From contig CALSCP010002426.1 in assembly GCA_943704425.1 (NCBI GenBank), positions 1-64,000 of the forward strand: DNA of 64,000 bases. Reading direction: 5' to 3'. This DNA is from Ministeria vibrans ATCC 50519 (lineage: Eukaryota; Protista; Filasterea). The notes below the pieces were generated by a model. The model searched no databases. It had not been told where the DNA came from and was given only the letters and a program-made list of their open reading frames with translations. The translations under genes were made by a program, and so were the position numbers. How positions within the stretch are numbered: the first letter of the stretch is position 1; each line of letters starts with the position of its first letter. Of the stretch, positions 1-64,000 are shown one piece after another.

Positions 1-457
1 CACCTTGCTTGGGGATATTGCTTATGCACATGAATTCGTTTCTGTTTCTGCAACCCTCCCTCTCGCGATCGTGCTTTTGAAGGAAAACTCGGGTCTAGTA
101 TCAATTCACACCCCTTATAGGCTACAGCTAGAAGTAGAGGTAACGTTGACACTAGGGGAAGCCGGATGCATACCGTAATTGTTCGGAATAAAAGTATTAG
201 AAAAACTAGGTCCGCTTTTTGGTCAGGTTGAGACAGTTATTTATAAATTGATTTTCCAGTGATCACTCTAGTCTATAAGACAGGTTACAGCCTCACAGGT
301 GTGAGGTGTCACTGAGGTGAGTATGATGTAATAGGTATGATGTTGTGTATTATGTGATTCATGTATGAGTATTGAATGATCTTTCTGATATCAGAGTCCT
401 ACGCTTTTGGGAGTTTGTCAAATGTCAACTGCTATACAATTATACATTCTTTTCGCC

Positions 458-2128
458 ATGGCCAACTTTCGGTCCACCTACTACGCGACACTTGGGTTCA
501 AGAACGTCTCGGTACGGCATTTGCTGAGTCCAGCTTTCGAAATTGACGCTCATTCATTTCCACAGATTGATCGCGAGTTTGAAATTCTTCTTCGCGAATC
601 GGATGTCGGTAAGCTGCTGACGCATCTCTCCTCCTCACGTGTAGCCGTACACCTACCCTTGTCTTTGCGGTAGATATTGACCGCCTTCGCCGACTGTGCG
701 CTCTCTACGGCGTTTCCAACGTCTACCGGCCCATCGTCCACAAGCTGCTCATCGGCTACCTGCCGTCGCACCAGGCCGCCTGGGCCTACACGACCGTGCA
801 GAGGATAGAGGAGTGGCGAATGCTACATGCTGCCGCGCTGCTCATTGCGCCGCAACACCCACAGCGGTACCAGTGCGTGTGCGACAGTGTGTCGTGTCTG
901 ACTATCATGTTTTCATGTTCGTTTGTGTGCACAGACAATTGACCAGTGCACTTCTTCTCGACTGCTACCTGCTTTCACTAGGCTTCTATGGCTTTGTTGA
1001 TCCTCCCGCAAAGGTAACAGGTTAAACGTTGGCTCTGTGACTACACTCTCAACACATTGGGTTCTCTGTGTCACAGCGACTGAACGACTCTCCCGATTTC
1101 CCCGCCATCCAACTGCTCTGTGACGCCATCAGCGCTCTCTACCAAACACCATCGCACAGTGACACAGACGACAGCGACGACGACGAGGGCTATCCTGCAC
1201 CCGACTTCTCCGCTGCACTCCATCTCCTCAAATACGCTCTCTCCTCAGTCGACTCGTCGCTCTCCTGTCCCACCACATTCAAACCGGCTCACCCGCGAAA
1301 CTGGTCCTTGGAGCTTAAAATGCTTGCTGATTTATTACAGTTCAGGCGAAAAAGAAAAAGAAAAACGGACAGAGCGGAGGGAAAAAGAAACAAATTACTA
1401 ATAGAGAGAGACTAAAACACCACTGTTTCTCATTCTAGACGCGAAGAGAAAGAGTTGTTTGAACATTTAAGAGACCTTGAAGTGTCTATTAAATCATTTG
1501 CAGAGCGGTACAAAAGATCATTCTTGGAACCATAAAACGCGATACAAACTGATACAAACCGACCCTGTGTTTTTCACTTTACAGGTGGTTTGACACCCTC
1601 TTCTGTTGTACTGTGCTCGAGCACACTGCACACACACCCACGACACCATTGTCGATTAATCATCGCCAACGCAACATGCTTCAGAGACTCCTTGATCGCT
1701 CAATGACCCGGGATCCACGTAAAATCTTGCGTTTAATCGATGCTTCCTGGTTTTTATCTTCTCTCCCTCCCCAAATTGCTCACTTTATACTCTCACAGTT
1801 ATTGTCGCTATTATATATACGCTGAGTTTCAACTCATGCTATGACTCCCGCTACCGCTCTCTCTCCCTCTCTATTTCTCTCTCGCTCTCTCTCTCTCCCT
1901 CTCACACACACACACACACAATTGTCTTGTCCTCCAATAGGCACCAATGCGTGTGTCGCAGTGGCAGTACTACGAGTGAGCCGGCACACTCTGCTTGCCA
2001 CACACACTGCACAGGCAGTCCAAACACTACTTAGTGCCCCTCTCTCGCGTATCCCCTCTCTTACTGAATCAGACGACGACTTGCTCTTTGAAGCAGTGTC
2101 AGAATTGTATGCGGAAGCAAAACTGTAA
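458..2128 (+). CDS. TBC1D7: TBC1 domain family member 7 (TSC complex subunit), multi-exon
   Basis: Spliced product MANFRSTYYATLGFKNVS-IDREFEILLRES-DIDRLRRLCALYGVSNVYRPIVHKLLIGYLP...RWFDTLFCC...VAVAVL matches the TBC1D7 pattern NFRSxYYxKxGF / EILL / YRxxVWKxLLGxLP / WFxxxF. Stop at 2126-2128. Confidence 0.85.
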
Positions 2129-2158
2129 TGTAGTTTAACAACAACCAAAAAATCAAGT

Positions 2159-4255
2159 TCAGACGTCAATGCGAAGAGCGCGCAAACATTCAGCGGCAGC
2201 ACGAGAGCCAGTGCCCACCATGCTCTTCAAAATGGCCACAACACTCGCATCGCGCACTGCACTCGCATACGGACCCTCCTCCTCTGCAGTTGCACCATTA
2301 CTACTGTTGGTCTTGTGGCGTGCCATTCCTGTGAGTGCCTGTGCCGCCTCTTCACGCGCATTCACAACCGACACAAGCACTGCTGCGAGCGCCGCTACGC
2401 CTCCCTCCGCAAAGACCGTCTCGGCCACTCGTGCGTCAGTCACAAGACGACCCAGCGCACCGCAACTCCACGCCTTGGTTCTACCGTCAGACAGGAGAGA
2501 GTGAGTGAGACACGACGAAACAACAAAAGTGATGGACTGCTCTCACAAAAAAACACAAACACACATACAACACATAAATGCAACAATACATATAACTATC
2601 ATTATTATCATATTTAAATTCTGTACGTACGAGGGGGTCGCCGAGCCCTTGATAGTGTTGAGTAGTGGAACATGGGCGTCCAGTTGGATCATCTTCGTGA
2701 CTGCCTGAGGCTCAAGTGCAATGTTCCACAGTGCACCTGCGATCTGTTCCCGACACCTCGCACTGATTCCCTCCTGTGAAAAAAAAAAAAAAAAAAAACA
2801 TTGACAGGCCTCTTATATACCAATATCGTCGTACTGTGGTGTTCATAAGCGAAATGAGTCTCGCAAGAATACCCTTCTCAATGAGCAGCGGACGGTTGAC
2901 GGACGAGACGGCAAGTGCCCTTAGAGCACCGACCGCCCACTCACGTGTGAGCGCATGCGACTCGTCAAGCAACAAAAGAAGTCCGTCGACCCCGCCACTC
3001 TCCACAATCTCCACCTGTAGCTTGTCCAGGATGGCGAGGTTCCACAGGGCCGCAGCCGCCTGACGCCGTACGTCCTCAAAGGGGTCAGCCAGCAGACGCA
3101 CCAGGGGCGCTGTGCCGCCCGCCTCTGAGATCCGCGCGCGCGCATCATCTGTGCACGCCAGTCCTCGCAGCTTCTGCACCACTTTCAAGCGTTCGTCGTT
3201 GTCGCTGGTTGTCGTGAGTTTCGACACAAGCGTCGCAATATCGTCCACCGTGCACCGGTCAAGTTCGTCCATGCGACTCGTCTTGGGCGTCGACGGAGCA
3301 CTTCGTGTCACGGTCTTGCTGCGACGCGATCGTTTCGGTGACTCAAATGTCGTTGTCGTCGTCGTCGTCGCCGCCGCCGCCGCCGCGGTAGTATTGCTTG
3401 ATGTGGTCTTTGAAGACAAGCCGGCCGCTTCACCATGCTCATCGTTGTGTTTCACCGTCGCAGCTGCGTTGGCAGGCATAGCATTGGATGCAGAAACAGC
3501 AGCAAGAGCCGCTGTGGCAGCTTTTTCGGCAGCTTTAGCGCGCTTGGCGTCTTCAATCGACGAAGCCGCAGCCTTCTCCGCGTCCACAGCTCGCACTGAG
3601 AGCGACTCAATCTCCGCGCGAAGCCCATCACTCGCACGTTCCAACGCATCCGCTCGACCCGTCGCCTCGCGTGCCGACTTCTTCGCTGCACCCTCGGCCT
3701 CAATCGAGTCCTGCAGTTGGCCCAACAGCGTTGTGTTTTGCGTGCGCAGTTCGGCAATGGTCGCTTCCTGCGCAACAAACATTTGCTCGCTATAACAATG
3801 ACAATAATAATAAAACGAAGAAGAAGAAGAAAAGAAGAAGAAAAAAAAACCAATGTTGAGTTTTCAGGGCGGGAATCATTGCTGCTCTCGTCGACACATA
3901 CAATGACTCGATTTTGGCGGTGAGGGACGCTTGGATTTCGTGTGCATTGCGATTCTCCCTTTCAATGTTGCCATGCGATTTGTGCAAATCGCCCGCTCCT
4001 GCCGCCGCCGAGGCCCCTGACGCCGGCCCGGACGCGCTGCTGCTCCCAGGGTCCTTAGGGGTCGGTCTCACGGGGCGCATCTGGCGTTGTAAGCGGAGGG
4101 TTTGTCGACAATGGAGAAGTTGATACAATTCAAGAGTGTGTTACCTTGTCAAGAAGTGCACTCGCTGCAAACGCAGCCAGAGGAGCCGAGCCATAGATGA
4201 CGCGAGGCCCTAGCTTGACCACAAGAGCACTGACGGTACCCGCCAAGTCCGACAT
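2159..4255 (-). CDS. Coiled-coil plus armadillo-repeat protein, multi-exon
   Basis: ATG at 4255 (MSDLAGTV...); Ala/Glu-rich heptads in ORF 2712-3782; ARM repeats EAGGTAPLVRLL..AAAALWNLA, ESGGVDGLLLLL..AVGALRALA and AEGGVAALAAVL; GT-AG introns. Confidence 0.75.
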
Positions 4256-4460
4256 CACAATAATTATGAGTTTTGAAACATTTTGTTATTTGTATTTTGA
4301 GTGACTTGACGAGTATTTTTGAGTTCAATGATATGGTCGTCGCTCAATAGTCAATACAGACTCCGCGGGTAGCGCAATCATTACTGATCACTCTGCATCA
4401 GGGAAAAGCTCTCTTTACTCTAACTCCAAAGTAAATTTAAAATGTTTACTTCATGTTTGT

Positions 4461-5823
4461 TTACTCGATGAGTCGGACACATTTCACCAGGAGGGGTGCA
4501 ATGGGCTCCTGCACGCCAACCAAGTGCAGGGGGGAGGGGGATGGAGGGCTTGCTGTGCTCGTGTTCAGCGACAGATCAAACTGTCGCAATGTTAGAGCCA
4601 CAAATTCGCACATTTCAAATAGAGCAAACCACCTAGTAGGAAGGAAGATCAATTAATTTTGCATCTTCGACACGCTTGCGCGAGACAAGTAGTAAGACAG
4701 AGAGTGTATTGTATGTATGTATCAAACATGTGTGTATGCACCACTAATGAGTGTGTTGTCATGAGTGCGCAGTACATATAATATTAATTATTAAGAAAAT
4801 TTACCGTCCTGGGCACTGGAATCGCCCTCCACCGAAACCAACAAATCCATTAATAAATTTCCGGTTTTCTAGATTTGCCGATAGCCATCGATCCTATATA
4901 AGAAATAATTGTATGAATATAATAATTGATTATAATTATTATTATAATAATAATTATTGTGTTATAATATTATTATAATATTGTATAATAATAACGTCTT
5001 ATTTTTAAGTATTGTGTATGTGTTTTGAAATCGAACCGGCACAAACTCGTTTGCGTTGGGGAAAATGCGCTCGTTTCGGTGAGTCCAAAAGGGAGAAATC
5101 ATCAAAAAATCACCCGCAGGAATTGTATAAGCGCCAATCTAAATCAGAGAGACGAAGATTGCAACGACAATGAGTGAGTGAGCGACATACCATGCATGAA
5201 TGGACAGGAATATTATAATTAGTACACATAGGAAGTCGGGACATTTCGAAAGTAACATTGATATTAATTAATAATGATTATTGGTATTATTATTAATAAT
5301 AATAAGAAGAAGAATACAACCCATTTATTAATAATAATAATAACAATACCTTTTGAGGGGATCTAAGTCTGCGGGGTATCGTTCCGGGAGATCGCAGGCG
5401 GATTGCCTCGAGAACGCAGCGACGGATGAGAGGATAGGAAAATGACTCGACAGAACAGTCACTGGACACACTTTGTGCTTCTATTCGCGCCTGCAATAAT
5501 AATAAGACTGTGTAGCAAACCTCTCCGATTTTCTTTTTTTAATACAACCCATTAATATTCATGATACAGTTGTTCAGGTCCAGTACAACAAAAGCACAAA
5601 TACAATTAATTTACCTGTTTGAGAATGTCGGGGTGGTGAAGAATAAAGGAAAGAGCCCAAAAGGATGCGGGGATACTGTTGGCCTAATTATAAAAGTTTA
5701 TGATGAGGCCACAATAATTACAATAATTTTTGAATAATAATACGGTCTTACGATTATAATAATAATAATAATAAGAAGAAGAAGAATACAACCCATTTAA
5801 TAATAATAATAATGATAATAATG

Positions 5824-5862
<39 letters not shown>

Positions 5863-7093
5863 TATTAATATTATATTTTTTTAATTTTGTATGTACCTGA
5901 GAGGCCCAGAGGAGCATCAACAGAAAATTTGGTGTGGAGCTGTCGTCTGCAGCCAGAGTCACTGCCTTCATAACATCCTCAGTACTGGGCTCTTTGGGTG
6001 CAGAATTGGAAGACGCACTAGGTAGTACGTTTACACCAAGCATGCATCATAAGGAGTCAAATTCATTAATAATTAATATCGGGTCAATTAATTCTCTTTG
6101 CCTTACGTCTTCTGCACACGCGCTGCAACCTCTTCAAAGACACGTAACAGAAAGCGCTTGCTTTTGGCCCATGTCGGAAGAAGCAGTTCTGGCAACTGTG
6201 TGCTGAACTCAAAGTCTCTGTCGTACGCGTAGAAATGCTCAAAGAGCGCCTCACGTCGCGACTCCACCGTCTCCCGCCCAAACAAAGACTCCACCGCACC
6301 ATTGAAGAGCGTTTTGCGCACAAACTGCAGCAAATCCATCGAGTCCGAAGATTCAACCTTGGCCATTTCTGCTGCAAAGCACTCGCGCAGTCGTGGTCCG
6401 AAAGGTCCTTGATGTTATTATACAATAATAATAGTATAATTATTACCCAGCCAGGAGGGCAATTTCTCAGAAGTTTACCTAATTTGGACGGAGCGAGCTC
6501 CCTTTTCATCTGATCGTGAATGTCCTTGTGCACACGAAGGAATGAGGCGCGCGGAATACCGGCGGCTTGCTCTGTGAAAGGTTGCACTGCGTCTTGAAAC
6601 GAAAATTCAGGCTCGTTTTTGAGCACTCTCTGAATGTCGGTCGGGTCCATCACAAACGTTATGTTTCGTCCAGCAACGTACAACGTAAAGATGTTCCCAA
6701 GTTCTTTGTGTGCCTGTTGTGTGTCATAAGCGAGGGATATATATATATATTTATATATATATATATATATATATCGATGAAGTAGAGAGACCAACCCACA
6801 GAGAATGAGTGAGGAGAAAAGGAAGCTTTTTCTCATGGAAGAAACTTACATTGCGAATATAGTCGAGGGGCGCGCCTCCAAATTCAATCGCCACTCCAAG
6901 AAAGGGAATCCAACCACACCGACGAGGCGGTCTACAAAGCGAGTGGGTACAAACAGCCGGGAATTCAACCCGATGAGAAAGCTAATGTATTTTACGCATT
7001 TGGTCGTCTCAGGCGCTCCATCACAAAATAGGCCACTGTTAAAGCACCGACAGACGCTGTCAATATAGTACTAATAGTAGGAGTAGCGAGCAT
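4461..7093 (-). CDS. CYP39A1: Cytochrome P450, CYP7 clan, CYP39A1-like (oxysterol 7-alpha-hydroxylase)
   Basis: N-terminal anchor, then PPRRCGWIPFLGVAIEFGGAPLDYI; YDRDFEFSTQLPELLLPTWAKSK; I-helix PNFLLMLLWASQ; ExxR in CVLEAIRLRSPG; heme motif FGGGRFQCPGRWFALFE (4805-4860 joined to ~4640); C-terminal LHLVGVQEP. All co-linear with CYP39A1. Confidence 0.88.
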
Positions 7094-9136
7094 GATGTAG
7101 GTCTCAATATAAATGAAAATACGCAAAGAATAAAGAATTTGTCATGAGTAATAATAATAAATCACTCGTTGGGCTAATCGTGCACTCCTGGGTTCATCTC
7201 GCTCAGAAATTAGACCACCCATCGCCGTCATCTGCTTGCGTCTTCCGCCATCAATTCATCACTGCCTACCTACCTAGTACCTACCTAGCAGTAATAATAC
7301 GACAGCATCGCACTCACCACTCTCTTGCTTGAGCCTCTCCGTGTTAGCGCTCGTTCGACATTGTAACCTTATTATTCTGAATTTCAAATTTACGTGTAGT
7401 CGTGTACACCGCGTCACGACAGCGCCAGACCGTCAGTAAGTCGATCCATTGTTTGAATCTGGGAAACGTCAAAACGACGGTTTCGTCCAAGTGAGCGGGA
7501 GCAAGCGATATTCACAAAATATTCACCCAGGATTATCTTTCATAATTATTAATAATAATAAATAATTTTATTTTTCAGCTTTCCGATGATATTCAACGTC
7601 TTTCTGTTATGATAATTCGTAATTGTAAAAATTAAAAAAAAATACTGTTCTTTCTTCTTTTGTGAACGACCTTCCTTCCCACGTCGTCTCTCAAGAGAAG
7701 CGCCTCCATGAACAGAAGATCAACAAAGCGCTTGTCGCTGGCCCCAGAGAAACATCCTCAAAAAACCTGATGAAACGGAACTGATGGCTGTGCGTGTGTG
7801 CGTGCGTGCGTGTGTGTGTGTGTGTGTGCGTGTGTGTCGAAGGCGATGCGTTTTGCAGCGGAGAGAGTGCGTGCATGTCGCGAAAAGGGAGCAAACGCGA
7901 GTGTGTGGAGCAGAGAAAGCAATCGGAGTGTTTCGCACCTGTTGCTCGCGTTTGTTTGGGGCTTTGGACAATCGAGGTGTGCAAGGGCGGTGCCCTCGAT
8001 GGGTGTGCCACTGTGTCCCTGAGAAGGCTCTTCTCCTTCTCTATGGATGATTGACGCAGGCGTTCTTTCGAGGACGTTCCTCCCATCGCTGTTTGCTGCC
8101 AGCACGGCCCGCGGCATCCCCCGCGCGGCCGTGTCAGGGGCGACAGCAATGGGATCTGTTGTCAGTCTAACCCTAAGAACAGCGTTGTGTATATTTTGTG
8201 ATGTTTTTTTTTTTGGGTGTGCTCCATTGTGTTCGTGATGGGCTCGTCGATGCACTGCTCGGTGCAAACATCGCCACTTGCCCCTCCCCCCGCTTTGCCA
8301 CATGGGTTTGCTGCCTTTCACCTTCTGTGTTGTGTTTTTCCTATGTTTCCAGTGCATTTGTGGGGTCGTTTTTCTGTCGTTGGCGCTTGGCGCAGCCTTG
8401 TGTGTGTGGGGGGCGGGCGGCGGTGGTGTGGGGTGTGTTTGTGCTGTGGCCTTGGCATCATTGCACCCCAACGTGCACTCACGACGATGGATTTGTGTAT
8501 GTGTGTGTGTGTGTTGAAAAATGACCCGTGAAATGCACTTTTGGGCTACCCAAAGGTTGCAAATGGACGCAAGCAATGCGAGACTGGTTGAAAAAACAGG
8601 GAAGGGTGTGGGCTGCACGCGTTGTAGCGCCTTGTTGATCGTTATGTGCTTTCGGCACACGACACATCTTCAAAGAGGTACAATAAGCACTCAGCACACA
8701 CTCACCACAAAGACACAAAGATACATACAACATCCACTCACTACCTATCTCACTCACCACACAGCACACACACACACAAAAAAAAAGAAAAAGAAATCGC
8801 ACTTTCCTAATAATGGGCTAATCCATTGCGCGAGCGCGGCTCTTGTGTCCGCAATGCGTTTATACGGCACCTCTGGCAGCAGACCTGCCGTGGACGTGTC
8901 TCTCTCTTAAGCCTACGCTCCGTGATTGTTTTTTTTTTGACTCTTTCGTTTTCTCTTGTCCAGCAAAAGGCTCACAACGCTGGCATCCCGGTCCATCTGC
9001 TGCGCCAGGGCGAGAAGCGGTCAGTCAGCCTGATGCTGGGTCTTTCGGGTACGTCGTGTGCATCTGTGTTCATTTTGGGTCCCAAATCGACACAAAGTTC
9101 GGCAGTGCGGACGACAGTGCGGCTGTTGGAGCTGCA

Positions 9137-9510
9137 TCCTTGCTTGCGTCCTGGCTTGTGTCTTTGCTTGCGTCCTGGCTTGCGTCCTTGCTTGCGTCCT
9201 TGCTTGCGTCCTTGCTTGCGTCCTGGCTTGTGTCTTTGCTTGCGTTCTTGCTTGCGTCCTGGCTTGTGTTCTTGCTTGTGTCCTTGCTTGCGTCCTGGCT
9301 TGTGTCTTTGCTTGCGTCCTGGCTTGTGTCTTTGCTTGCGTCCTGGCTTGTGTCTTTGCTTGCGTCCTGGCTTGTGTCTTTGCTTGCGTTCTTGCTTGCG
9401 TTCTTGCTTGCGTTCTTGCTTGTGTCTTTGCTTGTGTCCTTGCTTGCGCCCTGGCTTGCGTCCTTGCTTGCGTCCTTGCTTGCGTCTTGGCTTGTGTCTT
9501 GGCTTGTGTC
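9137..9510. repeat. 12-bp minisatellite, about 31 units (consensus TCYTKGCTTGYG)
   Basis: Read directly as alternating tccttgcttgcg / tcctggcttgtg / tctttgcttgcg. Explains the periodic ORFs in all six frames. Confidence 0.95.
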
Positions 9511-9926
9511 TCGAGCGACTTGCATTTGTTTGTGCATGTCTGGCACAGTCTGGCGTGTGCGTATTGGTCTTTTGATGTTGACATCTCTTTCGTCTTGTTT
9601 CCTTTGCAGCGGTGGTTGCGGGTTGTGCCATCTATGGTCTTGGCTCCATGGCCTTGGGCGTCAACAAGAAGGCATAAAAGAATTCTTTGCAATACAAACC
9701 TTAACAGTAAAAAGATACATTTCTGATTTCACACTGCACAGTTTAGACGTGAGGTCAACAGTAAACACTCAGCAGTCAGTGCAATAACTTCGAGTTAGGC
9801 TGCCCAGTGACAAATACGTAATAAGTGATCCAGTTGCTTATTACCATGTCAGTTGGGCTAGGGCACAGTGTCTGGGCAATAAAGAGTAAAGGCAGTTTCT
9901 CTTTTTCATAACAAAAATTGAATAAC

Positions 9927-9965
<39 letters not shown>

Positions 9966-9977
9966 TTTTATTCATCG

Positions 9978-11968
9978 ATGACTTCACTGCACTACAAGGC
10001 ACAACTCGACTCGATCCAAGACTTACGCCAATCCTCCGCCGACCGATACTTGGAACGTCGACAAAGACGCATCGATGCAATCGAGCTTGCGGATCAACGT
10101 CGCCGGCACCTCCTGCAGTACAGGTAGTAACGGCGACCACAGCCACCCAATTCAAATAATCCCCTCCTTCGATGTAGGCTTGATCTGAGCACAAATGCTG
10201 CCGCAGCGACCGAGCGAAACAAGTATTTGCTGCTGTCTATTGCAAGGGCAGTCGAAAAGGGTCAGAAATGCGTCGCTTACGTCGACAATCCGTCGCCGGC
10301 GTTTCAAAATGCCTATTCAAATTTCAATTCGATGGCACAGTCGCTCGCATGCGCCACCGCCGCCCGCAATGAGGCCCCTCCTCCACCAACAGTGTCGACG
10401 TCGGCACATCGACCACTCCGCCGGCTCGCAAACAGCACGGCGGGAGAATCTCCAGCCGACGTGGAGACGGCACAATCGCTACGCCGCCCCCGTCGCCGTC
10501 GCGACATACCTGCAGCGCCGGTGGCGCCCATGCGCGTCGCCGTAGTCAACGTGTCGCCCCTTCACCACGAGACGGTCGCTCACAAACGCTCCATGTCGCC
10601 CGTGAAAGATCGTGCGGTCAACGTGTCGTCTACCCCCCCACCATCGTCCACAAAGGCAACGGCCATCCGCGTCGCCTCGCGCACACCGGTAGAGCACGAG
10701 CAGGCCGGGCAGCACACTGAGCACAGTCGACGACATTCCATGGACATGGGCACGCTGGTGAGTCTCTTTGCCGCCGTTGAGGACGCATGCGACGTCACCT
10801 GTGCCGGCCTGTACTCCAAAGAGTGTTCCGAGGAAGTCCGAACGCACATTCTTCAGACGACCGCGCGCGACACATTTTCACCCCATGAGCTCGCCCATGC
10901 CGCACGCGACGCCGTCTCGCAATATATCGACGACCATGAACTCGTGATCCTGCCGACTGCCCTTGTGGACGCTGCGAATGACGCTGTGCATGCAGCACTG
11001 CCGAGCGCGGACGAGCACGAGCAGACACTCACTACGACGGCGGTTGCTTTGTGGCGCTGTGTGGTGCTGCACATTGCGCAACTGGTGCACGAATGCCGTC
11101 TTGCACCTCGTCCTCTCGTGCACGCTCTTGCCTCTGCTCTGCTCCCCCGCACTCTTCGAGGCCAACCTGGCTCCCACCTCAACACCCTCTGCGTCTCGTT
11201 GCTTGCTCGTGGCGTCGCCGACGCAGTCCTTGCCAGCAGCCGTCACTCTACCACTGCCGCCGGTGACGTATCTCATGTCGACCGAGATGCACTCGAACAG
11301 CTGAAGATCGACGAGCACCTCCGGCTAAGTCGATCCCAGAGCGCGGCCAGGAGCACGCCGGTGATTCACGCGCAACTCGCGTCCGAGTCCACGGACTCAC
11401 CCGTGTCGACACACTCTCTTTCGTTTGACTCCCATCGCAATGGGGGTGGAACCAGTCTTGAGCTCAGCGATCTGAGCATTGTCTCACCCCAACGCGATCC
11501 CGTTGTGGTTGTCACGCCCCTCTCGGTGCCCCTCTCCGAGCTCACTGTCCAGTCGCCCGCCTTCACGTATACGCATATTCAGTTATTCACCCGCCCTCTA
11601 ATTCTTTTATATTGATTATTACTGTTATTAATTTTTCTTGATCTACATCTTTGCGCAGGACGCGTCCATCTCTGCTCCATTCGCTCTACACTGGTGACGA
11701 CCACAGCGACAGCGACAACGGCAGCAGCGACGATGAGCGTCCAGTCGGCCTTGACCCTCTCCCCCCTATCTCCCTGCATGGCAGTCTTGATAGCGTCGAC
11801 TCCGACTCGGATCGCGACTTCCTTCGCCGCCGAAGACAGCTCTCCACCAGTCCCCACCGCAACAGTGATGTTGCCCTCACTGTGCCTCCCTCCAATCGTA
11901 CCTACAACGCATCGACCGCCGAGCGCAACGACGACGACGACAGCGACGCATGGGGCAGTGACTTTTGA
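9978..11968 (+). CDS. Kizuna-like centrosomal protein (N-terminal coiled coil, central helical domain, acidic tail), 3 exons
   Basis: MTSLHYKAQLDSIQDLRQSSADR...AATERNKYLL resembles the Kizuna N-terminus (YYxxxxxLQxxLRDSExxR...AxxRNxxxL); central helical domain in ORF 10227-11615; C-terminal DDDDSDAWGSDF. Introns at ~10124-10177 and ~11567-11658. Confidence 0.5.
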
Positions 11969-12119
11969 ACCTGTGGCAAACATCACGACATTTGCTTTCA
12001 TTACTGTACAAAATAGAAATAAGGATAATGAGGCACAAATGAAATATACGAGAGAAAGACAGGGAGCGAGATAGGAAGAGCGTAGAGTTAACAACGTGAT
12101 ACAGAGACGAGGAGACACT

Positions 12120-16837
<4,718 letters not shown>

Positions 16838-17368
16838 GTTGGCAAGCGTCGACGAGCGGCGAGGGCAAAGAGCCGACTTTTTGCACTACGTCACCGTCAA
16901 GAGAACCCCAAAAACGCAAAAACGAAGGCGAGTGCGAGACACAGAGTAGGACACCCAGACACTCAAGTTCACTCTGCACGCAGTGCAGTAGGTCCTAGTT
17001 CGTTCCGCTGTCAAATTATAATAAAATATATAAATTGATAAAATTATTAATAATAATAATTGACTTTATTTTTGCGAGTTGCGACTCATGGCTGTTGAGA
17101 ATGGAGACTTCTGCAACTTTTGAGTGTTCTCCAACTGTTTAGTGCAGCCTGTACCACGTGTGTGTGTACTGACTACTGACTGCACTCATTGCGTGAATAC
17201 CATCTCACTTCATTCGGTGCATCATCGACATTGTGAGGCTGAGTCGCTTGGTGTTACTCGATAGAAACTTTGGATATACTATTATTTTAAGGTCACATGG
17301 AAGACATGTTCAGATTGTGTATTTATTTTTCATTTGGTGATGATGTTTTTGTTGTTTTGTGGACTACT

Positions 17369-18062
17369 TTAAATGGCACTTGCAAAGGTACCCTCCTCTC
17401 GCTGCTCATCCCATTTGGTGTACTAAACGAGAGAGGAGAATGAGATAGGCACACCAGCACAACACACACACACACACACACAATGGTAGTAGCAAAGACA
17501 AGGCTGAGACACACCGCTCCCGTGCACAACAGACGCACACACACATAGCGATCATTTAGGGAGTGAGAGTAGTCTGCCCTCGCACAATTCGACTTACCCA
17601 TGATTCGGGGCACAGAGAGAGGTAGGCGGCCTTGAACTTCTTGCAACCCTTGTAGTCTTCGCCCTTAGCCTTGACACACTTGTGGAAGTCGACGTATTGC
17701 TGCCAGCAGTGCTGTGTGACAGGAGATAAGTTAGAAAAATTGTCAACGCTCATTTTTTCCCTTTTCAAAGACAAAATATTGAAAAAATCAGAGTCGAAGA
17801 AGCAGAATGACGCCAAAACGTGAGCATGTTCGCCCAACACGGCAACAGGGCAGTGATTTTGGACCAGTGTGAAAAAAAGATTTTTTTTTTTCTCTTTCGT
17901 AAATTGTTCGCCTTCTTCATCGAAGAAGTGCGTGCGGTTCCTTGCTGGGAGAGAGGGCGAGAGCCACATGGGAGCATTCAGGCGTACCTTGGTCTGATTT
18001 GTGTTGGGGAATCTTGCGTTAAACTGCACCGTTTGAAGTTTGATCTCCGACGTTTCCGACAT
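17369..18062 (-). CDS. COX6B: Cytochrome c oxidase subunit 6B (Cox12), 3 exons
   Basis: ARFPNTNQTK/HCWQQYVDFHKCVKAKGEDYKGCKKFKAAYLSLCPESW/YTKWDEQREEGTFASAI*; Cx9C-Cx10C motif. Confidence 0.95.
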
Positions 18063-18407
18063 GACCTACAAAGCTGATTCAGTGAGGTGGACATGGGCGG
18101 CAAGTTGTAATGTCAGTTGCAACAAACGTACGTATTTTTAAAAAGAAAAAGAAAGGCAACTGATTTGCGTAAATTGCGATGAATACGATCACTCATCACT
18201 GTCGATCGAATAAATCGATGAGAAAGTTTTAAAAACCTGACTATTATTGTTGTCAGTGTCGATCACGGCGGACTAACCGACTAAGCTTCAATCGTCTACG
18301 TGACTAATGACTATGACCTTATTGTCCCGTAAATAAAATAAAAGAAATGTGAAATGTGTACTATACAGAGTGCGACGAGTGACTCATAGAGTGTTCAGTG
18401 TGGCGTG

Positions 18408-19495
18408 TCAGAGCTCAATGCCAACCGAGGCAAAGATGGAGCGAAGGTCATCGTCGAGGCAGGGCACTGGTGCGGGTGTGGAAGAAAAACAGACTGGAGG
18501 CACGCAGCAATCGAGTGCGGACGGCTGCTGTGCAAAGGGCTCGGCTGACGCGGCCGACAGGGCCTCGGCAATGTCGTCGACGGCGCGTGCATCTTCGTCG
18601 TCGTCAAGGCGGTCGTTGGTGGTGTGCGGCACAGGAAAGCCGGTAGAGCTGTGGACACTAGTCCGAGTGGGGTAGGAGGGCAACGACGACGACGATACAG
18701 GCGGCGACATCGTAAGGGGCTCGTGGTGTGGCACACACTGGGGTGCCTCATACGAGGCAAACGCCTGGGGTGCTGGCCGAGCAGAGGGAACGAGTGACGG
18801 GCGAGCACGGAGCACCTCTGTGCGCACCATGAGTTGTTGCCGCAGTTGGTTTAACTGTTCGTCAATGGCCTGCTCCATACGGGCGCGTTCTGCTGCGGCT
18901 GCAGAGTCTGCCTGAGAGTCTGCCAGTGCCGACAACTGGAAGTCGTTCATGAGCTGGTCGACTGACCCCACTGTTCGCGTCCTCTCCACCTCTTCCGCCT
19001 CTTGCTTGACGTGATAGTGTTGTTGTTGCTGTTGGTGCTGATACTGATGCCGGTGCTGTGGCTTCTGCTGGTGGTGATGCTGATGGTGGTTGTTTGCTGT
19101 GGCGGTCGCCATGCTCTGCAGCTGCTGTTGCATCTCCGCCTCGCGTGCCGACCGGGTGTACGCGACAAGGCGCAGTGTGCTCCCGGGCGTACTGTCCGCC
19201 AGAATTTTCTTGCACAGACCGTCGACCTTGCGTCGTTTGCTACCCGGTGATCCCGAGCGTCGCTTCTCCTCTACCTACAGAACCAAAAACAATCGAATAT
19301 ATTTAATGGACACTCGATCGAGTTGAAATACTCATACCTCTTTGTAAATGAGCCAGCCAGCCTTGGTAGAGTAGGCCTTGGACCAGGCAACGTTGTCGGT
19401 CCATCGTTCAACGCAGCCACTGTCGTAAATGTAAACCCCTTGCCGTTGGTGGTGTGCAGACCTTCGCTGTAGGCATTGGCATCGAACAGCAGCGC
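18408..19495 (-). CDS. Gti1/Pac2 (WOPR) family transcription factor; 5' end in gap; Q/H-rich C-terminal region
   Basis: WOPRa box: CLQRR..RQGVYIYDSGCVERWTDNVAWSKAY..GWLIYKE (consensus G-VF..RWTDG..WS.SR..G.FL.YRE). WOPRb box: DGLCKKIL....LRLVAY (consensus GLxKKT....HLVSYY). Followed by poly-Q/H. Confidence 0.72.
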
Positions 19496-20478
19496 NNNNN
19501 NNNNNNNNNNNNNNNNNNNNNNNNNNNNNNNNNNNNNNNNNNNNNNNNNNNNNNNNNNNNNNNNNNNNNNNNNNNNNNNNNNNNNNNNNNNNNNNNNNNN
19601 NNNNNNNNNNNNNNNNNNNNNNNNNNNNNNNNNNNNNNNNNNNNNNNNNNNNNNNNNNNNNNNNNNNNNNNNNNNNNNNNNNNNNNNNNNNNNNNNNNNN
19701 NNNNNNNNNNNNNNNNNNNNNNNNNNNNNNNNNNNNNNNNNNNNNNNNNNNNNNNNNNNNNNNNNNNNNNNNNNNNNNNNNNNNNNNNNNNNNNNNNNNN
19801 NNNNNNNNNNNNNNNNNNNNNNNNNNNNNNNNNNNNNNNNNNNNNNNNNNNNNNNNNNNNNNNNNNNNNNNNNNNNNNNNNNNNNNNNNNNNNNNNNNNN
19901 NNNNNNNNNNNNNNNNNNNNNNNNNNNNNNNNNNNNNNNNNNNNNNNNNNNNNNNNNNNNNNNNNNNNNNNNNNNNNNNNNNNNNNNNNNNNNNNNNNNN
20001 NNNNNNNNNNNNNNNNNNNNNNNNNNNNNNNNNNNNNNNNNNNNNNNNNNNNNNNNNNNNNNNNNNNNNNNNNNNNNNNNNNNNNNNNNNNNNNNNNNNN
20101 NNNNNNNNNNNNNNNNNNNNNNNNNNNNNNNNNNNNNNNNNNNNNNNNNNNNNNNNNNNNNNNNNNNNNNNNNNNNNNNNNNNNNNNNNNNNNNNNNNNN
20201 NNNNNNNNNNNNNNNNNNNNNNNNNNNNNNNNNNNNNNNNNNNNNNNNNNNNNNNNNNNNNNNNNNNNNNNNNNNNNNNNNNNNNNNNNNNNNNNNNNNN
20301 NNNNNNNNNNNNNNNNNNNNNNNNNNNNNNNNNNNNNNNNNNNNNNNNNNNNNNNNNNNNNNNNNNNNNNNNNNNNNNNNNNNNNNNNNNNNNNNNNNNN
20401 NNNNNNNNNNNNNNNNNNNNNNNNNNNNNNNNNNNNNNNNNNNNNNNNNNNNNNNNNNNNNNNNNNNNNNNNNNNNNN
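19496..20478. other. Assembly gap (N run) followed by (CT)n at 20479-20573
   Basis: N characters in the sequence. Confidence 1.
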
Positions 20479-20575
<97 letters not shown>

Positions 20576-20691
20576 GTAATCGCTTGACTATCAGCTTGAG
20601 CTGCGACGCCATGTCGATGTCTGGTGTGGTGATTGTATCATAAATATCAAAATAGGTCTTCTTAATCATCATCATCACATCCGCGTCAACG

Positions 20692-22377
20692 TTACGTTAT
20701 CTTGCCGAGAAGGCGGTCCTCTGCGTCATCTTGTTCCTTGATCCTGTCGACTTCGTCCTGCGACGCGGAGAACTTGACGGCAAGCGAGAAGCGCGCGGCC
20801 GCATAAGCCGGACTGGGTGGACGGGCGCTGTGCAGAATGGAGCAGTGGAACAGCGCAATGCGGCTGTACTTAGGTGTCACGCCTGTCACAATCTAGAGTT
20901 AACACACGTTTGAGTATGGGCAAGAGTACATATGGGGTGTTTTTCCACGGACCTCAAAGGTCTCAAAGTCGTCGGGGTTCGTCGTTGCCTTGGTGGGTGC
21001 ATAGAACATGGTCTCGCCGTAGGTCGGCTGTGACATGTTGGGCGTGAGGTACCTGAACGCATGAGAGAGTGTGTACGTGTGAGTGTGTGTGACGCACAAG
21101 AGTATTTGCCTGGCGCTTACATGAGAAGAGTCCACTGGTCCTCTTGGTTGTTGCAGTCGTAGTGCAGGTGGGGGTCGTCAAAAGTGCGCATAAGGTTGAT
21201 GGAAACGTCGTAGGCAAACCACTTGTCGCGCTTGGCAGGGTCACCAATCCAGCGGACGAGCGACGTGAGCCGACGGTACAGGGCAGTGCTCATAAAGCCT
21301 GTCACGCCAGGACCCCCCAACCACTTGACATTGTCGCTGTCGTCCGTTTCGGTGATGTCCGTGTCCGAGCTCCACCGGTGCCACTTGGTCATGTACTCCT
21401 GCATGCTCTCCAACTCCGCCTCGCCCAGCGCCCCGTCAAACACCGCCAGCCGATGCCGTGAGCCCGCTTTGCCCATCTGCCACGTCACCAGAGACTCAAT
21501 CTCTGCCGTGCCTCCTGCAAACGCTTCTGTCGCTCCCGTAGTCGGTAGATTAGCAAACCCATCGCGACTCAGCCTCTCCTGATCGAAAAACTCTTCCTGC
21601 TTCGCCACCTCGTCACGACGTGCCTCGAGTGCCACCGACTCCGACTTGGACGCCCGCACCATCATCACGAGCGCCATTGCACGATGCACCGAGCTGGGAG
21701 GTCGCAAGAGAAATGGCACATTGGCATCCCACACAACCATGCGCCCTGGCCGAGGGTACACCGACGAGACGACGTTGGAGCGACTCGCGTCGAAGAACAC
21801 AAGCTCCCCGTACCAATTCTTTGCCCATTTCGGCTCTAAGAACACCACAGCATTCACATCCCGCCCCGTCTCATCGCTGCTTGTGTTGCACGTGCACAAA
21901 ATGTCGCCAAACTGAACGTAGTGGCCCGTCACCTCCATGACAAACAGCTAACCGCACCACACAAACAAAATACTCAGTTCACTGGCCCTTCCTGCCTCTC
22001 CATCCTACCTCCTCTCCGCCAATGAGCTCCTCCATTTTAGTCTTGAGAACCTTCTTCCACAAAGGGGCCTGGGAAAATCGGTCGGGATTGACGCTGGCGA
22101 TCCACGGCCATTGTGGAGTGGCACTGCGCGAGAGACGCGGCGTTGTGAGAGATGTCGCACTTTCAACAAAACAGAATTCATACCCGTCGCACACTTCGCT
22201 AGGGCTATACCCGGTCTTGATGTAGCGCCACGGGATCTCGGAATCCGTAAAGAAGGAGCGTAGGGCACGGATGCCGCGCGCGGGAAGCGCAGCATTGTCA
22301 ACCTTGATGAAAGCCGCCCCAAACACACTCACCGCGCAGCCAAGCAGCAGGCCAAGCAGCAATCCTGATCGGGGCAT
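20692..22377 (-). CDS. Secreted/ER protein with tandem 2OG-Fe(II) oxygenase (prolyl-hydroxylase-like) domains
   Basis: Signal peptide MPRSGLLLGLLLGCAVSVFG. Domain 1: WAKNWYGELVFF..VYPRPGRMVVWD. Domain 2: PHLHYD..YLTPN..YGETMFY..PKYSRIALF..ILHSARP..ARFSLAVK. The 3' end may splice further toward the gap. Confidence 0.8.
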
Positions 22378-22847
22378 CGTACACCTCTGCTAAACAAAAC
22401 GCCTGGAGAATATTGAATAATAATAAACTAAAAACTTAATTGTTATTAAGAAGAATACAACCCATTTATTTTAGAAGAAGAAGAAGAAGACATTTACAAT
22501 TTAGTATCAGTCACAAACGAAAAGCGACAACACAGAAGAAGAAGAAGAAAACATTTCCAATTATTATTGTATACTATTATTATGTTAAAATTTTAAAAAG
22601 GAAACAATGAGAAGATTAATGCAATGCTTTCGCCATAGGCTAATCCAAAAAATAGAGCGCCTATAGTCTGACCATATACCAATAAATACACTATTGCAGC
22701 AAACGTTTGACAAATTCAAGTGTACAACACAAAACCAAAGTTGTCTTTGATTGTGTTTTGCTCTTGTTGCCTTCTTGAATTACTTGAGTACACTCGTGTT
22801 CTTTCTTTTCTTTTGTATATGTTATACAATCATCCATGTCTATGATC

Positions 22848-24906
22848 TTACAGCGGACAGCAGGCAGGCATGTTCTTGGCACATCGTTTGTGGGCAGGAA
22901 AGGCACAAATGCGACAGCGCATCCCCTGGTCAGTGAGACCCCACATCACACAGCCACAGAGGGCACAGCAGGTCGCTCGCTCAAAGGTCACCACGCCAAA
23001 CGAATGATTAATGCCCGTGACCGCAAGCGATCGCGTTGTGTCCTCCACTGCAAGCGCATGTACCGACTCGAGTCGCGCCGATACGGTCGACACAGTCGCG
23101 TCGAGGATTTCATTTGGCCAGCCCATCCGCAACATCAGCTCATACAGTGTTCGGCGCTCGTCCCGCACATTCTGTGTCTTGGTGCGTTCCTGTCGTACCT
23201 ACATCAACATCAACATAGCTTTTCAACAATCTCTCGGGGGTGCGACCTCAACAACATTCTCTTACCATGGCAACGAGTGCGTCGGAGCGAGCCTCCGAGC
23301 CAATGTCACGCAGAGAAAGATACTCCTCGGTGTGCGCGCTGAGACGCGCCTCCTGGTGGTGGATGCAACAGTCGAGTAGCGCAAGGGCGCGCACGCCAAT
23401 CTCGTCGCCGACGCAATACGATGGCAGAGTGTGCTCCCCCGTTGCATTGTGATGCATCCCATCGCGCCGGAGGCGCCGTCGGGACGTCGAAGGCGACGTC
23501 TCGGGCACATGAGGCGCCACGTACGTCGACAGTTGACGGTGCACTGCTTTGCGCTCCACGTCCGTCATGGGTACAAATCTTACTCCATCCCCACTACGGC
23601 CATACACTCCAGTCGCTCCATCTTCCTCTGGTGGTTGTTCTCCCTCTGCATCCAAAGTACCACCGCCAGCAACTTCTCGCTCTGAACCCCCTCCGGTTGT
23701 CGTCGTCTTGGTGTTCTTTGCCTTCTTGGGCACCTCCAAAGCATGAAGCTCCAGTTGGAGACGGCCTCCAACCGCGTCGGAGCCACGCGAGCGGCGCTGT
23801 AAAGGATAGTCCTCACGCACAATGCGCCCGTGTGGAATGGCCGCAATAGGCACACTGACGAAGCCAAGCGAGACGGGGCCCATGTCCACGCCTGCATCAC
23901 CAAGCGAACTCAAGACGGCACTCGACATGCGTTTCGTTGTGTTCTCGCTGAACAGGTCCACTTCAATGGTGGCGAGTGGCTCGTCGACACACACGGGAAA
24001 CGTCACGTCCCAGCGCGGATTCGCACTGTCCCGCACCACTTCGCTCGTGAAGAGTGGGCCGGAGATGCCCGAGCGCCCACACGAGACGGAGAAGAACACG
24101 TCGCACGGCTCAGGCAGAGCCGAACACCCAAGCACCGTCACGGAAATGCGGTGCTCAGTAAGTCGCTTCGGGCCCAGATCAAAAGCGACAAATCGCGGCT
24201 CGACCATCTTGAAGTTGATCACTTCACGGATGCGCTTTGTGATGAAGCCCAGCACGGCCTTGGGCGTGTTCACATGCGCAATGCGCACGCGAAACAGAAA
24301 CTCAATCTCGGGTGGCGTCACAAACGACAGTCGCACCTGCGCTGTGTTCGTGATGCGCACCATTAGACGTCCCTTGATGCGCTTCACACCCGCCGCCACC
24401 GTCACATTGATCAAGTTGGAATACTCAATGTCCAGGTGAGGCGGGCACTCCTTGCCGTCAAAAAACACATCCAAATACACCACAATATCGTCTCCGATGG
24501 TGCGCGGTCGCTGCATTGTCACTTGCTCCACAAGCAACATCGAATTTCCCAGCGTACACTCCACCACCATAATCTCACTGGCAATCCGATGTGTTTCTGC
24601 AATCTCCTTGATCGCATTGTTCAGGCTGCCGCGGATCGAATCCTCTAGCTTTGCCGTCCCAATCATATCAGCCAAAATCTAACCAGAGCAAAAGAAAGTT
24701 ACTACACAGATTCTACACTACACACATCAAGAGAGAGAGAGAGGAGAAAAAAATAAAGTGATAGAGAGAGGGAGAAAGGAGGGAGAAAGAAACAAAGTGA
24801 TAGAGAGAGAGAGATAGAGAGAGAGGAGAAAGAAACAAAGTGATAGAGAGAGAGAGATAGAGGGAGAGGAGAAAGAAACAAAGTGATAGAAGAGAAAGAA
24901 ACAAAG

Positions 24907-24994
<88 letters not shown>

Positions 24995-25021
24995 GTGCAC
25001 ATACACACGCATACACACATA

Positions 25022-25060
<39 letters not shown>

Positions 25061-25399
25061 TCAACGAGACCTTTTTCAATATCAAATTGAGCCTACGAGA
25101 GAAGAAAGAGAATTCAGCAACAACACATCACAACACAATCAGCTTTCGTACCATCGACACGTTTCAGGCGAACCCAACCGCGCATCCGACAAGCCCTCAA
25201 ATGCAGCGTGAATCGATTCCCCGGACACGTCCATCATCAGGTCGCGAATTGGCGGTGGATACGACGGCGTAAAGTTCTTTTCGTACAACGTTGCCGTTTT
25301 GCGAGGCTGCGCCAGCCGCCGCCGGTAGTAGCCGTACACTGCCACCTCTATTAACACTACAAGTAGTGCTCCAAAGAGCACACTCTGTGAAAAGTCCAT
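22848..25399 (-). CDS. PDZD8-like lipid-transfer/contact-site protein: TM + SMP + C2 + C1, no PDZ
   Basis: N-terminal TM; ETCRWLNLIL start of SMP; GRLMVRI..RLSFVTPPEIEF; C2 ISVTVLGCSALP..FTSEVVRDSANPRWD..LGFVSVPI; C1 HSFGVVTFERATCCALCGCVMWGLTDQGMRCRICAFPAHKRC..C. Confidence 0.75.
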
Positions 25400-25688
25400 G
25401 TTAAAAAAAGTGTAAAACTCTCTAAGTTATATCATTCGAGCTTTTAGTCCTTCTTTCTCACGACCTTATTTGTCGACCTATAGTTAATAGTGCAAGATTT
25501 ACTGTCAACACTCTGCACTCAACTCAGTGAACTCTGATTGACGTTGCTGGAGTGAGTGATTGTCGAGTGAGCTCAACTGGATAAACTTAATATAATTTCA
25601 ATTTTTTAACTCACTTTGCATCACCTCCCGGCTGAACACCCCAATAAAGAGCCCTCCCCGTTCGTCTTCCACCTCCGCACCATTGATC

Positions 25689-27500
25689 ATGAGTGAGGGT
25701 CTCGTCGCTGTGCCACCCCCCAAGTTTGTCGAGTCGGCCAAGGCACCCGATCCAAAACGCGGTCGCACGTCATCGTCGACTTCCAAAACACACCATGATC
25801 CTATTGTGGGACGCACGCCATTGAAAAAAGTCGCCAAGGGCGGGGCAGGCGGAAAGGGTTCGTGGGGAAAGGTGAGACAAACAAGAGATAACAACAACGG
25901 CCGATGCCTTGTCGACCGCGCTGTTGTACGTACCCCATCTTGGTACACACCAAGTACACTGTCCCGATCCACCAGCCGTTCACTTCTTCTTTGTTTCGCC
26001 TTTCCTTTCTTTTTCCTGAACTTGTCACTGGTGAACTTGCGATGAATAACATTGCGTTTGCGCCGTTCGCACAATGCGCATTTTGCATGGGTCAGTTCAT
26101 CTCTCCTCCTGCGTTGTGTTTTCTTCAAAATTCTGTCTGATCCGCTCCCCCGTCCGACGTCAGAGACATTCTGCGCATTAAAAAAAAAACAAAAAAAAAA
26201 AAAACAAAGCACTCTCCGCGCTTTTCCTTCGCGCCCCTCTGCCGTCGCACGACCATCGCACGACCAAACACTCACCCACTCCGGCTCTCTTTCTTTGGTG
26301 TGCAGCCGGGGCTGGATGATCTGAAGGGAGTTGCGTCGTTGGACAAGGGCGATCCCAATTTCGAAGAGGACGACGAAGGGGCGTTTGACGACAGGTTCGC
26401 CGCGGACAATCTCGACTTGCTGCCGCAGTGTCCCGCTTCGGTATGCCGACGCAGACAATGGTGGTGGTGCATGGTGCTGACGCTGAATCTTACAAATGCC
26501 TCTTCCCTATGAAATTGATGAATGTAGCTTGCGGAGGCGGTTGACGAATACCACACATCGGCGGTCGTGTCGGGCATTGTGGACGCCATTGAGGAGCACG
26601 AGAGTGTTCAGGAGGTTCGCGCCATTGTGCTTGCGACAGCCATTGAGAAGGCTATTGAACGCCACAACGCACAGCGGGAGTTGACGTCCAATCTGATTGC
26701 TGAGCTATTTATGCAGCAGTGCGTGAGCACGGGTCATTTGGTTCGCGCATTCCAGTCACTGTTGGGTCAGCTGGACGAGCTACAGCTGGACAACCCCAAT
26801 GCGAGCGAGATGCTTGCCAAGTTTCTGGCTCGGGCTATTGCCGACGACTGCCTGGCACCCAAGGCGGTGACAGAGATCAAGGCAGCAGCGGCGACGGACA
26901 GTCAGCACGCCGTGAGCAGCGCTCTTGAACAGCTGGTGAAGCGCAAGCACGCGCTGGTGCGTCTTGACACGGTGTGGGGCATTGCAGGCGGTCTTAAACC
27001 AGTGCGACTGTTGCGCAAGCGCATCTTGTTGCTGCTGCGCGAGTACATCTCGTCGTGCGACGCAGACGAGGCGACGCGCTGTCTTCGCGACCTGGACGTC
27101 CCGCACTTCCACCACGAGGTCGTCTACGAGGGCATCCTGATGGCTCTGGACCAGGGCGACCGCACTGCGTCCGCTATCATTGCCCTCTTTGACCATTTTG
27201 CCACCGAGGGCACCCTCTCGTCCGATCAGGTGTGTATCCAAAATAATAGTATAACAATATTCTTAATATTTAGTCTTCTTTGAATGTTTATAGTTGAGCG
27301 CGGGATTCGAGCGAGTGTTTGACAGCATTGGTGAGATCTCACTGGACGTGCCCAAGGCAGCGTCGCTCCTGACGGACCTGTGCCGACGCGCAGTGGCCGC
27401 CAGTGTGATTGCGCCCGAGGTCGCCGCCAAGTGTCCCTCTGCACCAAGGGGCCGGAAACGCTATGTCAGCGAGGGCGACGGCGGCTGCGTCAAGACATGA
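25689..27500 (+). CDS. PDCD4: Programmed cell death protein 4 (two MA3 domains)
   Basis: KGGAGGKGSWGKPG..D.GDPNF; LDNPNASEMLAKFLARAIADDCL; LDVPHFHHEVVYE; LDVPKA; C-terminal RGRKRYVSEGDGG. Confidence 0.93.
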
Positions 27501-27693
27501 GCATGTGCCTTTGTGTATTTTCTCTCTTTTTCTCTCTCTCCCTGTGTGTGTGTGTGTGTGTGTGTGCGTGTGCGTGTCTGTCAAAGTGAAGTACAATTTC
27601 TTTCGTCATTTTTGAATGTTTTTTGTAGCACTAGCCACTGTGTATCACCACCATCTTGTGATTGTCGACAATTTGTGTAATAAGTAGTTTGTT

Positions 27694-28044
27694 TTATACA
27701 GGTGATTTATAAACGAGATTGGACGTAAAGTCGCAGCGCTGACGGACGAGCGCCTCGAGAAGCAGCTCGACGGAGTAGACAGAGAGACGAGCTTTGGAAA
27801 GGTAACGCCAAGCGTCGGGTTCGCGTGTCGACGACACGACGACGATTACAGGGCGCACCAAGGGAGAGTCGACGTCGACGATACGTGCAGGGGGCTGGGC
27901 AGCCCGCGCCTCGCTTACAAAGGGTAGCGCAGAGAGGACAGTGCCACCAGCACGCTGTACGAGCGCGCTCATCGTGGCAACGTCAGGATTAATCTGTGGT
28001 GTACTACACACAAGAAAAAATAAACAATACCATACATGCGTGAG

Positions 28045-28076
<32 letters not shown>

Positions 28077-30351
28077 TGACGTTTAATATAAAAATATATA
28101 ATTATAATAATTATTATTATTATAATAATTATAATTATTATAATATAATTATATACATATGTATGTGTGGGGGAGTATGTGCTTAATATTCGTGAGTGTG
28201 TTCAATGTGCTTAGTGTGTGTGCTAATATGATGACACTATGAGTGGAGCAGTCATCTATGCACTCATATACATATATACGTACAAGGCAAAGGTCATGTT
28301 CTCAAAGATGCGTCCCCGTCGAGCTCGTGCAATGGCGTCCTGGATGGCGACGCCGTGCGTGCGCTCGGCGGCGGCGTCGCACAGGGCAAACCCGTCGGCA
28401 GGCAGGAAGTGATGTGCGGTCTGCGACTGCTTGAGCCAGTCGAGCGTGACGACGTGCGGTCCGGCACAGAGGGCCGCCAAGAACTTGGCAGTGCGTTTGA
28501 TCTTGCCTGCAACCAAATGTGTACAAGGAGGCTCGTTGGGATCGCTACCCGTAAGCACCGTGGCCCCAAGTTGCACGGCGCATGCCGACCACTTGACGCG
28601 CTCCTGTGTGCTCACGCCCGACGTGAACAGCACACACGGCGGGCGTTCGACATGCGCCGGCTCTACACTTGCTTGCTTCTTTGCGGGCGACAGAGACGAC
28701 AACTGACGACGGGCGGCAGGCGATACCGCTGCAAATGATGCGGTTGCATCGGGGTTGTGTGTGTCGTTGTCATCAAAGTGAGCATCGGTGGCGGTGCGTT
28801 TGGAACGACGCGTCGGCGAGGTGTTAGAAGGGGCGGAGGGGCTGGGTATGGGTGCTGCTGGCAGGACGAGACTGGCCTGAGGCGAATGGAGAGCATTGGA
28901 GGCATTGCGAGCATTGGCTGCGGATGGCGCAGCTTGAGCGGCCGGCAGTGGGCCACTAGAAGATGGGGCGGACGAGCCAACGGAGGCGGTGATGACGCCG
29001 GAGGAGGCGTGACCCGACCCAACGTCGGGTTCGTCGCGGGCGTCGTCTGCGGTTGATGATGCGTCGCTGAGAGCAACAGCGCGCACAACAGCGGGCTCGC
29101 GACGTTCCGCCTCAAACAACGAAGAAAACACGAGGGTGTTGGCGGCGGGAGAGAGTTCGGTGTAGCGCGGAAGAGAGGCGTCGGGCAGTGTGCGCAGGGC
29201 AAAGAGGTCCAGAAGCCAGCGCACATTGACAATGCGCACCTTCCATGCGAGCGCATACTCGTACTTTTTTCCTTTGGGCGCCAGACATATACAGTGGGTC
29301 GAGCCTCGCGTCATGGACCGGTGGAACTCGACCTCGAGGAAGAAAAGCATGTCCTGGATGAGGATACGTTCGGGATTGAGAAAGCCCGACAGGACAACGC
29401 GCAGTCGCGCGAAACTTGGATTGATCTTGCGCGTGACAATGGGTAGCATGAGCGGGTGCCAACACAGCGTCGGTGACCCTTGTGCCTCGAGCGTGTCTAT
29501 CACCGCGTCAATCCAGTAGTTGGTGTGAATGTGCTTGCCGGCGCGCACGGCCGCCGCATAGTCGGACCCTTCACGGTACATGCTGAAGAAGTGTGTGCAC
29601 TCGTCAACGGAGTCGGTCACGCGTCCGCCCGCCTGTAACACCCGAGACTTGAAACCCTCAACGAGTTTCGGGTCAAGGTACTTGTAGCCATTGAAGCAAG
29701 CGACGACCTTGGTGATGGTCGGCACCGACATGTCTCTTTGAGGCAAGCGACTTCGCTCGCGCGCACATGCAAACACCACGTCGACGGCAACCGCCACGGA
29801 CCCTTCATGCCCGGGAATGTCGGTGTCTTTGCTGTTGCTCGTGTCCTGCGAGATCACATGGGTCGTGTGGCCCGGAAAGAAGTCGTCGTCGACGCGTCCG
29901 CCGTGATGGACAAGCAGCGCCACCAGCTCCGCCTTCTTCCGGTCTCCAATGCCCTCGAGATGATACAAATAGGCACAGACATCGGTAAAGCAGGCTCTGT
30001 TGCGCGGATCGTGGTTCTCCAGCGGGATCTGGCGCGACACGCACAGGTCGACGGCGTACAGCCACGACGGCTTCACCACATTGACGTTGGCGCGCGCTGC
30101 GAACATGAGAAGAATCAGCATCGCCGAAACGGCACACGGTGGTGCTTCTGCGTCGGTCGGTGGTCCATACCATAGACTGCCTCCGAGTGTGCAAAGTGCG
30201 CAACGGGGCTGACAACGAGCGAGGCGGACGCGTCGTCGTCGACAAGATCACCGCCATGCCGCTCGACAATGAGCGCCAGTTCCGACACTTCGTCCGCCGA
30301 CCCTACCGTCTCCGCAATGAACACCCTACTGCCCGCAAGGGGACCTGGCAT
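27694..30351 (-). CDS. PAXIP1: PAX-interacting protein 1 (PTIP), multi-BRCT
   Basis: Six BRCT-like units, including SGF..ER..THCIC..PKGKKYEYALAWKVRIVNVRWL and THLVAGKIKRTAKFL..VTLDWL..DAAAERTHG, ending TPQINPDVATMSALVQRAGG..YSVELLL. Confidence 0.8.
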
Positions 30352-30500
30352 TGTTCTTCAGGAAAGAAGTTATAAAAATTACTAAACAATACTTACAATA
30401 GTGGATTATTTTTATATACACACTTTCTCAAATAAATCTCAAATTCTCAATTGACAATTCTCAGTTCTATTCGTTTTTCGCGTGTCCCTCAGCTAGGAAG

Positions 30501-30828
30501 ATGTCTCTTAACGCAGATATTCTTGTTGAACTGCGCGCGTTACTCGCGTCTGTTGACGAAATGTACATCACAGTTGAATCGTTGCAAATTTGATAACTTT
30601 GTCTCTCTCTCGCTCTCTCTTTCTCTCTCGGTTTCGTTCCTTCTCTCGTACAGCAACGGAGACCTTGGTAGGCTACTCGAGGCAACGGGGCCCGGGGGCA
30701 TTGTCACTCAACGAGGCGAAGAGGCGACAAAGTCCCTTGAGACATACACAAACCTTTTTGGGGCGTCGACACTCGCTGAGCAGTCGTTGGAGGTGCCTGC
30801 CGCCGAAGCGTCTCCACACGACACTTGA
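30501..30828 (+). CDS. Small coiled-coil protein, probable DASH/Dam1 complex subunit Dad3 (2 exons)
   Basis: Spliced product MSLNADILVELRALLASVDEINGDLGRLLEATGPGG..EEATKSLETYTNLFGAS. Heptad pattern and NLFGAS resemble Dad3 (LExEVLxEYxxLxxNLxxLxxxL...TLFKAS). Confidence 0.5.
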
Positions 30829-31074
30829 GTCACACCCCACTGCACTTTCACTCTCTTGTATGATACGCTGTACACCACATTGCCAATGACTGATGAGCCC
30901 AACAAGTGTTACAATCACTTGCAACGGCCAACGCGACAATGCCTGCCGACTATTTCTCGTCGTCATTCTCAATCTATCACGATCGTTTTCACATCATTTT
31001 CCATAGTGTTTCAATATGATTCCAAAACTTGAATCTTCAATCTTCAAATTCCAATTGCATTCTCTTTTATTATA

Positions 31075-33046
31075 ATGACTCGACCTGCAACTCGATCAAC
31101 TACGGCAGCTGCGAAGCAAACCGAGCGATCGTGGACGGCCGAGGAGCTCGCCAAGCACAACGTTCCGTCCGACTTGTACATTGCGATTCGTGGCAAGGTC
31201 CGGTCGTTTCGCTGTAGTCTTTACACAAATCCCACGGACTGTGTAGCCGCCCGGTCTCACCCCGCCTGCCACAGCATCCAACACACGCATCCCCTGCCCC
31301 TCAAGCGTTGAAATCCCCCGCGCCCTCCGTCGTCTGCGTCGCTCCCCAAGATCCCAACAATCATCGCGTGGTATCAGAAACTGCGTTTCTCTCTCACTCA
31401 CACACGCACTTTCTCGCACTCTGTAGGTGTACGACATCACCGACTTTGCCAAGCGTCACCCCGGCGGTATGGATGTGCTGCGCATTGCAGCTGGTCGTGA
31501 CGCGACCAATGTCTTTGAGATGTACCATCGGCTGTCGCTGCACGCCATGGTGCGCACGCTGCCGTGCATGGGCACCCTTGACCACGCCGAGCTGCCCACC
31601 TTCCCCGAGCCCAACGCCTTCTTCCGTACCGTCAAGCAGCGCGTCGAAGTATGTCTTGTTCTCCTTTTTCCACCTTGATCTTCCCACATTGACTGTTGCT
31701 TATTTTTCACTCGTGTAGGATCACTTTGTCAAGACAAAGCGCGATCCAAAGGTCGCACCGTGGATGTGGGTGCGCTACGCTCTCATCTACATGACCATCA
31801 TTGGAAGCTACCTGGTGCAGACGTTTGTCCTTGGCGACGACCAGTTTGCCGGCCGTCTCGCTCTGGCTCTGCCGCTGGGATTCGCCCTGGCGCTGCTGGG
31901 TCTCATGCCCATGCACGACGCAAGCCACTTTGCGGTGTCGTCGTCGCCGTGGGTCTGGCGTGCGCTGGGTGCCACTCACGACTTCCTTAACGGCGCGTCG
32001 TACTATGTGTGGCTGCAGCAGCACATGCTGGGCCACCACCCATACACCAACATTCATGGGGCGGACCCCGACGTCGACACCAACGAGGCCGATGTGCGCC
32101 GCATCAAGCACGTTCAGAACTGGTTTCCCTTCTACTTGCACCAGCACGTCTACGTGCCCCTGCTCTACGCGCTCCTTGGCCTCAAGACGCGTCTGCAGGA
32201 CATCACCATTGTCTATGTGCTCCGGCGCAACGGGGCAATCCGCGTCAACCCCCCGTCGCTCTGGCACCACACCGTCTTCATTTCCGGCAAACTCTTTTGG
32301 CTGTTCTGGCGCATCATCGTGCCCTTTGCCCTCATGCCGTGGTGGCAGGCCCTTGCCGTCTTTGCTCTGCAGGACATGGTCTCGTCTTACTGGCTTGCTC
32401 TCACCTTCCAGGCCAACCACGTTGTCCGCGACGTCGACTGGCCCGCCATGCCCGACACCCCCGACCGCCGCATTGACCTTGACTGGGCCACCATGCAGAT
32501 GCGCACCACCCAGGACTACGCCCATTCCTCCTGGTTCTGGAATGTCTTCTCCGGCGCTCTCAACCACCAAGTCACTCACCACATCTTCCCTGGCGTCTCT
32601 CAGGTATCTTCCCATTCCCATTTTTCTCTCTTATTTGCTGTTGCTCATCTTTGGTGTTTTGTACCTATCCACTTTCCTCTCATGTTTCTCTTTTGCATTT
32701 ACCCTCTCTTATCTCATCTTTCTCTTTTGCATTCCCACTTTCCTTTCTCTCATCTTTGGTGTTTTGTACCTATCCACTTTCCTCTCATATTTCTCTTTTG
32801 CATTTACCCTCTCCCATCTCATCTTTCTCTTTTGCATTCCCACTTATCTTTGGTGTTTTGTATCTATCCACTTTCCTCTCATCTTTCTCTTTTTCTTAGT
32901 ACTACTACCCAGAAGTATCGCCTATTGTTGCAGCAACCGCCCGCGAATTCAACGTCCCCTACCACTACAAGGAGACGTATGCGGGTGCGCTTGGCTCGCA
33001 CTTGGGCCATCTGTACGATCTCGGTCGCAAACCCTCAGCTGACTGA
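31075..33046 (+). CDS. Front-end (delta-5-type) fatty acid desaturase with fused cytochrome b5
   Basis: HPGG; His boxes HDASH, QHMLGHHPYTN and QVTHH; SGALNHQ; last exon YYYPEVSPIV..LYDLG. Confidence 0.93.
32645..32895. repeat. Intronic tandem duplication (~105-bp unit, ~2.5 copies)
   Basis: atctttggtgttttgtayctatccactttcctctcat recurs near 32648, 32752 and 32847. Confidence 0.85.
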
Positions 33047-33376
33047 ATTGTGAACTCCCGTTTTTGTTTTGTACTTTATCTCAATATTCTCTCAAGTCTG
33101 ATCACTCACTTCTCAATGCTATTAGCTATCTTCGGCCCATTTACCATTTACATCTTTTCTTTTGTTTTTTGTTTTCAATTGATCTTTTTCTCACTCAGTA
33201 GTTTGGGTAAGAAATAACTACGAATACTCATACTCGTACTCATTTTTTTTGTTAAAAAGAAAAGCCGCTCTTTGTTCGCCCGAATTGAGAGGTATCGCCC
33301 TGCCCAGCCCCGCCCGCCGTGTCTCTTGCTATTCTCCTCTCAGCACACTGCCCTAGTACTCCTTTTTCGCACTTTG

Positions 33377-33407
<31 letters not shown>

Positions 33408-33870
33408 TTTTTTTGCAACGTCACGTCTGCCAAACAGCTCTCGCGAAGGGACCAGCGCCCGGTCTGCCGCCTGCGCCGACCTTCGCGTGCGGTCTCCGCC
33501 GTGCCTGTGGGCCATCAACACCCCCCGCCGCCCCTCCTGGTCTTCTCTGATGAGACCTTTGCCGAGTTTTCCTTTTTTTTGTGCTATGCGTTGCTGTCTC
33601 CTTATCGTCTTCCCTACACCACACTCAACTCGCCCTTGCCTGGTCTCCGACCGCCCCTTGCGCTATCTCCCATATGCCTTCCCTCTCGCACCACCGCCAC
33701 TGCCCAACAGTGTCTGCTTCACCAAACATCATGCAAAGTTTTTTTTTTTTCTTCTTTCATTTTATTTATTATTCTGCTTTTTTTTTTTTTTCAAATATTC
33801 ACTCTCGTCTCTTTGCAGCATTCTCTGCCACGTGTCTACAGCGTAACTGGAGAAGCAGGGCCTTGTTGAA

Positions 33871-36680
33871 ATGAGGTTACCGTTTGCGTGCTGCAAGTCG
33901 CCGCAGCCCGAGGCAATCGACTACAGCGAATTTGAATTGACGGCTCTTCCTCGTGATGTGCTGCAAGCGGAGAAGGAGCTGCGCGAGCTCAATCTCGACG
34001 GCAACTCCTTCGCCAATTTGCCCGAGGCCATTCTGCGACTGGAGCACCTCGTGGTCCTCTCGGCGCGCCACAACAAGATCAGTTCGTTGCCCCCAACGCT
34101 GTCACCGTTGCGTGCGCTCCAGGAACTCCGTCTGAGCAACAACGACCTCGAAGAGCTACCCGATCGATTTGGCGAACTCTCTTGCCACACCCTCTTACTC
34201 GACAGCAATGCCCTCTCATTTCTTCCCGCCTCCTTTGCTTCCATGTCTCTTACCTACCTCGACTTGTCCGAAAACCAAGTATGTCTGTCACACACACGCA
34301 ATAGTGATACATAATAATTGTTATTATAATCATTATACTCATAGTCACGTCACGTCACGTCTATGCATAATGAAATACACATAGAAAAACACTGAAATAC
34401 TCTACTGTAATATCTTTCTAGATCCCTATGCTACCTAGTAACTTTGGCGACCTCAAAGGGCTGCGTGAGTTGTGGATGCGCGAAAATCTGTTGCACGAGC
34501 TTCCGGCGAGTTTTGCACAGCTCAAAGAGCTCACCAAGCTGGGCATGTCGAACAACGTCCTGCAGACACTACCATCTAACTTTGGTGACCTCAAGGCACT
34601 CGAGGAATGCTGGATTGACGAGAATGAGATTCGGGCGTTGCCGGCGTCCATAGGCTCGCTCTCGTCATTGCGCCTTCTTGACGTCTCGCAGAACCAACTG
34701 TCGTCGTTGCCCGTCGAGTTTGGTCAGCTCACCAAGCTTACCGACCTCTGGCTGAAGAACAATCTCATTACAGAGATTCCAGCCGAGTTTGGCAACCTGT
34801 CGGCTTTGCAGACGCTCTGGCTCGAGAGCAACCGTCTCTTTGAGCTGCGCTTCTCCTTCCAGCGCATGCCGCAGCTCAAGGAACTGCGTCTCACCTGCAA
34901 TCGTCTTTCCAAGCTACCCGACAGCGTCGGCGAGCTTAGCTCCATGCACACACTCTACGTCGACAACAACCGTCTTGACGAACTGCCCGATGCCTTGTGC
35001 AAGTGTCGTATCCTGCGCAGTCTCTGGGTTGGTAACAACAACCTGCGCCGTCTGCCTGCAAGCTTGGGCCGTCTCACCGAGCTCGAGGTACTTGGCCTCA
35101 CCGGCAACGTCATCGATCAACTGCCCGTCTCCATGGTCAAACTGCCTCACCTCAGTGCCATCTGGATCCTCGACACACAACGCAAGCCACTGCCACCGCT
35201 GCATGTTGAGCGCACCCAAGAGGGCATGGAGATTGTCACTTGCATCTATTTGCCTCAGGTGCGCGACCAGCATGACAACGATAGCGACGACTCCGAGGAA
35301 AGTGATGACGAGGAGGAGGGAGAAGAGGAGGAGGAGGAGGATGACGAGCCTGTAGACCCAGCCGCCGAGCTGCTCGCCAAACAGGCTGCTGCGAAGGCTG
35401 CTCTCGCCGAACATGCCGCATCCGCCCGCGGCAGTGCTGCTGTTGCTGCCGCCAAGGCAGACTCAGCTACTACTACTTCTACTAAAACGACTGTTGTTGC
35501 TGATGTGACCGTCACCCCAGCTGCGACGATTGAACCTGAAGAGAACTCGTCAAAAGTGGGCGAGGATTCCGACAGTGCTGTCGTTGGTGCTTCAGCTGCA
35601 TCGACCGCTGTGCACGTCACCAAGCTGGGTCATGCGTTGGCGGATGATCTGCAAGATGATTGCGACTCGATGGCACCCGACGTGGGGACCAAAGAACCGT
35701 CGCTTGTTTCCTCCACAGGTGATCTGGCAGCTTCGTCAGACGTTCCACCCTCGCGCGCAAGCCAAAGACCACCGGGCTCGTCTCCACCCGCACCCAAGCG
35801 ACGTTCGCTGGAGTCGGCTGCCGAGCGAAGCCTCAGCGACGGACTGAGCGAACAGAGAGCCGTGTCTGTGTCACCCATTCTCGACGCCGACGTGTCCCCG
35901 TCCAACTCCGTGATGGCGTCGTCCAGTGCCGCAGCGGCGCTCGAGGAGAAGCGCGCGCGCCTGGCTGACATGGAAGAGGCGGAGCGTATCATGGAACTGG
36001 CAATGGCCGAGGCCGAGGCCGAGGCGGGCCTGGCTCCTACTGCCTCCGCGTCCGCTGGCGTTTCACCGCAACCCTCGTCTGCGTCTCCGGTCGTGGCCGT
36101 CGAAGGCGAGTCGAACGAAGAGAAAAAGGAGGAGGCGGAGACAAAGACTGGGACACCTGAGGCGGAAACAAAGACTGGGACACCTGAGGCGGAAACAAAG
36201 ACTGGGACACCTGAGGCGGAGACAAAGACTGTGACACCTGAGGCGGAGACAAAGACTGTGACACCTGAGGCGGAGACAAAGACTGTGACACCTGAGGCGG
36301 AGACAAAGACTGTGACACCTGAGGCGGAAGAGAAGGAGGAGGAGGAGGAGGAGGAGCCAAAGACAGAGACGTGTGAGGATGAGGATAAGGCCGAAGAGAC
36401 GCGCACCGAAGAACCAGAGGTGGTCGTAGCGCACGCTAATGGCACAGTGGCAGAGGAGACCAAGGCGAAGACCGAGGACACGATGGCGGCAGAGGCCGAA
36501 GCGGCGGACAATAAGGCCGCGGAGGCACTTGCAATGGAGTTTATGGCGGAGGCACGGGCCAACTCGATGGACGAAGCGGATGAGACGCCGACGGTCAGCG
36601 CGAGTGCATTGGGCACAGTCGATGCGTCCATTCTTACTCTCAGCGGAGCGTCTGCTGGTGTCCACGAAGAGACTGTATAA
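33871..36680 (+). CDS. LAP-family LRR protein (Scribble/Erbin/LRRC1-like) with LAPSD and no PDZ; acidic tail
   Basis: N-terminal PFACC..IDYS..LTALPRDV..EKELRELNLDGN; about 16 LRRs; LAPSD LSAIWILDTQRKPLPPLHVERTQEGMEIVTCIYLPQ; one intron at ~34279-34421. Confidence 0.85.
36131..36327 (+). repeat. 27-bp coding tandem repeat (PEAETKT[G/V]T), about 7 copies
   Basis: gaggcggagacaaagactg(g/t)gacacct read directly. Confidence 0.95.
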
Positions 36681-36829
36681 TTGTGTCTTCGTCCACCACT
36701 TTTTCTTTTTCTCCCTTCTCTTCTCTTCCTTCCCTTCATCATGTACAATAGCAACAAACCAAAATTAATTATTTTATTATTATTATAAGACGTATTCTAT
36801 TCAATGTATTAAAAAGGAGTGTGCGAGAA

Positions 36830-37180
36830 TCAGGGCTGAGGAGGGTGCTCGGTGGTATAGGCACGGGCAATGCCAGTCTGGCCCGCAATGGCATCGACAA
36901 CGGGGGTCTGGCCCAGACACGGCTCAAGGCCCTGGAAGGACCTCCCGGCCAGGAAGGAGGCCGCCGGACTGTGTACTGCCAGAGCACCCGACGCCATCCG
37001 CACTGCAACCGCCGTCGTTCGTGCCCCTGCAACTCCCTCTCCCTCGTTCGCCCCGGCCCCTCCTCCGCTGTACAGTCGCTGGCTCACCAATGAGTGTCGG
37101 ATGTGCTCCACTGCGTCACCCTCTTGGCCACCCTCTTCCCCTATCGCAGCCTCTTCTTCTTCTTCACCTGCTCCTCCTCC

Positions 37181-37211
<31 letters not shown>

Positions 37212-38581
37212 GCTGTTGCTGCTGCTGCTGTGGCATCGGCGTCGGCAAGAACCCCGCGGAAATCGGTAGAGTAGGCACCGGTCCAGGCGACATCGTCGCG
37301 GCAGGCAAGATCCATCTCAAAGGGCGTGACGACGGGCCGGAAGAAGTCGCGCGAGTCGAGCAGCGCATGCTCGGCACACGCAACCAGCACAAAGCAATCA
37401 ATCTCCTGGAAGTTGGCCATCTTGGCAACATTGAGCTTGCCCATGACAAAAGTGTATGCTTTCTTGCCGGCACGCTCAATGCGGGTGCGCAAATGAGCAA
37501 TGACGTCGAGGTAGCGGCGCACGCCCAGAGTGCCAGCCACAATGCCCACAACCGCCGCATTGCGCGCTCGCTCCACCATGTAGTACCGTCGCATCAGCGC
37601 CTGGTTCACATTCACCGTCTCCCGTCGCCCCTCCCGCCGCTCCGGGTCGTACGTCATGAACGCCCCATAGCCACTGTGCGCCATCATGAGACTCGTCAGC
37701 GCTGCACTCGAACTCGCCCCGACAAACACCAGCGAGACCGCCTCGTCCGCCACCCCCGCCTCCACTGCAAACACACGTCCCAGAAGTGCCGTCGATTCTG
37801 CCTCCTGCGTCCCCTCCTGCGTCTCTGGCAGTGCCAAGCTGCTCACTACAAGGTGTGTGTAGTCGTCCAGGCGCTGCGCAAGCCCATCTACATAAACATA
37901 AAAAAATACCATCATCTCGCATTCCATCGATCCCTCCTCACACGCATACACTTGCTTACCAATGGCATGAGCATACACGGTGTCGTAGACAAGCACAATG
38001 TGCGCTGTTCGATCAGGAATGAGCGAGCGCATCGTCTCGAGCGCATGCCCAACATCCAGAGTCGCGCGTCCAAACACATAGCGCACCGGCAATCGCTGTG
38101 TTGGACTTAAACATGATCGCCCCACGTGGATGACGGCGTCGGCGCTCCCGTGCTGCGCTGCAACTTCGTCCACACAGCAAGCGCCGTACGACGTGTCGCC
38201 CAGCACAAAAAGTCTCGCGCGCTGCTCTGTGCTCGCGTGCTGCTCGAGCGCCGCCTCCAGCATGCTTATTAACCTTGCTGCATCAACAAGAAGCTCGTCG
38301 GCAATCTGGACGGCAACCTACACACACAGTGGGGCGTCAGGCGCTGCAAACGTGTCCCTCTCGCTCGTACGCGTTGGTGGCGTCGCTCACTAATCCATCG
38401 TGCACACGATTCAACCTCGTAGTACTCGCAAAACGCATCGTCGGAGACATTTCCCACCCCATGTGTCCCCACAGTCACCTTGAGAGTGAGGAAAAGTCGT
38501 GAGAAGCGGTGGAAAAGAGCGGAGAGGCGATACCTTTCTGTTAATCACGTCGGAGCCATCATCGCTAAAGGGCACCGCCAT
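36830..38581 (-). CDS. DPH2: Diphthamide biosynthesis protein 2
   Basis: MAVPFSDDGS; LGDTSYGACCVDEVAAQH; VHVGRSCLSP..LPVRYVFG; GKLNVAKMANFQEIDCFVLVAC; RSFQGLE..GQTGIARAY. Confidence 0.95.
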
Positions 38582-38898
38582 TTGGGAAACAAAGCACAGG
38601 TTGGGAAGGCTATACAGCAGATATTGCAAAGGCCAAAGAGAGTAACAGAATTGTTCAAACTTCAAACTTCAAACTTTTAAATGATTATCACTGAAAGTGA
38701 AGAATGGAGTAATGTCAATTCCCATCGTTCTGCCGTTAGTGCCGTAGACTTAAGACTACTTAAACTTTAAACTAGTCCCAAAACCCAAAATGTTTAAAAC
38801 GCACTGAAAAGACCAAAATTCAGGCCCGTTAATATTGATGAGACGTCTTGTGTGTTTGTATTGTATAATGTACAGCATGCCTACAGGTGTATTCTGGT

Positions 38899-39916
38899 TC
38901 AGTTCTGGGCATCATGAAGAACAGCAGGAATTGGGAGGAGCCAGTGCCACCAGCGACGGCGGCGGTTGCGGACGAGGGTGCGCCAGCGAGAGAGGCGGGA
39001 GCGGCCGCAGACACAGACGGGACGGGTGGGTCCACACGCGGCACACACGGGCTGGAAGGCGTTGGAAACAGACGACGACGCCAGGCGTGCAAGAACGCCA
39101 ACTGTTGTGGTGTTTTTGATCAGCAACATGGTGTGAAACGACCAGAAGAGCACCATAAAAAGCGAGAGCATTGCGACCGGTCCAAATAGCACCGCGGCAT
39201 CGTTGACGACGTGACACTCGACTGGAAGCATCACGCCGCGTGGTGCATTCCACCAGCAGGCAAAGAACGGCTGTATGGTCAGTATGGAGGCCACGAGCGT
39301 GCCCGCGAGCGCCCAAGTGAGAAAGGAGTAGAAGTAGACGAGGTTGCCGGCACCGACGCAGCCCAACGTAAAGGGACAGTGATGGCACAAGTGCGCCACG
39401 CACACCCCACAGCGTCTGCAGTGCACACTGCCCGGTGTCTGTCGCACCGAGCACGAGTCGCACCACGCAAGTGGAGGCTCAATTGTGTCGTCTGCGTCGC
39501 CGGGGGGTGCGACTCCGGCCGGCACTCGCACTGCCTGCACGAAATTGTACACCCCATTGATCCACATGTAGCTCACGAGAACCCCCAGGATGCGCCCTCG
39601 CGTGCTCTCCCAGGGGGACGCCGGATGGCAGGTGTAGGGCAAGAGGACAAGGTAGAAATACAGAATGGCTAGGGAAAGAGGTGAGAAAGAAACAAAGTGA
39701 TAGAGAGAGGTCAAAGAAGGCGACAGGCCGACGAGCACGCTTACACACGACTCCAATGAACCAGACCAGCAGAAACAGAATCACATCGCCAGCATTGCGC
39801 GCGATTCGGTGGAGAATGCGGGCGCGGGAGCGGGGACAGCAGCCGCGCACGACCTCAAGGATGACGGGGATCTGCAGGACGAACACGGCGCCAATGACAA
39901 TCGCAACAAGCGTCAT
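38899..39916 (-). CDS. zDHHC-family S-acyltransferase with a CHHC variant motif
   Basis: Cys-rich domain WCDSC..PGSVHCRRCGVCVAHLCHHCPFTLGCVGAGN..YF; flanking TM helices; NTTTV (TTxE-like). Confidence 0.85.
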
Positions 39917-40065
39917 GGCAACGCTCAGCAATGCTTCCCCAACTGACGACTCTCCAGCCGAAGGACTGACTTGCGAGTTGGGAGAAGTACAAAATTGTGT
40001 GAAATCAAATTATAAACGAATGATTATCTCACTTTTCTTCACTTTTTCTTATCTTAAGTCGGGCC

Positions 40066-41436
40066 ATGTCGGAAACACGAAGGAGAGTGCGAGATTTGCT
40101 GTCGGGGATGGTAGATGGATGTGATAGCGGATCGAAATCGTAAGAGTCGAATAGGCTGCGTTCCTTCACAATGAGAAGAAGAAGACACTTCCAATGTATT
40201 AATTCTTAATGCTGTCGCTCTGTCCCCAGTCCCATTCTGCCGCGCTCGGAAACTGCTCCGTCGTGCCGTCCATGGTCGCGGGGTGACTATGTTGCACGCG
40301 TCGAGTCCTTTACGGTACGCGGGCCCTTCGACCGACGCCGCTGTCTGACCTTCTTTGTGCATGTCATGTCGCAGCCGCCAAAGTGGTTTGGAAAGCCTTC
40401 AAGCATCTCGCCGCTACAGTGCGCGCGGTATGGCTGGCGCAACACCCAGACTGACACCATTGTGTGCGTGAGCTGTCAGCAGAAACTCGAGTGTGTCCTT
40501 GGCGTCAAGTCGAGCAACGCAGAACGTACAACTGTGCATACTCGCTCGAGTGCATTATCTCATTTACGCCATTGCATCCTTTTGCGTAGGATTCAAAGAG
40601 TTCAGCCGAATACAAACCGGACTTAATGATGCGCACCAGGCGCTGTGTCCCTGGCGAGAGAATTCGTGCGCCGGTATGGAAACGTACAAGCGCAGTGAGT
40701 GCTCTAACATGATTGTACCCATTCAACACAACACGGATGTAGAGACGTTTATGATGGACTCTTTTCCAGTGGCAAGCAGCGTAGAAATGGTGGAGTGGGC
40801 GCGTGCACGCGTCAGGCACATTGAGAGAAGGTTGTTTCCTGGGGAGACGCTGGCGCAGTTGAGCATGGAGACGGAGAGAGCGTGGGACACAGTGGCGGCG
40901 GGTGTGGGCGCAGAGGCGAGTGCACTTCGTCGCATCCTTGTTGGACTACTTGGAGTGCCAGAAAAACACCAATTGGTGCTGCTTGCATTGCTGGGCTGGA
41001 AGGTGAAGGATAAGGAAGAGGACTCGGCGGGTGCGCTTGAGGGACGTGCGCGTGTTCTGGTGTGTGGCTCGTGTAGGCGGCAGGTTGGTCTGTGGGCGCA
41101 CGAGAGTGTTGGTGAAGAAGGGCCCACCGGCGGTGCCAAGCGGCAGCGTCTCTCAGGCAGCGATGTAGGCGCAGTGGCGGGGACGACAAGTACGCTTAAC
41201 CCCGTGACGGCACACCGTCTCTACTGCCCCTGGGTGCATGCGGTGGCGTCCACCGACACTGCCTGTGTGCGTGTGTGTACACTGCTGTTGGCCGATCGCC
41301 CTGCAACTGGATCGCTCTCTCGTGCTCACGACGTACCGCGCAACACGACGGAGAGGAAGCACTTAACACATTGTTTGTTTCATAGCCCGAGGCCGCGTAT
41401 GAGAAGGTCAAGAAGATGCTTGGCGGGACTGAGTGA
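40066..41436 (+). CDS. ZC3HC1: ZC3HC1/NIPA (Rsm1/Pml39-like C3HC zinc-finger protein)
   Basis: CRPWSRGDYVARVESFT-PPKWFGKPSSISPLQCARYGW..CVSC; H.ALCPW; LALLGW..CGSCRRQVGLW; NPVTAHRLYCPWV. Confidence 0.9.
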
Positions 41437-41649
41437 AGTGTGAACGGCCGTATGCTGCGATTGTGTAATTATTAACGAAACGGATACAACATTTCCCCTT
41501 AATCAAGAGTGCAAGTTTGAGACAAAATCAGTCTTGGATTTTAGAAATAATCAAGGAAGACACAAAATCTATCTCAGTCCTAAACTTTAACTTTTAAGAT
41601 AGAAATTAATATTAAATATTACTCAAATTCCACTCAATCACGGATTGAC

Positions 41650-42010
41650 ATGTTGAGGCTAGTGCTGGCGTCGGTGGCGTCGTCACGGCCCGCGCTCTCC
41701 TCGTTACTACAGCCTGTGCGTCTGGTGCACAAGCACAAACGAAGATTGCAATACAAATGGTTCGTTGCGTCGCTCTATGCGCCTCCCCCGCCCCTGCACG
41801 CCCCTGCCCGGCACCGCTGCTGCGCATGTGCCGCCTGCGTCCGTGCCGCGCGGGTGCTGATGTGCCTGTTTGCGTAGGACGGGCGTGTCGTACTATCGCA
41901 AGGAAGAAGCAGTGCCGACGGAGGAGGTGCCCATGGGCGAACTCACCCCCGAGTACCTGGAGCAGGCCGACAAGGAGTCCACCCAGAACAACAAGGCCTT
42001 TGACTTTCAG
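41650..42010 (+). CDS. MRPS22: Mitochondrial ribosomal protein mS22-like, 5' exons (truncated at gap)
   Basis: Mitochondrial presequence; LQYKWTGVSY..GELTPEYLEQADKE resembles MRPS22 ILTKMTGLNL..KLMTQAQLEEATRQ. Confidence 0.55.
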
Positions 42011-42214
42011 GTGCCAAATCAATTTCTTTTTTTTTTTTTTTTTTTGTTTTTTTTTCNNNNNNNNAGAATAGAGAGAAAGAAACAAAGTAATAGAGAGAAA
42101 GAAACAAAGTGATAGAGATAGGAGCACTACTTCTCAATGTTTACACAAAAAGAAACAAGAACAGCTGTTGTTGTGGTATGTGTGTAATTGACACAGTATT
42201 ATTCATTTTTTTAG

Positions 42215-42801
42215 GTATCAATGGGCCCATTGGCGCTTTCGATGTTTTCGTCTTCGCGTTTTGCAGTTCCTCCAGTGGACATTGTGCTTCTCACTCGGTT
42301 TATGCCCCTTCTTAGTGAACTGTTGGTCGACGATCAAATCCGTTTGGTAATTTTTTCTCTCTATCACTTTGTTCCTTCACTCTGTATTCCATTGTTTTTT
42401 TTTTCTCTCTATCACTTTGTTCCTTCACTCTGTATTCCATTGTTTTTTTTTTCTCTCTATTACTTTGTTTCTTTCTTCCTCCTTTCTCTCTTTCGCTCTA
42501 ACTTTGTTTGTGTGTTTTATATTTGTTTTTAGCTTTTGGGTTCGGATAAGCTCCCCGATCGGCCAATCCCAAATGTTTTTGCTGAGTATCTCTCGTCAAA
42601 TTATCTCGCGCAAAGAGTAAGTGGAATGATCGTATCAATGGATGTAAATCAATTTTGGCTCAGTCTCTCGCAGTCGCTTTTTCGTTTGTGATTTCATTTT
42701 GCGTCTCGACGTGACTTTTTATTTTCTGATTGTCGTATTTTAAACGTGAAATTTACAAAGTGCCACCGATACATACAAAGTCGCAGTCACACATACATAC
42801 C

Positions 42802-42836
<35 letters not shown>

Positions 42837-43531
42837 GACTCAGTCTTTTTATCTTAACTGAACCATATCTTTACAATTCCAGCTGTTCCTCTACTACACT
42901 CTGCACAGTGTATCGTCTGCCAACGGCCCTGCTGTCTCTCGTGCCCTCTCCCTTATTCCTCCTTCCTTCCTCCCTCTTATCGCCTCCGACAGACCATATA
43001 TCTCCTCTTTACTTTCTTCTCTCGATTCCCTTTCTCAGGTATGTCCTCTCTTTGATTTCTTTTTGGTCACTTACACACACTCTCTCTCACTTTCTCGATT
43101 TGTAGAGCACTTCTGACTACTTAATTGTGTTTGATTCCGTGTTAAATGGCCTATTTGCGAAAATCATTCTACTCTCTCAATGGACTCACAAACAAGTCAG
43201 TTTTTCTTTCTTTTCAGTCTGCGATATCTCATTCATTTCTGTTTCAGATTGTCGTGTGGCTCTGTCAATCGCACAAGCAATTTTCCGACGAAATTCTTTT
43301 TGCATTTCTCCTCAAAGTCACCCAGTCTCTGCCCAAACCCGAAAAATCCGTACGTGTCAAAAATTCTTCTAATTGATCATTGCTCATTTCGTTCTCGCCT
43401 CGTTTCTTTCTGGTGTACAGTCAGCGTTGGAAGAGGCGTATTTTGAGCTGATTCAGCAACTGTTCGCGCGACTGGTCGACACGCCCGACCAAGGGGCGTT
43501 CCTGCTTGACTTTGTTGGCTATGACGAATGA
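42215..43531 (+). CDS. NELFB: Negative elongation factor B (COBRA1), 3' part only
   Basis: MGPLALSMFSSSRFAVPPVDIVLLTRFMPLLSELLVDDQIR matches NELF-B LGxxAWxMIxSQxFKEPKxxxxLITRFLPxLMSxxVDD. Next exons include LFLYYTLH and DSVLNGLF..THKQ. The 5' half is missing beyond the gap at 42057-42064. Confidence 0.75.
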
Positions 43532-43857
43532 ACGTCATACTGACGGTTACAAATTAATACTCGCTTGTAATTATTAGTGTTATGACGGAGAAGAGTGAAA
43601 CGTTTTTTTCGTTTACTCAAGCAGAAGAAACAATACAATGGAGCGTAATACAATAATTCAGTCATAACTCTAAACTCATAGCCCCCAAGAAGATGAAGCA
43701 CCCATCGAGAATGCCCAAGTGGTTCGTAATAGGCTCACTTCACTGCTTCCAAATCACAGTCTTAGACTGAGACCTAACCTAAAATTTTAATTTTTGATAT
43801 TCATTTTTTTCAACGCCCACCACCGTCGATCGACTACAGTACACACACCCAGTCAGT

Positions 43858-44037
43858 ATGGGCGGAAAAGGATCGAAAGAAAGTACGATTATAACGATGC
43901 GAACTTGCCGTCTCCAAACACGCGCAGCGCAGCGCACACGACCCCACGCCGTCGCGCATGCCACCCTATGGCCCGACTTCCATCGATGCAATGCATTCCT
44001 GCCCCATCTGAAGCTGTCGCGGTTTTCTTCTTCAACA

Positions 44038-44082
<45 letters not shown>

Positions 44083-45146
44083 CATGGCTCATTCTCTTGT
44101 TCCGTTGCAGGCACGGAAACTAGTGCGTCGGCTCTCTTCTTTTTTTGGTCTCTGCTCCTCTTGCCGCTATGCTGCGTTCCATCACTCACCGAGACACATT
44201 TGGCGGTGTACTGATCCTTAATGCCGCGCCCCGTTGATGCGTAGAGGCCCCCAAAGAGGCGAAGAAGGCGAAGAAGGCGGGCAAGGGCGACGACGCCGCT
44301 CCTGCCGCTCCTGCCGCTGCCCCTGCCGCCGCTGCACCTGCTGCCGAGCCACCCAGCGCGGAGGAAGCTGCCGCGGCCGCACCGGCAAACCCCACGCCAA
44401 TTGGAAGTCCGAAAATCCACAAGGATATTGCGCCTGAGATTGCAGCACTGCCACAGGAGGAGCAGGAGAAGCTGGCGGAGGAGGTAAGGAGGCCTGACTG
44501 CCACACCAATGCATTGTAGTCTCACCGTGTTGTGTCTATGGGTGGGTGTGCTAGACTCTGAGACGCGAGATGGAAGACAAGGCGGCCGAAGAGGCCGAGC
44601 AGGCCGACGAGGCACCCGCCGAAATGGCTGAGACCGCACCCGCGAAGCCCCCTCTGCAAGGTATGTGTGTTAATCGCGTCGCGTCGACGCACGCTTTCTA
44701 CTGACACGCCCTTAATTATGTAGTGCGCAGAAGTCAAGCGAGCTTCATCCTCAAGTCGCCTGAGCTGATTCAGGCAGCGCAGAACGGCAAGGACGACTAC
44801 GTCCAGGAGCTGATTGACGGCGGTGCCAACATCAACGACAAGGACCGTCTCGAGTTCACCGGTAGCACCGACAAACACCTGTCCGTTGTTCCCAATACTT
44901 TGTTCTTTCTTTACCGTTTGCAGCTCTTCACTGGGCCTGTCGCTATGGCCACATCAAGGTTGCCAAGATCCTTGTGAATGCAGGCGCCAGTCTCGATGCA
45001 AAGGCGCGCGGCGGAAAGTACGGCTCGAGCCACTGCGCCAGAGAACCCCCCTTGCTGAATCTCTCTTTTGTTCTTGCTCTCGTAGGACCCCGCGTGATTT
45101 TGCGTCCGGCCTTGTGAAACAGTGGATTGAGGATGAGAAGCTGTGA
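43858..45146 (+). CDS. Putatively myristoylated Ala/Glu/Pro-rich protein with C-terminal ankyrin repeats
   Basis: Spliced product MGGKGSKE-KAPKEAKKAKKAGK..; LIQAAQNGKDDYVQELIDGGANINDKD..TALHWACRYGHIKVAKILVNAGA..GKTP. Confidence 0.8.
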
Positions 45147-45252
45147 TGAGTAGTTGACTCTGTGACTTTAAAAATTTAAAATATTATATTCAATATTCAT
45201 ATTAGTTTTCTTTATTTTACCATTTTTTTTTATCCTCTGCCCCGGCGTCGTC

Positions 45253-47189
45253 ATGAAGGTTGCCATGTGGATGGGTAGGCCCGATCGACCCTTTGAATGC
45301 CCGTTCACACCAAACGTTCTCGTTTTGTTTTTGTTCAGTCATTGTGGCTCTGGTTGTTGCGCAAGTCGGCTTTGCCGGCTATGGCATCATTGTGCATAAG
45401 TAAGTGGATGGATATGCGCGTGCAGACGAGGTCGTTCGTGGTGCGCTTATGTGCCAAACAGGACATTTCTTAAACAACGTCTTGTTCGCGGTTGAGACGG
45501 AAGGCACAACCCGCTCTGTGCTGTGAGCTCGCACCCCCGCACACTCCCATGCGATTGACACACACACACACACACACCTTCCCTCTTTCCGTCCCCTTCC
45601 TGTGTTGCTTCCTCGCTTCAGATTTGCGCCCGATCTCAATTCGCTCGTCTTCTCGCTCGTGCGCGACGGTTTCTGCGGCCCTGTCCTCTTGATTGCGGCC
45701 CTCCTCATCGAAGGACGTGCGCTACCCCGCCTCATTGACATCCCCTTCTTCTTTGGCCTCGGCATCACCGGCATGTTTGGCAATCAACTGGTAATGCGCA
45801 CACAATGGTCTCTTAGCACTGTTTGTTTGTTTCTCTCTCTCTCTATCACTTTGTTTCTCTCTCTATCACTTTCTCTCTCTATCACTTTCTCTCTCTATCA
45901 CTTTCTCTCTCCATCACTTTCTCTCTCTATCACTTTCTCTCTCCATCACTTTCTCTCTCTATCACTTTCTCTCTCTATCACTTTCTCTCTCTATCACTCA
46001 CTCTCTCTCTCTCTTTCTCCTCTCTCTCTCTCTCTCTCTCGCTATCACTTTGGTTATTTTTCCCTTTCTCTCTTTTCTTATTAGCTCTACCTTCTTGGTC
46101 TACACTACACCACGCCCGATATTGGTACGCCACATATATGAGACAAGAGCACACTCAACGTGTCTTTTTCCGTTTAGCATCTGTGTTTCAACCGGCCGTT
46201 CCCGTCTGGTGTGCCCTTCTTGCTATTATGACATGCACTGAAGAATTGCCCCCGCTCAAGAAGCTCCGCGGTTGGTGCAAAGTCATTGGCATTGCGCTGG
46301 CAACAGGCGGTGCAATATTCATGGTGCTTGAAGGTATTAATAAATAATATCTAAAAGTAATGACGGTTTCATTGATTAGTATTAATGTTTTTTTTTTCAA
46401 GGTGAACGCGGAACGGGACCATCGCCCCGTAGCATTGTTGGCGGCACAGTGCTCTTGATTGGCAACACAATGTGTATGGCAGTCTACCTGCTCATTCAAA
46501 AGCGCTTTGTGTTTCTCGCATCTCCATCTTCCCGCCTGGCGCGCTGGAAGGACTACCCCGTTACCGTCACCGCCTACTCGTACATCATGGGCGCCATCTG
46601 CATGGGCTTTGCCTCCTTCTACCTCGTCGCAAAACACGAGGAAGACGAATTCCACATCACAAACTCAGTCAGTGGCACACACACACACACACGTTGAGAC
46701 AAACCATCACACTCTGACTCTCACACCTTCCCCTCCCCCTCCCCTCCCTCTCAAAAAAAAAACTCGATTATAATAGGAAATTGGAGCAATAGTGTATGCC
46801 ATCTTTATCTCATCGGCGCTCAGCTACGGTCTGCTTACCTTCGCCAACAAGCACGTCCCCGCCACCATTGTCGCGGCCTTTTGGCCCGTCCAAGTACCCG
46901 TCACAATGCTCCTCTCTTATCTTGTCAACAACGAAGTTCCTCAGAAGCTCCAATATGTTGGCGCCTCCCTGATTATTCTCGTACTGCGCTCTTCACACTA
47001 CGACTTGCATTGATCTGTGTGTAACACTTTCATTTACAGGGTCTCTTTCTGGTGACGTATGCGAATCATTTGCAGGAGAAGGACCGCAAAAGTGAAACCA
47101 TCTACTCTGTGTACCAGCCCCTCGACACCACGGTGCCTCCCGAGGAGGACACCAAGACCTTTGGCAATATCCAATATCAATATGACTAA
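45253..47189 (+). CDS. EamA/DMT-family (WAT1-related) transporter
   Basis: AQVGFAGYGII..VFSLVRD; LGITGMFGNQL; ASVFQPAVPVW; YPVTVTAYSYIMG; YAIFISSALSYGL..F.PVQ; about 10 TM segments. Confidence 0.88.
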
Positions 47190-47312
47190 AAACCATAAAT
47201 TACACCTTTTTATTTTTTCTTCCCCCTATGACTCAATCGAAATTCATTAATAATTTAATAATATTAGCATTTTCTCCATATTTATTCATTGTTGCCTCTC
47301 CCTCTCTCTATA

Positions 47313-48115
47313 TTACAACCTCACGTGCCCCTCACGCACCTGTTGTTCCACCTCGCGGGTCAGTGGCACGTACGTGCGCTCCCCATGGTCCACCATGAGC
47401 ACCGCATCGCCGGCAACGCGTCCCAAATCAAACCCGTCACGTCGCACGCCTGTCTTGCGCACCTTGAGCGTCGACGTGAGCTCAGCACACGACTGGACAC
47501 GCACAAAGATGGGTCGCGCGTACACAGGCAACTCATGCTCCAGATGCGCGTACAACAGTGCGCCATCAAGTGTGTCGGTGCCCTCGCACAGGGTCACACA
47601 CGCCATGCCCGCTCGTCCGTCCGTTCCCCTCTTCACCTCCTCTCCTTCTCCTCCTTCACCCTTTTGCACCACTTCTACGCCAAACACATTCGCCGTCTCA
47701 ATCCCCGCACACCCGCACAACACCTGTGCCACTTCCGTCGTCGACACATTCTCACCCTTCCATCGGAAAGTATCGCCCACACGATCGCAAAAATACACAA
47801 ATCCATCCGCATCGCAACGCACCAGATCACCCGTCGAAAAGTACGCATCACCCGCCACAAAAACATTGCTCAGAATCTTCTTCGACGAGCCTTCCTCGTC
47901 GTTCACATAGCCATCGTAGCGCAGCCGCGGTACATCCATTCGAATGAGTCCCACAAGCATACCCGTCTCGCCCACCGCCACCTCCACACAGTGTCCCTTC
48001 GCATTGCGCACTACACTTTCCCGCTCATGATCATACGCAATAATGCGCTGTGGCCAGTGACTGCGCAGCAACGGCGGAATCCATCCAATGGAGCCTACAG
48101 AGCCATTGACAGACA
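47313..48115 (-). CDS. FATP/SLC27-type very-long-chain acyl-CoA synthetase, 3' exon only
   Basis: [38 protein letters not shown]; DGRAGMA; [11 protein letters not shown]. The 5' exons are absent beyond the (CA)n tract. Confidence 0.9.
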
Positions 48116-48120
48116 CTGAA

Positions 48121-48121
<1 letters not shown>

Positions 48122-48199
<78 letters not shown>

Positions 48200-48305
48200 T
48201 ACACATACACTCACACACACACACACATACACACTCACTCACACACACACACACACACGCATTCTCACACTCACACTCACACTCACACTCACACACACAC
48301 ACACA
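48122..48305. repeat. Compound (CA)n microsatellite
   Basis: Read directly. Confidence 0.98.
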
Positions 48306-48319
48306 TGTGGTATGTGTAG

Positions 48320-48547
48320 GAGCGCAAAGGGGTCGTGCGTGAGCGAGACGGAACTCTCCGGACCGTCACCAAGCGCGAGCAGGTCTATATCAACGCCGCC
48401 TACTTCGGCACTTATCGCGTGCGACTCCACGACATCCGCGGTTGGGATCCTCTTCTCCCTGACCTACCTCGCTACCACAGCCCTCAGACCCGCTTCCAGA
48501 CCTTTGACACCCGCAAGAAGTACCGCACCCGTCGCAAGAAGACCTAA
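48320..48547 (+). CDS. MRPS22: mS22-like terminal exon (orphaned 3' part)
   Basis: Acceptor tgtag, then [29 protein letters not shown], matching MRPS22 [29 protein letters not shown]. Confidence 0.65.
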
Positions 48548-48686
48548 ACCATTGATTGTACCTCTCTTTTTTTTCTCACGTTTGATTCAATTGAGGCTAT
48601 ATTCATTTATGTTACATTTTCATCGGTTTGGGAGGATCGTAAAGTATGTCACATCTCTCTCTCTCTATCACTTTGTTTCTTTCTCC

Positions 48687-48722
<36 letters not shown>

Positions 48723-48734
48723 TCTCTCCTCCGA

Positions 48735-51700
48735 CTACAGTCCATCAGCAATGTTTGACAAGTCAGTCATGAGCCTCGTGCCTGTCGCGTCAGCTGAGCC
48801 CGCCGGAGCCGCCGCATTCATCGGCGGCATCGCAGCCTGTGCCGAAGCCCCTTGCGCTGATTGTTGTTGTTGCTGTTGTTGCTGCTGCTGTTGCTGCTGC
48901 ATCTGCTGCTGCTGCAACAATTGCTGCTGCTTCTGCTGCTGTGCGCGCAGCGTCTGCTGCTGCTGACGCGTCTCTTGAAGTTTCCGTGCCTCCGACACCA
49001 CCTTGTTCTCGTTCTCCGTCAACACTGCCCCTTCGCGGTGCTTCTGCACAAACTGCGCCGCAAGCAGCAACAGTTGTTGTTGCTTGAGGTACGTCTCGTG
49101 CTTGAGCAGCTTCTGGCGTGACGCCTCCAGCTCGGGCTTGCGCTTCTCTTGCTCCGCCGCAGGCAACGATGGCAACTGGTCAAAGTCGTGCTGCAATCGC
49201 GTCTTCTCCGTCTGCAACGCCTTCTTTTGTTCCTGCAGCAAATGTTGTTGCTGTTGAATGCGTCCAATCAGCTGTCCCGGTGGCAACACGCTGCCTCCTG
49301 TCGCAGTCCCCGTTGCAGATGCCGCAGCTGCACCAGCACCAGCACCAACACCAGCACTAGCACCAGCACCAGTACCAGTACCAGCACCAGTACCACCCTG
49401 GGCCGAGGCAGGGGCGACAGCAGTAGCTGCTGCTGGAACCGCTGGCTGGGGCTGATGAGGCGGGGCCGCCTGCGCTGGCCCAGACAGATTTGTGTCGGTG
49501 GTGGAACCAGCAAACATACCTTGCATAGGCACAGGTGTCATGTCAACAGGAGCGACCGCAGTCGTCGTTGTTGTTGTCGTCGTCGTGCTCGACGTGGTAC
49601 CGCTCGTGGTCGAGGCGCCATCCGCGTCAGCCTGAGACTCATCCGTGTTTTCCGTTGGATTCGGGTACACCGGCAACTGTCCCGAGTTGAGCAAATTTTG
49701 CTGGCGTTGTTGCTTGCGCTGGAAAAGCAAACGACGCTGCGTCTGCTTGTTGGCCTGCAGGCGCTTCTCGGCAATCCGTGTCTGCAGTCGTTCCTTGATG
49801 CCGGCGCAAAAGGGCACGGGGCAGTTGCTCGCCTGACAGTGCTTCGCGTGATAGCAACACAGTGCGACAAGCTGCTTGCACACGTTGCAGACGGGCGCCT
49901 TGGTCTGGCACGTCTTGGTGTGCTGCACCACCTGCTTCATCTTCTGACAGCTCTGACGATTGCAGTTGGGCTCGACACATTTGCATGCATGCACCAGCGA
50001 GTCGATGCATCGTTGGATGGCCTTGGTGCGGTTCGCCGTGTCCGCCTGGTCACCCGCCGCACCGGCCGCCACACCGCCACCTTCGCCAAAACCGGCGTTA
50101 TGCAGCGTGTGCGGATGCTTGCTGCCCTCCGCCTGGTAGCACGTGTTACACAAGTCAAAGTCCGTCTCGCACTCGTTACAGTGCCAGCGCGATTCGTCCA
50201 TGTTGATCTGATTCTTGCACTTGTCGCACGAGAACTCGGCGCCCGTGTCCTCTTGTTTGTGCAAGTGATAGAGAAACATCATGCTTGCATACTTGGCCTT
50301 GCGCAAGTCATCAAACTCGTAGTGATTGTCCTTGCACAACTCGAGAAACGCCTCGCGACCGTCCAGCAGCACACAAGGCATGGGCGGGTCGCGGTCGCGC
50401 AAGTTGGTGTCGCTCTCCAATTTGGGGTCGAGTGGGTTATTGAGCACCACGTAGAAAAAGCCCTCCTTGCTCTTGTCCATGGTGTTGTAGAGACGCTCGG
50501 CGAGCTCGGAGCGCATGCGGGCGGCACCCGAGGCCGCCTTGGCCGCCTTGCCCGACAGCTTCTTGGGCGCCTTGCTCTTGCTCTTGCTCTTGCTCTGGCC
50601 CTTGGTGTTCTTGCCCTTCTTGCCCACCGTCGCCACACCGCCCTCCTTCTCCGCGAGCGCCTCTTGCTTGAGCTCACGAATCTGATCCTCAATGGCATTT
50701 GGCCAGTAGTCCCCCTCAAAGTAGCACAGCTGACGCGCATACACAATCTGCTCGAGTGCCACCTGCTTGATGGGGTCGTGATAATCGATGGCAATGCCCT
50801 CGGCCCGCGCAATGTGCAACAAGTGGCGATACCAGTCCTGCAGACGCTTGGGCTTGGGCACCTTCTGCGACTGAGGGTGGCAATAAAAGATGTAGTCGTC
50901 GCCGGGACTAGGCGGACACGCCCAAATGTGGGCCGACAGGAAGCCGAGGTGTTTGCACCAGGCGAGGTAGGAGATGAGAATTTCGTGGTAGACGCGCGTG
51001 CGCAGGTTCTTCGGCTGAAAGTAATGCACCGAGTCGAGGTAGGAGATGTAAACACGGCGGTTGTTGGGTGCCGGGCAGTTGCTGCCGTACTCTTGCACAT
51101 GCAGTCCAAAGAAGCACACATCGACACCGTCCATCTTCTGGAAGGCAAAGAGCGCACGATGGCGGTAAGGGTAGGTGGTGGGCATGGGGGGCTGGCCCTC
51201 GGCCTCCTTGGTGCTGCCGTACTCGCGCAACAAAGGACGCACGTCGTGTGACTTCTCGCCATTGAACACAACGCGCACCGTAATCTCGCCGAGCTGTTGC
51301 GAGCTGCCGAGCGTCAGCTTGGCAATGCGACGCTCGATAAAGTCGCTCAGGTTGGTGCGAGGCAGACGACGAGCCGAAAAGACCGTCTTGGAGTCGCGGA
51401 AGTCGCGCACGAAACGCTCCGCCTGACGCTTGCATTGTTTGCACAGCGCAATCTTGTCCGACTGTTTGTTGTGGAGAACGCACGCTTCGTGAAACTTGCG
51501 CGGACACAGCTCGCAGTCAAGCAGCGGCTCCGTGTCGAGCTGGTCGTGACGCTTGAGCTTGAACTCTGCCTTGGGAATGGGCTCGGGCTGGCCATCAATG
51601 ACAATGTCGGTGCTGGGCACCTCGCGAAAGCATCGCTCACAAAAGACAATGCGCTTCTCGTCGCACGAGTAGTAGTTGCTCTGGAAGGGGATGGATGTAA

Positions 51701-53835
51701 GGCACTTGCCGTAGCAGTACATGGTGACGGGTCGATACTTGTTGCGCTTCATGGCACAGCAATAGCCCATGCGGTTGGTCAGGACCGGCTCAATCTGCTG
51801 CTCAAACGAGCGCGCCACCTTCTCGGCCATCTTGTAGATGCGCGACGACTTGGCGTTGTAAAGGTAGGCATTGGCAAAGACAAGGCGCATGTCGTCGCAG
51901 TATGCTACCGGCTCCTTGTACTCGAGTTTCTCCAGCTTGGAGTGGATCGTGCCAAAGTCCATGGGATGCTTGATGATTTGCGGATAGTCGGGGATGTTGA
52001 GCAACTCGGGATCGACGGGCACACGAAAGGGGTACGCGTCCGCGTGGTCCATCACAATGAGGTGCACTGGCTTCAGGGCGTCGCGCAGACTCTTGGGGTC
52101 CCAAGGACGTCGCGCGCGCAAGTTGGGCGCCTGTCGTTTCAAGTCGTCGAGCGTCATGGTCTGCGGCGGGGGCGCCTGCTGTTGCGCCGGCACACCTCCT
52201 GCTGCCGCTGCACCGGCCACGTTGCCCACAACTCCCGCACCGCCCCCAATGCGAGCACCGCCCACACCGCCTACGGCAGTCGCGGCCGCATTGCCTTGCG
52301 ACATTTGCGCTCGCTGCTGCATGAGAAACTGCTGCTTCCGTGCCAAAATGGCCTTTTGTTGCTTTATGGTCTCGGCGGTGCCGGCCGCGCCGGCACCTAA
52401 CGCACCCACCGAGCCCGTCATTGAGGCGGCAGCGGCTGCGGCGCCGCCGACACTGCCAGTCATGCCGACCGAGGCGGCTGCCGCAGCCGAGGTTGCATTG
52501 CTATTACCAAGGGCAGCACCCGCCGCCCCCATGCTCAATGCAGGATTGGCAGAGGCGTGTTGGGCAGCGGCCGCGTGCAAGCGCTGTTCGTGAGCCTTCT
52601 TCAACTTGTAGATTTTCTCCGCGAGCAAGTGATAGTACTGATCCTGGCTGGTGCCCGACTGGTAGACGTCCGTCTCAATTTTTTGGGCTACTTCACGTAG
52701 TTGTGAGTCGCTCGTGCCGCCTTGGGCAACACAGTCGCGAAGAGCATCCACCAGTTTTTGTACGAGTTTGATGCGATGCTGTTGGTTCAGGTCGATACGC
52801 CAATTGGCAGAGGCAGCAGCGCCGGCGCCGGCGCCGGCCGCGGCCGCGGCGGACGACTGTTCATGCTGAGGGTGACCCTGTAGCATGGATGGCTGCCCTT
52901 TGGTCGGGTTGTGTTGCTGCTGATGAGCACGGGTGTCCGAAGTGGGGAGAACCCCAGAGTGAGCAAGACTCTGAAACTGACCAATGGTGGCAGCGTTGGC
53001 GGCGACCGTGGCGGCAACCGTGGAGGGTGCCGCTTCTTTCAACTCGGGAACGTGGGGTGCGCACTGAGGACACTTCTTGCCAAGATTGCATTGAGCGCGA
53101 TGGGTGAGAAAATCGCGCGAGGGGAAGCAAAGGGGCTCGATGCACTGACGGCCCGCACGGCAGCCTTTCATGTGGTTGACAAGTTTCTTTGTGGTGGCAC
53201 AGTCGGCCACGTGGCAGTCGGTAAGCAAGCATGTCCCCGTGTGTAACAGAGCCTTTTCATGTTGCAGCGACAGTCCCGAAACCCTCTGAGTGTCTGAGGT
53301 TGACGCAGGGGCGGCGGCTGCTGCCGCTGCATTTGCGTCTTCAAGGGGTCTGCGAAGCGGCTCGCAAATGACACACAGTTTGTTCTTGCACTGGCTGTAG
53401 TGTGAAATGATTTGACGTGATGACGCGCAGTGGGGCTCGGGACATTGTCTTCCGGCGCGACACTGCGCCATGTGAGTGAGGACGTCCTTCATCGTGTTGC
53501 AATGGGGCACTTGACACTCTGACTGCTTGCACTTGTGTGCATGGATGAGAAGCAGCAGTTGCTGTCGAATCGCCTTCTTTCTGTCGGGTTGCGATGCACC
53601 ATTGGAGGCGGTCGCAGATGCTGACGATGCGGCGGCAGCAGCGGCTGCTGGAGCAGAAGTGGACGCACTGAAGTTGTTTGTAGACGTGTCCATAGGTACG
53701 GCCGACGATGATGAAGTAGTAGTCGCAGCGGCAGTCGCAGCAGCAGCGGTGGCAGCGGCGGCTGCAGTAGTCGTTGTGGGAGCAGCGGTCGCGGTTGTAG
53801 TGGATGATGGTACTGTTGATGATGATGATGATGCG

Positions 53836-53866
<31 letters not shown>

Positions 53867-54095
53867 CGACTGGCTGGACAGTGGGGAGTGGGACAGCGCC
53901 AGAGGTGGCGGCGGTCGCTGGAGCAGGCGTTGTCGTGTACTCGTCCATGTCATCCAAATCAGGAAGTTCCGCCTCAACATCGTAGTCGGTGTCGCCTGTG
54001 GCTGCTGCTGGCACGGCCGCGGTGGCGCCCGACGACGATTCCACCTTGACGCGCTTCAGTGGCGGCTCTTCGCCAGTATCCTCTCGGTAAACCAT
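48735..54095 (-). CDS. CREBBP: CBP/p300 histone acetyltransferase (TAZ1, extra TAZ, KIX, bromo, RING/PHD, KAT11 HAT, ZZ, TAZ2, Q-rich tail); single coding exon
   Basis: RKKAIRQQLLLLIHAHKC; YYHLLAEKIYK; PFRVPVDPELLNIPDY; ISYLDSVHYF; HIWACPPSPGDDYIFYCHP; IQRCIDSLVHAC. Confidence 0.97.
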
Positions 54096-54545
54096 ACCCT
54101 GTGGAACATATAAGGGTACAAAAGGTCAGAAGAGGAATGTGCAGTGAAGCGGAATAAAGTGCAAAAAGTGCGCTTTTCTGTCTTTTTCGACCGTTGCGAA
54201 AACCGTAAAAAAAAAAAAAAAAAAAAAAAAAGGACAAAATGAAAAGGATCACATAATCCTACTCACGATGACAAGCGGTACCAAGCGGATCATACACAGG
54301 CATAAAATTGCGTGCAATGAGAAAGAGCCAGAGCTGATCGGAAGGACACAGACGAAGATTGGAAAAGGGAGTTATGAGACAGACGACACATAAAAAAAAA
54401 TGTAGCCATCAAGGGCCATTTAATAGTGTCATGGGTGTCTGGGTGCACTCAATGTGAGCCATAGAGTGGATGAGGGGAGGAAAAGGGAGAGATGGAGCAG
54501 GCTAGAGAGTAGAATGGAGTTGAGAAGGGGAAAAGAGCCAAAACG

Positions 54546-54578
<33 letters not shown>

Positions 54579-55463
54579 CGATTTCGTAGCAGAATAAAAA
54601 AAAAAGACGAACGAACGACGACGTTTGCATTGCCCAAGGGACAACACACGGCACTAGAACAGCCTCACAGGCTGGTATGGTGACCACACTATAGGTTAGA
54701 GGGGATCCAGGAGCCAAAGAGGAGGGCAGGAAGCGACACATGGCGAAAGTTGTTGAGAGTCGGGACGTTTGACGAACAAAAAAAAAGAAAAAACGCCATC
54801 GACTGTGGGCCCAGAGGCGTCGGCGGCGCCAAAACCCCCACGGGGGCCCGGAACACACTTCAACACACCGGCTCCGCGGACACAGGGGGGTCGTGCTCTG
54901 ATGTCTTACCGGTTTTCGAGCGGACGGCCGTTTTTTTTTTTTTCTTTTTTTTTTTTTTCCAACTGGGGAAAAGAAGAAGTCTGATCATTTTCTTGCAGGA
55001 AAAAAGCATCTTGTAAGGCGGCGCAATATCATCCCAAGCCGCAGCTGTCTTCCGTCTATCTGCTTCTAATCCAGGTATACTAGTATTCCCTTGGAGATCA
55101 GCTCGATCGTCTCTTCTTCGTCGCTGTGCACAGAGTGAATCCAATCGTGACTTACAACTTATTATTATAATCAAATGTATCGTCCAGTTCCAATATATAA
55201 TAAATGGCTATAGGGTAAACTAAAGCGGAGTGAAGAATGAACCGTAAACGATTCACGATTGATACTCAATAAACATTAAACGCCTTCTGAGTCTTAAGCG
55301 AGCAATATCTCGCGCGTCGTGAGAGCAAAAGGCCAATCGATTTTTGATTAGTCGATTAACGATCTATTGATTCGATTATTTTTTTTTTTTTTCACCGTGT
55401 CTGGAGCAATTCGCAGCGAGAGATCCGTCCCGTTCAACTTGATCAGACTATTTGGTTTGCACC

Positions 55464-55936
55464 ATGGCAGATCGCAAAGGAAATAGTATGTCGAACAACG
55501 GAATGAAATTTTTTGACACGCGCTTCTGCAGCTGTGCTGACAGATGAGCAGTGGCGCTCGTTTATCATGGAAATTCAAGGGCCACAAGTGTCTGACAAAC
55601 AGGCTGCAGCGGTGCCGGAACAAGTGACTGTGGCGCCTTGCAAGGTTCGCAACACTTTGTGTGTTTTTTCGCCCCCCGACTCGTTTCTCGCTCTCCTCCT
55701 GCTTTGCCGCGTGCCTTTTTGCCCAGCCAATCCTTCGTAGTCACTGTTGGGGCATTGTTCCACTCTGCGGTTTGCCTATTGTGCCTGTGCGTTGCGTGAA
55801 ATTTGACACACGCCGAATCAGTTTTGGCGGGGTGCCCCATACATCCAAACCCACTGACCTCTCTCTTTTCTCTTGTTTTTCTGTCACTTTGTTTCTCTGT
55901 CACTTTGTTTATCTGTCACTTTGTTTCTCTGCCACT

Positions 55937-55974
<38 letters not shown>

Positions 55975-56039
55975 CTTTGCACTTTGTTTCTTTCTCCCTC
56001 CTCTCTCTCTCTCTCTCTATCACTTTGTTTCTTTCTCCC

Positions 56040-56133
<94 letters not shown>

Positions 56134-57598
56134 CTCTGTCTACTTGTTTTTTTCTCTTTCTTTTTCACTGTAGACGCACCAGAGCCAACCGAAACGGAAC
56201 TACGCAAGTGCCGTTGTGGTGGTGAAGCGCCAGACTGAAATGAAGTCGCAGCCGTCGTCGCCAGGCCACCAAGCGCCACCATTTGTCCCACAATTTACAC
56301 CATCAGCCACGACTAAATCTAGTGCATTGCCTGTACATTCATCGACTGGTGGCGCGTCTGCACCGATAGCAGGCACGGCTAACAAACTGATTGCAGAGGC
56401 GGCCGCGCGAGCACGCGCTGATGCCAATTCCGAGGCGACCGAAGGCGCCCTCGATCTGAAGGCCGACGACTGGTCAAGTGTGATGCCCGATGTTTCCAAA
56501 GGGGGCACTTATGCGCCCTGGTCGTCATCCGATCCAAAGCTCGATGCGGGTGGTCAAGTGTATGAGCCGTATCGCGCGCAAGTCGAACAGCCTTTTCAAG
56601 CACTCAAGAAGAAACGCACGCGCAACAAGGTCAAGGCTGAAGGTGGTCAAGCTATGGTGAAAGCTCAAGCTTCTAGCCAGCTGACTCAGGGACAAGCGAC
56701 TCGATCGGCTGCTAGGATCAAAACGAAGACGACCGTTGTTGAAAACAGTCATGGTGGTGGTGGTGGTGGTGGTGGTGGTAGTGGTGGTGGTGGTAGTCAT
56801 GAGTGGATCCAAGTAGCGCGAGCTGGCAAGACTGCGAGTAAGGGTGCTTCATCGTCGTCAGCATCATTTGCCCCCTCCAGCACCACAGGCACACGTTCCA
56901 CCACGACGGCCACACTCGTTGAGACACGAGCGCGACCTTTTGTTTCCGTGTCGTCTGAGCCTCGTGTCATGCTGCGCCCACGCGAGACCTACTCGACCGA
57001 CTCGCTTGTGTCCAATTCATCGAATGCACGCTACTTTGTCATCAAGTCGTTCAGCGAGGACGACGTGCACAAGTCCATCAAGTATGGTATGTGGGCGAGC
57101 ACAGAGCAAGGTAACCGCCGTCTGAACCAGGCTTATGTCGAGCAGGCGCGCGACCAGGCGCCCCTCTACTTGCTCTTCAGTGTCAACAAGAGTGGTCACT
57201 TTTGCGGTGTGGCCGAAATGACCTCCGAGGTGGACTACGCGACTGACCAGCACGTGTGGGCATCGTCGGGCAAGTTCAAGGGCACATTTACAGTGCACTG
57301 GATCACCGTCAAGGACCTGCCCAACGGTGCACTCAAGAACATCATCAACCCGTGGAACGACAACAAGCCCGTCTTCATTGCGCGCGACGCCACTGAACTT
57401 CCTCCGCAGTGCGGTCGCGACTTCCTTCGCATCTTCCAGCAGCACCGCATCACCCAGTCGCTCTTCGACGATTTCTCTTTCTACGACAGTCGTGAGCCTC
57501 AGATCGTCGCTGGTGAGCTTAGCGACTATATTCCCAAGAAGAAGCAGAAGGGCAAGCCATCTGCTGCCGCTGCTCCTGCTTCTCCTTCCTCCATCTGA
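55464..57598 (+). CDS. YTHDF-type m6A reader
   Basis: RYFVIKSFSEDDVHKSIKYGMWAST..GNRRL; LLFSVNKSGHFCGVAEM; VKDLPN; NDNKPV..RD; SLFDDFSFYD; low-complexity N-terminus. Upstream exons at 55464 and ~55532-55643. Confidence 0.93.
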
Positions 57599-57902
57599 TG
57601 ACTAGCGTTGTCAGAATATATTTGTGTTTGCCCCCCTCTTCGTTTCAGTACACCGTATACTATATTATTTTCATTAACCACGACAAAATAACCTGTTGAG
57701 TATCAACTCGCAAGGGTGTTTGTTCAAAGTTGGAAATTCGCTAATGAGAACAATCATAGCAATAACAATAAATCACAATGCAATAAGAAGGAAAGAACAG
57801 TCAATACAAGTCCGACGTCTTGTTACTTGGGTATCAGAGGTGTACAAAGGTTGTTTCATTCAGGTATGTATGTATGCGGGGAGGAGGGGATACGAGGCAG
57901 GG

Positions 57903-58729
57903 TCAGACGTAGATGCCGGCGGTGAGGAAGAGGAAGAGACTGCCAAAGCCAAGGAAGACCGAGGAGAGGACGGCCAGGGGAAGCTCCTTGGCAATGCTAC
58001 GGCTCTTCGTTGTCGTCTCATACCTACAGCAAGCGCACAGGAAAATGTGTGTTATGGCAGCAGGACGGGCAGACGGTCGCTTACACGAAGAAGGAGCCCA
58101 TGAACACAATGCCGCTCACCATCAGGATGAGGGCGAGGAAGGGGAAGAGAGCCTCGCTCACCAGCGGTGCAAAGGGTGTGTCAGTCTGGAACCAGAAGAG
58201 TGCGGTGCGAGGCGTGAGTATGGGAGCGGTGGGTGTCACAGTCAGAGAGCGAGAGAGAGAGAGACAATGGAAAGCAAAAAAAAAAAAAAAAAAAAAANNN
58301 NNNNNNNTCCACGCAGGCATACCGCCAGAGACAGCAATGAGTCGGCCGGTGCGCAAAAAAAAAATGAAAAGAGCGAAAGCAAAGTAGCACAGTGGACGAG
58401 AGGCATGGCACATGGTGGTTAAGGCATGTGTTCAGACGGTGGTATTGAGAGCATGGCTGATTGAGGGAAGAATCGTTGAGATGTTTGGGTGGAAAAGAAT
58501 AAAAAAAAGGTCAGCGGTTGCCACTGACACGTGGCAGAGCCGTTTTAGAGCACGCCGTCGCTCGCATGCTCAGGTACAGCTATCACAAGAGGGTATCCCG
58601 CGCCAATATTTGCAAGAAAGGCACCACGAAGGCCAAGGCGGTTCGGCAATCATCAATGCAAGATCGCCTCTGCATTTCACTGGCACTTGGCACTGGACAC
58701 ACTATGCACGCATCCGCTACACATACCAT
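57903..58729 (-). CDS. TMEM258: Oligosaccharyltransferase subunit TMEM258/OST5
   Basis: M/TDTPFAPLVSEALFPFLALIL..FFV/YETTTKSRSIAKEL..SSVFLGFGSLFLFLTAGIYV*. The first coding exon is ATG only. Confidence 0.92.
58561..58662 (-). ncRNA. Candidate intronic box C/D snoRNA
   Basis: Minus strand reads cttgcat-TGATGA...CTGA-gc-atgcgag: C box, D box and a 7-bp terminal stem, ~100 nt, inside TMEM258 intron 1. Confidence 0.6.
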
Positions 58730-58851
58730 GTCAAACGAGCAAGGCTGAAGAAACGACTAATTCCTATTTTGTGCGGAATCATTCAATTTTCAATTTTTAA
58801 AAACAAGGATCAAACTTTTTTGATCGTTTTGATTCTGTGCCACGTCTAAGA

Positions 58852-59695
58852 ATGGTAAGGAGCAAGAGAGAGCGAGTGATCGAAGGGAAAGACGGCAGCA
58901 TTGAAGCGCATTGTGTGTTTCTTGCAGGCATCTCTTCCTCCTCTTCTACCGTCGACGCGTCCCAAGGACGTCATGCCTGTTGCGGTACGTACATGGACAG
59001 ACAACGAGGTGTCATGTCTACACCCATCTAACCTCTCTCGTTTTTTCTCCCTTTCCTATTTCCATTGGCATTTCGTTTTTTTTGTTCACGAACAAAATGT
59101 CGTCTGACGCGCAGAACGCACACCACGACACTCTTCGACTAGGGTTCCAGAACCCACAGGGGTCTTTGGCGCATGTTCATCCCATGGAAGCAGTGCAGGA
59201 AGGGGTACGTCGGCCGGATGTGCTCGCCAGAGACGTTTTCCGTGCAACAGTCGCACACGTATAACAATTGTTTTGCTGTGTAGCAATTTGAGAATCAACT
59301 TCAAATGCGACTGGGGATTTCAGAGCGTGCGCAAGGTGCGTCTGTGCGCACACGAATTGAGGTACGAAGGATGCGGTTGAGAGGGACGTGCACAGCTGAG
59401 GCTTGCACTGAGTAGATGGAGCGCGCCATTCTGTGTCGGGTCCAGCGGCCACCCGTACTGCACAGCAGCCGTCTTGGGTTGGAGGCAGTCCTTGGCGTCG
59501 ATGAGGACATTGGTTTCGACGACATTCTCAACGGTACCGCGACAAAACGACCTCCCCCCTACAAAAAAAAAACAATGTTTCTCATTACATTTCCGTTCAT
59601 GTATCTGTTGATTCATGGTAGACCCGCGTGAGGCGGTGCGCGTTGGCTCGTTTCATGCGATGATGGAGAAACGCCAGTTTGGAAAGCCCTTGTAA
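58852..59695 (+). CDS. POMP: Proteasome maturation factor POMP/Ump1
   Basis: HDTLRLG..HPME; RIEMERAIL..QRPPVLHSSRLGLEAVLGVDEDIGFDDILN/DP..HAMMEK. The first coding exon appears to be ATG only; alternative start at 59097. Confidence 0.92.
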
Positions 59696-59984
59696 ATTGT
59701 ATAATCAAACACTACGTAGCGGGAGACGACTTCCCTGCAGACAGACTTGGCCGCCTTAGAGTTATTACGTATTGAGGTGCTCCTACTGCCCTGCTCATGT
59801 CTTAGAGTTGTCAGATGAGAGTTTGAGCGATAGTTGCTTAACAGTGGTATACTGCTTTATTACTTCAAGGTTACCACTTTTTTATCGTTTATCTTATTAA
59901 TTTCTTGATTTTCCTTGAAGAATAAGATTAAGACCAAGATCAACAATAACTTTTTTTTTTCTGCTTGCTTTACAACTGATTGGT

Positions 59985-62517
59985 ATGCTGCTACAACTTG
60001 TTGCTATTGTTGCACACTTGTTTGTACACGCAACGGCAGTGAGCCTGTCTGACTTCTCGATTGTTTCGGTCCACAATGAGGAGCGTACGCAACACTGAGA
60101 ACTCACTCGCTCTCTCGCTCACTCAGTCGCTTTCTCGTTTGCCCAGTTGCATCATTCGAGTCAAACCTCCTTCCGGTACTGGTGACCGACTTCAATGGTG
60201 ACGCGTATGCCGACTACTTTGTCGAGTCGACCTTTGCGAAGAACTTGCTGGGCGGCAGTCGCATTGGCCTCCAGCGCCTCTTTGATCCGCTGCCGCTCGC
60301 TGTGGACACGACGCAAGACGATGCATCATCTGACCAGAACAGCGTCGAGTCTGTGCATGACCCGTTCAAGGCGTCTCTGGCCGCGACTGGCGACGTCAAT
60401 GGCGACGATGCCCTCGACTTGGTCCTGCTGTCGCCCACGCTGCTCTATGTCCTGATCAATGCCGGTGGGGGCGACCGCTTTGTGCGCAGCACCGTCGCCT
60501 CGTTGGACCCGTCCGATTTGGTCCACTCGATCGCGTTAGGCTATGTCAACGACGACCGTCGCTTGGACATTGTCGTGGTGTCCCGTCGACGCATCCAACG
60601 CTTCCTTCAAACGCCAGTAAGGCCATTGCGCATCTCATCTGCATATAAATGTCTGCTCACGACTGGTTGTTGTTCATTGTTCATTGTGGTTGCAGGAGGG
60701 CACTTTTGACATGGAGTCTGCTGAGCTCACGATGGAGTGTGTTTCAGGGGTGATGAGGTACAACGCCGAAGCTCTTTTTGAACTTTTGAACTTTTGAAGC
60801 GGTCTTGATACAAATGGATGGTTTGTGTAGGGATCTCGATGGTGATGGCAGCGCGGAAATTGTGATTGTCAGTGCAGAAGGAAACGTGATAGTCTTGGGA
60901 GCCGAGAGTGGGAGGGCACGGGAGGAATGGGAGGCATTGCAAGTAGGGGATGGGAATGAGACGCGTGAGTGGCGAGTGGTGCTGGGCGATGCCAATGGCG
61001 ACGGACGAGACGACCTCTGTGTGCTTGGTGGAGGTTCACCTGTCGTCTACATTGCTCGGCCACTTAATCATGAGTCGTCTCGTTGGCACGAGCCCATTTC
61101 AGGTAGTTTGAGAGAGGATTTAGAAAGAAATGCAGAGTGACAGAGAGAAACAGAGTGACAGAGAGAAACAAAGTGATAGAGGAGAGAGAGGATAAAGAAA
61201 CACAGTGGTAGAGAGAGAAAAAAAAAACAAAGTGATAGAAGGATTTCAGCACTAACTCATGTTTGACCAGCCGTGACAACATTGGACGGGTCTCCAGCTC
61301 TGTGTGCGTTGGGTTCATTGGCAGACATGGACAATGACGGTCTTGCTGACTTGCTGTGTGCGTCACCGTTGGGCGCACTCCGCCTCTTTCTCACTGTCAC
61401 TCCCGATCCCCTTGAAACGTACCCGACTCATTGATTATTCTTCTGGGCTTTTTATCGCTCTTGTTCATGCATTCTTCTCTCTCTCTATCACGTTGTTTCT
61501 TTCCTTCTCATTTCTGTCTCTCACACGCACTGTGTAGTAAGAGTTTTTCGTTTGTGGAGCGCTCTCAGGCGCACACACTAAGTGGACTGCACGATCGCGT
61601 TCTGGGCGTGTTTCCCGTCGACTTTGACAACGACGTATGCGCACGCAAGTAGAAAAATGTACCAACCTTACTCATAAATATATATATATATGTATGTGTT
61701 GCAGGGAAACATGGACGTGATTGTGGGCTCGAGTGGACGAGAGGGTCCTTTGGTGCTTCACGGCGACGGCCAGGAGCCAAGTGGAGAGGCGCTAATGCGC
61801 AACCATGTGCGGGTGCGTCTGCGCGGGGGAGGCGCACTGGGCTCGCGAGTCACTGTGCACCAGTGGGATCCGCTGCTGGGCGACCATGCAATGGGCAGTG
61901 TCCTTGCATCAGTGGTATGTGGAGGTGTGAGTGGGGTTGTGCGAGCCGTGTGCTGACTTTTTTCGTAGAGCTATCCTGGGTATGGTATTAGTGTGGGGAT
62001 TGGCACGCGCACGAGTGTGTGTGTGGAGGTTCTGTGGAGTGGGTCACGGGTGCGCGAGTACTTTGTTGGTGTGTGGCACAACTCACAGGTGGAGTGGACG
62101 GAGGGCGAAGGGCGGAAGACGGTTGTGGGATGGGCGGAGGCAGAGCAGGTGGAGGGGAAGGAAGAAGAGGAGAGCAAGGCGGAGGAGGAGAAGGATGAGT
62201 GGGAGACGGTGGGGGGCGGAGATGCACAGCAGCAGACGGAGTCGTCAAGGGTGAAGGAGACGGCACGAAGCCGAAGTAAGATGGAGGATATGCAGGCGCG
62301 CACCCAGGAGAGGGAGAGCACGCGACCGCCGCATGTGCCGGCACGGTGGGAAGACGACGATGATGACGAGAGTGTTGATGATGGGGACCGTGGCAGTGGC
62401 GATGTTGAAGATGATGAGGATGTAAGTGTGTTTGGGGGCAGTACGCTGGACTCTGACTCGTCTGCTTTTGCGGGTCTGGCTGCGCCAAGACGCAGACACT
62501 CCGACGCAGACTTGTGA
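59985..62517 (+). CDS. Secreted FG-GAP beta-propeller protein with ASPIC/UnbV-like domain (CRTAC1-like) and acidic tail
   Basis: Signal peptide; seven Ca-binding loops DFNGDAYAD, DVNGDDALD, YVNDDRRLD, DLDGDGSAE, DANGDGRDD, DMDNDGLAD, DFDNDGNMD; then NHVRVRLRG..ALGSRVTV..GIG..VEVLWSG. Confidence 0.75.
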
Positions 62518-62593
62518 CTTCTGTTTGTGATTGTATGTGCATGTGTGTACAGAGAAAGGATTCATTACATTACAAGCGCGAAAGAGAGTGCTG

Positions 62594-63822
<1,229 letters not shown>

Positions 63823-63828
63823 AATGTA

Positions 63829-64000
63829 CTAGAAAATGTCACCGAGCGTCGTGTCGTTGCTGTAGAACTGAGTGAGGCGTTGTTGTTGAGAAGTCAACGA
63901 AGAAGAAAAAGAAGAAGACGAAGACGAAGACGCGGAGGAGGTGGTGATGGTGGTGGTGGTGGGACCAAAGATGGAGCCGATGGGTGCGCCGGGATGAGTG
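63829..64000 (-). CDS. Probable 3' end of an upstream gene (Ser/Thr-rich, ends ...TQFYSNDTTLGDIF*)
   Basis: Frame open for 56 codons from the window edge to a TAG at 63829-63831. Confidence 0.45.
   Translation of the reverse strand, partial: THPGAPIGSIFGPTTTTITTSSASSSSSSSFSSSLTSQQQRLTQFYSNDTTLGDIF

What the first reader, a model, noticed from the sequence alone, without database searches (positions are those of the whole stretch)
33871..36680. Scribble/Erbin-type LAP protein (LRR + LAPSD) with no PDZ domains in an apparently non-animal genome
Seen: N-terminal di-Cys (FACC), about 16 LRRs and the LAP-specific signature LSAIWI..Q.KPL..L..E......TC..LPQ at ~35151-35258. These are followed only by an acidic low-complexity tail with a 9-aa repeat. 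The convergent DPH2 stop lies 150 bp downstream, leaving no room for PDZ exons. Known: LAP proteins (Scribble, Erbin, Densin, LRRC1) are basolateral polarity factors generally regarded as metazoan; the LRR+LAPSD region carries polarity function and N-terminal cysteines are palmitoylated. Inference: this may be a pre-metazoan membrane-anchored LAP0 core onto which PDZ domains were later added.
Basis: partly seen in the sequence, partly recalled or inferred. Interest (0 to 1): 0.8.

Follow-up and report, generated by a model that had tools for sequence, protein, structure and literature searches.

The report
Scribble-family LRR protein outside animals
A small, compact genome of a flagellated, non-animal microbe encodes the leucine-rich-repeat core of the Scribble/Erbin/LRRC1 ("LAP") cell-polarity family without any PDZ domain, although reviews describe that family as an animal invention.

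Summary
A two-exon gene (33871-34278 and 34422-36680) encodes an N-terminal Cys-Cys, 16 LRRs in the register of animal LAP proteins, a LAPSDa-type cap at 35151-35267, and a 469-residue acidic, Ala/Ser/Thr-rich tail with a 27-nt x 7.3 repeat. No PDZ domain and no LAPSDb were found. The stop codon of DPH2, on the opposite strand, lies 149 bp downstream.

It is a LAP relative, not a generic LRR protein.
- A 69-residue query (LRR16 plus cap) was searched against 1.84 billion proteins. 122 of the best 150 hits were LAPSDa-bearing proteins, and every named one is an animal.
- A LAPSDa profile built from 121 animal proteins scores the window at 41 bits. The next non-LAP sequence scores under 6.
- A tree built from the LRR columns alone places the window as sister to all animal LAPs (UFBoot 94, SH-aLRT 72), away from its own genome's LRR paralogues.
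- It matches 8 of 13 LAP-specific residues; non-LAP proteins match 0-23%.

The genome (29.7 Mb) gave no Wnt, TGF-beta or nuclear-receptor hits. It does have tektin and WOPR genes, so it is not an animal.

One environmental contig carries an orthologue with the same layout. S-acylation, cortical scaffolding and "PDZ added later" remain inferences. The scan's index showed no earlier finding of this gene on other DNA.

The parts
33871..34278 (+). Exon 1: start codon, N-terminal Cys-Cys, LRR1-5 and the first half of LRR6
   Evidence: ORF and GT donor at 34279. LRR Pfam families hit. Aligns in register with P0016 residues 23-144.
33889..33894 (+). Cys7-Cys8 codons (TGC TGC), a candidate S-acylation site
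   Evidence: Read directly from the sequence. Scribble junctional localisation needs N-terminal palmitoylation (PMC6400555). Acylation was not tested here.
34279..34421 (+). Intron, 143 nt, GT...AG, phase 0, inside LRR6
   Evidence: Both flanking frames are closed inside it. The alignment to P0016 is contiguous across the junction.
34422..35150 (+). Exon 2, first part: second half of LRR6 and LRR7-16 (23 residues each, no indels relative to animal LAPs)
   Evidence: Gapless alignment with nine animal LAPs. Best single-stretch scores are 175-196 bits to animal LAPs and at most 122 bits to the genome's own LRR paralogues. The LRR-only tree places it with LAPs.
35151..35267 (+). LRR17-like strand plus LAPSDa cap (exon 2 residues 244-282)
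   Evidence: LAPSDa profiles score it at 15 bits (6 training sequences) and 41 bits (121 sequences). The AlphaFold2 model shows a strand at 246-248 and a beta-hairpin at 261-264/270-273, with block-mean pLDDT of 87-97 for residues 241-280. It is single-copy in the genome.
35271..36677 (+). Acidic, Ala/Ser/Thr-rich tail of 469 residues with no recognised domain; it starts with a Asp/Glu run
   Evidence: Composition. No Pfam domain. pLDDT is under 50 from residue 283 in the model. No LAPSDb match.
36132..36328 (+). Tandem repeat, 27 nt x 7.3 copies, 98% matches, encoding ETKT[G/V]TPEA
   Evidence: Tandem Repeats Finder; translation.
36666..36680 (+). C-terminus ...E-E-T-V plus TAA stop
   Evidence: Position -2 is Glu, so this is not a class I PDZ-binding motif. 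It fits only the loose class III pattern.
36681..36829 (.). 149-bp spacer between the two convergent stop codons; it leaves no room for PDZ exons
36830..38263 (-). Convergent neighbour: DPH2-type diphthamide synthesis gene
   Evidence: Pfam PF01866, E 2.3e-81.

Best explanation
This is a real, single-copy gene of a non-animal, flagellated unicellular eukaryote. It belongs to the LAP family (Scribble, Erbin, Densin, LRRC1/Lano, Lap1, LET-413) and branches as sister to all animal members sampled.

It encodes only part of the 'LAP-unique region': an N-terminal Cys-Cys, 16 LRRs, and the LRR17/LAPSDa cap. It has no LAPSDb and no PDZ domain. In their place is a long disordered acidic tail.

How it most likely works (inferred from animal LAPs, not shown here): the two cysteines are S-acylated and, together with the LRR solenoid, hold the protein at the plasma-membrane cortex. 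The concave LRR face, closed by the LAPSDa cap, serves as a docking surface for cortical partners. In human Scribble those partners are PP1, Lgl and band 4.1 proteins. The protein would thereby mark or organise a cortical domain of the cell.

Because it branches outside the animal radiation and lacks PDZ, the simplest reading is that the LRR-LAPSDa core predates animals, and that PDZ domains (and perhaps LAPSDb) were joined to it on the animal stem.
For: Shown here:
- Collinear alignment. 39% identity over 294 residues to a coral Scribble-like protein, running through LAPSDa with a single gap. Exon 1 is in register. The multiple alignment with nine animal LAPs has no gaps across LRR6-16.
- Exhaustive phmmer search with 69 residues (LRR16 plus cap) against 1.84e9 representatives. 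278 hits had E <= 1e-3. 122 of the best 150 carry LAPSDa, usually at about residue 365-430.
- Names. Every named protein among the 30 I looked up is an animal: tapeworm lap4, Intoshia, Macrostomum, insect lap1, beetle LRRC1-like, springtail, Seison, Gordionus scribble homologue, hagfish, horseshoe crab, sea urchin.
- LAPSDa profile of 121 animal sequences: 41.3 bits for the window, under 6 bits for any non-LAP sequence.
- LRR-only trees: sister to animal LAPs, with support 96 (quick) and 94/72 (careful).
- Own-genome LRR paralogues score at most 122 bits, against 175-196 bits for animal LAPs, and they branch elsewhere.
- 8 of 13 LAP-specific conserved LRR residues match, including the equivalent of human W203. 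Non-LAP proteins match 0-23%, and divergent true LAPs match 62% or more, apart from one truncated row at 38%.
- ESM Atlas: the nearest clusters are 'LRRC1-like' (0.97, 0.96, 0.95), followed by Erbin.
- AlphaFold2 model: mean pLDDT 92.8, with the cap folded as a strand plus hairpin.
- Organism: no Wnt, TGF-beta or zf-C4 hits; tektin and WOPR present.
- A second, environmental copy with the same layout (L005/P0243). It is 46-52% identical and shares the loss of the 'LP' in LRR12.

From the literature:
- LRR+LAPSDa+LAPSDb without PDZ rescues polarity. The LRRs give cortical localisation and LAPSDa gives 'basolateral identity' (PMC6605793).
- The concave face binds PP1, Lgl and EPB41L5, and the LAPSDa region is needed for that binding (PMC8569552).
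- Scribble localisation needs N-terminal palmitoylation (PMC6400555).
Against: - LAPSDb is absent. It is part of the family's definition and is needed for basolateral retention in human Scribble.
- The equivalent of K272 (the 'SILK' lysine, part of the triple mutant that abolishes PP1-A/B binding) is Trp here. No RVxF or SILK motif is present.
- No Lgl-type domain was detected in the genome (LLGL and Lgl_C scans empty). These scans have no positive control, so this is weak evidence.
- Support for the sister position is good but not decisive (SH-aLRT 72 in the careful tree, and the bootstrap had not fully converged). The window sits on a long branch (1.05-1.4).
- No SHOC2, RSU1 or SDS22 sequence could be included in the tree.
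- There is no expression evidence for the splice or the 3' end.
Confidence: 0.75

Rival explanations
1. The gene is a secondarily reduced LAP. The common ancestor already had LRR + LAPSDa/b + PDZ, and this lineage lost LAPSDb and the PDZ domains. LRRC1/Lano in animals also has no PDZ. Identity as a LAP relative stands under this reading; only the evolutionary direction differs.
For: PDZ-less LAPs exist inside the animal clade: LRRC1-like clusters, and P0245, P0267 and P0271 without PDZ. So loss, or absence, has happened more than once. The genome has at least 16 PDZ matches elsewhere, so PDZ domains were available. The tail is a fast-evolving repeat-rich region.
Against: Both non-animal copies lack PDZ: the window, and L005 as far as its 1789 bp reach. 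They lie outside the animal radiation. One gain on the animal stem therefore needs fewer events than an earlier gain followed by loss. Two sequences are too few to decide.
Confidence: 0.2
2. The gene is a generic Ras-group LRR protein (SHOC2, LRRC40 or ROCO-type). Its C-terminal cap only resembles LAPSDa by chance or convergence.
For: Summed phmmer scores are higher for repeat-rich non-LAP proteins (ROCO, PP2C-LRR and bacterial LRR proteins) than for LAPs. The closest solved folds are Leptospira LRR proteins and SHOC2. Pfam sees only generic LRR families.
Against: Those high scores are sums of many off-register stretches. By best single stretch, the LAPs rank first for every slice of the query. 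The cap alone separates LAPs (11-21 bits) from all others (under 4). It reaches 41 bits on a broad profile. The LRR-only tree and the 8/13 signature residues do not depend on the cap.
Confidence: 0.04
3. The contig is animal DNA (a contaminant), or the gene was transferred from an animal.
For: Every named LAPSDa-bearing relative is an animal. The assembly is fragmented, with 2860 contigs.
Against: The gene is sister to all animal LAPs, not nested in an animal subgroup. Its neighbours are packed 149 bp apart. The CBP/p300 gene on the same contig is a single 1786-codon ORF that is only 43-45% identical to vertebrate CBP, with no closer relative found. Identity to animal LAPs is only 33-45%. Animal hallmark families are missing from the genome.
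Confidence: 0.02

Closest known systems
LRRC1 / Lano (the PDZ-less 'LAP0' member of animals)
   Same: It has 16 LRRs in the same register, LAPSDa directly after LRR16, and no PDZ domain. It is the nearest cluster by language-model features (0.97).
   Different: LRRC1 has LAPSDb and a short C-terminus, and it sits inside the animal clade. The window protein lacks LAPSDb, carries a 469-residue acidic repeat-rich tail, and branches outside all animal LAPs.
Scribble / Erbin / Densin-180 / Lap1 / LET-413 (LAP proteins with 1-4 PDZ domains)
   Same: They share the N-terminal cysteines before LRR1, the LRR register, and LAP-specific concave residues including the W203 equivalent (LRR9, L..xW.D.N). 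They also share the cap motif W[LI]...Q.KP....[VL]TC..LPQ.
   Different: The window protein has no PDZ and no LAPSDb. The K272 'SILK' lysine is replaced by Trp. LRR12 lacks the usual Leu-Pro.
SHOC2 (Ras-group LRR scaffold of the SHOC2-MRAS-PP1C holophosphatase)
   Same: It is a cytoplasmic 23-24-residue LRR solenoid. It is the closest solved fold with a known LRR-PP1 mode of action (TM 0.77 over about 253 columns), which makes it a plausible mechanistic analogue for PP1 docking on a concave LRR face.
   Different: SHOC2 has no LAPSDa cap, and its sequence alignment to the window is fragmentary (best stretch 65-177 only). It has about 20 LRRs and an N-terminal RVxF region. It was not available for the tree.
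Environmental orthologue P0243 / L005 (JGI metagenome 3300071654, contig of 1789 bp)
   Same: It is 46% identical over LRR11-14 and 52% over LRR15 to the cap. It has the same QRKP.PP variant of the cap, the same loss of Leu-Pro in LRR12, and a Ser/Ala/Pro-rich tail with no Pfam domain.
   Different: It has an intron between LRR14 and LRR15 that the window lacks. Its GC content is 61%. The tail sequences are unrelated. The contig is cut at the 5' end, and the organism is unknown.

Membership tests
LAP (LRR and PDZ) protein family | Sixteen N-terminal LRRs in the family's register | tested here: met
   There are 16 repeats. The alignment with nine animal LAPs is gapless over LRR6-16. Exon 1 is in register with P0016.
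LAP (LRR and PDZ) protein family | LAPSDa immediately after LRR16 | tested here: met
   Scores 41.3 bits on a profile of 121 animal LAPSDa sequences; non-LAP sequences score under 6. In the reverse exhaustive search, 122 of the best 150 hits carry LAPSDa. The cap folds confidently.
LAP (LRR and PDZ) protein family | LAPSDb (R..TP[YH]P.ELK-type motif) downstream of LAPSDa | tested here: not met
   A profile from six animal LAPs gives no hit anywhere in exon 2 at E <= 1000.
LAP (LRR and PDZ) protein family | One to four C-terminal PDZ domains (zero in LRRC1/Lano) | tested here: not met
   No PDZ family appears in either exon. There is no PDZ match on the contig. Only 149 bp separate the stop from the convergent DPH2 stop. 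The family does include a PDZ-less member, so this alone does not exclude membership.
LAP (LRR and PDZ) protein family | The LRR domain groups with LAPs rather than with other LRR families | tested here: met
   In LRR-only trees it is sister to the animal LAP clade, with support 96 (quick) and 94/72 (careful). ROCO, PP2C-LRR, plant RLK and own-genome paralogues fall outside. SHOC2, SDS22 and RSU1 were not in the tree.
LAP (LRR and PDZ) protein family | LAP-specific conserved residues on the concave LRR face (including human W203 and K272) | tested here: inconclusive
   8 of 13 LAP-specific columns match, and the W203 equivalent is kept. The K272 equivalent is Trp, and three other residues (of the five mismatches) in LRR7, 8 and 12 also differ.
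LAP (LRR and PDZ) protein family | N-terminal cysteines that are S-palmitoylated | not testable with these tools
   Cys7 and Cys8 are present about 10 residues before LRR1, as in Erbin-type and mollusc N-termini. Acylation itself needs an experiment.
LAP (LRR and PDZ) protein family | Restricted to Metazoa (as stated in reviews) | tested here: not met
   The genome lacks Wnt, TGF-beta and zf-C4 matches, has WOPR and tektin, and is 29.7 Mb. Reviews state that no Scribble-like gene is known in unicellular organisms (PMC9729800).
SHOC2 / Ras-group LRR proteins | Collinear similarity to SHOC2 along the LRR domain, with no LAP cap | tested here: not met
   Against solved SHOC2 chains the best stretch is query 65-177 only, out of four stretches. 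The LAP cap is present.

The most novel reading that the evidence does not exclude
The LRR-LAPSDa module of Scribble-type polarity proteins arose before animals. It already worked as an acylated cortical scaffold in a flagellated unicellular ancestor. PDZ domains and LAPSDb were fused to it on the animal stem, which would make Scribble a domain-shuffled elaboration rather than an animal invention.
Probability: 0.5. Interest if true: 0.7.

Novelty: new variant of a known kind. Interest (0 to 1): 0.6.

Why it matters
Reviews of animal origins list Scribble as a metazoan innovation and say that no Scribble-like gene is known from unicellular organisms (PMC9729800, PMC5968619, PMC4265756). A bona fide LAP-type LRR-LAPSDa gene in a non-animal genome, plus a second copy in an environmental contig, would move the origin of the functionally sufficient part of Scribble to before animals.

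It would also give a natural "minimal LAP" with no LAPSDb and no PDZ. With such a protein one can test what the module did before epithelia existed. It can be localised in a single cell, and it can be tested for rescue of LAP-deficient animal cells.

It fits the common pattern that animal scaffolds were assembled from older parts, so it refines the record and does not overturn it.

Tried and rejected
- One search used a reference one base out of frame (35083). Its result is void and was repeated correctly.
- The word-based search restricted to LRR16 plus cap found nothing (19 candidates, none scored).
- The exact-sequence look-ups of the exon 2 ORF and of DPH2 found no record, because records of this genome are withheld.
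- The CBP/p300 search meant to place the organism was saturated by vertebrates at 43-45% identity. It shows only that no closer relative ranked in the best 120.
- The species could not be named. The 18S gene is in hand (L001), but no rRNA reference set was available.
WOPR was found on two other contigs instead.
- The Lgl scans (LLGL, Lgl_C) were empty, but they lack a positive control.
- I first read the C-terminus as a class I PDZ-binding motif and rejected that. In E-E-T-V, position -2 is Glu, so only the loose class III pattern fits.
- Summed HMMER scores were rejected as a ranking criterion, because repeat-rich proteins inflate them.
- All searches, trees and the fold used exon 1 or exon 2 by reference, so there is no search or model of the full spliced protein.
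- Complex prediction was not run, because no specific partner was well enough founded.
- No SHOC2, SDS22 or RSU1 sequence could be fetched for the tree.
Full report
GENE MODEL AND OBSERVATION

The plus strand carries an ORF from the ATG at 33871 that closes at 34314, and a second ORF in another frame from 34428 to 36680. A GT at 34279 and an AG at 34420-34421 define a 143-nt intron. Removing it joins ...LDLSENQ to IPMLPSNFGDL..., which makes a regular LRR. Everything below was done on exon 1 (33871-34278) or exon 2 (34422-36677) by reference.

The splice is supported independently. BLASTP to a coral Scribble-like protein (P0016) aligns exon 1 residues 15-134 to 23-144, and exon 2 residue 4 to 150. 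The two exons therefore abut exactly in the homologue's coordinates.

The protein starts MRLPFACCK. It has 16 LRRs plus a 17th LRR-like strand. It continues into a 469-residue tail rich in Ala, Glu, Ser and Thr, with a 27-nt x 7.3 repeat at 36132-36328.

Pfam reports only LRR families. DPH2 is convergent, and its stop is 149 bp away.

IS IT A LAP PROTEIN?

Summed HMMER scores are misleading for repeat proteins. ROCO-type, PP2C-LRR and bacterial LRR proteins top the word-based search. Ranked by the best single collinear stretch, the eight animal LAPs in that set come first for every slice of the query. For the cap alone they score 11-21 bits, against under 4 for all 112 others.

I sent the 69 residues of LRR16 plus cap (window:35082-35288:+) to the exhaustive search of 1.84 billion representatives. 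There were 278 proteins at E <= 1e-3. 122 of the best 150 carry a LAPSDa, mostly at residues 365-430, which is where LAPs have it. The 28 others are ROCO-type and similar LRR-rich proteins.

Every named protein among the 30 I looked up is an animal LAP: tapeworm lap4, Intoshia, Macrostomum, dipteran lap1, beetle LRRC1-like, springtail, Seison, a Gordionus scribble homologue, hagfish, horseshoe crab and sea urchin.

A LAPSDa profile built from 121 of these animal proteins, without the window, scores the window at 41.3 bits over the whole profile. The next non-LAP sequence scores 5.7 bits among 1422 sequences, which include the window in six frames and the genome's own LRR paralogues. A narrower profile from six LAPs gave 15 bits and no other hit. 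These 121 sequences were retrieved with the window as query, which may favour window-like LAPs. They are nevertheless ordinary animal LAPs.

EVIDENCE THAT DOES NOT USE THE CAP

With the LAPSDa columns cut off, a 104-row tree places exon 2 as sister to the clade of all 85 LAPSDa-bearing proteins (SH-aLRT 96). A 60-row careful tree that also holds seven LRR paralogues from the same genome gives UFBoot 94 / SH-aLRT 72 for window + LAPs, and 100/98 for the animal clade. The paralogues fall among ROCO-type sequences.

The genome's best paralogue reaches 122 bits in one stretch. Animal LAPs reach 175-196 bits.

There are 13 LRR columns conserved in at least 80% of LAPs and at most 25% of non-LAPs. 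The window matches 8 of them. Non-LAPs match 0-23%. Divergent true LAPs match 62% or more, apart from one truncated row at 38%.

The ESM Atlas puts 'LRRC1-like' clusters nearest, at 0.97, 0.96 and 0.95, followed by Erbin.

The N-terminus resembles Erbin-type and mollusc LAP N-termini, with cysteines about ten residues before LRR1.

WHERE IT DEPARTS FROM THE FAMILY

LAPSDb is absent, and PDZ domains are absent. The equivalent of human W203 is kept. The equivalent of K272 (the SILK lysine) is Trp, and there is no SILK or RVxF motif. LRR12 lacks the usual Leu-Pro.

An AlphaFold2 model of exon 2 residues 1-303, with 21 homologues as its alignment, is confident (mean pLDDT 92.8). It shows the cap as an extra strand (246-248) plus a beta-hairpin (261-264, 270-273), with disorder from residue 283. 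Foldseek finds only generic LRR solenoids, with Leptospira LRR proteins and SHOC2 at TM about 0.77 over the LRR part. No LAP LRR domain appeared among the matches to solved structures.

THE ORGANISM

G000 is 29.7 Mb in 2860 contigs and has a eukaryotic 18S. The window is gene-dense and intron-poor. It holds a single-ORF CBP/p300 gene with TAZ, KIX, bromodomain, CBP-type RING and HAT domains. That gene is only 43-45% identical to vertebrate CBP, and no closer relative ranked in the best 120.

Six-frame scans found no Wnt, no TGF-beta and no nuclear-receptor zinc finger. These scans have no positive control, so each absence is weak on its own. The genome does have tektin, at 168 bits. That argues for a flagellum and against a reduced parasitic animal such as a myxozoan. 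It also has two WOPR (Gti1/Pac2) matches above the Pfam cut-off; to my knowledge that family is absent from animals.

I conclude that the genome is not an animal's. I could not name it. Notes by other readers of this scan suggest that it is near Holozoa, but I treated those as leads only.

A SECOND COPY

The closest hit in the exhaustive search is P0243. It is 52% identical over LRR15 to the cap, and its cap has the same QRKP.PP variant. It comes from a 1789-bp JGI metagenome contig (L005, GC 61%). The contig holds an upstream exon that is 46% identical to exon 2 residues 113-199, then an intron, then LRR15-16, the cap, and a Ser/Ala/Pro-rich tail with no Pfam domain. It shares the missing Leu-Pro of LRR12. 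So the PDZ-less layout is not a quirk of one assembly. Within G000 the gene is single-copy.

HOW IT PROBABLY WORKS

In animals the LRR+LAPSDa+LAPSDb region without PDZ rescues polarity. The LRRs give cortical localisation, LAPSDa gives 'basolateral identity', and LAPSDa/b together give basolateral retention (PMC6605793). The concave LRR face binds PP1, Lgl, EPB41L5 and GEF-H1, and it also mediates an inhibitory homodimer that needs LAPSDb. Removing the LAPSDa region loses binding to PP1 and Lgl (PMC8569552). Junctional localisation of Scribble needs N-terminal palmitoylation (PMC6400555).

By analogy, I propose an S-acylated cortical LRR scaffold whose capped concave face docks partners. Because it lacks LAPSDb, it would resemble the constitutively 'open', non-dimerising human truncation ending at residue 420. 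This is inference.

The partner set is uncertain. The SILK lysine is not conserved, and no Lgl domain was detected. A MAGUK-like PDZ+guanylate-kinase gene does exist on contig C2574. The function of the tail is unknown. Its C-terminus, E-E-T-V, is not a class I PDZ ligand.

COMPARISON AND NOVELTY

The closest known protein by architecture is LRRC1/Lano. By sequence, the protein is about equally distant from all animal LAPs (33-45% identity). Reviews state that Scribble is a metazoan innovation and that no Scribble-like gene is known in unicellular organisms (PMC9729800; PMC4265756). The study they cite defined Scribble by LRR plus PDZ (PMC5968619), and that definition would miss a PDZ-less relative. 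My paper searches found no report of a LAPSDa-bearing gene outside animals.

I rate it a new variant of a known kind: a LAP-family member outside animals with a reduced architecture. Whether PDZ was gained in animals or lost here is open. Parsimony on two sequences favours gain.

LIMITS

There is no SHOC2, SDS22 or RSU1 in the tree. The window sits on a long branch. There are no expression data. Exon 1 and exon 2 were analysed apart.

Noticed in passing
window 48738-54095 (-): A single uninterrupted 1786-codon ORF encodes a complete CBP/p300 architecture (three TAZ-type stretches, KIX, bromodomain, CBP-type RING, KAT11 HAT). It is only 43-45% identical to vertebrate CBP over bromodomain-HAT, and no closer relative ranked in the best 120.
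   Followed up: partly
window 38902-39756 (-): A DHHC palmitoyltransferase gene (Pfam E 5e-20) lies two genes downstream of the Cys-Cys LAP gene. Another reader notes CHHC in place of DHHC. I have no evidence of a functional link.
   Followed up: no
L005 (JGI metagenome 3300071654, contig Ga0620614_074607), 1-1789: An environmental eukaryotic contig (GC 61%) carries an orthologue of the window gene. It has an intron between LRR14 and LRR15 and a Ser/Ala/Pro-rich tail without PDZ.
   Followed up: yes
G000 contigs C1768:2534-3106, C2330:2410-2610, C1488:68786-69755: The genome has two WOPR (Gti1/Pac2) matches and a tektin gene, but no Wnt, TGF-beta, zf-C4, LLGL or Lgl_C matches. This is a mix of fungal-type and animal-type content in a flagellate.
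   Followed up: partly
G000 C2574:1534-2008 (-): PDZ and guanylate-kinase matches lie on the same strand about 200 bp apart, which suggests a MAGUK (Dlg/MPP-like) gene.
   Followed up: no
L001 (G000 C1833:34-1831, -): The 18S rRNA departs from the usual eukaryotic sequence at normally conserved stretches (for example around GATCGAAGACCATTAGACACGG). It could identify the organism if compared with an rRNA database.
   Followed up: no
window 31764-33053 (+): The fatty-acid desaturase ORF upstream ends in a duplicated hydrophobic His/Leu/Phe-rich segment (two near-copies of about 40 residues). This may be intron or repeat sequence read through, not coding sequence.
   Followed up: no
window 56216-57595 (+) and 28259-30121 (-): There is a YTH-domain gene (E 8e-49) and a multi-BRCT gene (TopBP1/Rtt107-like).
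   Followed up: no
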